Shown here piece after piece: positions 1-64,000 of a DNA stretch of 64,000 nucleotides. The first letter of the stretch is position 1. Every line of letters begins with the position of its first letter. The translations under genes were made by a program, and so were the position numbers. Source of the DNA: Hydrolagus affinis (Eukaryota); contig JAAILG010000019.1 of NCBI GenBank assembly GCA_012026655.1, positions 62,001-126,000 on the forward strand. The letters run 5' to 3'. A model generated the notes under the pieces. It was not told the DNA's origin. It saw nothing but the letters and a program-made list of their open reading frames with translations, and ran no database searches.

Positions 1-110
1 TTCGCCCACAAATATACAGTCAATTCACTTTACAGTATATTCTGTGAAGCTCTTTGAGATGTTTAGAAGGTGTGAAAAGCACTATATCAAATTCAAGGAT
101 TATTATTATT
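1..110 (+). mobile_element. 3' part of young tRNA-derived SINE, cut by window edge
   Basis: caattcactttacagtatattctgtgaag...gtgaaaagcactatatcaaattcaaggattattattatt matches the 3' end of the full-length copy at 54097-54389; (ATT)n tail. Confidence 0.85.
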
Positions 111-264
111 GTACAGCTTGATGTATGTTTTCAGTTTGTATCGTGATAAGCTTTGTCAAAGCTTCGGTCCAATGTCTAATTTTTATGGGGATTTGCATTC
201 TAAATCATTATAATAATGTTTAATTTACATACTTATATCTATCTTTGCTTCTTGCTTTGCTTCA

Positions 265-458
265 TCTCGTTTCCTCCCTTGCGTGCTTCAAGGCTGGTCT
301 CAAGACCCTCCTCGTCGATTGTGCCTTCTGCTTTCCCCAATTCACTCCCTCCCCTACATTGCCCCTCCCCCTTAATCAGGTCCGAACCTGACTGTTCAGT
401 GCCTTGGGACGTCCTCCCAATTTGAAAGGCGCTCTATAAATGTAATTTTGTTGTTGCT
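265..458 (+). mobile_element. L2-clade LINE 3' end fragment
   Basis: Ends in gccttgggacgtcctc...gaaaggcgctctataaatgtaattttgttgttg, the same terminus as the longer L2 copies (9848-10695, 27325-27942, 55222-55920). Confidence 0.8.
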
Positions 459-2294
459 CAAGGAGTCTCATGTAGTTCATGATTTGGTCTTGGTCTAAAT
501 TGAGGTGTGAGAAGATGTTTTGTCCTTATCTTGACTGAGGATTATCAAAGTGATCAAGTAGCTCCTGTGGTTTTGGTATATATCAAGCTATTTCCTTGAG
601 CAACTCTGAGTAACAGACTAATACAATCCTTAATGGAGCTGTTGATTGTTTTTATACAGTTTCAGTACCACATTCCCTTGGCCACACTTACACTGCACCA
701 GTTGGAAATGTATAGGATCTTGAGAAACCTCAATAAGTCTATTTGGAAATAAATAGGTTTCATTGTGTCTTTGATGATTAAGATTGCCTTTTACATTTTC
801 CTTTATTTTGGGATTATTTTTCTTTATATCCAAATTCAAGGGTTATTTCAGACCTAGACAATGATTAACTCTGAATCTGAAATCAGAACAGTTTACTCGT
901 GCCAAGACTGATAAATGTCACATGGAGCTACAGTTATTTACTCCAACCCTATCAACAGTGGTGAAACCCTGTAAAGAAAGGACATCTGCGGTTTATTCCC
1001 TAAAATTGTAACAGGATACACTGATAGATTTGGCAAGCCCTGAATTCCCTATTCTTCAGGTGCCTAAATATGTACCTATCTGACAAAGAGTCACACTATG
1101 AGTACAGTACAGTAAAGATCTTGTTTGTAGAGGTGTATCAATTCTTGTGGCCTCGTCAGCTTTCCTAATTTATGCCTGTAGGGTCTTCGTGCAAAAAATA
1201 TTGTATTTTGCTTTTTGAGTCTTCAGAGAGATGTGTTATTTTGTATCTCAAGAGTATTATGTTGCTCAGGTTATAGGGAATCTTGTTTTCTATTTGCTAC
1301 TCCTAGTCTACCCTTTCATTCTTCTGTTGAGATGCATATTTTATTTTGAGAAACTCGGGTGAAGGGTCAATCGTAAAATTGCTGCCACAATGTTTCCACA
1401 GGCGAGTGTGCTATCATCTGAGCCAAACTAACACCTGAGGCTCACGATCCCATCTATCCCTTGCCGTCAAAGCATGTTGTATAAAAAATGAAGATTGTGC
1501 AGATTTGTAGAAAATTCCGTCTCAATTTGGAATTGAATAATTTTTAAGAAGAACTTTTCATAGTTTTGCACAATCTTAAATTTAATGATAATATGATCTT
1601 ACAGGCTTTGACAGGATGGAATTTCAGGTTGAGGGATGGGTATGATTAGAAGAACTTCTCTTACTATACACACACGTATACAGTACTGTATATAAAAACA
1701 TTCTTGTAAACAAAAACATTTCTTGCTGTGTTGATAAACTGCTCCGAAAGGAGCTGGATAAATATTTGGTTAAAACAATATTAACAATGATGGGGATAGA
1801 TTGATGAATGAATGTTGTCTGTATAGGTTTTAATTGTAAGAACGGATGAAATTCCTGAAAGTTTTGCTTTGTAAATTGGAGTTGGAGAAATACAGAACTT
1901 TTTTCCAGGAGATAAATTTTTAGAGTCCATGAACTTTTGTATCTATGATAGAAATGGGCTTGATAAGCCAAATTACTTTTCTCATTTGATACTTTATATG
2001 TTCTTATACAATGGCCATTCTTAGACAGCAGCAAATTGTGAGCAAGTTTAATCTTGTACTTACAAATGTCCAGACCAATTTTTGTTCATTATTAGCTTAA
2101 ATATTTGTTCTTTGTCTAAAAGGATTCTTAAATATTGATGTTTTAATTGTCTTATTTGGAACAAATTTAACAACGATTTGACACCTTTATATGGGATACC
2201 GCATATGTACAATAAACTTTAGCACAGTTTATTAGCTCAGTAAAAAAAAATTCTGTTAGTCTAAAATGACACTCTGGAGCTGTGATGGTGAGGG

Positions 2295-2851
2295 GTGTAA
2301 CATTGTCGGAGGTGCTGGCCTTTGGATTAAACATTAAACATTAAACTTTGCCTGCATGTTCAGGTGGACGTTGTTGTTGTCGTCACTACTTGAAAAATGA
2401 AGGTAGTTTCTTCCTTGCAAAGCAAAAGGGACATAGTCTTAAAAATAGAACCAGGCCATTTAAGAGTGGAATAGGAAGTATTTTTTCACTCAAAGGGTGG
2501 TCGAAATGTGGCATTTTCTACCCAAAAGGTCATGGAAGCTGGATCCATCCACACCTTCAAGAGTGAGGTTGATAAATTTTTGGTAGGTTGGGGTATTAAA
2601 TGATACGGGGAGAAAGCGGGAAATTGGAATTAAAAGGATTAGTACGGATACAAATCAGCCACGATCTAATTAAATGGCGGAATGGGCTTGATGGGCTGAA
2701 AGGCCTACTCCTGTTGCTACGTTTCTATGTTCCAGTGTCCGGTCCAGCAGTTCTCCTAAAAATACAGTCACTGAACTGTTCAGTAAATCCTTTGATAATG
2801 TCCTTTAAAAAGGTGAAAGGCACTGCATCAGATGCCAGGATTATTATTATT
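2295..2851 (+). mobile_element. Old Deu-type SINE split by a CR1 insertion (pieces ~2295-2414 and ~2730-2851)
   Basis: cattgtcggaggtgc...ttcaggtggacgtt resembles the Deu core as I recall it; sequence resumes as ccagtgtcc... after the CR1 and ends aaggtgaaaggcact...ggattattattatt. Confidence 0.6.
2415..2729 (+). mobile_element. CR1 LINE 3' end
   Basis: ORF2 C-terminal remnant (GHSLKNRTRPFK) and 3' UTR atcagccacgatct...aatggcgg...ggctgaaaggcctactcctgttgctacgtttctatgtt, similar to 54460-54528. Confidence 0.8.
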
Positions 2852-3889
2852 AAAGATCACAAATCAGCATTTGAAATGTAGGTTAATGTTTGGTTGACCA
2901 GAATTGAAGCGCATATTTATCTATTCAGTTAGAGCAAGAAGAGTTGAATCTTCTGAGTTTTTACATTGTAAATGTTACTGTGACCATTACTGTGGTGGTG
3001 CTTTGCATTGGATTAACAGATGTCAGTATTTATTGACATCATCGAAAAAACGTACTTGCTGAAACCTGCCTTTATAGATTTACACTTGAATTCAAGGATA
3101 CCCTTTTAACTCTTCTGAGCTAGACCCATGTTCTGATGATTCCTGCCTTGTAGCACTCGGCTCAAGTATAAATGCTAAAGCAGTCACTTCTGGACATTTG
3201 ATCCATGAACTACTGGAGGTTAAAGATTTCCATTTTACTTTTCCTCAAATATACCAGTGGTTATTTACCTATTAGTCTCTTACACTGGGACAGTATTTGC
3301 TGCAAAGATGCTGTTGCAGCATAATTGATTGTATTTTCAATACATTTTTACTATCATTTTAAAATTTCTTATGAAAATATCTTATGTATTCTTTATTTAA
3401 ATATGTGAAATGTGTCTTCATCACCTAGAAATAAGTAAGAAAGTATAGTTGGCATTGCTGACATTGGAACGTTATATACAAACCATTGAGAAGGAGAAAG
3501 ATTTTACAGAGAATTACAACAGAATTACACTGTATACAGTTTCCATCCAACTGTTGCCCATTCTAGTTTTCCATTGATGTAAGAGATGACAAAGCATGAA
3601 AAGTCTTATCAACTTGCTTCTCCCATGACCCATGTTGAATATAGTTAGTAAGTAAAATGATCCATGTTCAATTTGCTCTGTCATGGATTCAACCTGATCA
3701 ACTTAATCTCCTGTTAAAAGGTTTCTCCTAAATATCTTCTATCCCTACCTTAACAATTAAATCCAATGAAAACTGGAATAACTGCTTATCCTTGTACCAT
3801 ATATTGCACCTCTATAACTAAAAAAAATCTTGAAATACCCAGTTAAAGGGTAGGGGCCACAAAACAATCTCCCACCATTTGAAAAGAGA

Positions 3890-4470
3890 ATAACAACAAA
3901 ATTATATTTGTAAAGTGCCTTTCATGGTGGGAGGATGTCCCAAGGTGCTGAACAGTTGGGGATAAGGACCTAAGCATGGTAGGGAGGCAGGGGCAGATAA
4001 GGGAGGATAGAGATAGGAGGGTGGCTGAAGACACAGTCGAAAAGGAGGAACTTGAGTCATGTCTTGAAGAAGGGAAGGAGCAAGGCGAAGGGGTTATGGG
4101 ATGGAGTTCCAAAGTGGGGCGCAGAGAGGCAGAAAGTCTGGTTCCTGATGTTAGGGTTGGTTTGGCGGGAGCCACGGAGCAGGATGGAGTTTGCTGAATG
4201 TAAGGAGTGGACAGGTTGATAGAGGGTCGGCAGTTCAAAGAGATGGGGATAAGGAGGTGGAGGGCCTTGAAGGTGAGGATGAGAATTTTGAATTGTATCC
4301 TCTGAGGGGTGAGGAGCCAGTGGAACTGACTGAGGGTGGGGGCGATGGGGTCATGGAGCCTGGTGCGGGAGAGGACATGAGCTGCAGAGTTCTGGTAATC
4401 TGCATCTTGTGGAGGGAAGAGTCAGGAAGGCCAACAAGGAAGTAGTTTCCGTAGTCAAGCCTTTGGGTGA
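3890..4470 (-). mobile_element. L2-clade LINE 3' fragment
   Basis: aacaacaaaattatatttgtaaagtgcctttca tail on the minus strand; body collinear with 9848-10430. Confidence 0.8.
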
Positions 4471-5066
4471 GAGAATAAGGAGATAAGTCAGTCAGGAAGG
4501 TAAGTCAAGTCACTCCTAAGTTATTATAATAATAATATTAATTATGTAATGATACGTTTGAGTTGAAAGGCTGTAAATCATTAGGGGAAAGCAAGACACA
4601 GGTTGACTTTTTTGACCTTACATTTTTCTCAGTAGTTCATGTTTGCAGAGTAAATAACCAATGATATTATTCCACGTGGGATGATTCAAGTAAACTTTGG
4701 TCGGTAAAGATGTGGTGATTATATTTCTACTTTTCCAAGAGACATTTCACACCACAGAAGGTGAATGAATCAGTGGCATTTTTCCTTTAAAATACTTGCA
4801 TTTAAACAGCCTTGCAATGATTTAAGCTCCTTTTTTTGTACTGTAATAAGATACTGGAATTAGTTTCATGTAGGTATACTGACATTTTATTAAGTAAATT
4901 CAAATAAAATATATTTGGATCCAAGATCAGAATGTTTTACTGCTACATTGTGAATTACTTTAGAATAGAATTCTCTAATTCTTTATTCAGATTATAATAC
5001 AGGTACATATATATTTTGGAAATGAGATACAGAGCAATAATTTAATCAACCTGCGGTCACATTGCA

Positions 5067-5140
5067 GAGTCCTGTAGCTTGGTGGTTAGAGCACTCGCCT
5101 TACAAGCGATAGACCTAGGTTCAATTCCAGGTAGGGTGGC
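5067..5140 (+). mobile_element. Isolated tRNA-like SINE head (Pol III A/B boxes), no body or tail
   Basis: gagtcctgtagcttggtggttagagcactcgccttacaagcgatagacctaggttcaattccaggtagggt matches the heads at 41425 and 54097. Confidence 0.8.
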
Positions 5141-5634
5141 AATTTTCTTGATCATTTGGGATAGCTGAAATCAAGAATCAAAAATCTGATTATAATGTTA
5201 CAGCACATAATAGAATAGTAGACTCTACTATTCAAATTCAAATCAGATTGTTTCATGGAAGGTGCTCTAGAATACGGTCCTGTGATTCAGCAGAATTCTA
5301 AGAAATAATACATTCAGTATGTAATGTTCTTGAAATGTCAAAATAAATCGAGTAATGCATTTGCTTAATTATCATGGCTACTGACCATTGTATTGTCATA
5401 GCAATGTAGTGTGAATGGATTTATTCTGAATTATTTTAACATTACTATGCAAGACATTGGTGCTACATTTATATTAGCACATTTAAAATCACTTCCAGTA
5501 GTAAAATGATTAGGACCAGGAAATAGCAAAATCCCATTTGCTAGTGGCTGAAGAGAGCTCTGCTATTGGGCACAATCGCAGAGCTCCGCTTGCATCTTTA
5601 TGTTAAATGCTGAATACTTTTTAATATTACTAAA

Positions 5635-5790
5635 AAGATTGTGTGACACAATGGTGAGAAATGTGGAACTCACTGCCAGAGGCTAGGTTTGAAGAAAATA
5701 GCATCAATGTATTTAGGAGGAAACTGGATGCATACATGAGGGACGAGGCAATAGAGCAGATTGAGTGGGGTGGGCTTGTGTAGAGACTAG
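5635..5790 (+). mobile_element. CR1 LINE 3' fragment
   Basis: gtggaactcactgccagag...tttaggaggaaactggatgcatacatg (WNSLP...FRRKLD motif). Confidence 0.6.
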
Positions 5791-5929
5791 GTAGGGCTTC
5801 TGGGTTTCAGGGTTTATTTACTCAGATTTTTCAAGGCAATGTTAGCAATTTTGGAATGTTTATAATTTAGGGGTTGTCAGGGATTTCTTTACTGTAACGG
5901 GCGGGGAGGGTAGGGGTAGAAGGGTGAAC

Positions 5930-6265
5930 AAAGGTGTATGCACAATGACTCCTTGTTAAATGCTTCACCAGACATATCTGCACACGAAGGAAAAGAAGAG
6001 GCGGACAGTGACACTTGGGCATCACCTAGCGCATGAGAGAAAACCACCTCAGAGCTGAGTAAACATTTACATACAATTACATCTTCCAACATGGGCCACT
6101 GGTCAACAAATTGGGGTGGAAACCCCCTCTAACTCCCTCACCTTGGGACACTGAGCCACTTGTACTATTACCAATTGCTAAGATCAGCCAACTCAATACG
6201 ATCTTGCTTTACTTTCGTCTGGATGCGCTAGGATTTTACATTTACCCAGCATACCATCGGGGGAA
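5930..6265 (-). mobile_element. Old unassigned SINE-like repeat (family also at ~16076, 37260, 42265, 52735, 57650)
   Basis: Reverse complement has gagttggctgatcttagcaattgg...acaagtggctcagtgtccc, like ctgtgctgag...tacaattggcct at 52745-52785. Confidence 0.4.
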
Positions 6266-6688
6266 CCTGAATCATTTTTAAAATCAGTTTTGGAATAATC
6301 TACATTTTACTCTCCTTTATGTTTTAGTTGTTACAGGTTAACAATTGTTTAGTTATCAGGCGTAAGATGATGTATTCTTGTGTGTCATTTCCGAAACTTC
6401 ATTTTAGTTACTGTATTCAGCATTGAATGACCGTGTCTAGATATTTCTGAAGCAGGTAAAGGTGAATTGGGCTATCAACACTAGATATCAGACTTTGTAG
6501 GTTTTCATGCATCAAAGGTTTCCTGGCAATTGTTTAAAAAAAAATCATTTTGCTATGAACTTGCCTGTTTTCTACTGGGCTGCTCAGAGATGGATTGCTT
6601 TCTGGAGTTTTTGACAGGTGTAATTGTTGAGGCGTCATCTGTTCTTGTTTGCACAAAATACATTTTAGCCAACTGTAAGACTTGCCCG

Positions 6689-6844
6689 NNNNNNNNNNNN
6701 NNNNNNNNNNNNNNNNNNNNNNNNNNNNNNNNNNNNNNNNNNNNNNNNNNNNNNNNNNNNNNNNNNNNNNNNNNNNNNNNNNNNNNNNNNNNNNNNNNNN
6801 NNNNNNNNNNNNNNNNNNNNNNNNNNNNNNNNNNNNNNNNNNNN
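6689..6844. other. Assembly gap (156 N)
   Basis: Run of N. Confidence 1.
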
Positions 6845-7437
6845 CATCTCTCTCACACTTTGCGTTAGTTTGACTCCTTGTAACTAATTATTTAAGGTCT
6901 TGCCTGTATGCTTAACGTGGCTGTAGCACACACATTTCATCGGCATGCGAATGCATTTTGTTACTCATTTTCATACCTACTGCTGCATGATTGATATACC
7001 TCAGCAGGTTATATTTATGGAGGAGCAGGAGAAGTTCTTATTATTTGCAATTCTGTTTGGCCCTGCTCACTGTTACTATATTTAAATTAAATTTATTTGT
7101 AATTAAATTTCATTCAATATCAAAACAAGATTTTGTTTTCATTTGGTTATTATTAATACAGAGAAACCTGTTTTTGAAGAGTTTTGATTTGTTTTTACAC
7201 TAAGTATTAGAACATGCTTAAATTTCACCAGAAATTGAATAGATAGCAGCATTTGTTAGGATAAACCTGTGTATCAAAGAAAGAACATTTAGTCTTTAAA
7301 TTGGCAGAACAGTTCATACTGAACTTTTGTTTTTACGAAAGATTTGATATCTATGAGACACTTTGGACTTGAAGTGCACTTTTCCTGGTACACTTGATAT
7401 GACGCTATAATCAATACAAGGATTATTATTATTTTAT

Positions 7438-7594
7438 TTTTGCCCACAAAACATTCAGTCAATTCACTTTACAATATATTCCATGAAGTGCTTTGAGATG
7501 TCTTCTAGATGTCTCAAAGCGCTTCACAGAATATACTATAAAGTGAATTGACTAAAGGTGGGCAAAACACAGCAGCCAATTGCACACAGCAATT
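7438..7594. repeat. Palindrome made of two young-SINE 3' parts fused tail to tail
   Basis: 47-bp arms 7457-7503 and 7507-7553 (40/47 Watson-Crick complementary), outer arms ttttgcccac/gtgggcaaaa. Confidence 0.85.
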
Positions 7595-8160
7595 AACAGC
7601 AATTAATGGGGAAGGGGAAGCGGGGTTTTGACTAAGGAAGTGATTAATATAAGTGAAGCAAATAATTCATCAGTGGTTTCGATAGGAAACTGAATGGGAC
7701 TCGGGTTTCACAATACAAAATCTTTCACGTTGGGAGGTGCTGAACACTCGGATTAGGACACGAGTGGACGGGGATGGGATTTACATCAGGATGTACGACT
7801 TACACAATTTATAAAGATAAGACTTATATGAGTTTTATTGTATATGGAATACTTTTACTGTTAAACATACTGAAAAATATTGTATCCAGTAAACTTTCCT
7901 CAGACATCAAGAATAATAGCTGAAGTATGCTTGTACAATTGCTTTGCATCTTGGGGATTTGAAAGGTGTATTTTCTATGAATTAGCTGTCATCTTCTACT
8001 GTCTTCTAAAGCAATGACGGTTCCTAATTTGCATAATCTTTTTAAGAAGTCAAATTACACTGTCAAACAACAGATTTAACTTGCTTGCAAGGATTTAACT
8101 ATGCTATGGTGGGGTGGGGGGTGTTGCAACTAATCCATATTGCAATTAATTAGTATTGTG

Positions 8161-8543
8161 GGTGTCAGCCTAGCCCATTTGGTAGCGCTCTCACATTAGA
8201 AGATTGTGCATTCTGTGCCCTCATCTGGGCTGTGATGCTAGTACAATGCTGGGGGGACACTGCATTATCATCCTTCAGATATGATGTTGTTGAGGTCAGA
8301 CCTGTCTGTTCAGAGGGTCTTTAAAGGTCACAATTCAAAACGATATGGGAGTTTCTTCCAGTATCCAGCCTAAAATTAGTTGTTCACTTCATGGCTCTTG
8401 GTGAGACATTGCTGTGTGCAAATTGTAAATTGCCCATTTGGCTATAAATATGCAATCACTACACTTTACATTAAATCCTGTGAAATGCTTTGAAAATGTT
8501 GTCAATGTGATGAAGTGCTCTGTCAAATGAATAGATTATTATT
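8161..8543 (+). mobile_element. Old near-full-length Deu-type tRNA SINE
   Basis: Degenerate tRNA head (ggtgtcagcctagcccatttggtagcgctctcac), central core, ttgctgtgtgcaaatt, tail gtgaaatgctttg...gattattatt. Confidence 0.65.
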
Positions 8544-8923
8544 ACAGTTTGTTTATTTATTTTAAATCAGGTGTAGCATTTTTTCTTGACATTGTATGTT
8601 TTACCTATTAAAACATTTCATGTATCATCATATGTTCAATTTTCAGACAAAGGCTGGCTGTATTTAATACCTAATGTTATATTACACTATACAGTAAATT
8701 AGAATAAAAATAAAGTGTACTGAGTTGTACGTCACATTCCTCAAAGTTGAAGGATTGTTAAGATGTTTCAAGGAATTCAGGCATATAGAGTTTTCCAATT
8801 AGAGTCAAGTGGGCCGAATGTTGTATAATATGTTCTTTATAAATGCAGCAGAATCTCCAGGAAATAACTAAATTTTCTGAAGAATGCATAACAATTTATC
8901 AACAGACATTGAATTTCTAGATA

Positions 8924-9641
8924 CAGTAGAAGCCCGTTTATCCGTGACTCAATGCACTGGCACTTCCGTATAACCAGCATGCCAAAAACAAAGTCCCCAT
9001 TCAATAAACCGGAACTTATCCGGAACAATAGCAGTGGAGCATTTGTAAATACATAAATAATAATATAATAACAGAATATTGTATTGGCACTCATTGTCAA
9101 AACCACTCTCCTGCGTCCCCCCTACCTCCGCTGGTAGATGCTGCGCTTGAAGCCATGATGCTGTGGTTGATGTTTACAGTCCAGCCACTCTCCCCAAAAT
9201 GGAGCACGTATGACTTCAAAGTCATACTAGCGGTAAGCTGATAACGTTAGCCGATAACCCACATTGTGCGCAGGTGCAGTATTTCGGTTTGCCGCTAGCA
9301 GAGTCTAGGGCTTCGGCTTGCAGCTAGTAAAGTTGCGCGACTTTAAAATCGTGCTGCCGCCTCCCTCACCCGCCTGGTGCCCTCCACTCAAAAAAGAATT
9401 GCTGGACTGCAAACCCCAACTAGTATAGGTGAGAAGCGCAAGAGAGCATCATCCACAGCAACCCCCAACACAATACTCCGCCACTATCTGTTATTACTTA
9501 GTCAGGTGTGTGTGGTGTGTGTTAAAAGAACTTTAATTTTTTTGTAGTGGGTTTTCGGACGCGGGCCGCCCAAATATCTGGCAGGTGCTTTAACCGGCAT
9601 TGGCCAGGTTCTGCAGGTACCGGATAAACAAGCTTCTACTG
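8924..9641. mobile_element. Non-autonomous Tc1/mariner-pogo (Tigger-like) DNA transposon, 718 bp
   Basis: TIRs cagtagaagcccgtttatccg / cggataaacaagcttctactg (19/21 match); TA on both sides (8922-23, 9642-43); no transposase ORF. Confidence 0.88.
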
Positions 9642-9847
9642 TATAACATCAAAATCTAATAAAATTGCATTAGTTAATACTACAAATTGGTTTAAAGTCA
9701 CATTGTTGTTCATTTGGTGCAATAGCACAATAAAAAGCCATTAAAAGTGGATATGTCTTTTAATTACCTTATTACGCCATCCCAAAGGTATGAATTTCCA
9801 AGGATTTCATTCCAGCACAGTAATGCATACTTTGAGATGTTTTAATA

Positions 9848-10695
9848 CAACAACAAGAACAACAACAAAATTACACTTGTATAGCGCCTTTTATATCAGG
9901 AGGAGCTGAACAGTCAATGTTTCAGACCCAAGCTGGGATCGGGGAGGGTAGAGGCAAAAGGGGGGATTTGGGGTGACCGATGGGCCTGTCAAAGAGGAGG
10001 GTCTTGAGGCGGGATTTGAAGGAGGCCAGGGAGGGTACGAGGCACAGAGACCGCAGGATTGAGTTCTAGAGGTTAGGGCCAGAGTGGCTGAAGGCTCGCC
10101 CGCCAATGGTGGGGTGGGTGGGTCAGGGGACATGAAGCAGGCTGGAGCCTGGCTGAGTGGAGGGGGCGGGCATGTTGGTGGGGGTTAGGAGGTCGCAGAG
10201 ATAGGATGGGGCAAGGCCATGGAGGGCTTTGAATGTGAGGAGCAGGGTCTTGAATTGAATCCTCTGGGTGTTGGGGAGCCATGGAGTCGGGCGAGAATGG
10301 CAGAGTTGGAGCGGTAGAGGACACAGGCTGCAGAGTTCTGGATTATTTGCAGCCCATGGAAGAGGAATTGGGAAGGCTGACAAGCAGGGCATTGGCATAG
10401 TTCAACCTGGATGTGATGAAGGCATGAATGAGGGTTTCAGCGGCCTGAACGGTGGGGTAGGGGCGGAATCGGGCAATATTGCGGAGGTGAGGGAAGCCAG
10501 AGAATGTTGACATTCAATTGTAGAAAGTTAACTCTCATGCAGGACTTGATGTCTGACAGGCAGTCTGTCAGGATAGCAGTGGTCCTGGAGACAAAGGTAG
10601 ATGCAGAAAGTTAGAGTTGGGTGTCATCCGCATACATATGGAAGTTGACCCCATGGTCTGCGGATGATGTCGCCAAGGGGGAGCATGTAGATATT
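9848..10695 (-). mobile_element. L2-clade LINE, 5'-truncated, with RT catalytic motif
   Basis: Minus strand near 10614-10643 reads FHMYADDTQL; RIQFKTLLLTFKALHGLAPSYLCDLL is a typical L2 ORF2 C-terminus; (CAA)n tail at 9848. Confidence 0.9.
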
Positions 10696-11004
10696 GATAC
10701 TTAGCCCAAACTAAATTTACCCTGCATTTAAGAGCCTGATAAATCTGTTACTATTTTGGAAAAATGAAACCAAGGAAAACGCATTTAATAAGCTATAGCC
10801 GACTTCATCTGTTCGAATGGACTGAAAGTTTGTTCATGCTTGTTTGGGAAGAGCAAAATAGGATGTTAATCTATGTTCACAAATTTTGGTTAGAAATAAA
10901 CAATCATATACCCAGTTTATTGTTTAAATAGATCTGTCTGGTTGCAGGAATGCTTAAGAATCCTTGAAGAGCTTTCACCCATTCTACCTCAGCTCTCTGA
11001 ATTT

Positions 11005-11222
11005 CCATTCTGGAATCTTTTGCTCTTCTTTCCCCATTTTCAAAATTCACATTAAGACCTTCTTAAGACCACCAGCGGCAGGTGAGCCTTCAACCACTCT
11101 GCCTAGAATTCCTGGAAGAGAGAAAATTTAACAAATTGTTATTACAGCGCCTTGGGATGTCCTCTCGACGTGAAAGACGCTATATAAATGTAGGTTTGGA
11201 TTGATTGAGTTTTGATTGATTA
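11005..11222 (+). mobile_element. L2-type 3' fragments ending in a (GATT)n tail
   Basis: cagcgccttgggatgtcctctcgacgtgaaagacgctatataaatgtagg followed by gattgatt repeats. Confidence 0.65.
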
Positions 11223-11254
11223 CAGCATTCAGGAATATAACATTAACACAATTT

Positions 11255-11595
11255 CTGTGGTACACCACTTGCAACTAACTCCAATTGCATCACTCCTTGT
11301 TGCGTTCTAGCCATTTGCTAGACATTAACTAGCCATTTGCTAATCCAATTCAGTACATCAACATGTATTCCATGGTACTAAATCTTATGTAATAGTCTAT
11401 TATGTAGATTGTAGACTACTTATATGTTATATCTTCCACAAACAAATCTAATAAATTTGTTAAGCATGACTTCTAGATCTACGCAGAAAACTATCTGAAG
11501 ACACTGATTTTCCGCTCTAACAGGATCTTCAGTTCAGCCAATTTATCGTTCTCTTTCACCCAACAGTTACACGTTTAATAGGTCTTCTGCTATAA
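11255..11595 (-). mobile_element. Degraded CR1 RT-region fragment
   Basis: Weak collinearity with the CR1 relic at 13520-14210 (gtggtacaccact, ttaagcatgac). Confidence 0.4.
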
Positions 11596-13419
11596 GTATT
11601 GAATCTCAGTTCAGCAAATGGAATTGCTAACAGTCTTTCAGTTCACATTAAAGCAAGCTCAAAGAGTAAAGTCCAAACCAAAGTCATATTATTTTCTCAA
11701 TAGTTGTAGCTTATTTGAAAGAAGGCTAAGGCAATGTAGAAGTGAATATTGTTCTTCGTGAGTAAACTAATGATTGCTTGCTGAATATAAATTACCATAC
11801 AAGCTAGCAATGCTGTGCTGCATCAGCTGAAGTCTTAACTGTGTGGGAGTACACAGCCTACTGTTCACATTGTGGAGCAGGAATTTTGCTGCATTGGGAG
11901 ATGTATGAAAGGATAAAAAGAGATTAGGAGTCCAATAAAGAGAAACAAGTACATGAAAGAAATGGCCAGGAAAGAGGTGGGGAGAGGGGAAACAAAGGAA
12001 GAGAGAGAGAAGCAGTACAAGCCAAGCTTGACCTGAAACAGGTCAAGAATGATGGGGAATTCCTTGAAGCTTTGAGATAAATATTGCTAGGCAAAAGGAA
12101 ATTGATAATGACCACTAGAGAAGGCTAGAATAAATGGCAATTTATTCTCACTCTGGTGGAAAGAGAGAGCCATTATAAAAGAAGCACCATGTGAGAGGAT
12201 TTTTATAAATATTTCTATAAGGACTGAGCTGAGGAGGGTGAATCTGTGAAGATGATTGGATTTTCCAAACAAAAGCACCAAAAAAATTATAATTATCTTG
12301 GTGTGTGTGGAAAGTTTGTGGAGTTTTATTGCTGATTGTGTGCACTTAATTCGTCAAAATACTTAACTGCTCGCTTGTAAGGCTGGAAAACCTTTCATCA
12401 GATAGTCAGAGTAAAGTAGGACTCTTTTTGTAAGTGTCACTCTTGTGATAAACTCGAGTCTATTGTTTTTTTTCTTAACCAGACTACAGTAGTAATTGAT
12501 GCCGAAAACAGAAGCCAATTTATTGTGGGACATGCATATACATTGGCATTTTGAAGATGTAGAGGACTTTCAGCTTTTTTTACATGAATATTTTGACATA
12601 ACTTCAAGAATTAACCAGATGAGCAGTTACCACGAAGCATACTATTTTATTTCCTGTTCTAATATTTAAGCTAAAACTTCATATAGTTATAGTTGGTGGT
12701 TCTGTTACTGTATCCAGGTCTAGTTTGCTGCTCCCAAATGGATGCTGGCGTAATCACATCTTGCCCGTTATTTGTTTGTGGCCTTTCACTGTTAAATGAT
12801 ACGGAAGCTATAATTGGGTTTCATCTGTGCAAGGAAAAATGGGCACATTTCAATCATAACTCGTGATTGAAACTATAGGCTAAATGCCTCCCTTAAAACA
12901 AATTGTGTATTTTAATATTTCTTCTCCACTCTACAGTTCGATATATTATAGCCTTTTGCAGCTAAGAGGATGAGATGGAGACTGACCACTTCACCAATCA
13001 AACCACAACTATGTGGCACATTAACTTTCCCTTCATGCAATTTAATTATATTTTGAATAACTCCAATACTTTAGCTGCATTTTACCTTGCTTGAAAAATT
13101 AATTTAAATATAACAAGCAAAAACGGTTTTGTGATTTTTGTTTGAAATTAAATTTTTGCTTCTTTTCATAATTTCCTATTTCTCTATCCTTCAATTAATT
13201 TGAAGTAATAATTTTAACTTACCTCATCTGTGCCATCAAATATTCTATGTATAGTACAGTATATCCTTGAGATCCCTCCTCTTAATCATATTTTTACATG
13301 ATAATAACATTTATTAACCTCTAATTTCAATAGTTTTACCCTTGTGATCAATCTTGTTGCAATCATTTTATCATTTTATTTATTCATTGACCACATTATG
13401 TGTACCTTGGAAGTGAGAG

Positions 13420-13480
13420 GTCTATTATTAATAAAATGGTAGAACAGGCTTGATAGGCTGAATGGTCTACTCTTGTTTCT
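13420..13480 (+). mobile_element. CR1 3' UTR tip
   Basis: aatggtagaacaggcttgataggctgaatggtctactcttgtttc resembles 2672-2720. Confidence 0.6.
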
Positions 13481-13519
13481 GTACAGTATATTATTTGTCC
13501 CTAGATTTCTACTTTTTTA

Positions 13520-14210
13520 AATTCAATTCATTGTATTATGTATACAATTTACAGCTCACATGCAGTGCTTTACATTATCAGCATTCAAATTTCATTTGTC
13601 ACCTGTCTGCCCAATTAGTTATCAGTGGAAAAATCCTTTACCCAAATACTTTCCTATATTACTGTTACTCCCCTTGTTCCCAAGTTGAACCTGTCTGTAT
13701 AGTGCAGTTAGATTTGGTCTACAAGTTCTTCATATAGGAATTGAAACTTAACTCCCAGTTTTGTCTGTGTAGGTTGAAACAAGAACGGGATGAAGCCCAG
13801 ACCCTTCCGGGACTTCACTGAAGTCTCCCCCGCATTCCCATCCCTATCTGACAATACTCCTCTGACGAGAACTTTACAATTTCTTAAACCCAACTTCTTA
13901 TCCAGTCTCCTGTTTCACCATGGATTCCCGTGGCTTTTGGTTTAATTAGAAACCTTTCATGTGGAACTGTCAAAAGCTTTCTGAAAGTCTAAATAAATTA
14001 TATCCTAAGAAGTATCACTATCTGCTCAATCTGTAACATCCTCAAACAAGTTATGGAGGTTTGCCAGGCATGATCTTTTCCATTTAAATCCATGCTGGCA
14101 GTTTTTTTTATTAAGAATTTGCCAATGAAGATGTTCCTTCAGCTTGCTTCTTTCAAAAGATTGCATTATTTTACCTACCAGAAATACAATTTTAACTGAA
14201 CGGAATATGT
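13520..14210 (-). mobile_element. CR1 LINE RT-domain relic
   Basis: Minus strand reads QHGFKWKRSCLANL...DIIYLDFQKAFD, then (frameshift) VPHERFL, which are CR1 RT motifs. Confidence 0.75.
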
Positions 14211-14702
14211 GATTAAATAAACTTCCTTCATGGTCTCATGATCACTTGCCCAGTCATGTACCATCAGTCTCTCACCCACACCGTTTGTTCCCACATAATT
14301 GCTTGTTATTATCACTTTCACCCCGGTGAAAGACTGATGCAATGTGGTTTTCTTTAGTTGATATTTTAGGATCCTAATTTATCTATGAAAATATGAAAAA
14401 TCTGAGCAAAAAATGGAGATGAGGAAACTGTTACAGTACATCAAAGGGAATTGAAGCAGAACTCACAAGATTCTAAAATAATGGCAAATAAAACTAATGT
14501 AGAAATCCAAAATCTCAAGAATACTGCTGAATTTTTTCCTATTAGTCCTTTTGTTGTGGATATCTTTTATTGACTCACTGTTGATAGGATTAATGCATAA
14601 ACATTGAAATTGTTTGTTCATGATTCACAAAGAGTGAATGTGAAAATCTGTGTGAGAATACAGTATCACTCAACGGACACAATTTGGGGTTGAGGGGGAA
14701 AT

Positions 14703-15200
14703 CAGTCAGGTGTCTGACATATGTGGAAAACCACTATCATGCTCAAGAGAATCCAAACTGAACTATGGTTTCCACATATGTATGCCACCCAGACATGTAA
14801 GCTTCTTTATTCTGAAATGAAGTACATGCTCTTTTACCCAAGATGCACTCTGTTTCCCAATTCCAGAAAGTATTAGGTGCGGATTGGCAACATCCATGAC
14901 TTGACCCAGAGTGTACCTTGGAACACTGCTTGAGTTTAATAAGCTCAAAACGCGTAGCTTGGTATTGAGAATATTGGCTGGTAAGATTCTTGCTCCTTGT
15001 CCAGCTAGGATGACCCTACCCATTAGAGCTTAGGCTTGCATGTCTAACAGAAACCAAATTGGTAGACTGCTTTCTCTCAGTGATTGTCCTATTCTTACAG
15101 GGCCAGTCTGTACAAGCTCAGGAACAGCTGCAGTGGATTGACTCAATTCTAATATTCCACTGATGAGCAGTCTTAGAGCCAGAGCAGCCCTAATGAGTCC
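14703..15200 (+). mobile_element. Old dispersed repeat (RTE-like family), copy 1
   Basis: Shares ggtgtctgaca, cccaattccagaaagtattaggtgc, tccagctag and ccattagagc with the reverse complements of 24450-24697 and 23045-23560. Confidence 0.65.
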
Positions 15201-16169
15201 CTATTTCTCATTATTTTTTCATTCTTATTTCTTGATTTTTGTGCTGGTTTCTTTGATAATCCCATTGACACTTGGATAATTTTTCCAGAACTAACATTCA
15301 ATTTTAGGAATTGATGTGGTTTCCTTTATTGTAATTACTAATATTACAGGTTCTCTTCAAATAGAGCATTGGAATTTCAACGGTATCTGTCAAAGTTGTT
15401 CTCTAGCTAAATACAGTAATACAATATACAATATTACTGAGTAATTTTGGGGTACAGTCATTTTCATACATAATACATTTAATATGGAGGTTAACATAAA
15501 TATTTGCACTGCATTTTTCTTTACATTCAATGTTGATTCGCCAGTTCAAGTGATGTTCAGATCAAATAAAAGGATCACAAAGATCATATTTTTGTTATTC
15601 AGATTCAATACATTTTACATCTGCTTAAAAATGTGAATAGCAATATTGAGCTGTGTGTGGTCTCTGTCTTCGTGCACGTGAACCGCATTCGTTTGTTGAA
15701 AATTAATTCCCCGAGCTGCTGGCAGGCAGCATGTAGTTGTTAATTATTCAGGTGGATGACAAATACAGAGCAAAGGTTCATGCAAAGACAAAGTTTGTCT
15801 GATGCATGTTCAGTAACTGATAGGCCTGACATTAAGCAGTTTCTTATTCAGGGGAAATCCTGCCATGTTCCTGCTGTGATATGTGCTCTTACTGGGGTCT
15901 TTGTGGAAGGATTGTGCCTTTTATCTTGTACCTATATTAAAAAGCGAGAAATTGTTTTTCATTTTGCCGTATTGCTATTTCAATAGATATGTAAAATAAT
16001 TGAGATATTATGAATAAAATACATTATTTCTACAATGTTCTGCTGATTATTTTTACTTCTACGGGACAGTTTCACAGCCGTCGTCCCAACTGACACCTTG
16101 TCTAAGTGGCACTTGTGAGTCTTGACAATAAGAGTTGACGGGCTACTTTATGGCAGGGAGTATGACAAC

Positions 16170-16580
16170 AACAACTTCCTTCTAACTTCCTCCTTGTCCT
16201 CACTTTCAAGGCCGTCAACGGCTTTGCTTCCCCCTATCTCTCTGACTTGCTAACCCCTTATCAACCTGTCCGCTCCCTCCTCTCAGCAGGCTCTAGCCTA
16301 CTCCATATCTCCCGCCTGACCCACCCTATCATTGGCGGCTGGCTTTCAGCTTCTCTGACCCTACTTTTTGATACTCCATCCTACAATCCCTTCGCCTTGC
16401 TTGCTCCCTTGCCTCCTTCAAGACCTTCCTCTTCGATCGTGCTTTCAGCCGCTGTCCTACCTCTCTACCCTCCCTCATCCCAACCCTGCGCCCCCTCCCT
16501 CCATTCTCGGCTCCTGACCCATGACCTTTCAGCGCCTTGGGATGTCCTCCCGACGTCAGAGGCACTCTACAAATAAACCT
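16170..16580 (+). mobile_element. L2-clade LINE 3' fragment, inserted into an older SINE-like repeat
   Basis: LTPYQPVRSLLSAGSSLLHI...GG motif; terminus cagcgccttgggatgtcctcccgacgtcagaggcactctacaaat. Confidence 0.8.
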
Positions 16581-19500
16581 GTGCTTTCTAGAAGGAATAT
16601 GTGAATAGACAACAACAGCTGAAACTACTCTCTCTACCTTCTCTAGCACACAGTGCCTGGCACAGATCCACTAACTCAGCTCAAAATTGAAACTCACAAT
16701 CTTCTAATTGTATGACCCACTGTTGCACAAGCCATGCTTTTACACCTAAAAGGGAAACTGGAGATCTTAATAAAAGAAAAATGTAATTATTGTAGGTCCA
16801 AAAACTCCGGACGTCCACAGCCCTGTGACGTCTTTCCAACGTGAAAGGTGCTATACAGGTGTAAGTTATTGACAGATGGTAATAGAAAAGTTCAAGATTT
16901 TGGTTGGATTATCTGAGTATTGGCACTAAATAAAGCAAAGTGTAAAGCTAAACCTTGGTGCCACTTAGACAAGCTGGCAAATCAAATGGACACCCCACTG
17001 TTATTACTGTTAGATTATGAGTATCGGTACAGTGTTTGTATCTCTGTTTTTATAACAAAACTATTCAGTAAATTATAATCCAAATTAATATTTAGCAAGT
17101 AAAAGAGCAAAATAGGTTTAGTATCTTGACTGATTGCGGAATTAAAATACAAATCTGCTTCTTATGCATTTTTAAACTTATGGAATGAACAGATTGAAGC
17201 ATCTTGTGTTGAACTTTGATTAGAGCATTCAGTGTCAATTGTCTCCCAAGAATGAATATTATAATTTACAAAATTATAGTGAGATTTGGTCTATTGAAAC
17301 AGTAGCTGGTAGTAAGTGCTATGAGCTGTATGTGTATGAATCAGTCATATAACTAGCTGGTGGTTTTACATGAGAAATTGAAGTTTTGTTCAGCTATTGC
17401 ACTTGTCTTAGCCATAAACCCACTAAATAAAAGAGTAGACCTGCACACTAATTAGTACTAAATTATGGTAAATTGGTGTGGTTTAGGAGTAGAAGATGTC
17501 ATCTTTGACATTTTATACATTAATTATGGTTTGAAGATGCACACGTCATCAATTTGTAGGCCTTTTTTAAAAATGCTATTTCATCCTATTCCTATTTTTG
17601 CTGCCTGAAATGTTTTGTTTAAAAAAGCCCTGCATTGCTCATGATTCGTTCTCCTTTCCAAAATTATATACTTTTAATTCTCATACATTTTAGCATTCTG
17701 ATCATCCCACTTCAGTAATTGTAGGATAAAATGTCCTTTTCTTGGCATGATCTAAGGGAAAGCATATCTTAACTTACATTTAGGGACAAAGGCAGTCCTC
17801 CTTTAGGGTGTTTTTAAAATCATTAGACTGGTGCACTCTGAACCTAGGCACTCCAGTCAGCTTCTGTTTGCCACTGGCACAGTTTCAAAGCGCAGTTGAA
17901 GCACAAACGTTGTCTTATACTCAGGGTAGAACAATTTGTTTCTGTCAATTAATGTAATATTCACTTATTGTTAATAAAACAGCATGCCATATAACAGTTA
18001 TTTCAATTACCGACATTACATTGTAGTAGCTTCAGAAGAATGTGTCTGTGACAAACACACCACTTTTAACTAAACATTTATGATTGAGTCAAGGTAATCT
18101 ACACAATGATGTCCTTGAATATGCAACATCATGATGTATACCATAGATTCTGCTTGAGAAACAAATAGAAGCAGATCTGAGGCAAAATAAAGTGGTCAGA
18201 AATTTTGCCTGACAATTGTGCACCACTGTCAGTTTCTGCTAAAGTTTTTTTTTAATGAGTCCTGGTTTGGTGCATGAAGTGCTAAACAGTGCATTGTGTG
18301 CAGTGTGAAATGTAGAACATAGAATGTGCATCATAAGAGACCTGTAACACAGCAATGTGTATGTACTGGTGTCAAGAAAAGTGGTACTTCTGCTTGAGCT
18401 CCTCTCTTTCCGCTACAGATGGAAACTCAACGGTCTATTAATGTCTGGCTCACAGGTATCTTGATGTTCTAATGAACTACACCGATATATCACTTGAGAC
18501 ACCTGTCTTTTAAATGCCTGAAAAAATAAAGCAAGATCCTGTCTGCCTTTTCACCATTCTGAATTTGTACTAGCTGAAGAACATTGCCCAAGGGCATTTT
18601 GCTCCTGACTGTTTCCATGGTGGTGTGCAGTACAGGACAGGCATTATAGGCTTGCTGTTGTGCTTGTTCCGCTGCTAAACCCTGGGTGATCATGACAGTG
18701 TCTGGGGAACAACCAATAAAGTTGGTTGCCCTAGGATAAGTTGTCCTAATCATTCTGAAATTTCAGAGAGAAAATGTGTTACCTGCCACAGCTATGTACA
18801 GTGCTATCTAAGGATTATTATTGTCTTTGTAGGTTTTATGGAATCAGCATATCATATCAGTGTGACAATTGTAATTAAATAAATAGAAATGTACAGTTTG
18901 GAAATTACTTAGAGAATATTAACACCTGCAAACATTTGTTAAAATGAAAGTGTGTTTAATTAATATTAATAATATACTGTAAGGTACAGTATAATACATA
19001 GAGTTAGCCCCATTCAGAGCACTGTTTGTGCTAGAATCCTTATCAGTTTTCTCTACAACACAAAATTCAAAGCATCATTGTAGACATTGAAATATCTGCA
19101 GTTATTTTCGAGTCGTGACTTTAAACTTTTAATTTGCTTTGGAACGTGGAGATGCAGCTCACCTATTTGTCAGATTTACTTTCTTGAAAATCATGTGCAT
19201 GTGATTGAACTCTTCAGAAACAGTTCCAGCTTATTGAAAGGTTGTACAAACTAGATAAAAGAGATCAACAAGGAAATAGGGAATAATAGTTCAAGAGAAG
19301 GCCATTTGGGTCAAAAAGTGCCATGCCTCGTTTTTGTGGAATCCACCCAACTAATTTGACTTCTTGAGGAAACATTCAGAATAAATATTTCCTGATCATC
19401 AGGAGTGATAAAGCAAAACTCAGGAATATTCAACCACATGCATATTTCTTTCCATTCAGTTATTGGTGATTATGTTCCAAAGATGCCAACCCACCTGCAG

Positions 19501-19904
19501 TCTCCACAGCAAGGGAACCATCATATTTCGTGAAGTACTTGATCATCTAAGTGCATATTTGAATTTAAACAATTTACCTTAGTACCATTGGATATTTATC
19601 TAGCTTACATTTTAACCGTATAACTTCCTATCACTGCTTTTCTATTAGCCCTGAGTGCACTTTGAGCAATGCTCATGCAGTCATTGAGTATTGATAATTA
19701 AAAATCTGCTCCCTAAGTGAGCCTGAATCTCAGATGACTTAGTTCCCAACCATTTCCACAATTCAAACTTCTGCTATTTAGGTGCTGATGCACTGGAAGT
19801 AAAATCTTTTTGATAAGTAAAAAGCTGGAAGTATGCATTCAAGTTGTCTCATTTGATTCCACTCAGAGCATTATGCATTCAAGCACATATCATATCAAGA
19901 CTTG

Positions 19905-20060
19905 AATTCATAGTCAAGGCTGACATTTTCAGTGCAGTACTGGTGGAGTTCTCTGTATGGTCCTTCAGTCAAAGTGTTAAATTGAGTGTGCAGATTGGCT
20001 GCTTCGTTTGCCCACATTGTCATTGCACCTGAAGCAATTACCTGTGAAGCACTTTTAGAT
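19905..20060 (+). mobile_element. Old Deu-type SINE fragment
   Basis: ggctgacattttcagtgcagtactg...gtgcagattggctgcttcgtttgcccaca...ctgtgaagcacttt. Confidence 0.55.
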
Positions 20061-20167
20061 AATAATAATAATAATAATCCTTGGATTTGATATTGCACTT
20101 TTCACAACTTCTAGACGTCTCAAAGCCCTTCACAGAACATACTGTAAAGTGAATTGACTGTACATTT
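20061..20167 (-). mobile_element. Young SINE 3' end
   Basis: (AAT)n then ccttggatttgatattgcacttttcac...tctagacgtctcaaagc...gtaaagtgaattgactg. Confidence 0.85.
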
Positions 20168-20445
20168 ACTTATCAAAGATGTTTAGATATTATGATGTTA
20201 TACCGTTATACCAAATGCAAGGAGTTTTTAATGTTATTGTTGTATTCATTTTCTGTTGTGCCACACTTCCACTGTTAACAGTTAAAAATGTTGCTGCCTA
20301 CTATAAGCATGTCTTCGAAAGTGGTGATGCCACACAAAGATTTTATCTCCTGAATTTGTGTGATGACGTCTCTTGATTGCCTCTTATTTATTCTGCTGTG
20401 GAATCAACACATATGTACATGTGGGAATTTGTATATATCTAAAGG

Positions 20446-20800
20446 CAGGGCCAATCATAGGGGAGGCCAGGAGGACCATTTTGCCTGAGCCTCAAGCTCA
20501 AAGAGGGCATCAAATTTAGACACTTTTTTTTAGCATTTGTTAAGTTTCGCGACTTGTTGTTTTTATGTGCCACCCTTTCAAATCAAAATGTGACACACAC
20601 TCTCAGCTCATCAAACAGGATTTAACATTTTTATTGGGTTTGTTTAAAAAATATTTTTTAAAAAATTATAATTTTCTAATATTGTAATTATTAAATATGG
20701 TGAGGCCGTGATTTGGAACCTAACCGTCATTTTTTTTTATGGCCAGGGGCCTCAAAAGTTGGAAGTGACCTAGGCCTCTCCGAACCTCTGAGAGGCCCTG
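20446..20800. mobile_element. Non-autonomous hAT-type DNA transposon (MITE), 355 bp
   Basis: Termini cagggcc / ggccctg; perfect 8-bp TSD tctaaagg at 20438-20445 and 20801-20808. Confidence 0.9.
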
Positions 20801-22659
20801 TCTAAAGGTAAATAGACTGGCACACAGGAATGGAATACTATTGTCAGATTCCTCCACTTTTGTACCATTCTTCAATCTCAGAAGGCACAAGCTTAAAGCA
20901 ATGTAAGTGAATCCTACTTAGTTGAAAAAAATGCAGTGATTTATAACTGTGGGCATAAATCTGGGACCAAATTGGAATTTTCTGAGTTTATTCAATCCAT
21001 GAACAAATTTTGATGATTTAAGGCTTGGTTTCACATAAATAAATTGTGGTGATGGAGGAGCTCAAAACTTATAATTGAGCCAATTTGCTTTTCTGTAACA
21101 TTGAAAGGGAACTAGTGTGGTAATTTTAGTGCGTGATTCAGTTCAATTATCTTCCCATCTCAAAATGAAGTTGGTTTGCTTAATCCCAAAGCAGTTTTTA
21201 AAAAAAAACTAATGAATGCTGTTCAAACGAACTACTAGTTTCAAAGTAAAATATACATGTGACATTTTATAATCTATATTGTGGAATCACGAAGCTAAAA
21301 GTAAAACTTTCAAAGAACCCTGCAAGGGAACTAAATTAATCAGCAAATGTCTAGCCTGTCTTTTCTGCCTTTAAAAATCAATTCCATGTGCACATGTGAT
21401 ATTTGAAGCAGCAGGTGAAGTGTTTGCCAGAGGAATCCCTTAGGGGCAAGACAACTCAAATGCATAAATCCTTTTTGTTAGCAAGAAGCATATTTAGTTG
21501 AATTAGAAATGTAATTTATGGGACATTTCATCCAAAGTTCCATATATGCACAGATTTTGACAGTACAGTTGTACCGCCAATAAATTCCCCAAGTTACTTT
21601 ACAGCGCTGATTATTTCTAAACTGGGGCATTCACTCATTGAGGCAATGCAATGACCAGTTATTTTAAGAGCCTGGCTGTTGACTTCACAGGGATGTAATT
21701 TTTCAGCCTTTAACTATTTGCATTTATAATTCTGTGGCTTGCAGTTTAATGTACTTCAACCCGCATAATCGTTTTGTAAAAAATTACTCCATCCTGTTGC
21801 AAATCACGTAAATATTTAAGAAAGCATCCGATTACTTGATTTGGAAATCCCTCTTCAAGGTTACTTGCTGTGAAATTCTGTGCCTCTTGTTTTGCAAACA
21901 TTTTGATGTTGTAATTACAGAGTTCTTTTGCAGTTGGATTAAACAAGCAACTGAAGTTAACTGTGGGGTTGCAGTGGCTGGAACGTTGCCATTTATACAT
22001 GAACTGCATTTCATTGAAATTGGACTGGTTAGCTTTCACACAGAAATCACCTTGTTTTATATTTGATTTAGAATGGTCAGCAAATTGAGTTGTTGTACCA
22101 TGTTGAAAATTGAACAACAAAGATTTCAGTCACTTGGTACTTGTGATCTCTTTCCACAATAAGTGATATGCAGTACATGACTGGTTTCATAACTATGATT
22201 CTGTTGTCATAGAAAGTTGTCTGCTTGTAATCATCAATGGGATTGTTGATCATTTGTATCAACCTTTTTAACCTGAAATTCTACGCACAGCTCACAACTG
22301 ATGCTTTCATTTTGTAAAATAATCCATGACATAAATATTTTTGACTCCACATCAATTTTCTTTCTAATCGTGAATTGTGGATAAACTCTGAATAAATGTA
22401 AAGAAGAAATTGCACGAATAGAATATTCAGATTGCAGAAACATTGATCAAACTATTTGGTATGAGTGAGACATCCAATTCAATGCTAATAAGCATTGATC
22501 AAAGTTTTTAGTCTTTCCAAAGGTTTACATGTCTGATTTTGCTTTGACGTACAATTAGTTAAACAAACCTATTTATTTACTATTAAACATCAAACACTAA
22601 ACATCAATGTTTCTGGTACATCACAAGTTGACCTGCAAAGGTTTTCCAATTATGCTAAT

Positions 22660-23560
22660 GGCAGGTGTCCCTTGAATACCTGATGGGGAAATTCTGGGGC
22701 TTTGGATAACAACTGCTGGAAGCGATAACTTAGGTTCCTAAACACAGACTCATATGTCCAGGTTTTGGTATCTACATTGATTGGTAAGCAGCTGTTGCTG
22801 GAGCTGCTAAAACAGAAGTGCTTTGTTCCACCAAATGGTGTAACCACCTCTGAATGGATGGGAGTGTGTGTCCAAGTTATGGGCACAAGGATAGTGCCAA
22901 TGTTCTCAAGCAATTTGTGCTGAGTTTTGCTGCTCAATAAGAGTTGCTCTTATCTGCTGTCCACCTAGAGTCTGCTCAAAGCTGGGCTTGTCAGATGTCT
23001 AATGAACAACTCGTGACCATCTCCTTGGAGGAGAAGGTAAGTGGAGTCTCTTGAAAGCTGAGCTGGCTTCTGGCCAATATGCCTGGTAATTAATATCGCA
23101 ATTGAGTTGATCCTCTGTGGCGGTTTTGGTTATCACATTCCTGATCGAGGCGGGTCTGCAATGCTCCAAATTGTTATTGATGACAGGCTAGTCAGCCTGA
23201 CTGCAATGCAGGATTTGGAGGGGCATATCAGCCACTGGTAGCAGGGATGCTTGCCATTCACTTCCTACTCTTGTTAACCCAGTAAGGCAATGCTCTAATG
23301 GTATACTTCCCGTCTAGCTGGATAAGGAGTGGGAATCATGCCAAACAGTGCTCACAATAGTAAGCTATGTGGTTTTAGCTGGTAAAGCGTGACTTTGTCA
23401 TCCTGTACCTAAAACTTTATGGAATTGTGTAATCAGGGTGTGTCCCCCTGGAAGTGAATACATATTCCATTCCAGACAAATGGAAATTTCCATGGGTGGT
23501 TGATGCGGATATGTGGAACGTGAGCTAGTATGAATACTCTTAAGCTTAGCAATAGCTTGC
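22660..23560 (-). mobile_element. Old RTE-like LINE relic, longest copy of the four-copy family
   Basis: Minus-strand remnants ASSAFKRL, CLRTL and QRWLHHLVE resemble the RTE ORF2 motifs ASxAFGRL, CLRRIL and RWLGH in the correct order; 23045-23560 aligns with 14730-15200. Confidence 0.5.
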
Positions 23561-24269
23561 TACCTATTGTTTCTGTAGAGATTAAATTTTTTCCATAATA
23601 CATTTTCTAATAAATGACTTCAAAGCACCTTTTATGCATTTGAAGATGATACTCGAATTTCCCATCAAATATTAACATCATATTTGACTATTTGATCCAT
23701 TTGTTGTTTGTAAACAACTGGATTAGTGGGTATGGTGCATTTTTGACTTCTCATATAGTCCTATTATCTCATAATAATAATAATCTGATAAATGGACAGA
23801 CAATCTGCATTTCTATTCTTATATATCACAAATCATTACAAGAAGCAATAATACCCAGAAGGGATTCAGGAGTGAAAACTAATTAAGCCCAAATAGCAGA
23901 ACTAAATGCTTCATCCAGCAGATCTTTACTTCTTACTGTTTGCCTTTGTGTAAATTCTAGAACATAGTGCTATAAATTGCAGTACCTTCACTCCGGGGTG
24001 TTAGCAATCTTCAAAGATCATTCTCCCTCCCCAGTCCAAAGGAAACTACAATATTAAACTACCATAGTATTGACTGTACCATTCTCCCACTGTATAATTA
24101 CCAGCTGAAGTAAAATAACCAATATTTGGATATTATATATGTGTATAAGTGCACTGCATGACAGCCGTGTATATGAGGCTAGACAATTCAACATGGCAAT
24201 TCAGTATTAAAATTGTATTTGTGATTGCAGTCAAGATTATACCATCTGTTCTTTTCTCAAGATCACCAG

Positions 24270-24435
24270 AGAACTACGGATGAAGTAGGCTGTTTGGCCA
24301 ATTTGATCTCATGCTTTCAGAATACCCTCCTTACTTTCCCATTACAGCTGCAAGCTGTTTCTTAAATGAGTGCAGTATCCTGGACTCAACCACCTTTCTT
24401 GTTAACTTGTTCCAGCTGTTCATTACCTTCTGTGG
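24270..24435 (-). mobile_element. CR1 3' end fragment
   Basis: gaagtaggctgtttggcc...tttcttaaatgag...actcaaccacc...ttgttccag...accttctgtg. Confidence 0.6.
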
Positions 24436-24449
24436 AGCAATGGCAAGCT

Positions 24450-24697
24450 ATGTGATTTCAGATGGTTTACTCCAGCAGTACTCCAACTTGCACTCTGGGG
24501 TCCTTGTCAAGTTGGCACCTAATACTTTCTGGAATTGGGTAAGCAGGATTCATCCCTCCAGGGAGAGAGTGTGCATTCCATTCCAACAATCTTTCTGTGG
24601 AATTTCCATGTGTAGGTGGGATACGTGGAATTCTTAGTTTGGTTTGGATTCTGTTCATTGTGATGGGTTTACACATGTGTCAGACACCACGCTGACC
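24450..24697 (-). mobile_element. Old dispersed repeat (RTE-like family), copy 3
   Basis: gcacctaatactttctggaattggg is the exact reverse complement of the core near 14856-14880. Confidence 0.65.
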
Positions 24698-25383
24698 AAA
24701 ACGAAATCTGTATAAAGAAATACTTACTGTTGTGTCTTCTTAAAATTTCCCTTTATAAACCCTGAAACATTGAGACCATTGTGGAAAGCATTGCGGAAAT
24801 CTATAGAGGTGCCCAAAGCATAAATTAGGAAATCAACAATAGTTGGTGGTACAACATATAGCTGTAATTGAATCAGGTTTACTTTCAAGGTACATGAACA
24901 CCTAGGGTTTGTTTATCTTTGAAGACCGTGGCACACTGTACATCATGCATGGAGATTTCTGGGAGGTTGTGGTGCACAGTGTTGTCAAATATTTATTATA
25001 TCTTTTGTTAATTTTTCACAGGGTTTTTGCCCTGCTACTTAGTGATGAAGTAGGCTTCTTGAGTCATTTTTTAAGCACTTTAAAGTTTAAGGATTTAATA
25101 ACATGAACTTCTGTGATTCCTATTGTTGTCTACATCTCTTTAACTGCGGTAGTTCTGATAAATATGTTAATGGGTACATAGTAATCCTATGCATTCCTGT
25201 TTTACATATTGATGTACTTGGCTAGGATAGTTTCTACTATACAACAAATTTACAATACAAATTTACATTTATATAGCCCCCCCTATCGCATTGAGAAGAT
25301 GCCCCAAGGTGTTATTCCACTGTTTGCATGACACCACGAGGATGTGTCGATTCTGAAATCTTTATAACAGTATCTCTAAGAGT

Positions 25384-25597
25384 AAACAAAACACAAAATA
25401 CTACAGATGTTAGGAATCTGAAACAAAAACAAAAGTTGCTGGGGAAACTCAGCAGGTCAGGCAGCATCCATGGAGAAAAGAAAAAGAGTCAACGTTTCAG
25501 GTCTACAAACGTAGACCCGAAATGTTGACTCTTTTTCCTTTCTCCATGGATGCTGCCTGACCTGCTGAGTTTCCCCAGCAACTTTTGTTTTTGTTTC
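25384..25597. mobile_element. Penelope-type short retroelement in inverted (palindromic) form
   Basis: 87-bp arms 25420-25506 and 25511-25597 with 3 mismatches and loop aaac; same unit as 33806-33950 and 51774-51912. Confidence 0.85.
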
Positions 25598-25684
25598 TCT
25601 CACAGTAAAGGTTGAATTTGTTTCTACTGGTTGATAACTGATTGGAAATGCTCATCTCATGCTCTTATTTGAAAACAGTACCAT

Positions 25685-25910
25685 ACTTGGCAGTAGACTG
25701 CCCCCAACCTTTGGAATTCCATCCCGCAGTCCTTCTGCCTCGCCCCCTCCATAGCCTCCTTCAAGTTCCGCCTCTTTGACCATGCCATCGGTCACCCCCC
25801 ATTCCCTTCCCTCCACCCTCCCCAATCCCGACACCAGCTTGTGTCCAAAACACTGACTGTCCAGCGCCTCCGATATGGAAGGTGCTAAACAAATGTAATT
25901 TTGTTGTTGC
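25685..25910 (+). mobile_element. L2-clade LINE 3' fragment
   Basis: tggaattccatcccgcagtcc...gactgtccagcgcc...aaatgtaattttgttgttg. Confidence 0.8.
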
Positions 25911-26834
25911 AAATGAAAATATGTTGATCTCCGCCCAAATAATATGGTTTGCAATATCTGTAGGAGAGAGCACAAATGACAGTTGAGACTCATTACTAAA
26001 TTCCTACTTCAAGTTTATCCAGGAAATAGAATTCAATTGTAGTGTCAGAGTTAATACTGGCATATGGTATTCTTCTCTACCCAACTGTTTACTTTTTCTT
26101 TTACACAAAAAAATAGAAATCAGATACGATGATGGTTGATTCATCCCAACCCTTTCCATTTGTTATCCAGTCCTCCATTTGCTTTCTAAAAATGCCAGAG
26201 GGAAGACCATTTGGAGTAAGACATGAGAAATGTATATCAATAACCATTTACAAAAATTAAGTTGAAGACTTCTACTGTGCGGTTGTTTGCCTCACATATT
26301 ATGGATAAAGTTTTCTTGAGTGACATAAATTCTTGTTCTCAACAATGTTATCGCATTGAATATAGCATTATTGAGGAGGAACCAGCAACAGTACTTAAGT
26401 GTAATGATTAACTGCTTTGAGACGCTATCCCATGTGAAGTTGATAGGTTACATAGAAAATATTTGGGCAGCACTTTTGTGTTTCTAACTTCCTTTGTGAC
26501 AGAACAATTATAATATTATATTGTAATTTAAATCATCAGAAACTCATTATATTTGAGCAATAATGAGCAAAATATGTAAACGAAATTGGCATTTTTATAG
26601 CATCTTATCATGTTAAATTGTCTCAAACTTCTGGATGTAGTGTTTTTTTATGATCAACCTGCCCCACATTCATGCCTTTGAAACATCTCAACACTACGAT
26701 AAGCCACTATCTATATCAAAGAAAGAAGTGAAATTCATTTGGAAATGGTCACTGCTGGCACTGTGTTGACTAAACACAATTGAATAAAATCATAAACGTG
26801 TAAGTGATGAAGGTAATATTAGGCATTTCAACCA

Positions 26835-26938
26835 TAAAATATGCAATCAATTCACTTAACAGTATATTCTGAGATACACTTTGAGATGTCTCGAAGACGT
26901 ACTAAGGCGCTATATCAAATGCAAGGATTATTATTATC
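26835..26938 (+). mobile_element. Young SINE 3' end
   Basis: tcaattcacttaacagtatattctg...ggcgctatatcaaatgcaaggattattatt. Confidence 0.8.
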
Positions 26939-27324
26939 TATTTTTTATGCTCCTCAAGTTCTTACTCAGCAGCAAGATTTTCTAAGTGAGAGAGCAAGCA
27001 ACTTGTTCCCAGGCCTTTTGCCAATATTATTCTGTGCCAGTCACAAGGAAATCTGTTTGAACCGTGGTGGAGAACATGTTCATTGATTTTACTTGGCATA
27101 ATACTTGTAATAAACCTTACAAGATTGCATGTGGAGTGTATGCAAGGGCAATCAGCAACATTTTGAGCAAGGTTGCTTAATTTAAATCTACCCAAACGAC
27201 AAGGAGTTGTTTCTTTTTTGAGACAGAAACCTGTATCGTTTGGCATCAAATCAGCATAGCTGTCAGCGGTTAACAAAGGAAGAGTAAAGTAACACCTTTT
27301 GTGGATTTTCAGGAAGCTGTATGT

Positions 27325-27942
27325 ATGTTCCTCTGCAATATTGCCTGACTCCGCCACTACCTCATCCCCCAGTCCGCTGAAACCCTCATTCATGCCTTCA
27401 TCACATCCTGACTCAACTACGCTAATGCCCTGCAATTCCTCCCTCCATAGACTGCAGATAATCCAGAACTCTGTGGCTCCATCTCCCCCATTCTCGCCCG
27501 ACTCCATTGGCTCTCCATCACCCAGAGGAATCAACTCAAGATTCTGAGCCTCACCTTCAAACCCTTCCATGGCCTTGCCCCACTGCGACCTCCTAACCCC
27601 ATACCAACCTGCCTGCTCCCTCCGCTCAGCAGGCTCTTGTTTCATGTCCCCCGACCCATCCGATCCACTATCTGCGGATGAGCCTTCAGCCTCTCTGCTC
27701 CTAATCTCTGGAATTCCATCCCGCAGTCCCTCCACATCGCCCTCTCCCTGGCCTCCTTCAAGTGCTGCCTCAAGCCCCTCCTCTTCGATGGTCCCATCGG
27801 TTACCCCAAATCCCCTCCTTTCCCTCCACCCTCCCCGTTCCCAACCACAGCTTGGATATGAAACATTGACTGTCCAGCACCTTGAAACATCCTACTGATA
27901 TGAAAGGCGTTATATAAGTGTAATTTTGTTGTTGTTGTTGTT
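27325..27942 (+). mobile_element. L2-clade LINE 3' fragment
   Basis: SSLHRLQIIQNS and CDLLTPYQPACSLRSAG motifs; (TTG)n tail. Confidence 0.88.
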
Positions 27943-28042
27943 CCTTAATCTCATTAAAATGATCAATTAAAAAAAACAGCAAATACCTTTGGGTCATACT
28001 TTATTATGTTACTATATCACTAGAAATGCCCTCCATATATCC

Positions 28043-28066
<24 letters not shown>
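28043..28066. repeat. (AT)12 microsatellite
   Basis: Direct reading. Confidence 0.95.
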
Positions 28067-28074
<8 letters not shown>

Positions 28075-29574
28075 TGAGTAGTGTGAAGAGCCAAGGAGTT
28101 GAAGCAGGCCTCCATAAAACTGTGGACATCACCCCAGCAGAGATTGTTTTTCCATTTTTCATTTCTTCTCACCTCACTGAGAAGGGGGTAATTTCTTTGG
28201 AGAAATTTACATTGTTCTGTGGTTACTTAGTCGTAAACTTTAACGGTAGCTCTATGATTTCAAACTTTACAACCAACATAAAGTAACGTTAGGAGCAAAA
28301 TTACAGATTAAGGTGAAGGTAGAGAACAACTGGAGGAGCTATTGGTAGTTTGTAACTTTGCACCGACAATGCTGAAATATTTTCAAACTTTGAAATGAAT
28401 GCCATCGGTTGCTGATTTTTTACTTTCGCTGCCAAATTATTGTGTAATTACTCTAACTTGGTAGAATTTTAGTTTTTGTAACAAAGAAAGAATTGGGCTA
28501 CCAAATTGTTTTGAAAACTGAATGTTTGATCGCAAGAATAGTCAGTCATTAAAGGTTCATAGAATCATGTGATATATATTTCTGGTTAAATCTACTCTAA
28601 ATTCTTATGCATCTTATTTTTGGCTAATGTATGACAGTTGCTAGCTATTAAAGGCAAGAAATACACATCAGTATTTTGTTTATTATTATTACACTGTTTT
28701 AACAGCTGGATTAAATGTGTGTACAGTATGATACCCTCCATATAGCAGCTGGCTCATGAGCATACTCAGCATTTACCAGCTGAATCAATACTACATTCTA
28801 CAGGTGCCAACTGGCTTAATGATAAGTAGTTTAACCAGTTATTTTGCCAAATAGATTGTGATGATTATTTTGTGATGTCAATCACAAAACAGAAACTAAA
28901 GGTTGAATTTTGTTGAGGTAGATTTTTGGAGTTTTGTGGGGGCATATTCATAATCTTATTGGTGCTGATGGAAAAGATGATTTACCCCAAAACAAAATTA
29001 CATTTGTATAACCGAAGGCCATATCGGTTGTGAGTAGGAGAGGATATTTCTGCAAGTGTCACCTAGGGTGTATTTCCTATCAACCAGTTTGAAATTGATG
29101 TTAGAGGCATCAGAGCAAGTTTTTTTTGGCTCACCTGTTTGTAGTATGGTTGTACTTAAGTTGGTGAAAAATATTTTAGGAATGCACACCAAACACAATC
29201 CATCATGTTGCTCCTAGATAACCTTGCTAAATTGAATGTATCTCCCACACAGTTTACTCAGCAAGTCCAACCTAAAATTTGAAACATCAGACTTCCAATC
29301 CATAATCTTGTAAATTTTATAAACATTTTATAAACCAGTTATACACAGCTCCTGGAAATTTACACAAACATTCAAATGAGAAATTATTCACATTTAGTTA
29401 ACATTTATTAACAAACAAGCACTGTCATGAAACCAAATATAATGAGCCAAGCTATGAAGTACCAAACAATGTTCAACCCAGCTAGATTTTAAACAGAACT
29501 CAAAATGATTGCTGTAATTTTGATCAAATCCCTTCACACTTCGACACCTTCCTAATTCTTTTACTTGTTTACTC

Positions 29575-29860
29575 CCCATTCCACCATCCACTGCCTCCGC
29601 TCAGGTGGCTCTGGCCTCCTGCTTGTCCCTCGTCCCCTTCGCTCCACCAGCGATGGGAGCCACTGAACTTTGGAACTCCATCCCTCAATTCCTCCAACTT
29701 GCCCCCTCCTTCCCCTTTTTGAAATCACACCTGAAGATCTTCCTCTTTGACCATGCTTGCGGCCACCTTCTCCCTTCCCCTGGCTCGGAATCAAACTATT
29801 AAGCATTCCAAGATGCTATCCCATGTGAAAGGTGCCATATACATACAAATTGTTGTTGCT
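29575..29860 (+). mobile_element. Older L2-type 3' fragment
   Basis: ctccgctc...tggaactccatccct...tgtgaaaggtgccatatacatacaaattgttgttgctg. Confidence 0.65.
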
Positions 29861-29959
29861 GTCATTGTTCCACAAGATTGGAAGGCACAGAATAGAGCTT
29901 CTGAAATTAATGAAAATTAGGAAGTAATGTGGACTTGAAGCTGTACCAGCGTGGGAGAA

Positions 29960-30220
29960 GCAGGGTGCTTCAGGGATCCATGCTAGAGTTGAACTATTTA
30001 CATTGTGCATGAAGGATTTGGAAGTGGGAATATAAAACAAACTACCTTAGGTTGTGGATGATACTAAATGGGGAGGCATTGCAAATGGCTGAGCAAATAC
30101 ATGCAGACCTGAATAGATTAAGAAGTTGAGTGATAAGTGGCAAATGTCATTTAATGTGGACAAACAAGATTGAGGATAGAGTATAAATGGTGGATAATAT
30201 AATATACTAGCATAGCAGGA
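29960..30220 (+). mobile_element. Degraded CR1 RT fragment
   Basis: Remnants of GVPQGS (gtgcttcagggatcc), ADDTKLGG (gtggatgatactaaatggggaggc) and KWQMSFNVDK. Confidence 0.7.
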
Positions 30221-30519
30221 AGCTATGCTTAATAGTGATTATCTGCTTAAAGGGTTAATTGGTATACCACAGGTCACTGTTTTGGGTGATCTGGATAGAG
30301 ACAGATTTTATATCACTGGGGCAGGTGCATGTAAAACAACTGAGAGTTGAAAGGATCCAAAGGAATTGAAAGAAGAGAATCAACCGACATAGCAAATGAT
30401 TACTTCTTGGAGGACACCAAAACCTGTTGGCCAATATCCAATATTGTTTTAGCTCCAGGACTTTTAACATAAGACAAGCTGAGCTTCCAGATGAGCGCAA
30501 GAGGTTGAAAACTATCATA

Positions 30520-30715
30520 TCAGGTGAGTCGTACCCTGAGGTACTCTGAGACAAAGCAGGAGATTGTTGAAGCACTGATAAGACATTGTGAGGGAGGAGT
30601 GTGAGGTTCCAACAGATTGAAAGCACGCACATGTATTAAAAAAAAGTGAGGAACCATACTGAGCAACTAAGAAACCTGTTAGCCTGAACTAAATAATTGG
30701 AAAACCAATGGATTT
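30520..30715 (+). mobile_element. Degraded CR1 fragment (pre-RT region)
   Basis: gttccaacagattga...aaaaaaagtg...aactaagaaacctgttagcctg resembles VPxDW...KKG...NYRPVSL. Confidence 0.55.
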
Positions 30716-30967
30716 CTCTCCACTTGCTTTTGGAAATCTTAAGTGAAATATCTTCGCAGATGTGGAACATTTGCATTGTAATCTAAGACTTACATAAGTG
30801 CTAGCTCAGTACCTGCAGAAGCTACAGAGCAGCATTGTATCAAGTGTGCCTTGGAGTACACGAGACCAACCTGGTCTACTGAGATTGCCACAGAGGGCTG
30901 AATTGATTGTGACATTCCATTGCCAAGCACATCACTCTTGGAATCAGTACTGTACTGTACATCTTCA

Positions 30968-31030
30968 AGTAATAATAATAATATAATAATCCTTGCATTT
31001 GATATAGTGCTTTTTACATTTCTAGACGTG
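30968..31030 (-). mobile_element. Young SINE tail
   Basis: aataatccttgcatttgatatagtgctttttacatttctagacg. Confidence 0.75.
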
Positions 31031-33805
31031 TTTAACTTACTAGCCTCTTTTTAACTTCCACCCTCCCCCCACGAAGGATAAGGAAAATTGCAATGAATAA
31101 AGCAGCCACAAAAAGCCCCTTGCTATTCATACAGTGATATTTGTAGAATTTTGAGACAATACTAAACTGGTAGTGTATTATTAGACAAAAATATTTTTGT
31201 GAAGGAACGTATGTTATCAGGTTTTTTTTCTTTTGAAGCTTTGATTTATTCCTGAGCTATATTAAAAATATAAGTTTTCTGTAGTTGAGCTTTTCTGAAA
31301 CGGTTACTTCAATCCATTTTTCGATTTATGGATTAAATGTTGTATGAAGCTTTCACCAATGACCCAGTAAAGAATTTGCTTTCATCATTATAGCTTGATC
31401 CATGCGGGTAAGTCCTTCCTGCTGAGTACGATGTGCCCAGCACAGGCAATGGCTGAGGAAGGAAATAACATGAATTTCTTTATTTTGTACCAAGATTGAA
31501 AGGAAGTTGAAGAATATCACAGCTCAGTGTGAGAAGGAAGATTCTGTCTAAATGAGTTGGATAGAGCCTCACTCAAGTAATTGTTCAGCTCCCGGGTGAT
31601 GGGCTTATATGCCATTAATAGTGTCTATCCCACACTGAAGGTGCCAAATATTTAACTGGGGACTGGTACTAATTTCAGAGCTAATATTGAGTCGTTCTAC
31701 ATCAGTGGTTTCAGCAGGTGGTTTGATCTGACAGTGAAAAGAAAAGTGGGAAAAATTATCTTTGTACTGTAGAATTTCTCTGATTGAATTGACTTATTAT
31801 GCTGGCAGAGGTGCTTGGGGAAATATGTCAGCGGTTAGATGAGGGGAAAATAATGATAGTGCCCAGTCCTTTTACAGGCCTTGTCAGTTAATTCACCACA
31901 GCCATACGTTTAAAAGAATGACATGATTGGGCGCAGCATGGCTGTAGATTTTGCAGAGAAACATGGATTTTTGTACTTCACACTTGTAAGCATGCACCAC
32001 TCTATTAATAGTGAGAACAGACTAACTAGTGAATCTTTGGGACATACACTGCAGTAATGAAGGAAAAGTTTAGGGACAATAATGACCTCTCGCCCCAACA
32101 ACCCCCAACAACATACAGAACATTAAATGTGTTAAACAATCAAACATTTACGGCGAGTTGAAATTGAGCGGTAAATACAAATGGAAATTTTACTGAGATT
32201 ATAGGTTGTATTGAAGCGTTTATGTAAAGATAACTTGTTGATGTATTCCCTATTCAGAACATAAAACAGTAGGAAGTTGTATACTTAGGGATTCGTTTAG
32301 GCTTCCTGGCATTGTTTAAAGAGCAATCATTAGTGGCTTAGCTTCAGGGCTGTTGTGAATACAGGAGAATGGCTGTACTGTCTCTGCAAAATAAATGCTT
32401 TATATTTGCTAGAATTCTTTGGTGTACAATGAAAATGACAGTACAGTGATTCCCTGAATATGAACATGATGACCGTAAACACTTGAGAGCTGCAGTGATA
32501 TGGTAACCCGCGGTGCCTCACACAGGAAAGTCCAGCACTACCTGTAGAGAAAAGACTGGTTACATAAGAATAGAACAAGTAAAAGTGGCAGTTCAGAACA
32601 GATTGCAAACAAAAATAACATTAAAATTGCAGGAAGCAAGAATTCCAGCAGATAAGTACCCAGGTAAAAAAAAAAGCTCATTCTAAATCGACATTTCTCC
32701 ACAACCTGGCATTATCATTTTAGTGAAGTCTCGATGCCCGGATTACCTATAGACACAATCCTTTATGCAGCAACATTGGCATTTCAGATTGAAAGCTTCA
32801 CACTGACTTATTTATTCAAGAAAATATTTGCAATCATTAGCCCCATAAATGTAATCTGGAAAAATCCGAGAGAAACAAACCAACAAGTCTCGGATAAGCT
32901 TCGGAAGACTGGGAAAAGGAGAATTATTGTGGGGATAGAAATGAATATAGAAAATTGGATGTGAAAGAGTCTAGGAGGGGTGAAGGGAGATTGTTTGCTG
33001 AATTATTGTGAGAATATAACAAGAGAGCATGATAAAAGCTAAAGCAGGGATATTTGTGCTCTGTGGAAGGGTTAAACGCGATGATACATTTAAAATTAGG
33101 CAGTGAGTTGGCGAAGCTTTTTTTTAATTGAATAGATAGTGAATTTGTAAAATACAAGTAGAATCCTGTTACCAGGAAAAAAAACATTGAAGCAGACAGT
33201 ATTAATAGCTCAAGGAGTAACTCAGAGTGTGTTTCTGGAAATGGGAGGAATTGAAGAATATAGAGTAATGCGAATGTGGATAGAAGAGTTTGAAAATTAA
33301 AGGAGAGCATGTTGACCTTTTCCTATTCGTAAAACAAATCATAAAAGAAGACCGTAGATTCTTAACAGCTACTGTAGAGGTGAAGATACAAAAATCAAAT
33401 CAATTATAAATAGTACATTAAATATACCACACAGGAGTGAATCTAAAAAAACTAGATTCACCATCTTAGATAGAACTACTCCTTTGCCTCACTGTATTTT
33501 GTTTGCTGCCATCTTCTTTCTGTTGAGATAAGAAGTGGCTGTCTATCAATTTTGACAGCTTGACCCTAAAAATGATTTGTACACATTTTATTTATTTTCA
33601 GCATTAAACAATATTGTTGTTACCTTGTGGATCTGCTGATCCAAGGGAAGAATTAACAATACGATGGAATGTGTAATATCTGTCCCCGTATGATCCATGT
33701 TCTCTGACCTCCTCCCTGACTGTTCTTTCTCTGTCCTCTGCCTTGGCTTGTACTCAGCCTCTCAGTGCAGCAACCTTTTACAAAGATGAGCAATGGATCT
33801 GTCTT

Positions 33806-33950
33806 AAACAAAACACAAAATACTACAGATGCTGGAAATCTGAAACAAAAACAGAAGTTGCTGGGAAAACTCAGCAGGTCAGGTAGCATCCATGGAGAAA
33901 GGAAAGTGAGTCAACGTTTCGGGTCCACAACCCTTCATCAGAACCTATCT
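33806..33950 (-). mobile_element. Penelope-type short retroelement, monomer with 12-bp TSD
   Basis: tggatctgtctt at both 33794-33805 and 33951-33962; unit shared with 25384 and 51774. Confidence 0.85.
33910..33944 (-). ncRNA. Minimal type I hammerhead ribozyme motif
   Basis: Minus strand: gtt-CTGATGA-a-gggt(tgtgg)accc-GAAAC-GTT-gac, giving the catalytic core, 4-bp stem II, palindromic ACGT stem III, 3-bp stem I and a GUU site. Confidence 0.7.
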
Positions 33951-34959
33951 TGGATCTGTCTTGTTTGTCTTTGCAACTTGGGAGGATTGGGTAGCATTGT
34001 TGAAAGCATAGTTTAATTATGGTTAAAAAGGATATTTAAGTTAACATCTATGGTGAATATATCAGTTACTGGCTGTACTTAGCTCAGCTATTTTGATTCA
34101 TGAGCCTTAAATACAGTGTTCCTTGGACATAACACCTCTTTACAACATTACTATTTGTTTTGGATTAAAACACCAGTGCTTCATTTTCAATGCATTTCAA
34201 AACGTGTTGCACACAAACCATGGGTCTTCTGTGGAACCCTGATTATGTGCCAATTGCTGAGTTTTACTATTTTGGGGGACAATATAATCTTCTGGTGATA
34301 GATTTATTCCCAGTCCGACGTGAAAATTGTTTTTTATGTGCAGTGGAGGTCATTTTCTTGGCTGCCTTAAATGTTCAATCAGCTTGACTAAATGATATCT
34401 TCATGTTATTTTGTAAATCGTAAAGTCTGGCTGTCTGTGCGTGTTCAAGCTCCAGAAGTGGAGATGTGCCCAAGCTTAGCCTAAAGGTAAAGATAGAAGT
34501 AATTTGCCTGAGCTGGGGAGTTTCCCTCTGGGACTCGGTGAAATTGTATTAGCCAGGCACCTGCATTTCACTGGAGGTTAAGAGTAGCTCTGGGAATGGC
34601 TTCAAAGGACCGTTGGATTTCTTGTGCGATTTACTACACAGTTAGTTAATAAATCTTTGAAAAGCTACTATTGAATTCAATGCATGTACGGATGTTTATT
34701 ATACTTGGGATTTGGTGTTCAGATAAAAGCATTGGTTTGCTTTGTTTGTTGAAAGATCAGCACGTGTTATTTTTGTTAGGAATCATAGGGTAGATTTCCC
34801 TGTTCAAGCAGTGGCGGATTTGACCGCTGTTGTAAGTGTAATTTACCATCCAAAAATATGTCAGAGGTGATACCTAAATCACTGCAATTAGAATCAGTGA
34901 GTGCTGGGCAGGACGTTGTGAATGGATTGATTCAAATTGCTTAAAATCTATGGTACGGA

Positions 34960-35666
34960 TATTGTACTAAAGATACCTGGATTCCAGAATACAGCACAAA
35001 ACACCTGTTTAAGTGTCTCCACTCATAGCAGAGATCATTAGATTAGGTGAATGATGACTGAATTCTTGCAGCGGTTTCAGGAAAGCTGAACCCCATTGGA
35101 TGAGGTTGGAAGAAATCCACTTGTAAAAGACATTCAATACCGAACACTGGTTTAGAGACTAGTTGCTGGATCAGGCTGAACCAGAACAGCTGGGAATGAC
35201 GAAAACTACAGTACATATCATGAATAGCACCTGCAATCCCAGGAACAGACAGCCCATCTATGTAAACAGCCTGAGTACTTTGAACGTGAATTTAACTAGA
35301 CACGAGTGCAACCAGTCAACATTGAAGAGCAACTGGGTGAGACAGAAAAGCAGTTGGGCTTTCCGAAGCATCTGGTGACTTGTACACTAGACTGTGCTGG
35401 AGATTGTGCCTGAGGTAGGTACTGTCCCATACACGCTGGAAGAAGAAGTGGAAAGTATCCAGCAAGCATCTGGCTAATTTCTGTTTATAAATACCTAATT
35501 CCCAGAAGAGCAACAGATGTCTCAGACAGACGTGGACTGACACCATTCCATACTGTCAGCAAGGAATAGTGTGTGCAGCAACCAAGCAAGGCATTTGTCA
35601 CACATATTTGTATCAGGAAAGGCCAGCTATTGCGGCCTTGACCTCTTATTGAAGAGGTCAATAAAA
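34960..35666 (+). mobile_element. Ancient CR1-group LINE relic with terminal stem-loop
   Basis: Frameshifted remnants resembling LGFL..LV..VLE..PYT..VESIQ; ends in hairpin ttgacctctt-attg-aagaggtcaa and aataaa. Confidence 0.4.
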
Positions 35667-36519
35667 TATTCCCTGCTAAATGCAGTCACAAATCACTGCA
35701 GATTCCTCACATAATATATGGATTTGTCCAATGGAATTTTTGTTTGTGAAAAAAAATACATTCACAACACAAAATTTATTGACATCACTTCTTCTTGGCC
35801 CCAAACACATATTGACCATATTGTTTTATTCAGGAAAAAAAAAGACTGCAAAATGGGGGTACCCTTGACAGTATATGATTTTGAACTCTCCATTTTTTAA
35901 AACTGAAATCTCTGCTATCAAAGGTGCCTTAAACGGTTACTGAAGAGACCATGATTTGGAGCCACATAACTTGGAGCCACTAAATAAATCTTCAATAGTG
36001 ATATCAGATTTGTCAGATGCCTCAGGTGTGAGTTAGGACAGTGAGTGTCAGTTAGCCGTTTGATGGAAATGTCAGATTTGAGACATTTCTATAAATATTT
36101 CTGTTTGAGGGAAATAATTGGGATCTCCTGAGGGCTAAACTACTGCCAAAGAGCCATGCTTGATACACTGAAATATACAATAATCCAAAGCATTGTTAAT
36201 GATTGATTAATCTATCCATCTCATCAATGACTTTGAGGTGTAGAGTGGTACATGTCCAACTCGAAATTAGGTTGTAACTTATCAACATATTTGATTAATT
36301 CTGATTAGATATGCTGATCAACCTTCAATAGTGTGAAGTAATTATGCATAATACAAAATCCAGTCTCAGCTCAGTTGTTTTTAGTTACATTGGTTTGTTA
36401 CAATTTTCCCAACACATTGTATTGGTTCATCTAATGTTACACATAAATCTGACTCTTCATCAACTATTCATAAACTCTGTTGCCAAAGAACATGGCAAAA
36501 GGGGGAATGATTAAAATAA

Positions 36520-37055
36520 ACTTATAGATCACAAGATCAGTTCAGACAAATAAACCTTTTTTGATCAGATTGTTCCAGGATGCAACATAACAACATCTTC
36601 CATTTATATATAGTACATTTCGCGCAGAGTAGAACAACTTTCCTACCATTCCTTCAATGGCAGCCGCAAGTTTCTTAAATGAGGCCACTATCCTGATCTC
36701 AACAACCCTTCCTGAGAAACCTCTGAGCAAAGAAGTACTTGATGATGTCTGTCCCTAATCTGGAGCTCCTTGTGCTTGTGCATTGTTTGGGGTTTATTAT
36801 TTCATTTTTTGAATCCCATTTAAAATCTTATATTCTTTGAGATTATTAGATATTTTAGACGACGTGAAAAGCGCTATATCAAATGCAAGATTAAAATATT
36901 ATATTCTGATATTCTATGAGGTAGGTCCCCTCTTGAGAAGTCACTTTTTTCAAGGCTGAAAAGCCCTATCCAAAGCCCTTGTCCAGTCATTGTTCAGAGT
37001 CATAAATTATTTCTCTAACATTGAAGATTATTTGTGTTGCTCTCCTCTGCACTCA
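36520..37055 (-). mobile_element. Degraded CR1 3' region interrupted by a young SINE tail (+, ~36835-36900)
   Basis: tttcttaaatgagg...tcaacaacccttcc; ttttcaaggctgaaaagcc; gttgctctcctctgcac. The insert reads gacgtgaaaagcgctatatcaaatgcaag. Confidence 0.55.
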
Positions 37056-37259
37056 AAACATATTTACCTGGGAAGTCCATGTGCCTCATTTTTTGCCTTC
37101 TAAATCCAGTACCTGACATTCTGTGACTGACATCTGCAACAAGATGACTCAAATTACAGAAAATTTAATGGGAATTTCAAATAACTAATATTGAATATAT
37201 AGTTACCTGAAATTCTGTGTCAGAAAAAATCTTAATGTATTTGTATTCCAATAAAATGC

Positions 37260-37490
37260 ATCCTATAATTGGTCTCATTCCCAGATAAGGGAAAGTAAAA
37301 AAAAAATCAAATTAATTTCCTGATTGCTGTTCATTTTCCTTCCATTGGAAAATACATGCACATGTGAGGACATTGTGTGAGTGAGGTCAGTGGTTCACTA
37401 GTGATGGCTCTTACGTTTAAAAACTCTGATGACACTCATTGTCTGCGCTCATTTCTGAAGAATGGCTACTCGGTATTATGACAAGTCTAC
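37260..37490 (+). mobile_element. Old unassigned SINE-like repeat
   Basis: gacactcattgtctgcgctcatttctgaagaatggc resembles 42405-42435 and the reverse complement of 16095-16140. Confidence 0.4.
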
Positions 37491-39337
37491 TTGTCAGCAG
37501 AGATTTTTTAGGCGTTTAACCAATGAAAGACTGATTTAATGGCAATCTTTAACTCTGAGCTTTTATTCATTTGGAAACCAGGACTTTTAGAAATGGCTTC
37601 CAGCCAGTAGGGGTTTCAATATTATCCCAAGAGAATTGAATTTTAACTTGTGCTATTATAAGTTTAAATATATAGTTTCAAGTGCTTTCCTCAGTAGTTT
37701 CAAATGCTACCTGACTGCCTTGAATCATTACATCTATTTTAATATCCAATGGGTGGTTTTGGAATGGTGTGTTGCATAAAAATTACATAGGACAGTTAGG
37801 CATCAAATCACAAGAACAATGTAATAGGATTACCTTTTGTGGCACCAGTGTGCTGTTACAATAACATTTCATTTCAAGTCAACAGGTCACCATCCAGCAC
37901 TCCATGTCATTCTGCATTAGTGTTCAGTGGCACAGCTTTCAGAAAATAACCATAGGAACAATGCAATAACTACCGTGGTCCCAATGCATGATAGAGCTCT
38001 TAGAAAAACAAATATTTCCTTGTGTAAGTTAAAGACCCCAAATTTGATAATGTTCCTTGGTATTTTGCATAAATTGTACATTCCTAACACACACAAATGT
38101 GGATCACATATGTAGTAAAGTATAATTACTTTTCTTACCAATTTAATTAAATGCTATACTTCTTTCTGCATGAAGTATGCTTGATTATGGGCAACATAAC
38201 GTACCTGCTATTTTGGGTTTCATTCATCAGGTCAGATAAAATCATATTACCCATTTGGGTTACATTCTGAGCTTTTAAACTTGATTTTAGAGGTTATGAC
38301 AATACTATACTTGTCTTTTTTATTTCTGTAGCCCTAATCTTATTTTTACCTCGATTTTGATCATCTCTTTCATACTTTGTGACCTTAGACTTCTTGTTCC
38401 TCTAGAAACAATTTTTGTTCTGCCCCTAATCTTGCTTGTTCCATGCTTAACGTCTGTTCCTAAAAGACCCCGTTCTCACTTTCCAAGGAGAAAATCGCGT
38501 ATACATGATAATCTCACCTACTCTTCGACCCTAATTTAACCATTGATCTCATGGTTTATCCATGGATCTTGATTCTGTTCCGTCCATCCCATTATTCTTT
38601 TCAGAACTCCGATCTTGCTTTTCCATCTATGCTCTTGTAGCTCTTTTTTGTTTTCTTTGCAGTGGCACATTCACTCTAGATTTTAATTTCACTACCATTG
38701 GGAAACATTACTCATTGAAGAGAAGATTTTCTTCCTTTCTGTCCAAATCACTTCCAACCATTTTGCCAAGATTGAAATCACGAACTTGCCTCATAAGAAA
38801 TTTGCCTTTGAATTCTGGAATGTGGAAGCATGTTATGCTCTTGCCCTGGGATGCTTGGTTAAAAACTGCTGAATTGCGTATTTTTCTGCACAGGAAGGAC
38901 ATCAGTTGCAAAATGGTTATTTATTGGTTGCACTGTCAACAAAACCACAAAATCTTGATGTATGATGATATTCATGATTTTTGGAAGTGATGTACAGTGT
39001 ACAATGTCATTGGTGAATGTCAGAGATTGGACCTGATTGGAATCTCCAAAAGGCTTGTAAATTAAATATGTGGTGAATGTTTAATCTGGCACCTTTTGGG
39101 ACTAACAAACGTAATTACTTTAGAACCAGATATCTATTAAATATTGAGGGACCTCCCTCCTCCATTCTGAAATGACCCATTCTCTGGGACTCACCTGTAG
39201 ATAACGAAGAGAAGTGTAAAGTAAAATAGTACCTGAAATCTATGTTTATAATGTTGATGCGTCTTCCTCCCATCATACTTTAGGGTCACACAAGGAACAG
39301 CAATGTATTACTTTAAACATAAACCATCATATTTTGT

Positions 39338-39615
39338 GATTGAGGGAGAAATCTCCCAGGACATTTTGCTTGAAATAGTGCCATGGATCTTTAATGGGAT
39401 CTTTAACACCCACCTGAACCATTAGATCAAGCTACATGATACTGTGGTTTACCATTTTATCTGAAGGAGAGCAACTCCAACACAGCAGTCCTTCAGCACT
39501 GCACTCAGTACTGTGACTGAAGGCCAGCCTAGGTTATAAATGAAATCTTGGATGTTTGAACCTATGACTATCTTACCCTAAGGTGAAAAGTACTATCAAA
39601 TGGAATCAAACTAAC
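39338..39615 (-). mobile_element. Old Deu-type SINE
   Basis: gaaatagtgccatgg...atctttaacacccacctgaac...atctgaagg...cagtactg...cagcctag...tgaacctatgac; collinear with 43545-43858. Confidence 0.7.
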
Positions 39616-40595
39616 TCACTATTTAAATCAACTAAAATAACACACATATTGGAGAGAATGATTTCTGTAATCTTATGTGTCCTTTAAATTAGTTCTTGAC
39701 TGCTGCGCCAACTGTCAAAGAATAATTCACACATGCGTACTATTGTGTTTATTTTCCACTTGTCTGAATTAACACTCCAGTAGGCAATGTAATTATTGTT
39801 CATTTCCATGGAAATATGTATGAAAACACTTATGATCTGAGAAATGGAAATATAAGAGTCCACATTATCTTATCAATTTAAGAATGTGTTTTGAATGTCT
39901 AATTTATATTCTGTATCGCATTAACTAGTGTTACAGGGATTGTAAATTACTGTATTAAATTGTTGCCTTCCTTAAAGTAAAGCATTTCTATTGATTTTTT
40001 TTTAAAAAAAGGTAAAACCAAAGACTGTTTACCTAAAAGTATTACATAGCAGAAAAATAAACTTTTAAGTGACATGAAGCTGCATGATGGAGAGGTAGTG
40101 GAGCAGAATAAGGATGGGGTTGATGGGCTGTACAGTTCTCATTGGTCTGCAACTTAAAAGGAGCTGAGGGGGTCAGCAGAGTGTTGGAATTATCAAGTCT
40201 ATATACTGTACTATGTTTCAAGGACATAATACACATTCTGGCAACCAGTCCCAACTCAGTATAAATAAATATTTCCTGGTGTTTGTTTTAACTTGCTCTT
40301 CAGAAACCTGAACCTCTGGATTCTTCTTTTACTGACTTGATATATCTGGTATGTATTGTTGGAGTAGCTGTTGCTTTCTGAGAAGCCTTTGTTAACAACA
40401 ACTACAACAACAACTTGCATCTATATAAAACTATTAGATGTGGTAGCATCGTGGAGCACTCAACAATGGTATAAGTTTGACAAGGAGCCAAGAGAAAGGT
40501 ATCCTTGACTTAATATCTCGCCACATTTTAGCGGAATTCACATTACAACTGCCCTCTCTCTTTCATTTTGCAGTTAATAATCTACATCTATATCT

Positions 40596-40655
40596 TGGGA
40601 TGTCCAATCCCAAGATGTGAAAGGCGCTATACAAGTGTAATTTTGTTGTTGTTGT
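40596..40655 (+). mobile_element. L2 extreme 3' tip
   Basis: ttgggatgtcc...gatgtgaaaggcgctatacaagtgtaattttgttgttgttg. Confidence 0.8.
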
Positions 40656-41424
40656 TTTCTTGATACTCATTGAGATAAGTTTATGGAACCTCTACATTGG
40701 TACTTTATTAAACACCTTTTGAGTCTAGGTAAACTGTGGTTGCTTTGGAATGTCACTGCCTAGTCAGTGTTTAGTCAGGCAATCTGAATAATAATGCTTA
40801 ATGAATAAAAGTTGAAAGTGATAGAAATGTAAACTAATAAAACTTTTCTGTCTGATGCATGGAATATTATAAGAGACCAATTTTGCTCCAAAGGATGTAA
40901 TCTCAGCCAAACAAAAAACTTATTCGACTAACACCGTAGATCCAGGTCAACAATGTTTGGTATCCTGATGGCATTAAAAACAAAAAGCAAATGCCATTTC
41001 TAAAAAATTAGTCAAAGTGTCTCGACCTATAATAGTGGCCGAATAAGTTAACTCCTTCCTGGCACTCACGGGGTTAACACACCTTGTGTTGCTGATGGCA
41101 AACAAAAGAGAATTGTGGGAAAATCGATAAAAACAAATAAGTGAATATTTGGTTGATGTTATGAAAATGATTCTGGGGATAGCATAAAATTGGATATTTA
41201 ATTCAGCTAGATTTCATGCTGGGGTTTTCCATATCACTCAAATTGATTTTCCTTTGCAAAAACTGCATGTTTATCCAGAAATGATGCAAATTTTATGAAT
41301 CTGCTCTGGTACTCAAACAGGAATGAGATTTCCTAAATGTAGAATTGTGGATGAATTAGGTGCTAGCTATTCTCATAGTTTAGAAATAAAAATCCTAATC
41401 ATTGGGGAAACAAAACATGAAGAT

Positions 41425-41582
41425 GGAGTCCTGTAGCTCAGTCATTAGAGCACTCGCCTTGCAAGCAAGAGACCAGGGTTCAATTCCAGCCAGGGCAAAA
41501 CCCTGGGCAAGTTTCCTTACTCCACCCGCCTAATATATCTAGAAGACATTAAAAGCGCTAAATCAAATGCAAGGATTATTTT
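41425..41582 (+). mobile_element. Young tRNA-Ala-derived SINE, internally deleted
   Basis: Head ggagtcctgtagctcag...cttgcaag...ggttcaattcc...caagtttccttactccac joined directly to ctagaagac...aaatgcaaggattatt. Confidence 0.85.
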
Positions 41583-42264
41583 TATAATGGGTCATGGGGC
41601 ACATATTTAAAAATCTAGTTGAGATTACTATAGAAATTCATTGCAAATTATCTCGGATTCTGAATGTAAACCCTCCTGTTGCATCCAGTGGAAACATTAA
41701 GCCACTTTTCTTCTGGTATGTTCTGGCTCACAATTGTCTGCAGTTCTAGTCCCAGTTGTGAAAGAGCACCCTCTGGTGTACTACATAACTTCTATTCTTA
41801 TATAAAACTGGTGACTCCAGAACTGAGGTTGCCTTTTAGTGTACACTATGAATTTGTCATAAGGAGGAGGGGAGTGGGACATTGACAGCAAATTTCACAT
41901 GGAACCTTCAATAATCCTAGCCAAAGGTAGATTCTCACAGGCAAAATACAGAGGACTTCATTCATTGCACCACATCTAATAATAATCCTTGCATTTGATA
42001 ATCCTTGCATTTTAGATATACATGTAATGCCTTAAAACAGTTGAGTGTAAGTTGCAGCACATATTCTAAGCCATTTAAAATTACACCTTTTCTCTAAAGA
42101 GAAGGTAAATGTTTCTGATGGGATTAATTGCTTGCTCTTCAATTGACGGTAAAATATATTTTTTAAAAACGTTATTTAAAGGGATTTGTTCAGAACACAT
42201 TGGTGCCAGGTAGTGATGACCCAGTTGGTGAAACTATTGCCTCAGATGAAACTGAGTCACTTAA

Positions 42265-42520
42265 ATTCGAAGTCCCAGAATACATTTCTGATCTGTGGTG
42301 AGTAGCAACAATTGATTCAGTTGATCAAAATCCATTATGTGGATGTTGAGTAACTAGGATTGGGCTCAACTGTGATGTTCCCCTATCTATAATAGAAGGC
42401 TGTCCCTGACTGTCTGGACTCAATTCTGAAGCCTCCTTGGTGAGGTATTTGAAAAGGTGTCCCATGGAAATGAACCCCATCATAAATTAGGATACATTTC
42501 AGGAGAGAGCACAGAGAAAA
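42265..42520 (+). mobile_element. Old unassigned SINE-like repeat
   Basis: ctgatctgtggtgag...acaattg and gtggatgttgag...ggattgggctcaactgtgatg resemble 52738-52930. Confidence 0.45.
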
Positions 42521-43465
42521 ACCTTCAAATCAATGTGTGTATGTTTGTGTATAGTAATATATATGTAAGCCCCCTTTTGTACAGTACATAGGGCCATATG
42601 TAGTTGAACTGTTTCTATAAATCTTTATTTGAAGGGAACCTGTCCTTGGGTACTGATATATTTTCCTTCAGTGCAGACAGAAAACGCTTGCTTTATAGAA
42701 CAGGTTGCTTGCCTTTCATATTATTGGTTTATATGGCACAACTAATAAGTATACGTGAATGGGAATATATTCGTGTTTTTAATGTAAAACACCTGTGTTC
42801 TATAAATCAAATGCAGCTTATTTTTGAAAACAAGTGGTTTAATCTATGAAGCAAAGAGAATTGATACATTATTGAAGAGAATGCAAAATGGACAACCATT
42901 ATTGATGTATGAACCCAGAATGGGCATTGAGTTGCTCTGTGGATGTACAGATTTGGAAGTCCTGTACTGTAGTAGTTTATATGAATACTGTACCCTATTG
43001 TAGAAAAAACATACTACAACAACATTTGCATTGCGCCCTTCATGCGGGTTGTGTTTCGGAGCCCTTAGTTTAGCAACTTATCAAGAAATATAGAAACATT
43101 CATTTGGGTTAAATTATTTAAAAAAAACATTTCTGTTTGGTATATACACAATATATGTATGCATTTGGAATGTATTCCACAAGAATCCATTACCTAGAAT
43201 CAATAGAGCAAGACTGCTCCGCATCTACTTGTGAAATGCTTGTCTCCGAGACTGAAAGCAGAAGCCTATCAACTTTCAAACTAAACTGTGCAGCAAGTTG
43301 TTCACTTACCCATATCTTTTAAAGTACTCCCTAATTTACAAGTGATCTGAATTTTTTTTAATTGAAGGCTTCTTTGATTGTATTTTGCCAACTTTAAGGT
43401 AAGCAACATTTTGTGAACATATGAAATTACATCAAATACATTTAATATAATTGATTAAATAGATT

Positions 43466-43535
43466 AACAACAAAACAACAACAAAATCGCACTTATAAAG
43501 CACCTTTCACGTCAGGAGGATGTCCCAAAGCGCTG
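43466..43535 (-). mobile_element. L2 extreme 3' tip
   Basis: aacaacaaaatcgcacttataaagcacctttcacgtcaggaggatgtcccaaagcgctg. Confidence 0.8.
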
Positions 43536-43544
43536 AAATTAAGA

Positions 43545-43858
43545 TATTTGCCAATTTGCATGCAACAATTTCCCACAAACAGTCATGAAACAAATAACCA
43601 ATATTATCTTACGGAACATTGGCCAGAAGACAGAGAGAGAAACTCTGTTCTCTTTTCAAGTAGTGCCATGGAATCTGAACAGACAGGCAGGGAGTCAGTT
43701 TAATGCCTTATCTGAAGAATAGTACCTCTGACAATACAGAGCCTACCCAGCACTGACTGGAGTGTCAACCTAGAATATGTGAGTTCAAAGTGCTGACATT
43801 GGACTTTAACTCACAATCTTTTAACTCAGAGGCTAACAACTGAGCTAGACTGTCACCA
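43545..43858 (-). mobile_element. Old Deu-type SINE
   Basis: gccaatttgc...tcccacaaacag...cattggccag...agtagtgccatgg...gagtgtcaacctag...actgagctagactgtcacc. Confidence 0.7.
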
Positions 43859-44736
43859 GCTCTTGTCCCCTTATATTATAGAAATGTATTCACCAATCCA
43901 TTCATAAGTCTCAGTGGGATGGTTTGTGGCAATTTACTGGTCATCTGAAGAGGATGTTATTGGAGAGAGACACTCCTCCGTGTTTGGGATTGGATAGCAA
44001 ATATTGAATGTGCAATGGGAGCCACAGTCATTGTTTCAAAGATTTATTTGATTGCAATTTTGATCTTAATTTTAAATATAAAATACATTTCAACTCTCTG
44101 GTGTCACACCAGAAGTTATGTAGGCAATGAGTCAATTATGTGCATATAATCTAGAACTAGAGAAACTATTATTATTATTTGTACTTCCAATTGGAATTTA
44201 ACCAATAGTAATTCTTGTTCATTGCAGAAATAATGGCTATAGTTTATGAACTGTACACAGTGTTACACTATTGTCCCTATCTATTTAAAGATCATCTCTT
44301 ATGCAGAAATAGACATTCAATTGATAAAGCATTATTTGAGGTTAGCAGATACTATTTTGTTCGGGTTTACATACAGTATTTTGATAAAAGATGCCATTTG
44401 AAAAAATTGTAATGGTTTGGGGTCTTTGCCTGAAATAACCACTTCAGGTTTTGCCCCAGTATTTTATTTGAAACCCTTGTCTATATGTTGTGATAAATAA
44501 TAGTATACACTACTGTATTTGAATTGCAAATTCGGATAAAGAGCAGATAGAGCCCTAAAATGGTATTGCATTTCTCGGTCTATTTTCAACTGCTGTAATG
44601 TTATGAAAAACATGCAGAGGATCAGCGGAGCAAATGTTTATTGTTCCACTCTATAATCCACCATTCTTGACACATGCATTCATGGTAAGCTATTCTAACT
44701 AAAATCTATTTTATAGTTCTCTTAGAATGTTGGATT

Positions 44737-44891
44737 ATTCAATTCACTTTACAGTATATTCTGTGAAGCGCTTTGAGACGGCTTGAAGTTGTGAAAAGCA
44801 CTATATCAAAGGCAAGGATTATCAATCAAATCAATCAAAACTTACATTTATATAGCGCCTTTCACGTCGAGAGGACGTCCCATTATTATTA
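44737..44891 (+). mobile_element. Young SINE 3' end with an inverted L2-type tip (44821-44881) inside its (ATT)n tail
   Basis: ...ggcaaggatt|atcaatcaaatcaatcaaaacttacatttatatagcgcctttcacgtcgagaggacgtccc|attattatt. Confidence 0.8.
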
Positions 44892-45134
44892 TATGCATTT
44901 AAATATACTGTGTGAAGATACAACCTGCACTGTTGTTCTAGAATAGTTCTGTACTTAATCTATTTAGTCTGTAAATGGGTTGCAACATGCAGTACATTGA
45001 ATTGCAGTCAACACAAAATAAGTATTTTTCAGTAAATCAAGAGAAAATAAAGAAGAGCTTATTGTTTTAAATCACAATGTTTTTGTTGTAAGACAAAAAA
45101 TGTCAGAAGAAACATCTACATTTTTGGCAGCTAT

Positions 45135-45400
45135 AAATCTGGCTCAGTTAGTAGTAATCTCACCTCTGTGTCAAAACGTTGTGGATTGAAGACCAAACAT
45201 GACGGTAATTTTATAATCTGGGCTGAAAGCAGAAGTTACTGTATCACTTGAGGTACTATCTTTATGAAGGAGTGCTAAACTGAATTCTGGCAGCCCTTTG
45301 AGGTAAATAGTGAAGATCATATTGTGAAAGTGCTCAGGCCAATATTCCACCCAATTCCAAATTAATCAAAAACATTTAAATTGGTCTTTTACAACTTAAC
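45135..45400 (+). mobile_element. Old Deu-type SINE
   Basis: tggctcagttagtagtaatctcacctctg head; ataatctgggctga; gaggtactatcttt; ggccaatattccacc. Confidence 0.55.
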
Positions 45401-48400
45401 AGCTGTGCTGGTGTCATGCATATCTGTCTGAAATCCCTTTCAAATAGGGTTCCCAGAATTACACCCAATATTCTGAATATTACCGTACAAGTGATTTCTA
45501 CAAGATGGAATAATTTTTCAATTTTGTCCTAAAGTGTCTGTGGTATACATGGGGAAAAAGGCAAATGATTAAACTGATACCCAAATTATTTTGCTTTATG
45601 TTTATTGTTTCCTGTTAGAGTATACATTATCTGCACTTATCTACATACGAATGTATTTGCCTTGGCATTGTCTTATTTCATCAAGATCTGTTTAAATTCC
45701 ATTGCATTATAAGTGGAAATAATCAATGCTTACCTCCAAATTTATAAGTTGCTCCAAGAATATTGTTTGGTTTGTTAAAGCACTAAAATATGTAATGATT
45801 TACATCAAGTGTTTGAACACTTAAATTAAAAGATTAATAGCTTTTGGGGGTTATTTTACATTAATAACTATGCAAAAAATTTAATGACACATGGATATAA
45901 ACCAAAACATTACAATGTATACTGAGCACAATGTCTAAAGAACAGAATAGTTCGAGATTGTTTATTTTTACCACATACTCACATCATAACAATGTTTTTA
46001 GTGCATAATGACATCTGTAATGTAGCATGAAGATGGATTTCAGTTGTCTGCTTTGTTAAGCGAGCAATAACATGTAGTTAAACTGTACCTATAGGGCAGA
46101 TGAGTTTTATTTCAATAATCCACACTTAATCTGGAAAGGTTGGAATGCATTGGAAGATGCATATTGCATTTCTAAAAATGCTTTTAAATGAAGCAGTAAA
46201 TTTACAATTTCTACTAATTATACATGTATTTTCTATAATAGAAATATCAAGCCATAAGCGAAACAGAATTATCCTGCACCACAAGGAACAATTCCAGGAT
46301 ATTCATTCAGGCACTAGTTTACTAGATTCCACTGCCAACTTTTCACACTTAATTCTTTGTGTTAAACTGACAGCATTCTTTTTTTTCACAAACATCTATT
46401 GTTAGGACAATGATCCCAAGCAGAATTTATGAGAAATGGAATTATGTTACCAAGGAGATAGCATTTACTATAATGAAGAGTAGATCCCAGAAAATGGCCT
46501 CTTTTACTGCAGCTCAGAGCAGAGCCACAAAAGCAATTGATTGGTCTTGGCATTTAGTCTTATATCAGCTGTGTCATCCATGGCTTCAGGAGAGGGAACA
46601 CTAATCTAAAGTGACATATGTGTTCTGGCGGGCTTTTCTTTCCCTGATGAAAGCAATTACTCCATTCCTAAATGATAATTTGCTGGAGTTTCAGCCAGTT
46701 TAATTGATAATTTTTTTGTGCTCAGAAGTTCAATTGTCGAGTGATTAGTTGAACTGGTGAATAAAAATCCATAGTGTCAAAATACAAAAGTAGTTTCACC
46801 TTGACAGTGCATTAACTTATCGCTCTTAAAATATGGTGCTTTCCTTAAAACTCATTGCATTTTATTCACTAGAAAGGTATTTGGGAGATAAACGGTGTCA
46901 GGGTAATATACCAGAGTAACTGTTTTCAATACTGAAATGTTTAAATGTACTGTACAAACAAAAAGAATGGTCAAACATCGTATAAATCTTGTAGCTCTGA
47001 ACTTAACGTGAGTTTGTGGACCAATTTAATTGTTGCCTTTGTGTCATACTTTAGATCCAAACATGTATTACAGCTGATGCCATACATTGTTTCTGCATCA
47101 GCCCATCTATTGGTGCAGTTTTACTGATGCGTGCCAGAATGATATGCAACAGGAGGCTTTTACTTTCATGTGAAAGTAAAATTTTGTTTAATTTCAGAAT
47201 GGTGTTGTTTTAGATGTGTACAACTTCATGTATTTGCGCAAGGCAACTGAAAGTCCTTAAAGCTATTATTTGTTCAGGAGGTAATGTTAAGATCTTTAAA
47301 TTCTCCAAACAACATAACACACAAATAATATTGCACATTATCACTGGTTCTATTACAATATGGAAGTGAAATGCATTTTTTCCCACACTCTGCAAGTGAG
47401 AGAATAATTTACTTTTACCATTGTTGTAATTCTGCTATAAATCAAGGGGACTGGATAGTGGCAGGGATATACAATGCTGTGACTCAATCAAATAGATTAT
47501 GAATGGCGTCAGAACTCTGAAACTTGTGCAAGCTCATTGCCGGCTGTTCATAACGTGCTTTATTTAAGTATGGCTTGTTTCCCTTGTGCTTGCTATACTA
47601 AACAGTTTAACAAGACGAGTGAAACATTACTGAAATGAAAGCTGCTGCATAATTTTTTTTGCCACACTGAAGGCATCATATGTGCAATATAAAAATTTAG
47701 GAGCAAATTTTCTGCTATCAGTTTGCACCGCTTAGAATTCTAAAGTCGAAAGCTACACTATGGACTGCGACAGAAAATTGGCTGCAATGGATTTCTCATT
47801 GTTCTTTCTCTTGTGCGCAAAGTCTGCAAACTTCACATGCATTGAGTTCTCAATCTTTCATTCAGAGAGAAAAATACAAAAACGGTACTGGTGTGGTGAG
47901 GAGTGGTTTCAGGCTAAGTCAGTTTCAGGATCTGACACTATTCATAAACCGTTTGATTGAATTGAACCCTTGTAACTCACTGTCACAATCTGGTCCTCTT
48001 GATTTATACTGTAAGTATGACATCTGTGAGATGTATGGCTTTCTCACATATGTTTAAGAGTCAAGATCCTTGTTTGTGTCTAAATTAATAGCCAGTCTTT
48101 TTATTCTTAAATTGAACATTTATATATTAATACATTTATATGTTGGGTTCTGTTCATATTCTTTTCATACTGTGCTTAAGAGATTTTATAATTTACATAT
48201 ATGGACTGACTGTACTGGCCAGATTGTTTGTGCTTCAGTGGCATCGTATAAGGAGATATTGAAGCGAATTGTCAGCTGTGGTTTTGTGGATTGTAGGTCG
48301 GATCCCGCTGTAGGCTTCAAGGGAAAGATGTTATTTTCCACTGGTCAGATAGCCTCCTTTTCTTAGGATTTATTGTTATCATGTTGTGGAGAACTCTAGA

Positions 48401-49524
48401 AACTGAGCAGGATCTGGAGTTGATTTCAAAGTGTGTCACGATCTTGGCAGCCTTTTGAATTGCTCATTAAAGTGGGTGGCTGTTTGGGAACACAGAACTA
48501 CAAGAAGTGTGCCCTTTTGATGTCATTAACCTCCAGCATTCCCCTGTCACATAGTGCTGGAATTTAAGGAGCCTACGTGGGAATATGTTTGGTAGTATGA
48601 TGTTGCATTTTCTTTCCAAAATTATATAACTGCTGAGGATTTGCCTCCATACTGCTTCCCATTCTATTTCCATTATCTAGCAGACTTTGTCTCAGTCTCT
48701 TTCAAGCTTTCTGTGCAAATAAGCCACATATACAGGATAGAGATGGGTCTAACTACTCTTCATAGATGCTGGGGAGAGAAATCTTTGCATTTAATTTGTG
48801 CTAGAATCTGGAGGCAATGAAACTTGTCAACTTAGCGTGTCACGGGTGTTTACCGATACTGTATTTTGTATGCTGCTATAGCAATATATGGATACCAGGT
48901 GTTTATTGCCAGGGTAACAGGAGGGGTTAGCCCTTTCCATTGCCATGTCATTCTTTGAATTTTTCAATCCTAATTTGAAAAGATTGTTCCTCCATCTTTA
49001 ATTTTCTCTTGTGCGATTCACTATTCCTTGGGTCAGATGGCTGAGTGTAGAGAGGGGGCCTTGTTTTTTTGGCACCATTGCCTTTTTTGTGTTTATTAGG
49101 AGGTAAATGAGAATAATTGTCAACCTTTTCATATTCTCTCCCTCTCTTTCTCTCTTCCTTCTTCTTTATGAGGTATTGAAATTTAATTCAGTTCCTTCAG
49201 CATGGCCGTAAATTGGTCCACCTGAAACTGTGAGCAACAAAATCCATGTCTTTTCAGCTTCAAACACATTTTATAGGAGCAACATTCATCAATCAATCAA
49301 TCAATCAATCAAAGCTGTTAAAATACATGTATACATTATTGTCTCTAACTGCAAAGGTGTTTTCCACTTTAATTTTTGATATAATCTTGTTCAGAGAAAT
49401 GGAAGGAGTCTTTGAACCGCCTCTCTTAACCAAAGATAACCAAAGATTTGCAATTTAGTTACTTTCTGTTTAGCTGATGATTATCATCCTCAAAAAGAAA
49501 CACATTTTATTTTTTAGTTTTTAG

Positions 49525-49584
49525 CTGGGGCATGGGCAGAGCCATTTTTTTAAACTGGGGCATGGGCAGAGCCATTTTTTTAAA
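49525..49584. repeat. Perfect 30-bp tandem duplication
   Basis: ctggggcatgggcagagccatttttttaaa twice. Confidence 0.95.
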
Positions 49585-49619
49585 CCAGTGTTGAATTTTT
49601 GCTTTTTACATCAGTAGCA

Positions 49620-49652
49620 CTCATGTCAGTGTTTTCTTTCTTTTCCCCTCAG
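49620..49652 (+). promoter_or_regulatory. 3' splice site: candidate branch point, polypyrimidine tract and AG
   Basis: ctcAt (A at 49623, position -30), then ttttctttcttttcccctcag. Confidence 0.85.
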
Positions 49653-49897
49653 TTTACAAGCCTTGCGAAAGGAAAAGTCTCGAGATGCTGCTCGATCTCG
49701 CCGGGGAAAGGAAAACTTTGAATTTTATGAATTGGCAAAATTGCTCCCCCTCCCAGCAGCCATCACAAGTCAGTTAGACAAGGCATCAATCATCCGACTC
49801 ACCATTAGTTACCTGAAAATGAGGGATTTTGCCAACCTAGGTGACCCTCCCTGGAACTTGAGGATGGAAGGACCCCCACCGAATATTTCTGTGAAAG
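49653..49897 (+). CDS. NPAS3: Internal coding exon of neuronal PAS domain protein 3 (bHLH domain), 245 bp, phase 2 to phase 1
   Basis: [81 protein letters not shown], nearly identical to vertebrate NPAS3 as recalled; bounded by cctcag| and |gtaaga. The ORF-track extension after VK is intron read-through. Confidence 0.95.
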
Positions 49898-49903
49898 GTA
49901 AGA
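49898..49903 (+). promoter_or_regulatory. 5' splice donor
   Basis: AAG|gtaaga, strong consensus match. Confidence 0.9.
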
Positions 49904-50064
49904 AAATAATTTGTTTAGAATACTTTTACTATTCATGTGCATATGCTATAAACATGGTCATTTATTTACCTCAAGATCTGAAAACAGTTTGTGCAAATGC
50001 ATTGTATTCATTCTGGTTAGCAAAGATCAATACTTTACTTGATTTTTAGTCTTAAAACTACAGA

Positions 50065-50270
50065 CCTTTATAGCAGGGAAGAAGGGCATTCAGTTCATCG
50101 TGTCTGTGCTGGCTATTTGAAATGATCCATTACCATATTTACCTGCCTTTTCCCTATACTCCTGCAACTAACATCTTTTTAGATTTCTATCTATCTAATT
50201 CCCTCTTGAAAGCGAATATAAATCCTATCTCGACCACTCAATAGCCATTTAGTAGAATGTCATGTCTTAA
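50065..50270 (-). mobile_element. CR1 3' end
   Basis: gaagggcattcagttcatcgtgtctgtgctggct...ccttttccctatactcc...tatctaattccctcttgaaag. Confidence 0.65.
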
Positions 50271-51773
50271 AGTCTTCATAGTCTTCATAGAATTTAACAT
50301 ACCAGGTGAAATTGTGTTCTAGATCTCCTGAATCAGTACTGGTTCCACTATTCAAAATATACCCCTAAAATAAAATGTCTGGAGAATAAACTTGTGTAAA
50401 GAGCAATGAGCATCAATTGGAAAAATAGATAGACCTTTATATATTTTATTTATTTCACTCTTCTAAGACATTTAATTTGTTGCATACAATATAATTTTAG
50501 ATGTAAAACAGTGTCCTCTGAGATACTGTTGTTTTAATGCTAGGATTTAAGCTAGGATGGAAGATGATGGCCCTTCCACAAACTCTGCCTGAATTACCCC
50601 ACCCCTTTCCTGGAACCTAATTCAAAAAAGGAGGGGCATTCTGTTCCTGTTTGGTAAAAGCATAAATGTCTGTTTTTCTAATTGGAAATTGAACAGTGCT
50701 GTTTTTTCAATAATTGATGTGAAAGTTTACCCTTGACAGCAAGATATCTTTTCTGAGCTTTGGTCCGGGCACACATTCATTGGTCCCTGTTTGAGTGGAG
50801 TACTCTCTGTTTTTTTGCCCCAGAGGAAGATGAGCTTGCCTTGATCTTTTATTTCATTCTCTTATCCATGCATTTGGTGAGCTTCAGCACTGCTTGAGAG
50901 GCCCGGAAGTAAGATCTAAACACAACTCTCTTCAAGGAGGAGTGGGAGGATATCTATGCAACTGTATCTTGGATTACCCCTGGCGAATAACCGAAAATTG
51001 GCCAATTTAAAATAGTCCACTGGACAGACCTTACTTTAATAGTTTAAAATAGTCTCTTAGGATTGCTGAAGAAGACATGTGGATCATATCATCTGGTTAC
51101 GCACTAAGATCCAAAAGGTCTTGTGAGTCGATCACTATGATCAAAGGTCATATCAGTAACGTCTTGAACAACGAGTTAATGTTAAGTGACTTGGAGGAAT
51201 TGAGTGGTCTTCCCTTCACAAAACACATGATTGTTTTTCTTATCAACACACTCAGCGAGCTCCAGTTCTGCACAATTAGTCTGGAGAAAATAAGATATTT
51301 TTAGTTAAAGTAAAAAATGTTTTGATAAACTGATTGACCAGAATTGGTCCTACCTCCGCTTACCAGCAAATATCTTAATGTTTTACCTTACTTCAGACTA
51401 ACACACAATTATGCTTCACAGACCACATTCATCAACTTTTTTCCGTCACAAGTGAGTCTGACTAGCTTACTGTTATATGTTGGAATGTTGGATTATCATT
51501 TCTTCACCGCCACCACAAATAATTGCCCCACAAAATGGTATCATGGAATGGTCCTTACTTCTCATACTGCTGATTAGAATTTTCTGCTGCATATTAACAT
51601 TACAATAGCAATACTGGCAATATGACAGTTATCCCCTACATTTAAATTTCTGAAGCATTGAGTGCAGTTACATCCTGACATAGTTAGTGCTAATAGCGAC
51701 ATTTGAAAAGGGCAGATATGAGATGGAACACATAATTTGTAGGATTTTAAAAAAATTCTCCCAAATTATGCTC

Positions 51774-51912
51774 CAACAAAAATGCAAAATACTGCAGATG
51801 CTGGAAGTCTGAAACAAAAGCAGAAATCGTTGGGAACACTCAGCAGGTCAGGTAGCATCTATGGAGAAAGGAAAGTTAGTCAATGTTTCGGGTCCATGAC
51901 CCTTCGTAAGAA
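51774..51912 (-). mobile_element. Penelope-type short retroelement, monomer with degenerate hammerhead
   Basis: Same unit as 33806; tatgctc at both 51767-51773 and 51913-51919; minus-strand core reads CTTACGA...GAAACATT. Confidence 0.82.
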
Positions 51913-52242
51913 TATGCTCTTTTGGCCTGAATAAGTAGATTTCTGTTATAATTGTTATAAGTTATCTAGAGTTTTTATATTTAAAAAAACTGTAAGCAAA
52001 TACTAGTTGTATTTAAAAATAGAGGCCACTTGGAAAAACATGCAAGAGAAACTGAACATCTGAATTGGGAATATCCATATTGTCCCAAACGTCTTATGGA
52101 ATTTAGCAGAGTAGGATACAAAACAAATGAATAATTTAGAACAGAGTGTTTGTTCACTCTCAGTAGGATGTAATCCCTCTTATTTCAAATGGTAACTTGA
52201 AATATAAATATCAGTGCATTAATATTATTTAGGTTGAACGTA

Positions 52243-52290
52243 CTTCCGATGTGAAAGGCGCTCTATAGATGTAATTTTGTTTGTTGTTTG
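52243..52290 (+). mobile_element. L2 extreme 3' tip
   Basis: ccgatgtgaaaggcgctctatagatgtaattttgtttgttg. Confidence 0.75.
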
Positions 52291-52734
52291 TGTGTTAGGT
52301 TACAGATTGGTGGAAACAAAATAGAGAACATTCCCAAAGAATGTCCTGTGAAAATTGTTGTCTGTATTATTCAATGGACATTTTTAATTGCCAACTAATT
52401 GAACCAACTTGATCTAACATATGAAGAAGCATCCTAGCTAATTGCCTCTATTTAAAAAAGCTGTTAACATTATTATTTGAATTAATGCAATGTAAAATAA
52501 CAGCTGCTAACCATCAACTGCTAACTGCTGCATTTAGCCAGACCCTTACTGATTATGTGGTTCATCAAAATAGTTAAACTGGTTGGAGTTAGAAAATTCA
52601 GCCTCAGATGAGGCAGCAGCTCAATCTGAAGTTCATTGCCATTATGCTGATCTAATGCAAAAATACTTTCTTTCCGTGCTATACTTTCTACTCTTCCAGA
52701 AGTATTGCATAATAATAAATGATAATGATTGCAG

Positions 52735-52945
52735 ATACCTGATCTGTGCTGAGCAAGCTGGGGACTGATGGGGTTACAATTGGCCTATTGGTCTAAAGTG
52801 GGAAAAAATCAGTCAGTGCTTCTGTTCGTGATTATTATCTGATGGCCACTGATGTAAAGTGAACACAGCTGTGGATATAAAGGTGAGAGGAGTTTTGGCC
52901 TCAGCTGATACGTTCTCCATGGTTGAACAGTTGTCTACAAGTCCA
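52735..52945 (+). mobile_element. Old unassigned SINE-like repeat
   Basis: cctgatctgtgctgag...tacaattggcct...aaaaatcagtcag...gtggat...ggcctcagctg. Confidence 0.45.
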
Positions 52946-53037
52946 ACATGAGCTGCAACTTCCTTTAGCTGAACATTAACAAAACTGAAGCCATCTCATT
53001 GTTTCTCAACAATCTGTCTCTGACAAACAAAACCATA

Positions 53038-54528
53038 GGATTTTCAGAAAACATTTGACAAAATGCCACATAAAAGGCTGTTATATAAGATTACTGCCCA
53101 TGGAAGTAAAGGTAATATAGCATGGATTGGAGAGTGGCTATCAGGGAGGAAACAGAGAGTAGGGATAAACGGGTCCTTCTCAGATTGGCAGGATGTGACT
53201 AGTAGAGTGCCACTAGGATCAGTGCTTGGGCCTCAACTATTTACAGTCTATATTAATGATTTAGATGAGTAAATAGAGTTTAACATATCTAAATTTGTGG
53301 ATGATGCAAAGCTAGGTGGGAGAGTAAGCTGTGAGGATGACACAAGAAGAATTAAAAGGGATATAGACAGGCTAGGTAAGTGGGCAAGTAGGTGGCAGAT
53401 GGAGTATAAGTGTGAAGGGGAAGTGTGAAGTTATTCACTTAGGTAGTAAAAATAGAAAAGCTGATTATTTTCTAGAGGGGGAGAGACTAGGTAGTGTTTA
53501 TGTTCAGAGGGATTTGGGTGTCCTTGTGCACTAGTCACAAAAAGATAGTATGCAGATGCAACAAACAACAAAATTACATTTATAGAGCAACTCGGAAGAC
53601 TAATGGCATGTTGTGGTTCATTGCAAAAGGGTTAGAGTACAAGAGTAATGAAATCTTGTTGCAACTGCGTAGGGCCTTGGTGAGACCACACCTAGAATAT
53701 TGTGCCAGTTTTGGTCTCCTTATTTAAGAAAGGACATACTCACCTTAGAGGGCTGCAACATAGATTGGTAGGTTGGTTCCTGGAATGAGGGGGTTGACTC
53801 ATGAGGATAGGTTGAGAAAACTAGGTCTATATTCTCTAAAATGTAGAAGAATTAGAGGTGATCTTATTGAAACCTATAAGATTCTTAAGGGGCTTGACAG
53901 AGTAGACAGTGTGAGACTGTTTCTCCTGGTTGGAGAATCTAAAACTACGGGTCACAGTCTCAAAATTAAGGGTCAGCCTTTTTGAACAGAGTTGAGGAAA
54001 CATTTCTTCACTCAGAGGATGAATTTATGGAATTCTGTACCCCAGAAGGTTGTGGATACTCAATCCTTGAACATATTCAAGACTAAGATTGATTGTGGAG
54101 TTCTGTAACTCAGTGGGTAGAGCACACGCCTTGCAAGCAAGGGATGTGGGTTTGATTCCTGACAGGGTGAATCCTTGGATAAGTTTCCTTACTCCACGTG
54201 CCTTATAATAATCCCTCAAAAAAAAAATTGGTCATTTCAATCCACAACTGTTTGTGGGACACTGCTATGCGTGATTGGCTGCTGCGTTTCACCTACAAAT
54301 ATAGTCAATTCACTGTACAGTATATTCTGTGAAGCGCTTTGAGATGTCTAGAAGACGTGAAAAATGCTATATCAAATGCAAGGATTATTATAGATTTCTA
54401 AAGTATAGAGGGATTAAAGGATATGGGGATAGGGCAGGTAAATGGAATCAAATTAGAAGATCAGCCATGATCTTATTAAATGGCTCGAAGGGTCGAAAGG
54501 CCTATTTCTGCTATTATGTTCTTATGTA
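53038..54528 (+). mobile_element. CR1 LINE, 5'-truncated, ~1.2 kb plus nested inserts
   Basis: [68 protein letters not shown]; CR1 3' UTR; stops and frameshifts. Confidence 0.93.
54097..54389 (+). mobile_element. Apparently full-length young tRNA-Ala-derived SINE (~293 bp) nested in the CR1
   Basis: tRNA head, Deu-like ctgtttgtgggacactgct...ttggctgctgcgtttc, L2-like tail and (ATT)n; CR1 reads gattgat|...|agattt across it. Confidence 0.9.
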
Positions 54529-54787
54529 ACTTTGACAGTGTGGTTGACCTCAGCTTCAAATGCTTTCTTCCAACTTTTGAACTTTGGCCACTTACTTCTG
54601 CAGTTGAAACCCCATCCATGCACCCATTTAAAACCTCAAGGTTAGACAAATCAGTAAGCTCCTGTTTGACCTCTCCAGCTAAACAATCCTCAACTATTCA
54701 TTCACGACAATCACCCTACTAAACCATTTGTAGAAATATACTGTACTCATCATAAGAGTACTAATATTGCCCCTCCTTTCTCTGCCC

Positions 54788-55005
54788 ATCCCTCAAAAAG
54801 AAGTGTACAGAATAATGTACTTTTTAAAAACAATAGTAAATTGGTCACTTCAATCCACGACTGTTTGAACACTGTTGTGCTCAATTGCCTGTTGAGTTTC
54901 GCCCACAAATGTATAGTTAATTCATTTTACAGCATATTCTGTGAAGTGCCTTGAGACTTCTAGAAGACCTGAAAAGTGCTATATCAAATGCAAGGATTAT
55001 TATTC
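54788..55005 (+). mobile_element. Young SINE, 3' two-thirds
   Basis: atccctcaaaaa...aaattggtcacttcaatccac...tatcaaatgcaaggattattatt. Confidence 0.85.
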
Positions 55006-55221
55006 ATTATAACTAACTGAAACTGTAGCACCTATCCTCTCCTGCACTAGACTTTGCATACCTGTCACCCCACCACCCCCCCCCGCCCCCTCCCCACCAC
55101 CCCTGGTCTCCGCTGGCTCCTGGGCATTCCAGTGACATTAAAATCCTTATAGATTAGAGAAGCACAGAGTTTGCTAGACAGTGCTACATGGCAAGGTACA
55201 CCATTTTAGCTGGTTAAACTT

Positions 55222-55920
55222 AACAACACAAAATTACATTGTATAGCGCCTTTCACATCAGGAGGAAGGACGTCCCAAGGCACTGGACAGTCAGTGTTTC
55301 AAACCTGAGCAGGGGTCACAATCGGGGAGGGTGGAGGGAAGTGAGAGGAAGGGGGTGGGGTTACCGAAGGCACGGTCGAAGAAGAGAAGTGGGACTTGAA
55401 GGAGACTATGGAGGTGCCGATGTGGAGGGATTGCAAGATGGAATTCTAATCGTTGGGGATAGAATGGCTGAAGCCTCACCACCAATGGTGGGGTGAGTGG
55501 GTTGGGGAATATGGAACAGGCCAGAGCCCATTGAGTGAAGGAAGCGATCAGGTTGGTAGGAGGTTAGGAGGTCACAGATGTCAGGTCGGGAAAGGCCATG
55601 GAGAGCTTTAAAGGTGAGGACCAGGATCTTGAATTGAATCCTCTGCATCATGGGAAGCCAGTGGAGTCGGGTGAAAATGGGGGTGATAGGGTAATGGAGT
55701 CTGGTGCAGGAGAGGACACTGGCTGCAGAGTTCTGGATGATCTGCAGCCTATGGAGGGAAAAATTGTGTAGGCCAACAAGCAAGGCAGTGGCATAGTTAA
55801 GCCTAAACTTGATGAAGGCATGAATGAGAGTTTCACTTGCCTCAGCAGGTAAGGTAGCGGTGGAGTCGAACAATGTTGTGGAGGTGAGGGAAGGCAGAGT
55901 GGGTCATGGCATGGATATTC
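55222..55920 (-). mobile_element. L2-clade LINE 3' fragment
   Basis: ORF 55406-55873: ETLIHAFI..RLNY..LHRLQIIQNSAA..PITP..LHWLP..RIQFKILVLTFKALHG; (CAA) tail. Confidence 0.92.
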
Positions 55921-58900
55921 AAATATTGGATTAATACTAATTAATAATTAGAGAGGTAGGGATGGCGTCGAGGGAGCACGTAGTGGACTTCATTTTGGAG
56001 TTGATGGATGTGAGGGAGGAGGGAGAGATAGAATTTGAAAGTGTATAGGGGAGATGGGTGGGGGAGTTTCACTGTAATTTATTTCAGCTATGACCCCTTC
56101 TCAAGCTTCAATTTTCATGTGGTAAATAAGCACAGTTCATATCCCTTTTCTCGACTAATAATTTCTCTGTACACATCTGTGAATATTAGATATTTCCTTA
56201 TTAATCCCACATAGGCAACCATCGTTACCTATAACAGGAAAAAAGTTGCATTTGAAATAAAACCTGCAACTTCAGTGTTGTGAGTCATATAAATATTCAA
56301 GGTGCTTAGCCCTCTTGTTATTATTGCTTTGTGCAGTCTCCCATTGTTTGTGTGTATGTAGAGAAAATAGGCTTTCTGTTCATTGTTTATTAAGGCTATC
56401 AAGATTTGTGTCCGCATGTTTGCTCTGGAGGGGACAGATTGTGCCACAGCTAGGGGTATGTCTCAGATCGATCCTCGGTTTAACGTCCTATCTACAGGAA
56501 AGAAACTATGAATGAAGCATTCCTCCAAGTATCAGATAATAAACTGAAAATCAGACAATATGTAAAAAGATGCCTGAAGCTTGTATATGTGTTCGATTTG
56601 AGAAGAAGCATTGTCTGGTGGTTGCTTTTTTCTTGTAGACAATTGGCAGGTTGTTCATTGTTTCTAATTGATGATGAGATTGATTATCTGGTTCTATTAA
56701 ATGGCATTACTAATGTTCTTTTTTTTTAAAAAAAGGCTGCTTGCTTGAATTCCTGCCGGGTTAAATTGCTCAGCATTATTTTCAATTCAAGGTCAACTTG
56801 GAAAGCAACAACTTTTCTGCACAGTGAGCTAACAGATTAACTTAGAATCTGAAATATTCCAGATACGTTTTGCATAAGGGTAACTCAGAGATTTGTTTTA
56901 AATGTTAAGATGGTAATTATCGATGCATCACTAATAATTATTCATACCTTGTTTTGTATGTGAGATGGGAGGGGAATGGGAGAGCATATTTCCAAGTAGT
57001 GTATCAATCATATTTTGCTGTTTTGTTAACTGTTTTCTACAGATCTAGATTATCATTATTTGAAAATTACAGTGATCATTTTTAACAGATTAATGGTTGT
57101 TGTGATTTGGTGCTTTCTGTTCCTGAATGGCAAGAATTATGGTGCTGCTGACAGAAGTGCTGTTCTTGTTTGTTCCTAGATTGACAGCATGCATGAACAG
57201 TTTCTCTATTAAGATTCCTAATGGACAACACTTATAAATTTACCCCTAAACAGTTTTCATTGCTATTTCAATCAATGAGGATATTAAACATCATAAAACT
57301 ATGGTTTTTTTTAGAGTATTACCTTTTAGTTTGGTTGATATGGTAGCTATAAAAGTAAAATTTGAAGAATTGCGTGCTTAAAATTAGAAATGTTATAATA
57401 GCAAGCAAATACTTTGTTTGTGTCAGTTGCATCTTACTCTGAGTCCTGTACTGGTGATGTAAACTCACTATAGTTTGATTCAGCAATATTAGGTGGAAAG
57501 TAAACAGTTGCACAAACCTGCAAATAAAATATAGATATATCACGTAACAACAGAGTCCTGTCCTACCCCTACATATGCACATTTTCTTGTAATGATCACA
57601 GGATAGCTTTCAGGAGTGTGAGCCTTAGTTGCTTTATTAGTTTCCCACTTCTTATCCTAGTCCTTGTGAACAATTGTAGTTCCCCCCCCACCCCGCACCG
57701 CCTCCACCACCATTGCTGTCCTGACTGAGATCAGTTAAATCTGGAGCAAGACCAGGCATTGAAATTGGGATTGTCCTGGTCTATATATCATTCTTATGAA
57801 ACAAAGACATTCAGAAACAACCAGCAATGTATTTTGTCAATGAAAATTACTTATAAATTGTAATGGAGTATGTTATATCTTGAGATATTCAGAGTCTGTG
57901 AATTTGTAACCATACAAGTCCAAGTGTAACCATTATGAACTATGTTCATTTGTTTAATGTATTGTCACTACCTCACATTCACAAGTCAACTCCAAGTCAA
58001 ATGATTTATCCAAAGCTTTGTTGGCCACACAGTTAGAATGGTGCTATGCGATAAACATTGCATATTAATTTATGGTGTTGTATCTAATGCAGACATTGTA
58101 ATAGGGATTAAGTATCATGTGAATACTGAAGATGAAATTAGGTAGATCTGACCTTAATTGGATCTCCCATGTAACGTCAGTAAACGCTTGCATTTCAGCT
58201 TACACTGCACCACTCCAACATTCTTTAAAATTTCTCATAATGATTTGAAGGATATTGCTGAATCATTGCCAATCATTGCTTGTACCAAATTGAGGATGAG
58301 TGTGTCCTGTGGAATCATATTTCCTACAATGTGAATTAAAAGTACTCAAGATCATGTAGTTTTGCCTGCCTTCCAACCCTGTCATAATTTTTAATTTGTG
58401 TCTTTTAGTATTTGAACCTATTGTTGTTTGCACTGGCCTCTTTCTTTGCTAAAAACAAGTATGTTTCTATGTGAATTACATAACTTTGTCGATGCCCCTC
58501 ATAATCTTGAAAGTATAACTGTACTCATCTTGTCGTCTGTTTTCTTAAGAGAACAACTCTGACCTTCCCCTCATAACTTAATTTTATACTTGGAATCATA
58601 TTTGTTGCTCACCTTTGTACTTTCATCTCGTTCTTGTATAACAGCAGGAAGAATGCTGATATTGTATGTAACTTGTGGAGTCAGAGGTGGTTGTTGTTTT
58701 AAGTAAATTCTAATTTATTGAGTTGTGAAAGTAGCACAGAAATCCATCAGTGGTCACATCAATCACTCCCTCCCTGTTTAGGGGACATTTACACCAAAGG
58801 AGCCTTGGTATCCAGGTTATGCCCATTTTAATATATATTTACAAAGAATACAAGTATTGTATGGAGCTTGCCTGGTGTTAGAGTTCCTAGAAAATCTTAG

Positions 58901-58959
58901 TACAGTATTCAGGCAACCATTTCTGTTATCTGTTACCTCTGGGATCCCTTGTTTGAGAA

Positions 58960-60030
58960 GACCAAGAGGCAGAGAAGTAAAAGTGGGGAAAGCATTAAAT
59001 CAAATAAAATCACTTATCCAATACTAGGAGTATTACTAACAAAATGTAAATCTCAAAGCCATTTAGAGGCTTATGATTGAAGCCAATACAGAGCTTTCAT
59101 TGTAGCACAGACAAGAATAGAACACTTCAAGTTATAGCGTTTTTAGAATAGATTTCAAAAATAGGGAAGAGGGAGGTAGTTGTATTAATGCTGACACCAT
59201 CATGACACTAAAACAAAAACATGTACATTTATTTTTAGTTTATTTATTAAACAGGTTCAATAAGCTGGTGGAGTCATGGTAAGTGCACCAGGGAAGAACA
59301 GAAAATGGAATATTCTTTAGACTCTGATGCCTTAACGGGGCAATGTGTATACTGTATATGCAGTTCAGGCAGTAGGGTCATAATGGGATATTTTAGCTTG
59401 CATATAGATTGTGGGAGCAATATGGTACAATTAGAAAATGAATTAAGCTTATTGAATGCGTTCAGGGTAGTTTTCCAAAATAACATGCCTTAAAATCACC
59501 AATAGAGCAGGCAATACCCAATTTAGTTATGAATAATGAATCAGAAATAGTTAGCATTCTGGTGGTAAGAGAACATTTTGGGAATAGACTATAATATAAT
59601 TGAATTTAGCACCAGCCTTAAGGAGAGAAAAGGTCACAAACCAAAGTTTTGAACTTAAGCAAGGCCAATTCTGAAGTGACGTGTATCAGTCACCAGGTCC
59701 AGGTAGTTTCTTCCAGAGGGCATTGAAATATACTGGTGAAGATATTGAGAAAGCGTTGTTACAATCTTCAAAAACTGCTTGGTTTGAGGATTGTAAGATA
59801 GCAAACAGTACACTTTTTATGAAAGAGAACTAAACAAACCAAGTAATTATAGGCCATTGAAATGGTGCAAGATAAAGCAGAAAATATGAACCGTGTTTTG
59901 TGAAAATTAAATAGTTAACAGAACCATTGGGATAGAAGACAATCAATGGACGTCATCCTGGTTGTATTTCAGAAGTCATTTTGATAAGATCTGGATAAAC
60001 GTTCACCAACTAAAATGAAAGCACTTGGAA
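58960..60030 (+). mobile_element. Highly degraded CR1 (endonuclease to RT remnants)
   Basis: Motif remnants FR.D..GRGG, VIMGYFS..IDC (for VIMGDFN..IDW), EHFG, NYRP and FQKSF. Confidence 0.6.
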
Positions 60031-62444
60031 GAGGCTCATTCAAGTGATTAATATATATCAAAACCCAGCAAGAATCCCAAGATGGACCTGTGAAGTATTT
60101 TGTTCATAACCTATTTCCAGGCAGAAATATTCCTTTTTATCACTACTTTCAGTTTCTTGGTTTTAGGCTCATTGCATATCCTGTTTCATGCTTTATGCAA
60201 TTCTTCTCACCTTACCTTAATCATTCACGTGAAACCTAGTTAAACCCTTTCTGTAAAATCCAAAATATCTTTTGACTGTATTACACCTGTTCAACATTTT
60301 AATAATGTATTTGAAATGCATCAGCAGGTTACTTAAGCATGACCTCCCTTGCTGAATCAAACCCGCCAACCTTTGTATATGATCACCTTTTTAAACTTGA
60401 TAATAACTTGAACTGTCTTTATATTTGCATGTCTGGTGCACTTGTGTATCATTGTATGCTATACTGGCCTGTTATTGATAAGTCTTCATGTATAATGCAT
60501 TTTCTCACTGGAATGGATAGAAATTGAAACCAGTTGTAAACGTTCATAGTGGTTGCGTTGAGAATCATTGACCTAAAATTAATTTGCATAGTTCTGCATA
60601 TAGCATTTGGCTTTTTAGATGATCTTACTGGATAGGGACAGCAGAAATGAAGTTGGAAGAAACTCTTTGTTTACTCTTGTGCACATTGCCTGGCAATCTG
60701 GACCTTATCACTTCTGACATTCTCCATTCCCACTCCTGCTATTAATCTTCACCCAACAACTCAGTGAGCTGTCTCTCTTTTTATGGTATATGACTGTATG
60801 CCTTAAGAGTAAATTAAACCCTTTCCAAACATATCCCAGTTGCTTTTCACCAATCTGCTTCCTCTGCTCTCGTATTGCTTAGTGAAATGTCAGTCAGCTC
60901 TCTCCATAAATATATTAAAATTCTGGAGCTGACTGAAATCTTGATCAAGGAAACTCATTCTTTCCTTACATCCTATAACACATTCCATTAAGTTCCTTAC
61001 CCAAATTCCCATTTCCATATCTAGCCTTCTAGGAACTCTAGCAATTCTGCCTTTACCATTCCATTACTCTCTCCTTCAGAATTCTCATTATCTTTTCTGG
61101 CTTTTTGTAACCCTCTTGTCTGTTCTCACTCAGCCTATGCAACTTCTGCAATTTCTTTTTCTGTTTCCTCGCCCACAACATAAGCTTACTAACCCTTGTG
61201 CTCGCTATCATGTGCAACCTTTCCTTCCTCCTTTTACTCCTGAGAAAAGCTACCACTTGATTATTTGTCAGGCTGTAGCCCTCCATTCACCTTGACATTG
61301 GCCTCTCAGTCATTCTTCTTCAAATAGCTTTACCTCCATCAAATCTCAAATGGTCTATCTTGTGCATTAAGCACTGCCATGGATTACATGCCAACGGCTG
61401 TTGGCTTCACTATCTCAAGAAATATTGCCTCTGTCTCTCTGATGCCAAATTTTCCCATTACTTCGATATCATTCAAGAAGATGAGGAGAATTCCTATGTA
61501 GAGTGCATGAAAAGCATCCCAGCCAAAACTGTTCAATCAGGTGAGAGCGTATATTCATGAATTTACGGCAGTTAGTTATCTTCAAGGTAGTATACTGAGA
61601 CTTGGGTCTTCATTTAGCTATCAAAATTAAAGTTGAAGAAATTTGAACAGGAAGATAATTTGTCTTATTTGTAGAGAAAGAAAAACTAATGTGTCAAATG
61701 TTGGCAGGTGTATATTAATGTACCTTCTGTGTCTGGAAAAAATATTAGTGAGTTATTTTTTCTGTGAGAGTTTATTGCAGTACAGTGTAAAAATTAGATC
61801 CTGTGTTTGCACTATTTTAAATATTTACTGACAAAGATCAAAGGTATACATGTTGAAACCGATTAATATTTGTTGTTCATTGCCACTTTATGTTCATTTG
61901 TCTCCAGCAAGTAGCAAGCAAAGGTGCTAAAGAACCATTCCCTTTTCACTACTTTATCCATAAGTGGTGAGAAATGAAGGTCATATGAGATAGTACTCGT
62001 TTTATGGTTGTGCAGTGGGATTACTCGGATGATGTCTATGATGTAAAATAAAACCTGGATTGATAGGTATGGAGCAGTCCTCTGGCTCCTGATAATTGTT
62101 CAGTATGCTGAGCAGGCTACACCTGGGTGTTGGAAATGCACTTTTTACTTGAGCAAAAATGAGCCTGGAATGTCACAGATTACTACATGTAAATGAATTA
62201 TTATTTAGGCAGCTGTAGATGGAGCTTGCTCATTCCTGAACCATGTTGGAACAAAAATTGAATGACAGTAAGCAAAATGATAGTAATTATAAAACTAATT
62301 ACAAAAGTCTGACGATGCCCACAGGTTTTGTAAAACTAAAATTAGTCAGGAAATTGCCTTAATTTCTTGCAAACTGCTGCTTACTCCCCCAGACAGTTTT
62401 GTTCTCTCTTTTTCTCTCTTACCTCACATCCCCACACCCCCCAT

Positions 62445-62665
62445 CCCCCATCATCACATTGCTTAAGAGTATCCAAACCAGACTGAGAGTTCCAAGCATC
62501 CCACCATGGAGATTCCAGAAATATTTATTGGAATGGAATGTGCACTTCTCCATGAAGGAATGCTTACCTAATTCTGATGAGTATTAGGCACAGGTTGGCA
62601 AGAGCCAAGGCTTGGGGACTCCCAGAGTGTGTGTTGGGGTACTCTTGGAGTATAACCTGTTACAA
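62445..62665 (+). mobile_element. Old dispersed repeat (RTE-like family), copy 4
   Basis: atccaaaccagactgagagttcca...ttggaatggaatg...gcttacctaattc...agtattagg...cccagagtg aligns to the reverse complement of 24467-24668. Confidence 0.65.
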
Positions 62666-62794
62666 CTGCTGTGGATCAAACTACATGTGTATTTATCTTT
62701 GAAACAGATAATGTTCCCCTGCAGGAACAGGTTGGGTCACTTAGATAATACCCCGATGTTATTAACATTATAATTACACATAATGATATACAAT

Positions 62795-63330
62795 GTACAG
62801 CACAGAAACCTTTTGGAATTTTAAAGACCTCTATTACGTCACCCCTCACTCTTCTCTTTTCAAGAGAAAAGAGTCCAAGCTTGTTCAGCCTTTCCTGATA
62901 GATATAATCTTGCATTTCTAGTATCATCTTTGTAAATCTCCTTTGCAGCTTCTTCAGTGCCTCTGTATCTTTTCTATAATATGGGGACCAGAACTATACA
63001 CACTACTCCATGTGTGGTCCAACAAAGGTTTGATATGTTTAGGATAACTTTCCTGCTTTTCATTTCTATCCATCGATTAGTTTCCTTTTTTTATGGCCTT
63101 CTTAACCTGTGTCATCTCTGTCCCCAGCTCGGGTCTGAAACAATGATTGTCCAGCGCCTTGGGACTTGTATTGCGCCTTTCTCCTGACGTGAAAGGCGCT
63201 ATACAAGTGTAATTTTATTATTGTTGTTGTGTCACTACTGTTAGCTATTTGTGTATCTGTACCCCTAGATGCCTTTGTTCTTCTACCCCATTTAATTTCT
63301 TAATTTCCATTATGTGACCTCCTTATTCCA
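62795..63330 (-). mobile_element. CR1 fragment interrupted by an L2 3' end (+, ~63115-63230)
   Basis: YQERLNKLGLFSLEKRRVRGDVIEVFKI; the insert ends gacgtgaaaggcgctatacaagtgtaattttattattgttgttg. Confidence 0.85.
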
Positions 63331-63644
63331 CCTAACAAACTGTATACTTCTTTCCAGTGAAAATATTGTTTTAAACAAAGTTCATCCTCTTATTTCTTTG
63401 AAGTTGATGATAGCTTGGCCTAATATGTAAATGGATGCTTCAATTTGAAGACCAAATATGATCTTAACAATTATCATTTCTTTAGTAAGCCAAGCTAATT
63501 AAAGGACTTGTTCATTGTCAATTATTTTATTTTTCCTGTTTACTTAGTTGTAATTATATTTGAATATATTATTACAATTGTCCTATACTCTATCGTGTTT
63601 GCGGTATTGTTAAATGCGTCAGCTTGCTCTTGCTGACTGCCTTT

Positions 63645-63715
63645 ACAACAACAGCAACAACAAAATTACATTTATAGAGCTCCTTTCACTTCAGGAGGAC
63701 GTCCCAAGGTGCTGG
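63645..63715 (-). mobile_element. L2 extreme 3' tip
   Basis: acaacaaaattacatttatagagctcctttcacttcaggaggacgtcccaaggtgctgg. Confidence 0.8.
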
Positions 63716-64000
63716 ATGATGGATTATTTGTTTTTAGATAAGTTGTAAAAAGTACCTGTACCAGGGGATAGAAAAATGTATATGTTTACCAATCTTACAT
63801 TGAATAAACAGAATAATTTTAATGTAAAAATAGAAATATAGTGATTGCTTTGTGGTAACAATAGGGTTGTCTCAATTCAGATCGAAAACTAATTTGTCAA
63901 GTGAACCACAACATAGTTCTATTTTGGTGTTGGGAGAACATTTTTTTTCATTGCTGGAACACAGGTGTATTATTCACTGAGATTATTGGCAGTACTACGA

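Follow-up and report, generated by a model that had tools for sequence, protein, structure and literature searches.

Within the 64-kb window (the whole stretch of DNA that was analysed), we found a repeat of about 140 nt that carries a predicted minimal type I hammerhead ribozyme at its 5' end and that is probably a solo pseudo-LTR (pLTR) of a Penelope-like element (PLE), likely inserted by a PLE reverse transcriptase (RT)/GIY-YIG protein from uncleaved RNA, leaving a copy that is predicted to be inert. The unit adds a cartilaginous-fish family to the class of minimal hammerheads (min-HHRs) in PLEs that has been known since 2014. No description of this family was found in the literature searched; Repbase, Dfam or preprint supplements may list it.

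The insertion and its borders

Structurally, the insert (33806-33950, 145 nt) is bracketed by exact 12-bp direct repeats, as had been claimed for a short unit in a preliminary description made from the sequence. The flanking 12-mer has exactly two occurrences in the 64-kb window (33794-33805 and 33951-33962), and a flanking exact repeat of at least 12 bp was found at 0 of 9,034 control intervals of equal length. The target-site duplication is inferred from these flanking repeats, because no empty site was seen among the 15 joints listed of 95 in the public sequencing runs. Similarity to the family stops at 33944, and depth rises and falls at the borders of the unit, 33806 and 33944, in 4/4 public runs. 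The features of this insertion are as follows:

33794..33805, no strand: left target-site duplication, 12 bp; exact repeat, presumably duplicated on insertion
33806..33944, minus strand: repeat unit, likely a solo PLE pLTR, with the hammerhead at its 5' end and a T-rich 3' end
33810..33843, minus strand: 34 nt that may be present or absent at the 3' end, corresponding to the PLE "tail"; delimited by two loose-end piles in 4/4 runs
33909..33945, minus strand: minimal type I hammerhead motif, from sequence, descriptor and folding; predicted ribozyme
33945..33950, no strand: six additional bases where the 5' end joins the flank, differing from most of the family in a comparison of loose-end letters
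33951..33962, no strand: right target-site duplication, 12 bp; exact repeat

A minimal hammerhead motif on the minus strand

The preliminary description had read a complete minimal hammerhead on the minus strand, and every core position could be located there, with C3-A9 at 33941-33935, an extra A at 33934, G12-A15.1 (GAAA) at 33920-33917, the palindromic C15.2/G16.2 at 33916/33915, U16.1 at 33914 and H17 (U) at 33913. This assignment places the predicted scissile bond at 33913/33912, exactly where it had first been drawn. A descriptor modelled on Cervera 2014 gave a single match on both strands of the 64 kb, namely the hammerhead at 33909-33945, and 0 matches in 300 Markov-simulated 64-kb windows. 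Stem II is better represented with 5 bp and a 3-nt loop (33933-33929/33925-33921, closing pair U.G), and stem I has four pairs, two of them wobbles (33945-33942/33912-33909); both stems of the first drawing are thus present, but stem II is better shown with a triloop and stem I has four pairs rather than three.

Compared with the published class, the motif is regular. The min-HHR consensus includes an extra base after A9, a G10.1-C11.1 pair and a palindromic 15.2-16.2 (PMC4209133), and C-G-U-U stands in 15 of the 56 motifs published there, as counted by eye (PMC4209133 Fig. S3). In the unit, the G10.1-C11.1 pair (G33933-C33921) and the palindromic C33916-G33915 (15.2-16.2) are present, stem III is absent, and the stem lengths of 4 bp (I) and 5 bp (II) satisfy the min-HHR limits (2-5 bp for stem I, at least 4 bp for stem II). 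The extra A and the GUU site, which had been singled out earlier as departures from the hammerhead, are indeed both there, but they are standard for the class rather than oddities.

Folding predictions depend on context. When the 39-nt motif was folded alone both stems formed, with pair probabilities of 0.62-0.99, and within the whole unit the probabilities for the same stems dropped to about 0.05-0.10; the fold of the unit was no more stable than that of its shuffles (z = +1.2). A covariance-model check of the hammerhead was negative, the Rfam hammerhead models giving no match at gathering score and none up to E=10.

Copies in the window and in public runs

The family is present in the window as four pieces that represent three insertions, the one at 33806 and those made up of the following:

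25384..25508, minus strand: second copy, left arm of a head-to-head inverted pair; 91% over 125 nt, tail present
25511..25597, plus strand: other arm of the insertion at 25384-25508, inverted, without tail and 5'-truncated; 92% over 87 nt
51779..51912, minus strand: third insertion, full unit length; 88% over 134 nt, with a 7-bp flanking repeat

The two arms of the inverted pair differ from one another at 3/87 positions and have six differences from the 33806 copy in common. By alignment, the 5' truncation of the 25384-25508 copy falls within stem II/loop II of its hammerhead, and its partner is cut off there as well; the inverted arm terminates at the equivalent of position 33842, and the pair as a whole (25384-25597) has no obvious target duplication. 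Independently, the 51779-51912 copy terminates at the equivalent of base 33943. Its hammerhead core has decayed, with changes in C3-A6 and at 16.2, and a 7-bp flanking repeat like the one around it was present in 77 of the 9,034 controls.

Four of the 21 public runs listed were used, three of DNA (organisms A, B and C) and one of RNA. The unit was matched by 27,151 contigs in organism A, 3,227 in B and 24,201 in C, with its flanks at single-copy depth; these are contig counts rather than copy counts, and the organisms need not be the species of the window. Together with the three insertions in the window, these numbers make the unit clearly a large, very abundant dispersed family. One contig of organism A spans the right junction of the 33806 copy, and this insertion is therefore also present in organism A. 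The RNA run held 7,660 family reads among 13.9 million, and since these came from both strands, with 0 on the flanks of the 33806 copy, it is uninformative on that copy.

The ends of the family copies follow a shared pattern. At the 3' side, two piles of loose ends, one at 33808-33810 and the other at 33843/33844, recur in 4/4 runs (among the 24 entries listed of 844), and the sequence beyond both piles is unrelated and AT-rich in the three DNA runs. At the hammerhead side, the largest pile is at 33944 in 4/4 runs (again among the 24 listed of 844), which by itself proves little because the query copy ends there too. Over the 30 letters past 33944, agreement among contigs and reads is just 0.36-0.48, so most copies run on into unrelated DNA at this point. 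In many copies the sequence ends no more than a few bases from the 5' strand of stem I; others end earlier. Opposite-strand joints account for 12 of the 15 joints listed (of 95), and 8 of these have one end at 33935-33945. Sequence variants, rather than ends, seem to account for the loose-end entries at 33816 and 33905.

Sequence variation and constraint

Variants were taken as common when they reached at least 13% in both large DNA runs, in an unphased pile-up of which 39 of 100 variant entries were listed. Among the entries listed, common variants fell on none of the 16 constrained hammerhead positions, on one of 15 other stem positions (the stem II closing pair, U.G/C-G, 42-47%), on two of five free hammerhead positions (N7 at 59-76%, loop II at 32-45%) and on 11 of 99 positions of the unit body. 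This pattern fits constraint on the hammerhead, as weak evidence: the 0/16 compared with the body rate gives about 0.15 by a simple binomial and is not unusual, because the body itself has 11 in 99; core against free positions gives p = 0.048, post hoc; and mismatches at C3-A6 are liable to clipping, these positions being no more than 7 nt from the alignment end. As to covariation in stem II, the unphased pile-up contained the one-sided switch of the closing pair and no two-sided compensatory change. The core CpG sites of family copies show 10-12% decay, which is what neutrality of the inserted copies would predict.

Relationship to Penelope-like elements

The unit and its copies display hallmarks of PLEs, namely an optional 34-nt tail, an inverted 5'-truncated partner joined at the 5' end, and target duplications of variable length (12 and 7 bp). 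For comparison, the PLE tail is given as 30-40 bp (PMC8557442) and a repeat of 34-37 bp is described for Penelope of D. virilis (PMC2377424); PLEs are reported typically to carry, at the 5' end, a second copy that is inverted and 5'-truncated (PMC8557442, PMC3846280), and target duplications in rotifer PLEs to measure 8-10 bp (PMC3846280). These hallmarks, the flanking duplications and the dispersed copies bear out the earlier proposal of a mobile unit. Its more specific form, a non-autonomous Penelope-derived family, was upheld in part: the PLE-type hammerhead and the hallmarks argue for the derivation, but no parent with RT and GIY-YIG was linked to the unit, and a non-autonomous family is therefore not distinguishable from the solo 5'-truncated pLTR of an autonomous PLE.

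The search for such a parent found none in the window and none joined to the unit. Comparison of 93 PLE proteins with the 64-kb window gave 0 tblastn matches at E 0.05, and that of the open plus-strand frame with longer proteins gave 0 of 5 candidates. Matches between frames of the unit and the 93 PLE proteins, at a best E of 0.057, were rejected. Unlike Poseidon and Penelope, whose ORF begins in the pLTR (PMC11167929, PMC2377424), the unit contains no start of this kind; the longest frame that begins in it has 19 codons, with an AUG that is not conserved and is lost in about 60% of copies, and an ORF of its own was rejected.

Outside the window, the family-body pattern had 0 matches in viral and metagenome contigs; in prokaryote genomes it had three, each a chance agreement over 21 nt without similarity beyond it, and these were discarded. 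The hammerhead pattern had 0 matches in viral contigs and one in metagenome contigs, the locus L001. There a near-identical hammerhead is found, in inverted orientation, some 215 nt upstream of a decayed RT ORF; relatives of this ORF combine RT and GIY-YIG with a Cys-rich linker. Judged by this arrangement, L001 shows in one case that the predicted hammerhead of this form goes with PLEs, being a single locus, found by a pattern that requires the hammerhead, with the hammerhead alone in common with the unit. Its relatives are Neptune-type PLEs of fish and amphibians, a label that comes from reading the Cys-rich linker against PMC8557442 rather than from a tree. The likeness to these PLEs extends to a near-identical core, stem II base and CGUU site and to the inverted arrangement next to the RT ORF; outside the hammerhead, in contrast, L001 has no similarity to the unit.

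Among characterised systems, the closest parallels are with the min-HHRs of PLE pLTRs described in PMC4209133, which the unit resembles in its CUGANGA core, the extra base before 10.1, the G10.1-C11.1 pair, the palindromic 15.2-16.2, the missing stem III, the 4-bp stem I and the thousands of mostly single, dispersed copies. According to that study, coelacanth has about 4,000 min-HHRs and Xenopus 9,000, the many single ones being interpreted as truncated PLEs. The unit differs from them in its stem II of 5 bp with a triloop and in having no parent ORF linked to it, and none of the 56 motifs in Fig. S3 of the same paper is from a cartilaginous fish. With the Anolis Poseidon element PAc (PMC11167929) and Penelope (PMC2377424), as described in those sources, the unit shares two 3' ends that lie some 70-105 nt beyond the hammerhead with a ~34-nt tail between them, AT-rich flanks and a hammerhead that is uncut in inserted copies.

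Proposed origin of the repeat

Mechanistically, we posit that a PLE protein would nick AT-rich DNA and that reverse transcription would start inside its RNA, as is suggested by in vitro work on PAc, in which the PLE tail corresponded to two internal reverse-transcription start sites and the template for insertion was uncut RNA (Frangieh et al. 2024, PMC11167929). Two start sites ~34 nt apart would yield copies with or without the tail, in keeping with the two 3' ends observed. Family copies hold both sides of the scissile bond, and the template was therefore likely not cut at this ribozyme. Copies would then end near the 5' strand of stem I or earlier, and some would gain an inverted truncated arm. 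From the published behaviour of min-HHRs, whose monomers did not cleave and whose dimers cleaved weakly (PMC4209133), cleavage in a hammerhead lacking stem III would be expected to need a dimer formed through the ACGU palindrome, or protein help, in which case the work of the hammerhead would lie in the source element. After insertion, copies would decay at CpG sites, those of the core included.

We consider the unit best annotated as a PLE pLTR repeat and not as a functional host ribozyme. Its value lies in scale and uniformity, with the hammerhead kept whole and many copies ending at its 5' edge, and the copies with a whole hammerhead agree with the uncut template found in vitro (PMC11167929). 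As a large natural data set, the family could be used to ask what determines the 5' ends of PLEs.

Alternative explanations

The account that competes best with a solo pLTR is a true non-autonomous, SINE-like parasite of PLEs, in which short masters would be transcribed alone or by read-through and mobilised in trans as ~140-nt units; we regard it as possible, if doubtful, and it is a sub-case of PLE origin with a different template. Both uninverted copies in the window end at 33943/33944 with target duplications of their own, the low agreement past 33944 (0.36-0.48 over 30 letters) means mostly unrelated DNA there, the presence of about 11 common variants hints at several lineages of source elements, and mobilisation in trans is possible for pLTRs on their own (PMC3846280), all of which would suit such a parasite. 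The same pattern would arise, however, if full-length RNA starts at stem I, is spliced there or stalls the RT there, and Rfam found no tRNA-like head or other promoter in the unit, whereas tRNA-like heads were found elsewhere in the window.

A stronger and rather unlikely form of this idea would be that chimaeras harbour a hammerhead-capped, SINE-like PLE parasite at tens of thousands of copies, in which the first strand of stem I, and not the cleavage site, determines the 5' border by acting as an RNA start, a splice acceptor or an RT stop. If stem I does set the 5' border, the minimal hammerhead would be a structural signal for mobilisation rather than a nuclease; and if that were true, the role of PLE hammerheads could be tested from sequence, at thousands of junctions within a single genome.

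Another source of short hammerhead repeats is the tandem non-LTR retrozyme, replicating via self-cleaved circular RNA, and the unit could in principle be a monomer shed from one, although we judge this improbable. Tandem retrozymes derived from pLTRs have been reported in one chondrichthyan genome, where they leave monomers (bioRxiv 10.64898/2026.07.22.740005); animal non-LTR retrozymes resemble the unit in being short, non-coding hammerhead repeats related to PLE pLTRs, with monomers common (PMC7229834, 10.64898/2026.07.22.740005); and one contig in the public runs joins 33912 back to 33804. Retrozymes nevertheless form tandem arrays and circular RNA, with a consensus that averages 363 bp in the chondrichthyan, and mostly carry canonical hammerheads (PMC7229834), whereas the unit is ~140 nt long, monomeric or inverted, and bears a PLE tail. 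The window has no head-to-tail tandem array of the unit, all three insertions being monomeric or inverted, and the ends of the unit do not lie at the cleavage site; the hammerhead stands whole at the 5' end instead of being split between the two ends. The one RNA run, a poly(A) single-cell library and a weak test, had no pile of RNA ends at 33912/33913.

It is more improbable still that an unrelated SINE or MITE has come to resemble a hammerhead by chance, a reading to which the missing Rfam match, a fold no more stable than shuffles and a cleavage that is predicted would lend themselves, but against which stand the 0 descriptor matches in 300 simulated windows and the motif, tail and inverted arms, all of which point to PLEs.

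Genomic context at NPAS3

Downstream of the repeat, protein matches identify a host exon:

49657..49896, plus strand: NPAS3 bHLH exon, with the 33806 repeat upstream and antisense

In this exon, 69/70 residues match a solved NPAS3 chain, and over 79 aa (120 best of 799 matches) it agrees at 100% with Callorhinchus milii, 97-99% with sharks and rays, 99% with one frog and 97% with most amniotes. On these identities the host is probably a cartilaginous fish and likely a chimaera, a single residue deciding the narrower placement. No upstream NPAS3 exon was found in the window, so the unit probably sits in a long intron, and the 33806 hammerhead runs antisense to NPAS3. That this copy has been co-opted to process NPAS3 or an antisense transcript is scarcely credible: its core is intact and the insertion occurs also in organism A (the contig spanning the right junction), but it is antisense to NPAS3 and a single copy without a dimer partner, most family copies likewise keep most of the core, and few structures in the predicted ensemble of the unit contain the hammerhead fold. 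Being single and antisense, the 33806 copy would not cut the host pre-mRNA, and it is probably inert at its site.

Hammerhead units and related observations

A minimal hammerhead near-identical to that of the ~140-nt unit lies at 548-576 (-) of L001, a single metagenome locus that is eukaryotic DNA within a metagenome collection. It stands upstream of, and inverted relative to, a truncated and decayed reverse transcriptase ORF (~791-2810, +), which is Neptune-like by the Cys-rich linker of its relatives rather than by a tree and has teleost proteins as its closest named relatives.

Directly 5' of stem I, at positions equivalent to 33944-33947, the family majority on the hammerhead strand is CAG in 4/4 sequencing runs, among the loose-end rows listed. 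Because the 5' end of helix I coincides with the end of an intron in D. virilis Penelope, according to PMC4209133, this CAG may by analogy be a splice acceptor in the unit's parent.

In the RNA run X18, 565 reads carry one common flank at loose ends before 33844, the border of copies lacking the 34-nt tail, with an agreement of 0.66 and a short inverted repeat inside the flank. They probably stem from a single tail-less copy that is strongly expressed in organism C and may be part of the parent.

Two copies of the unit are arranged head-to-head at 25384-25597, with the fold-back point in hammerhead loop II, where a perfect short hairpin occurs (~25500-25517); the tail is present in just one of the two arms, and no clear target duplication surrounds the pair.

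Other features of the window

NPAS3 bHLH exon and repeat pieces
49657-49896 (+): NPAS3 bHLH exon
9852-10502, 27330-27942, 55222-55899, 3889-4442, 16197-16575: 5'-truncated pieces, one repeat
5068-5139, 41427-41535, 54096-54391: tRNA-like heads (Rfam tRNA) and a ~110-nt repeat family
1-110, 7439-7591, 20061-20167, 26837-26945, 44736-44828, 54838-55027: related pieces

The exon encodes 79 residues identical to the Callorhinchus milii protein, and no further NPAS3 exons were found within the 64 kb. The 5'-truncated pieces, which presumably resemble the 3' end of L2/CR1-type LINEs, contain decayed coding-like frames and gave no Pfam match. The tRNA-like heads score 42 and 36.5 bits in the window with the Rfam tRNA model, and the ~110-nt family is probably a tRNA-derived SINE.
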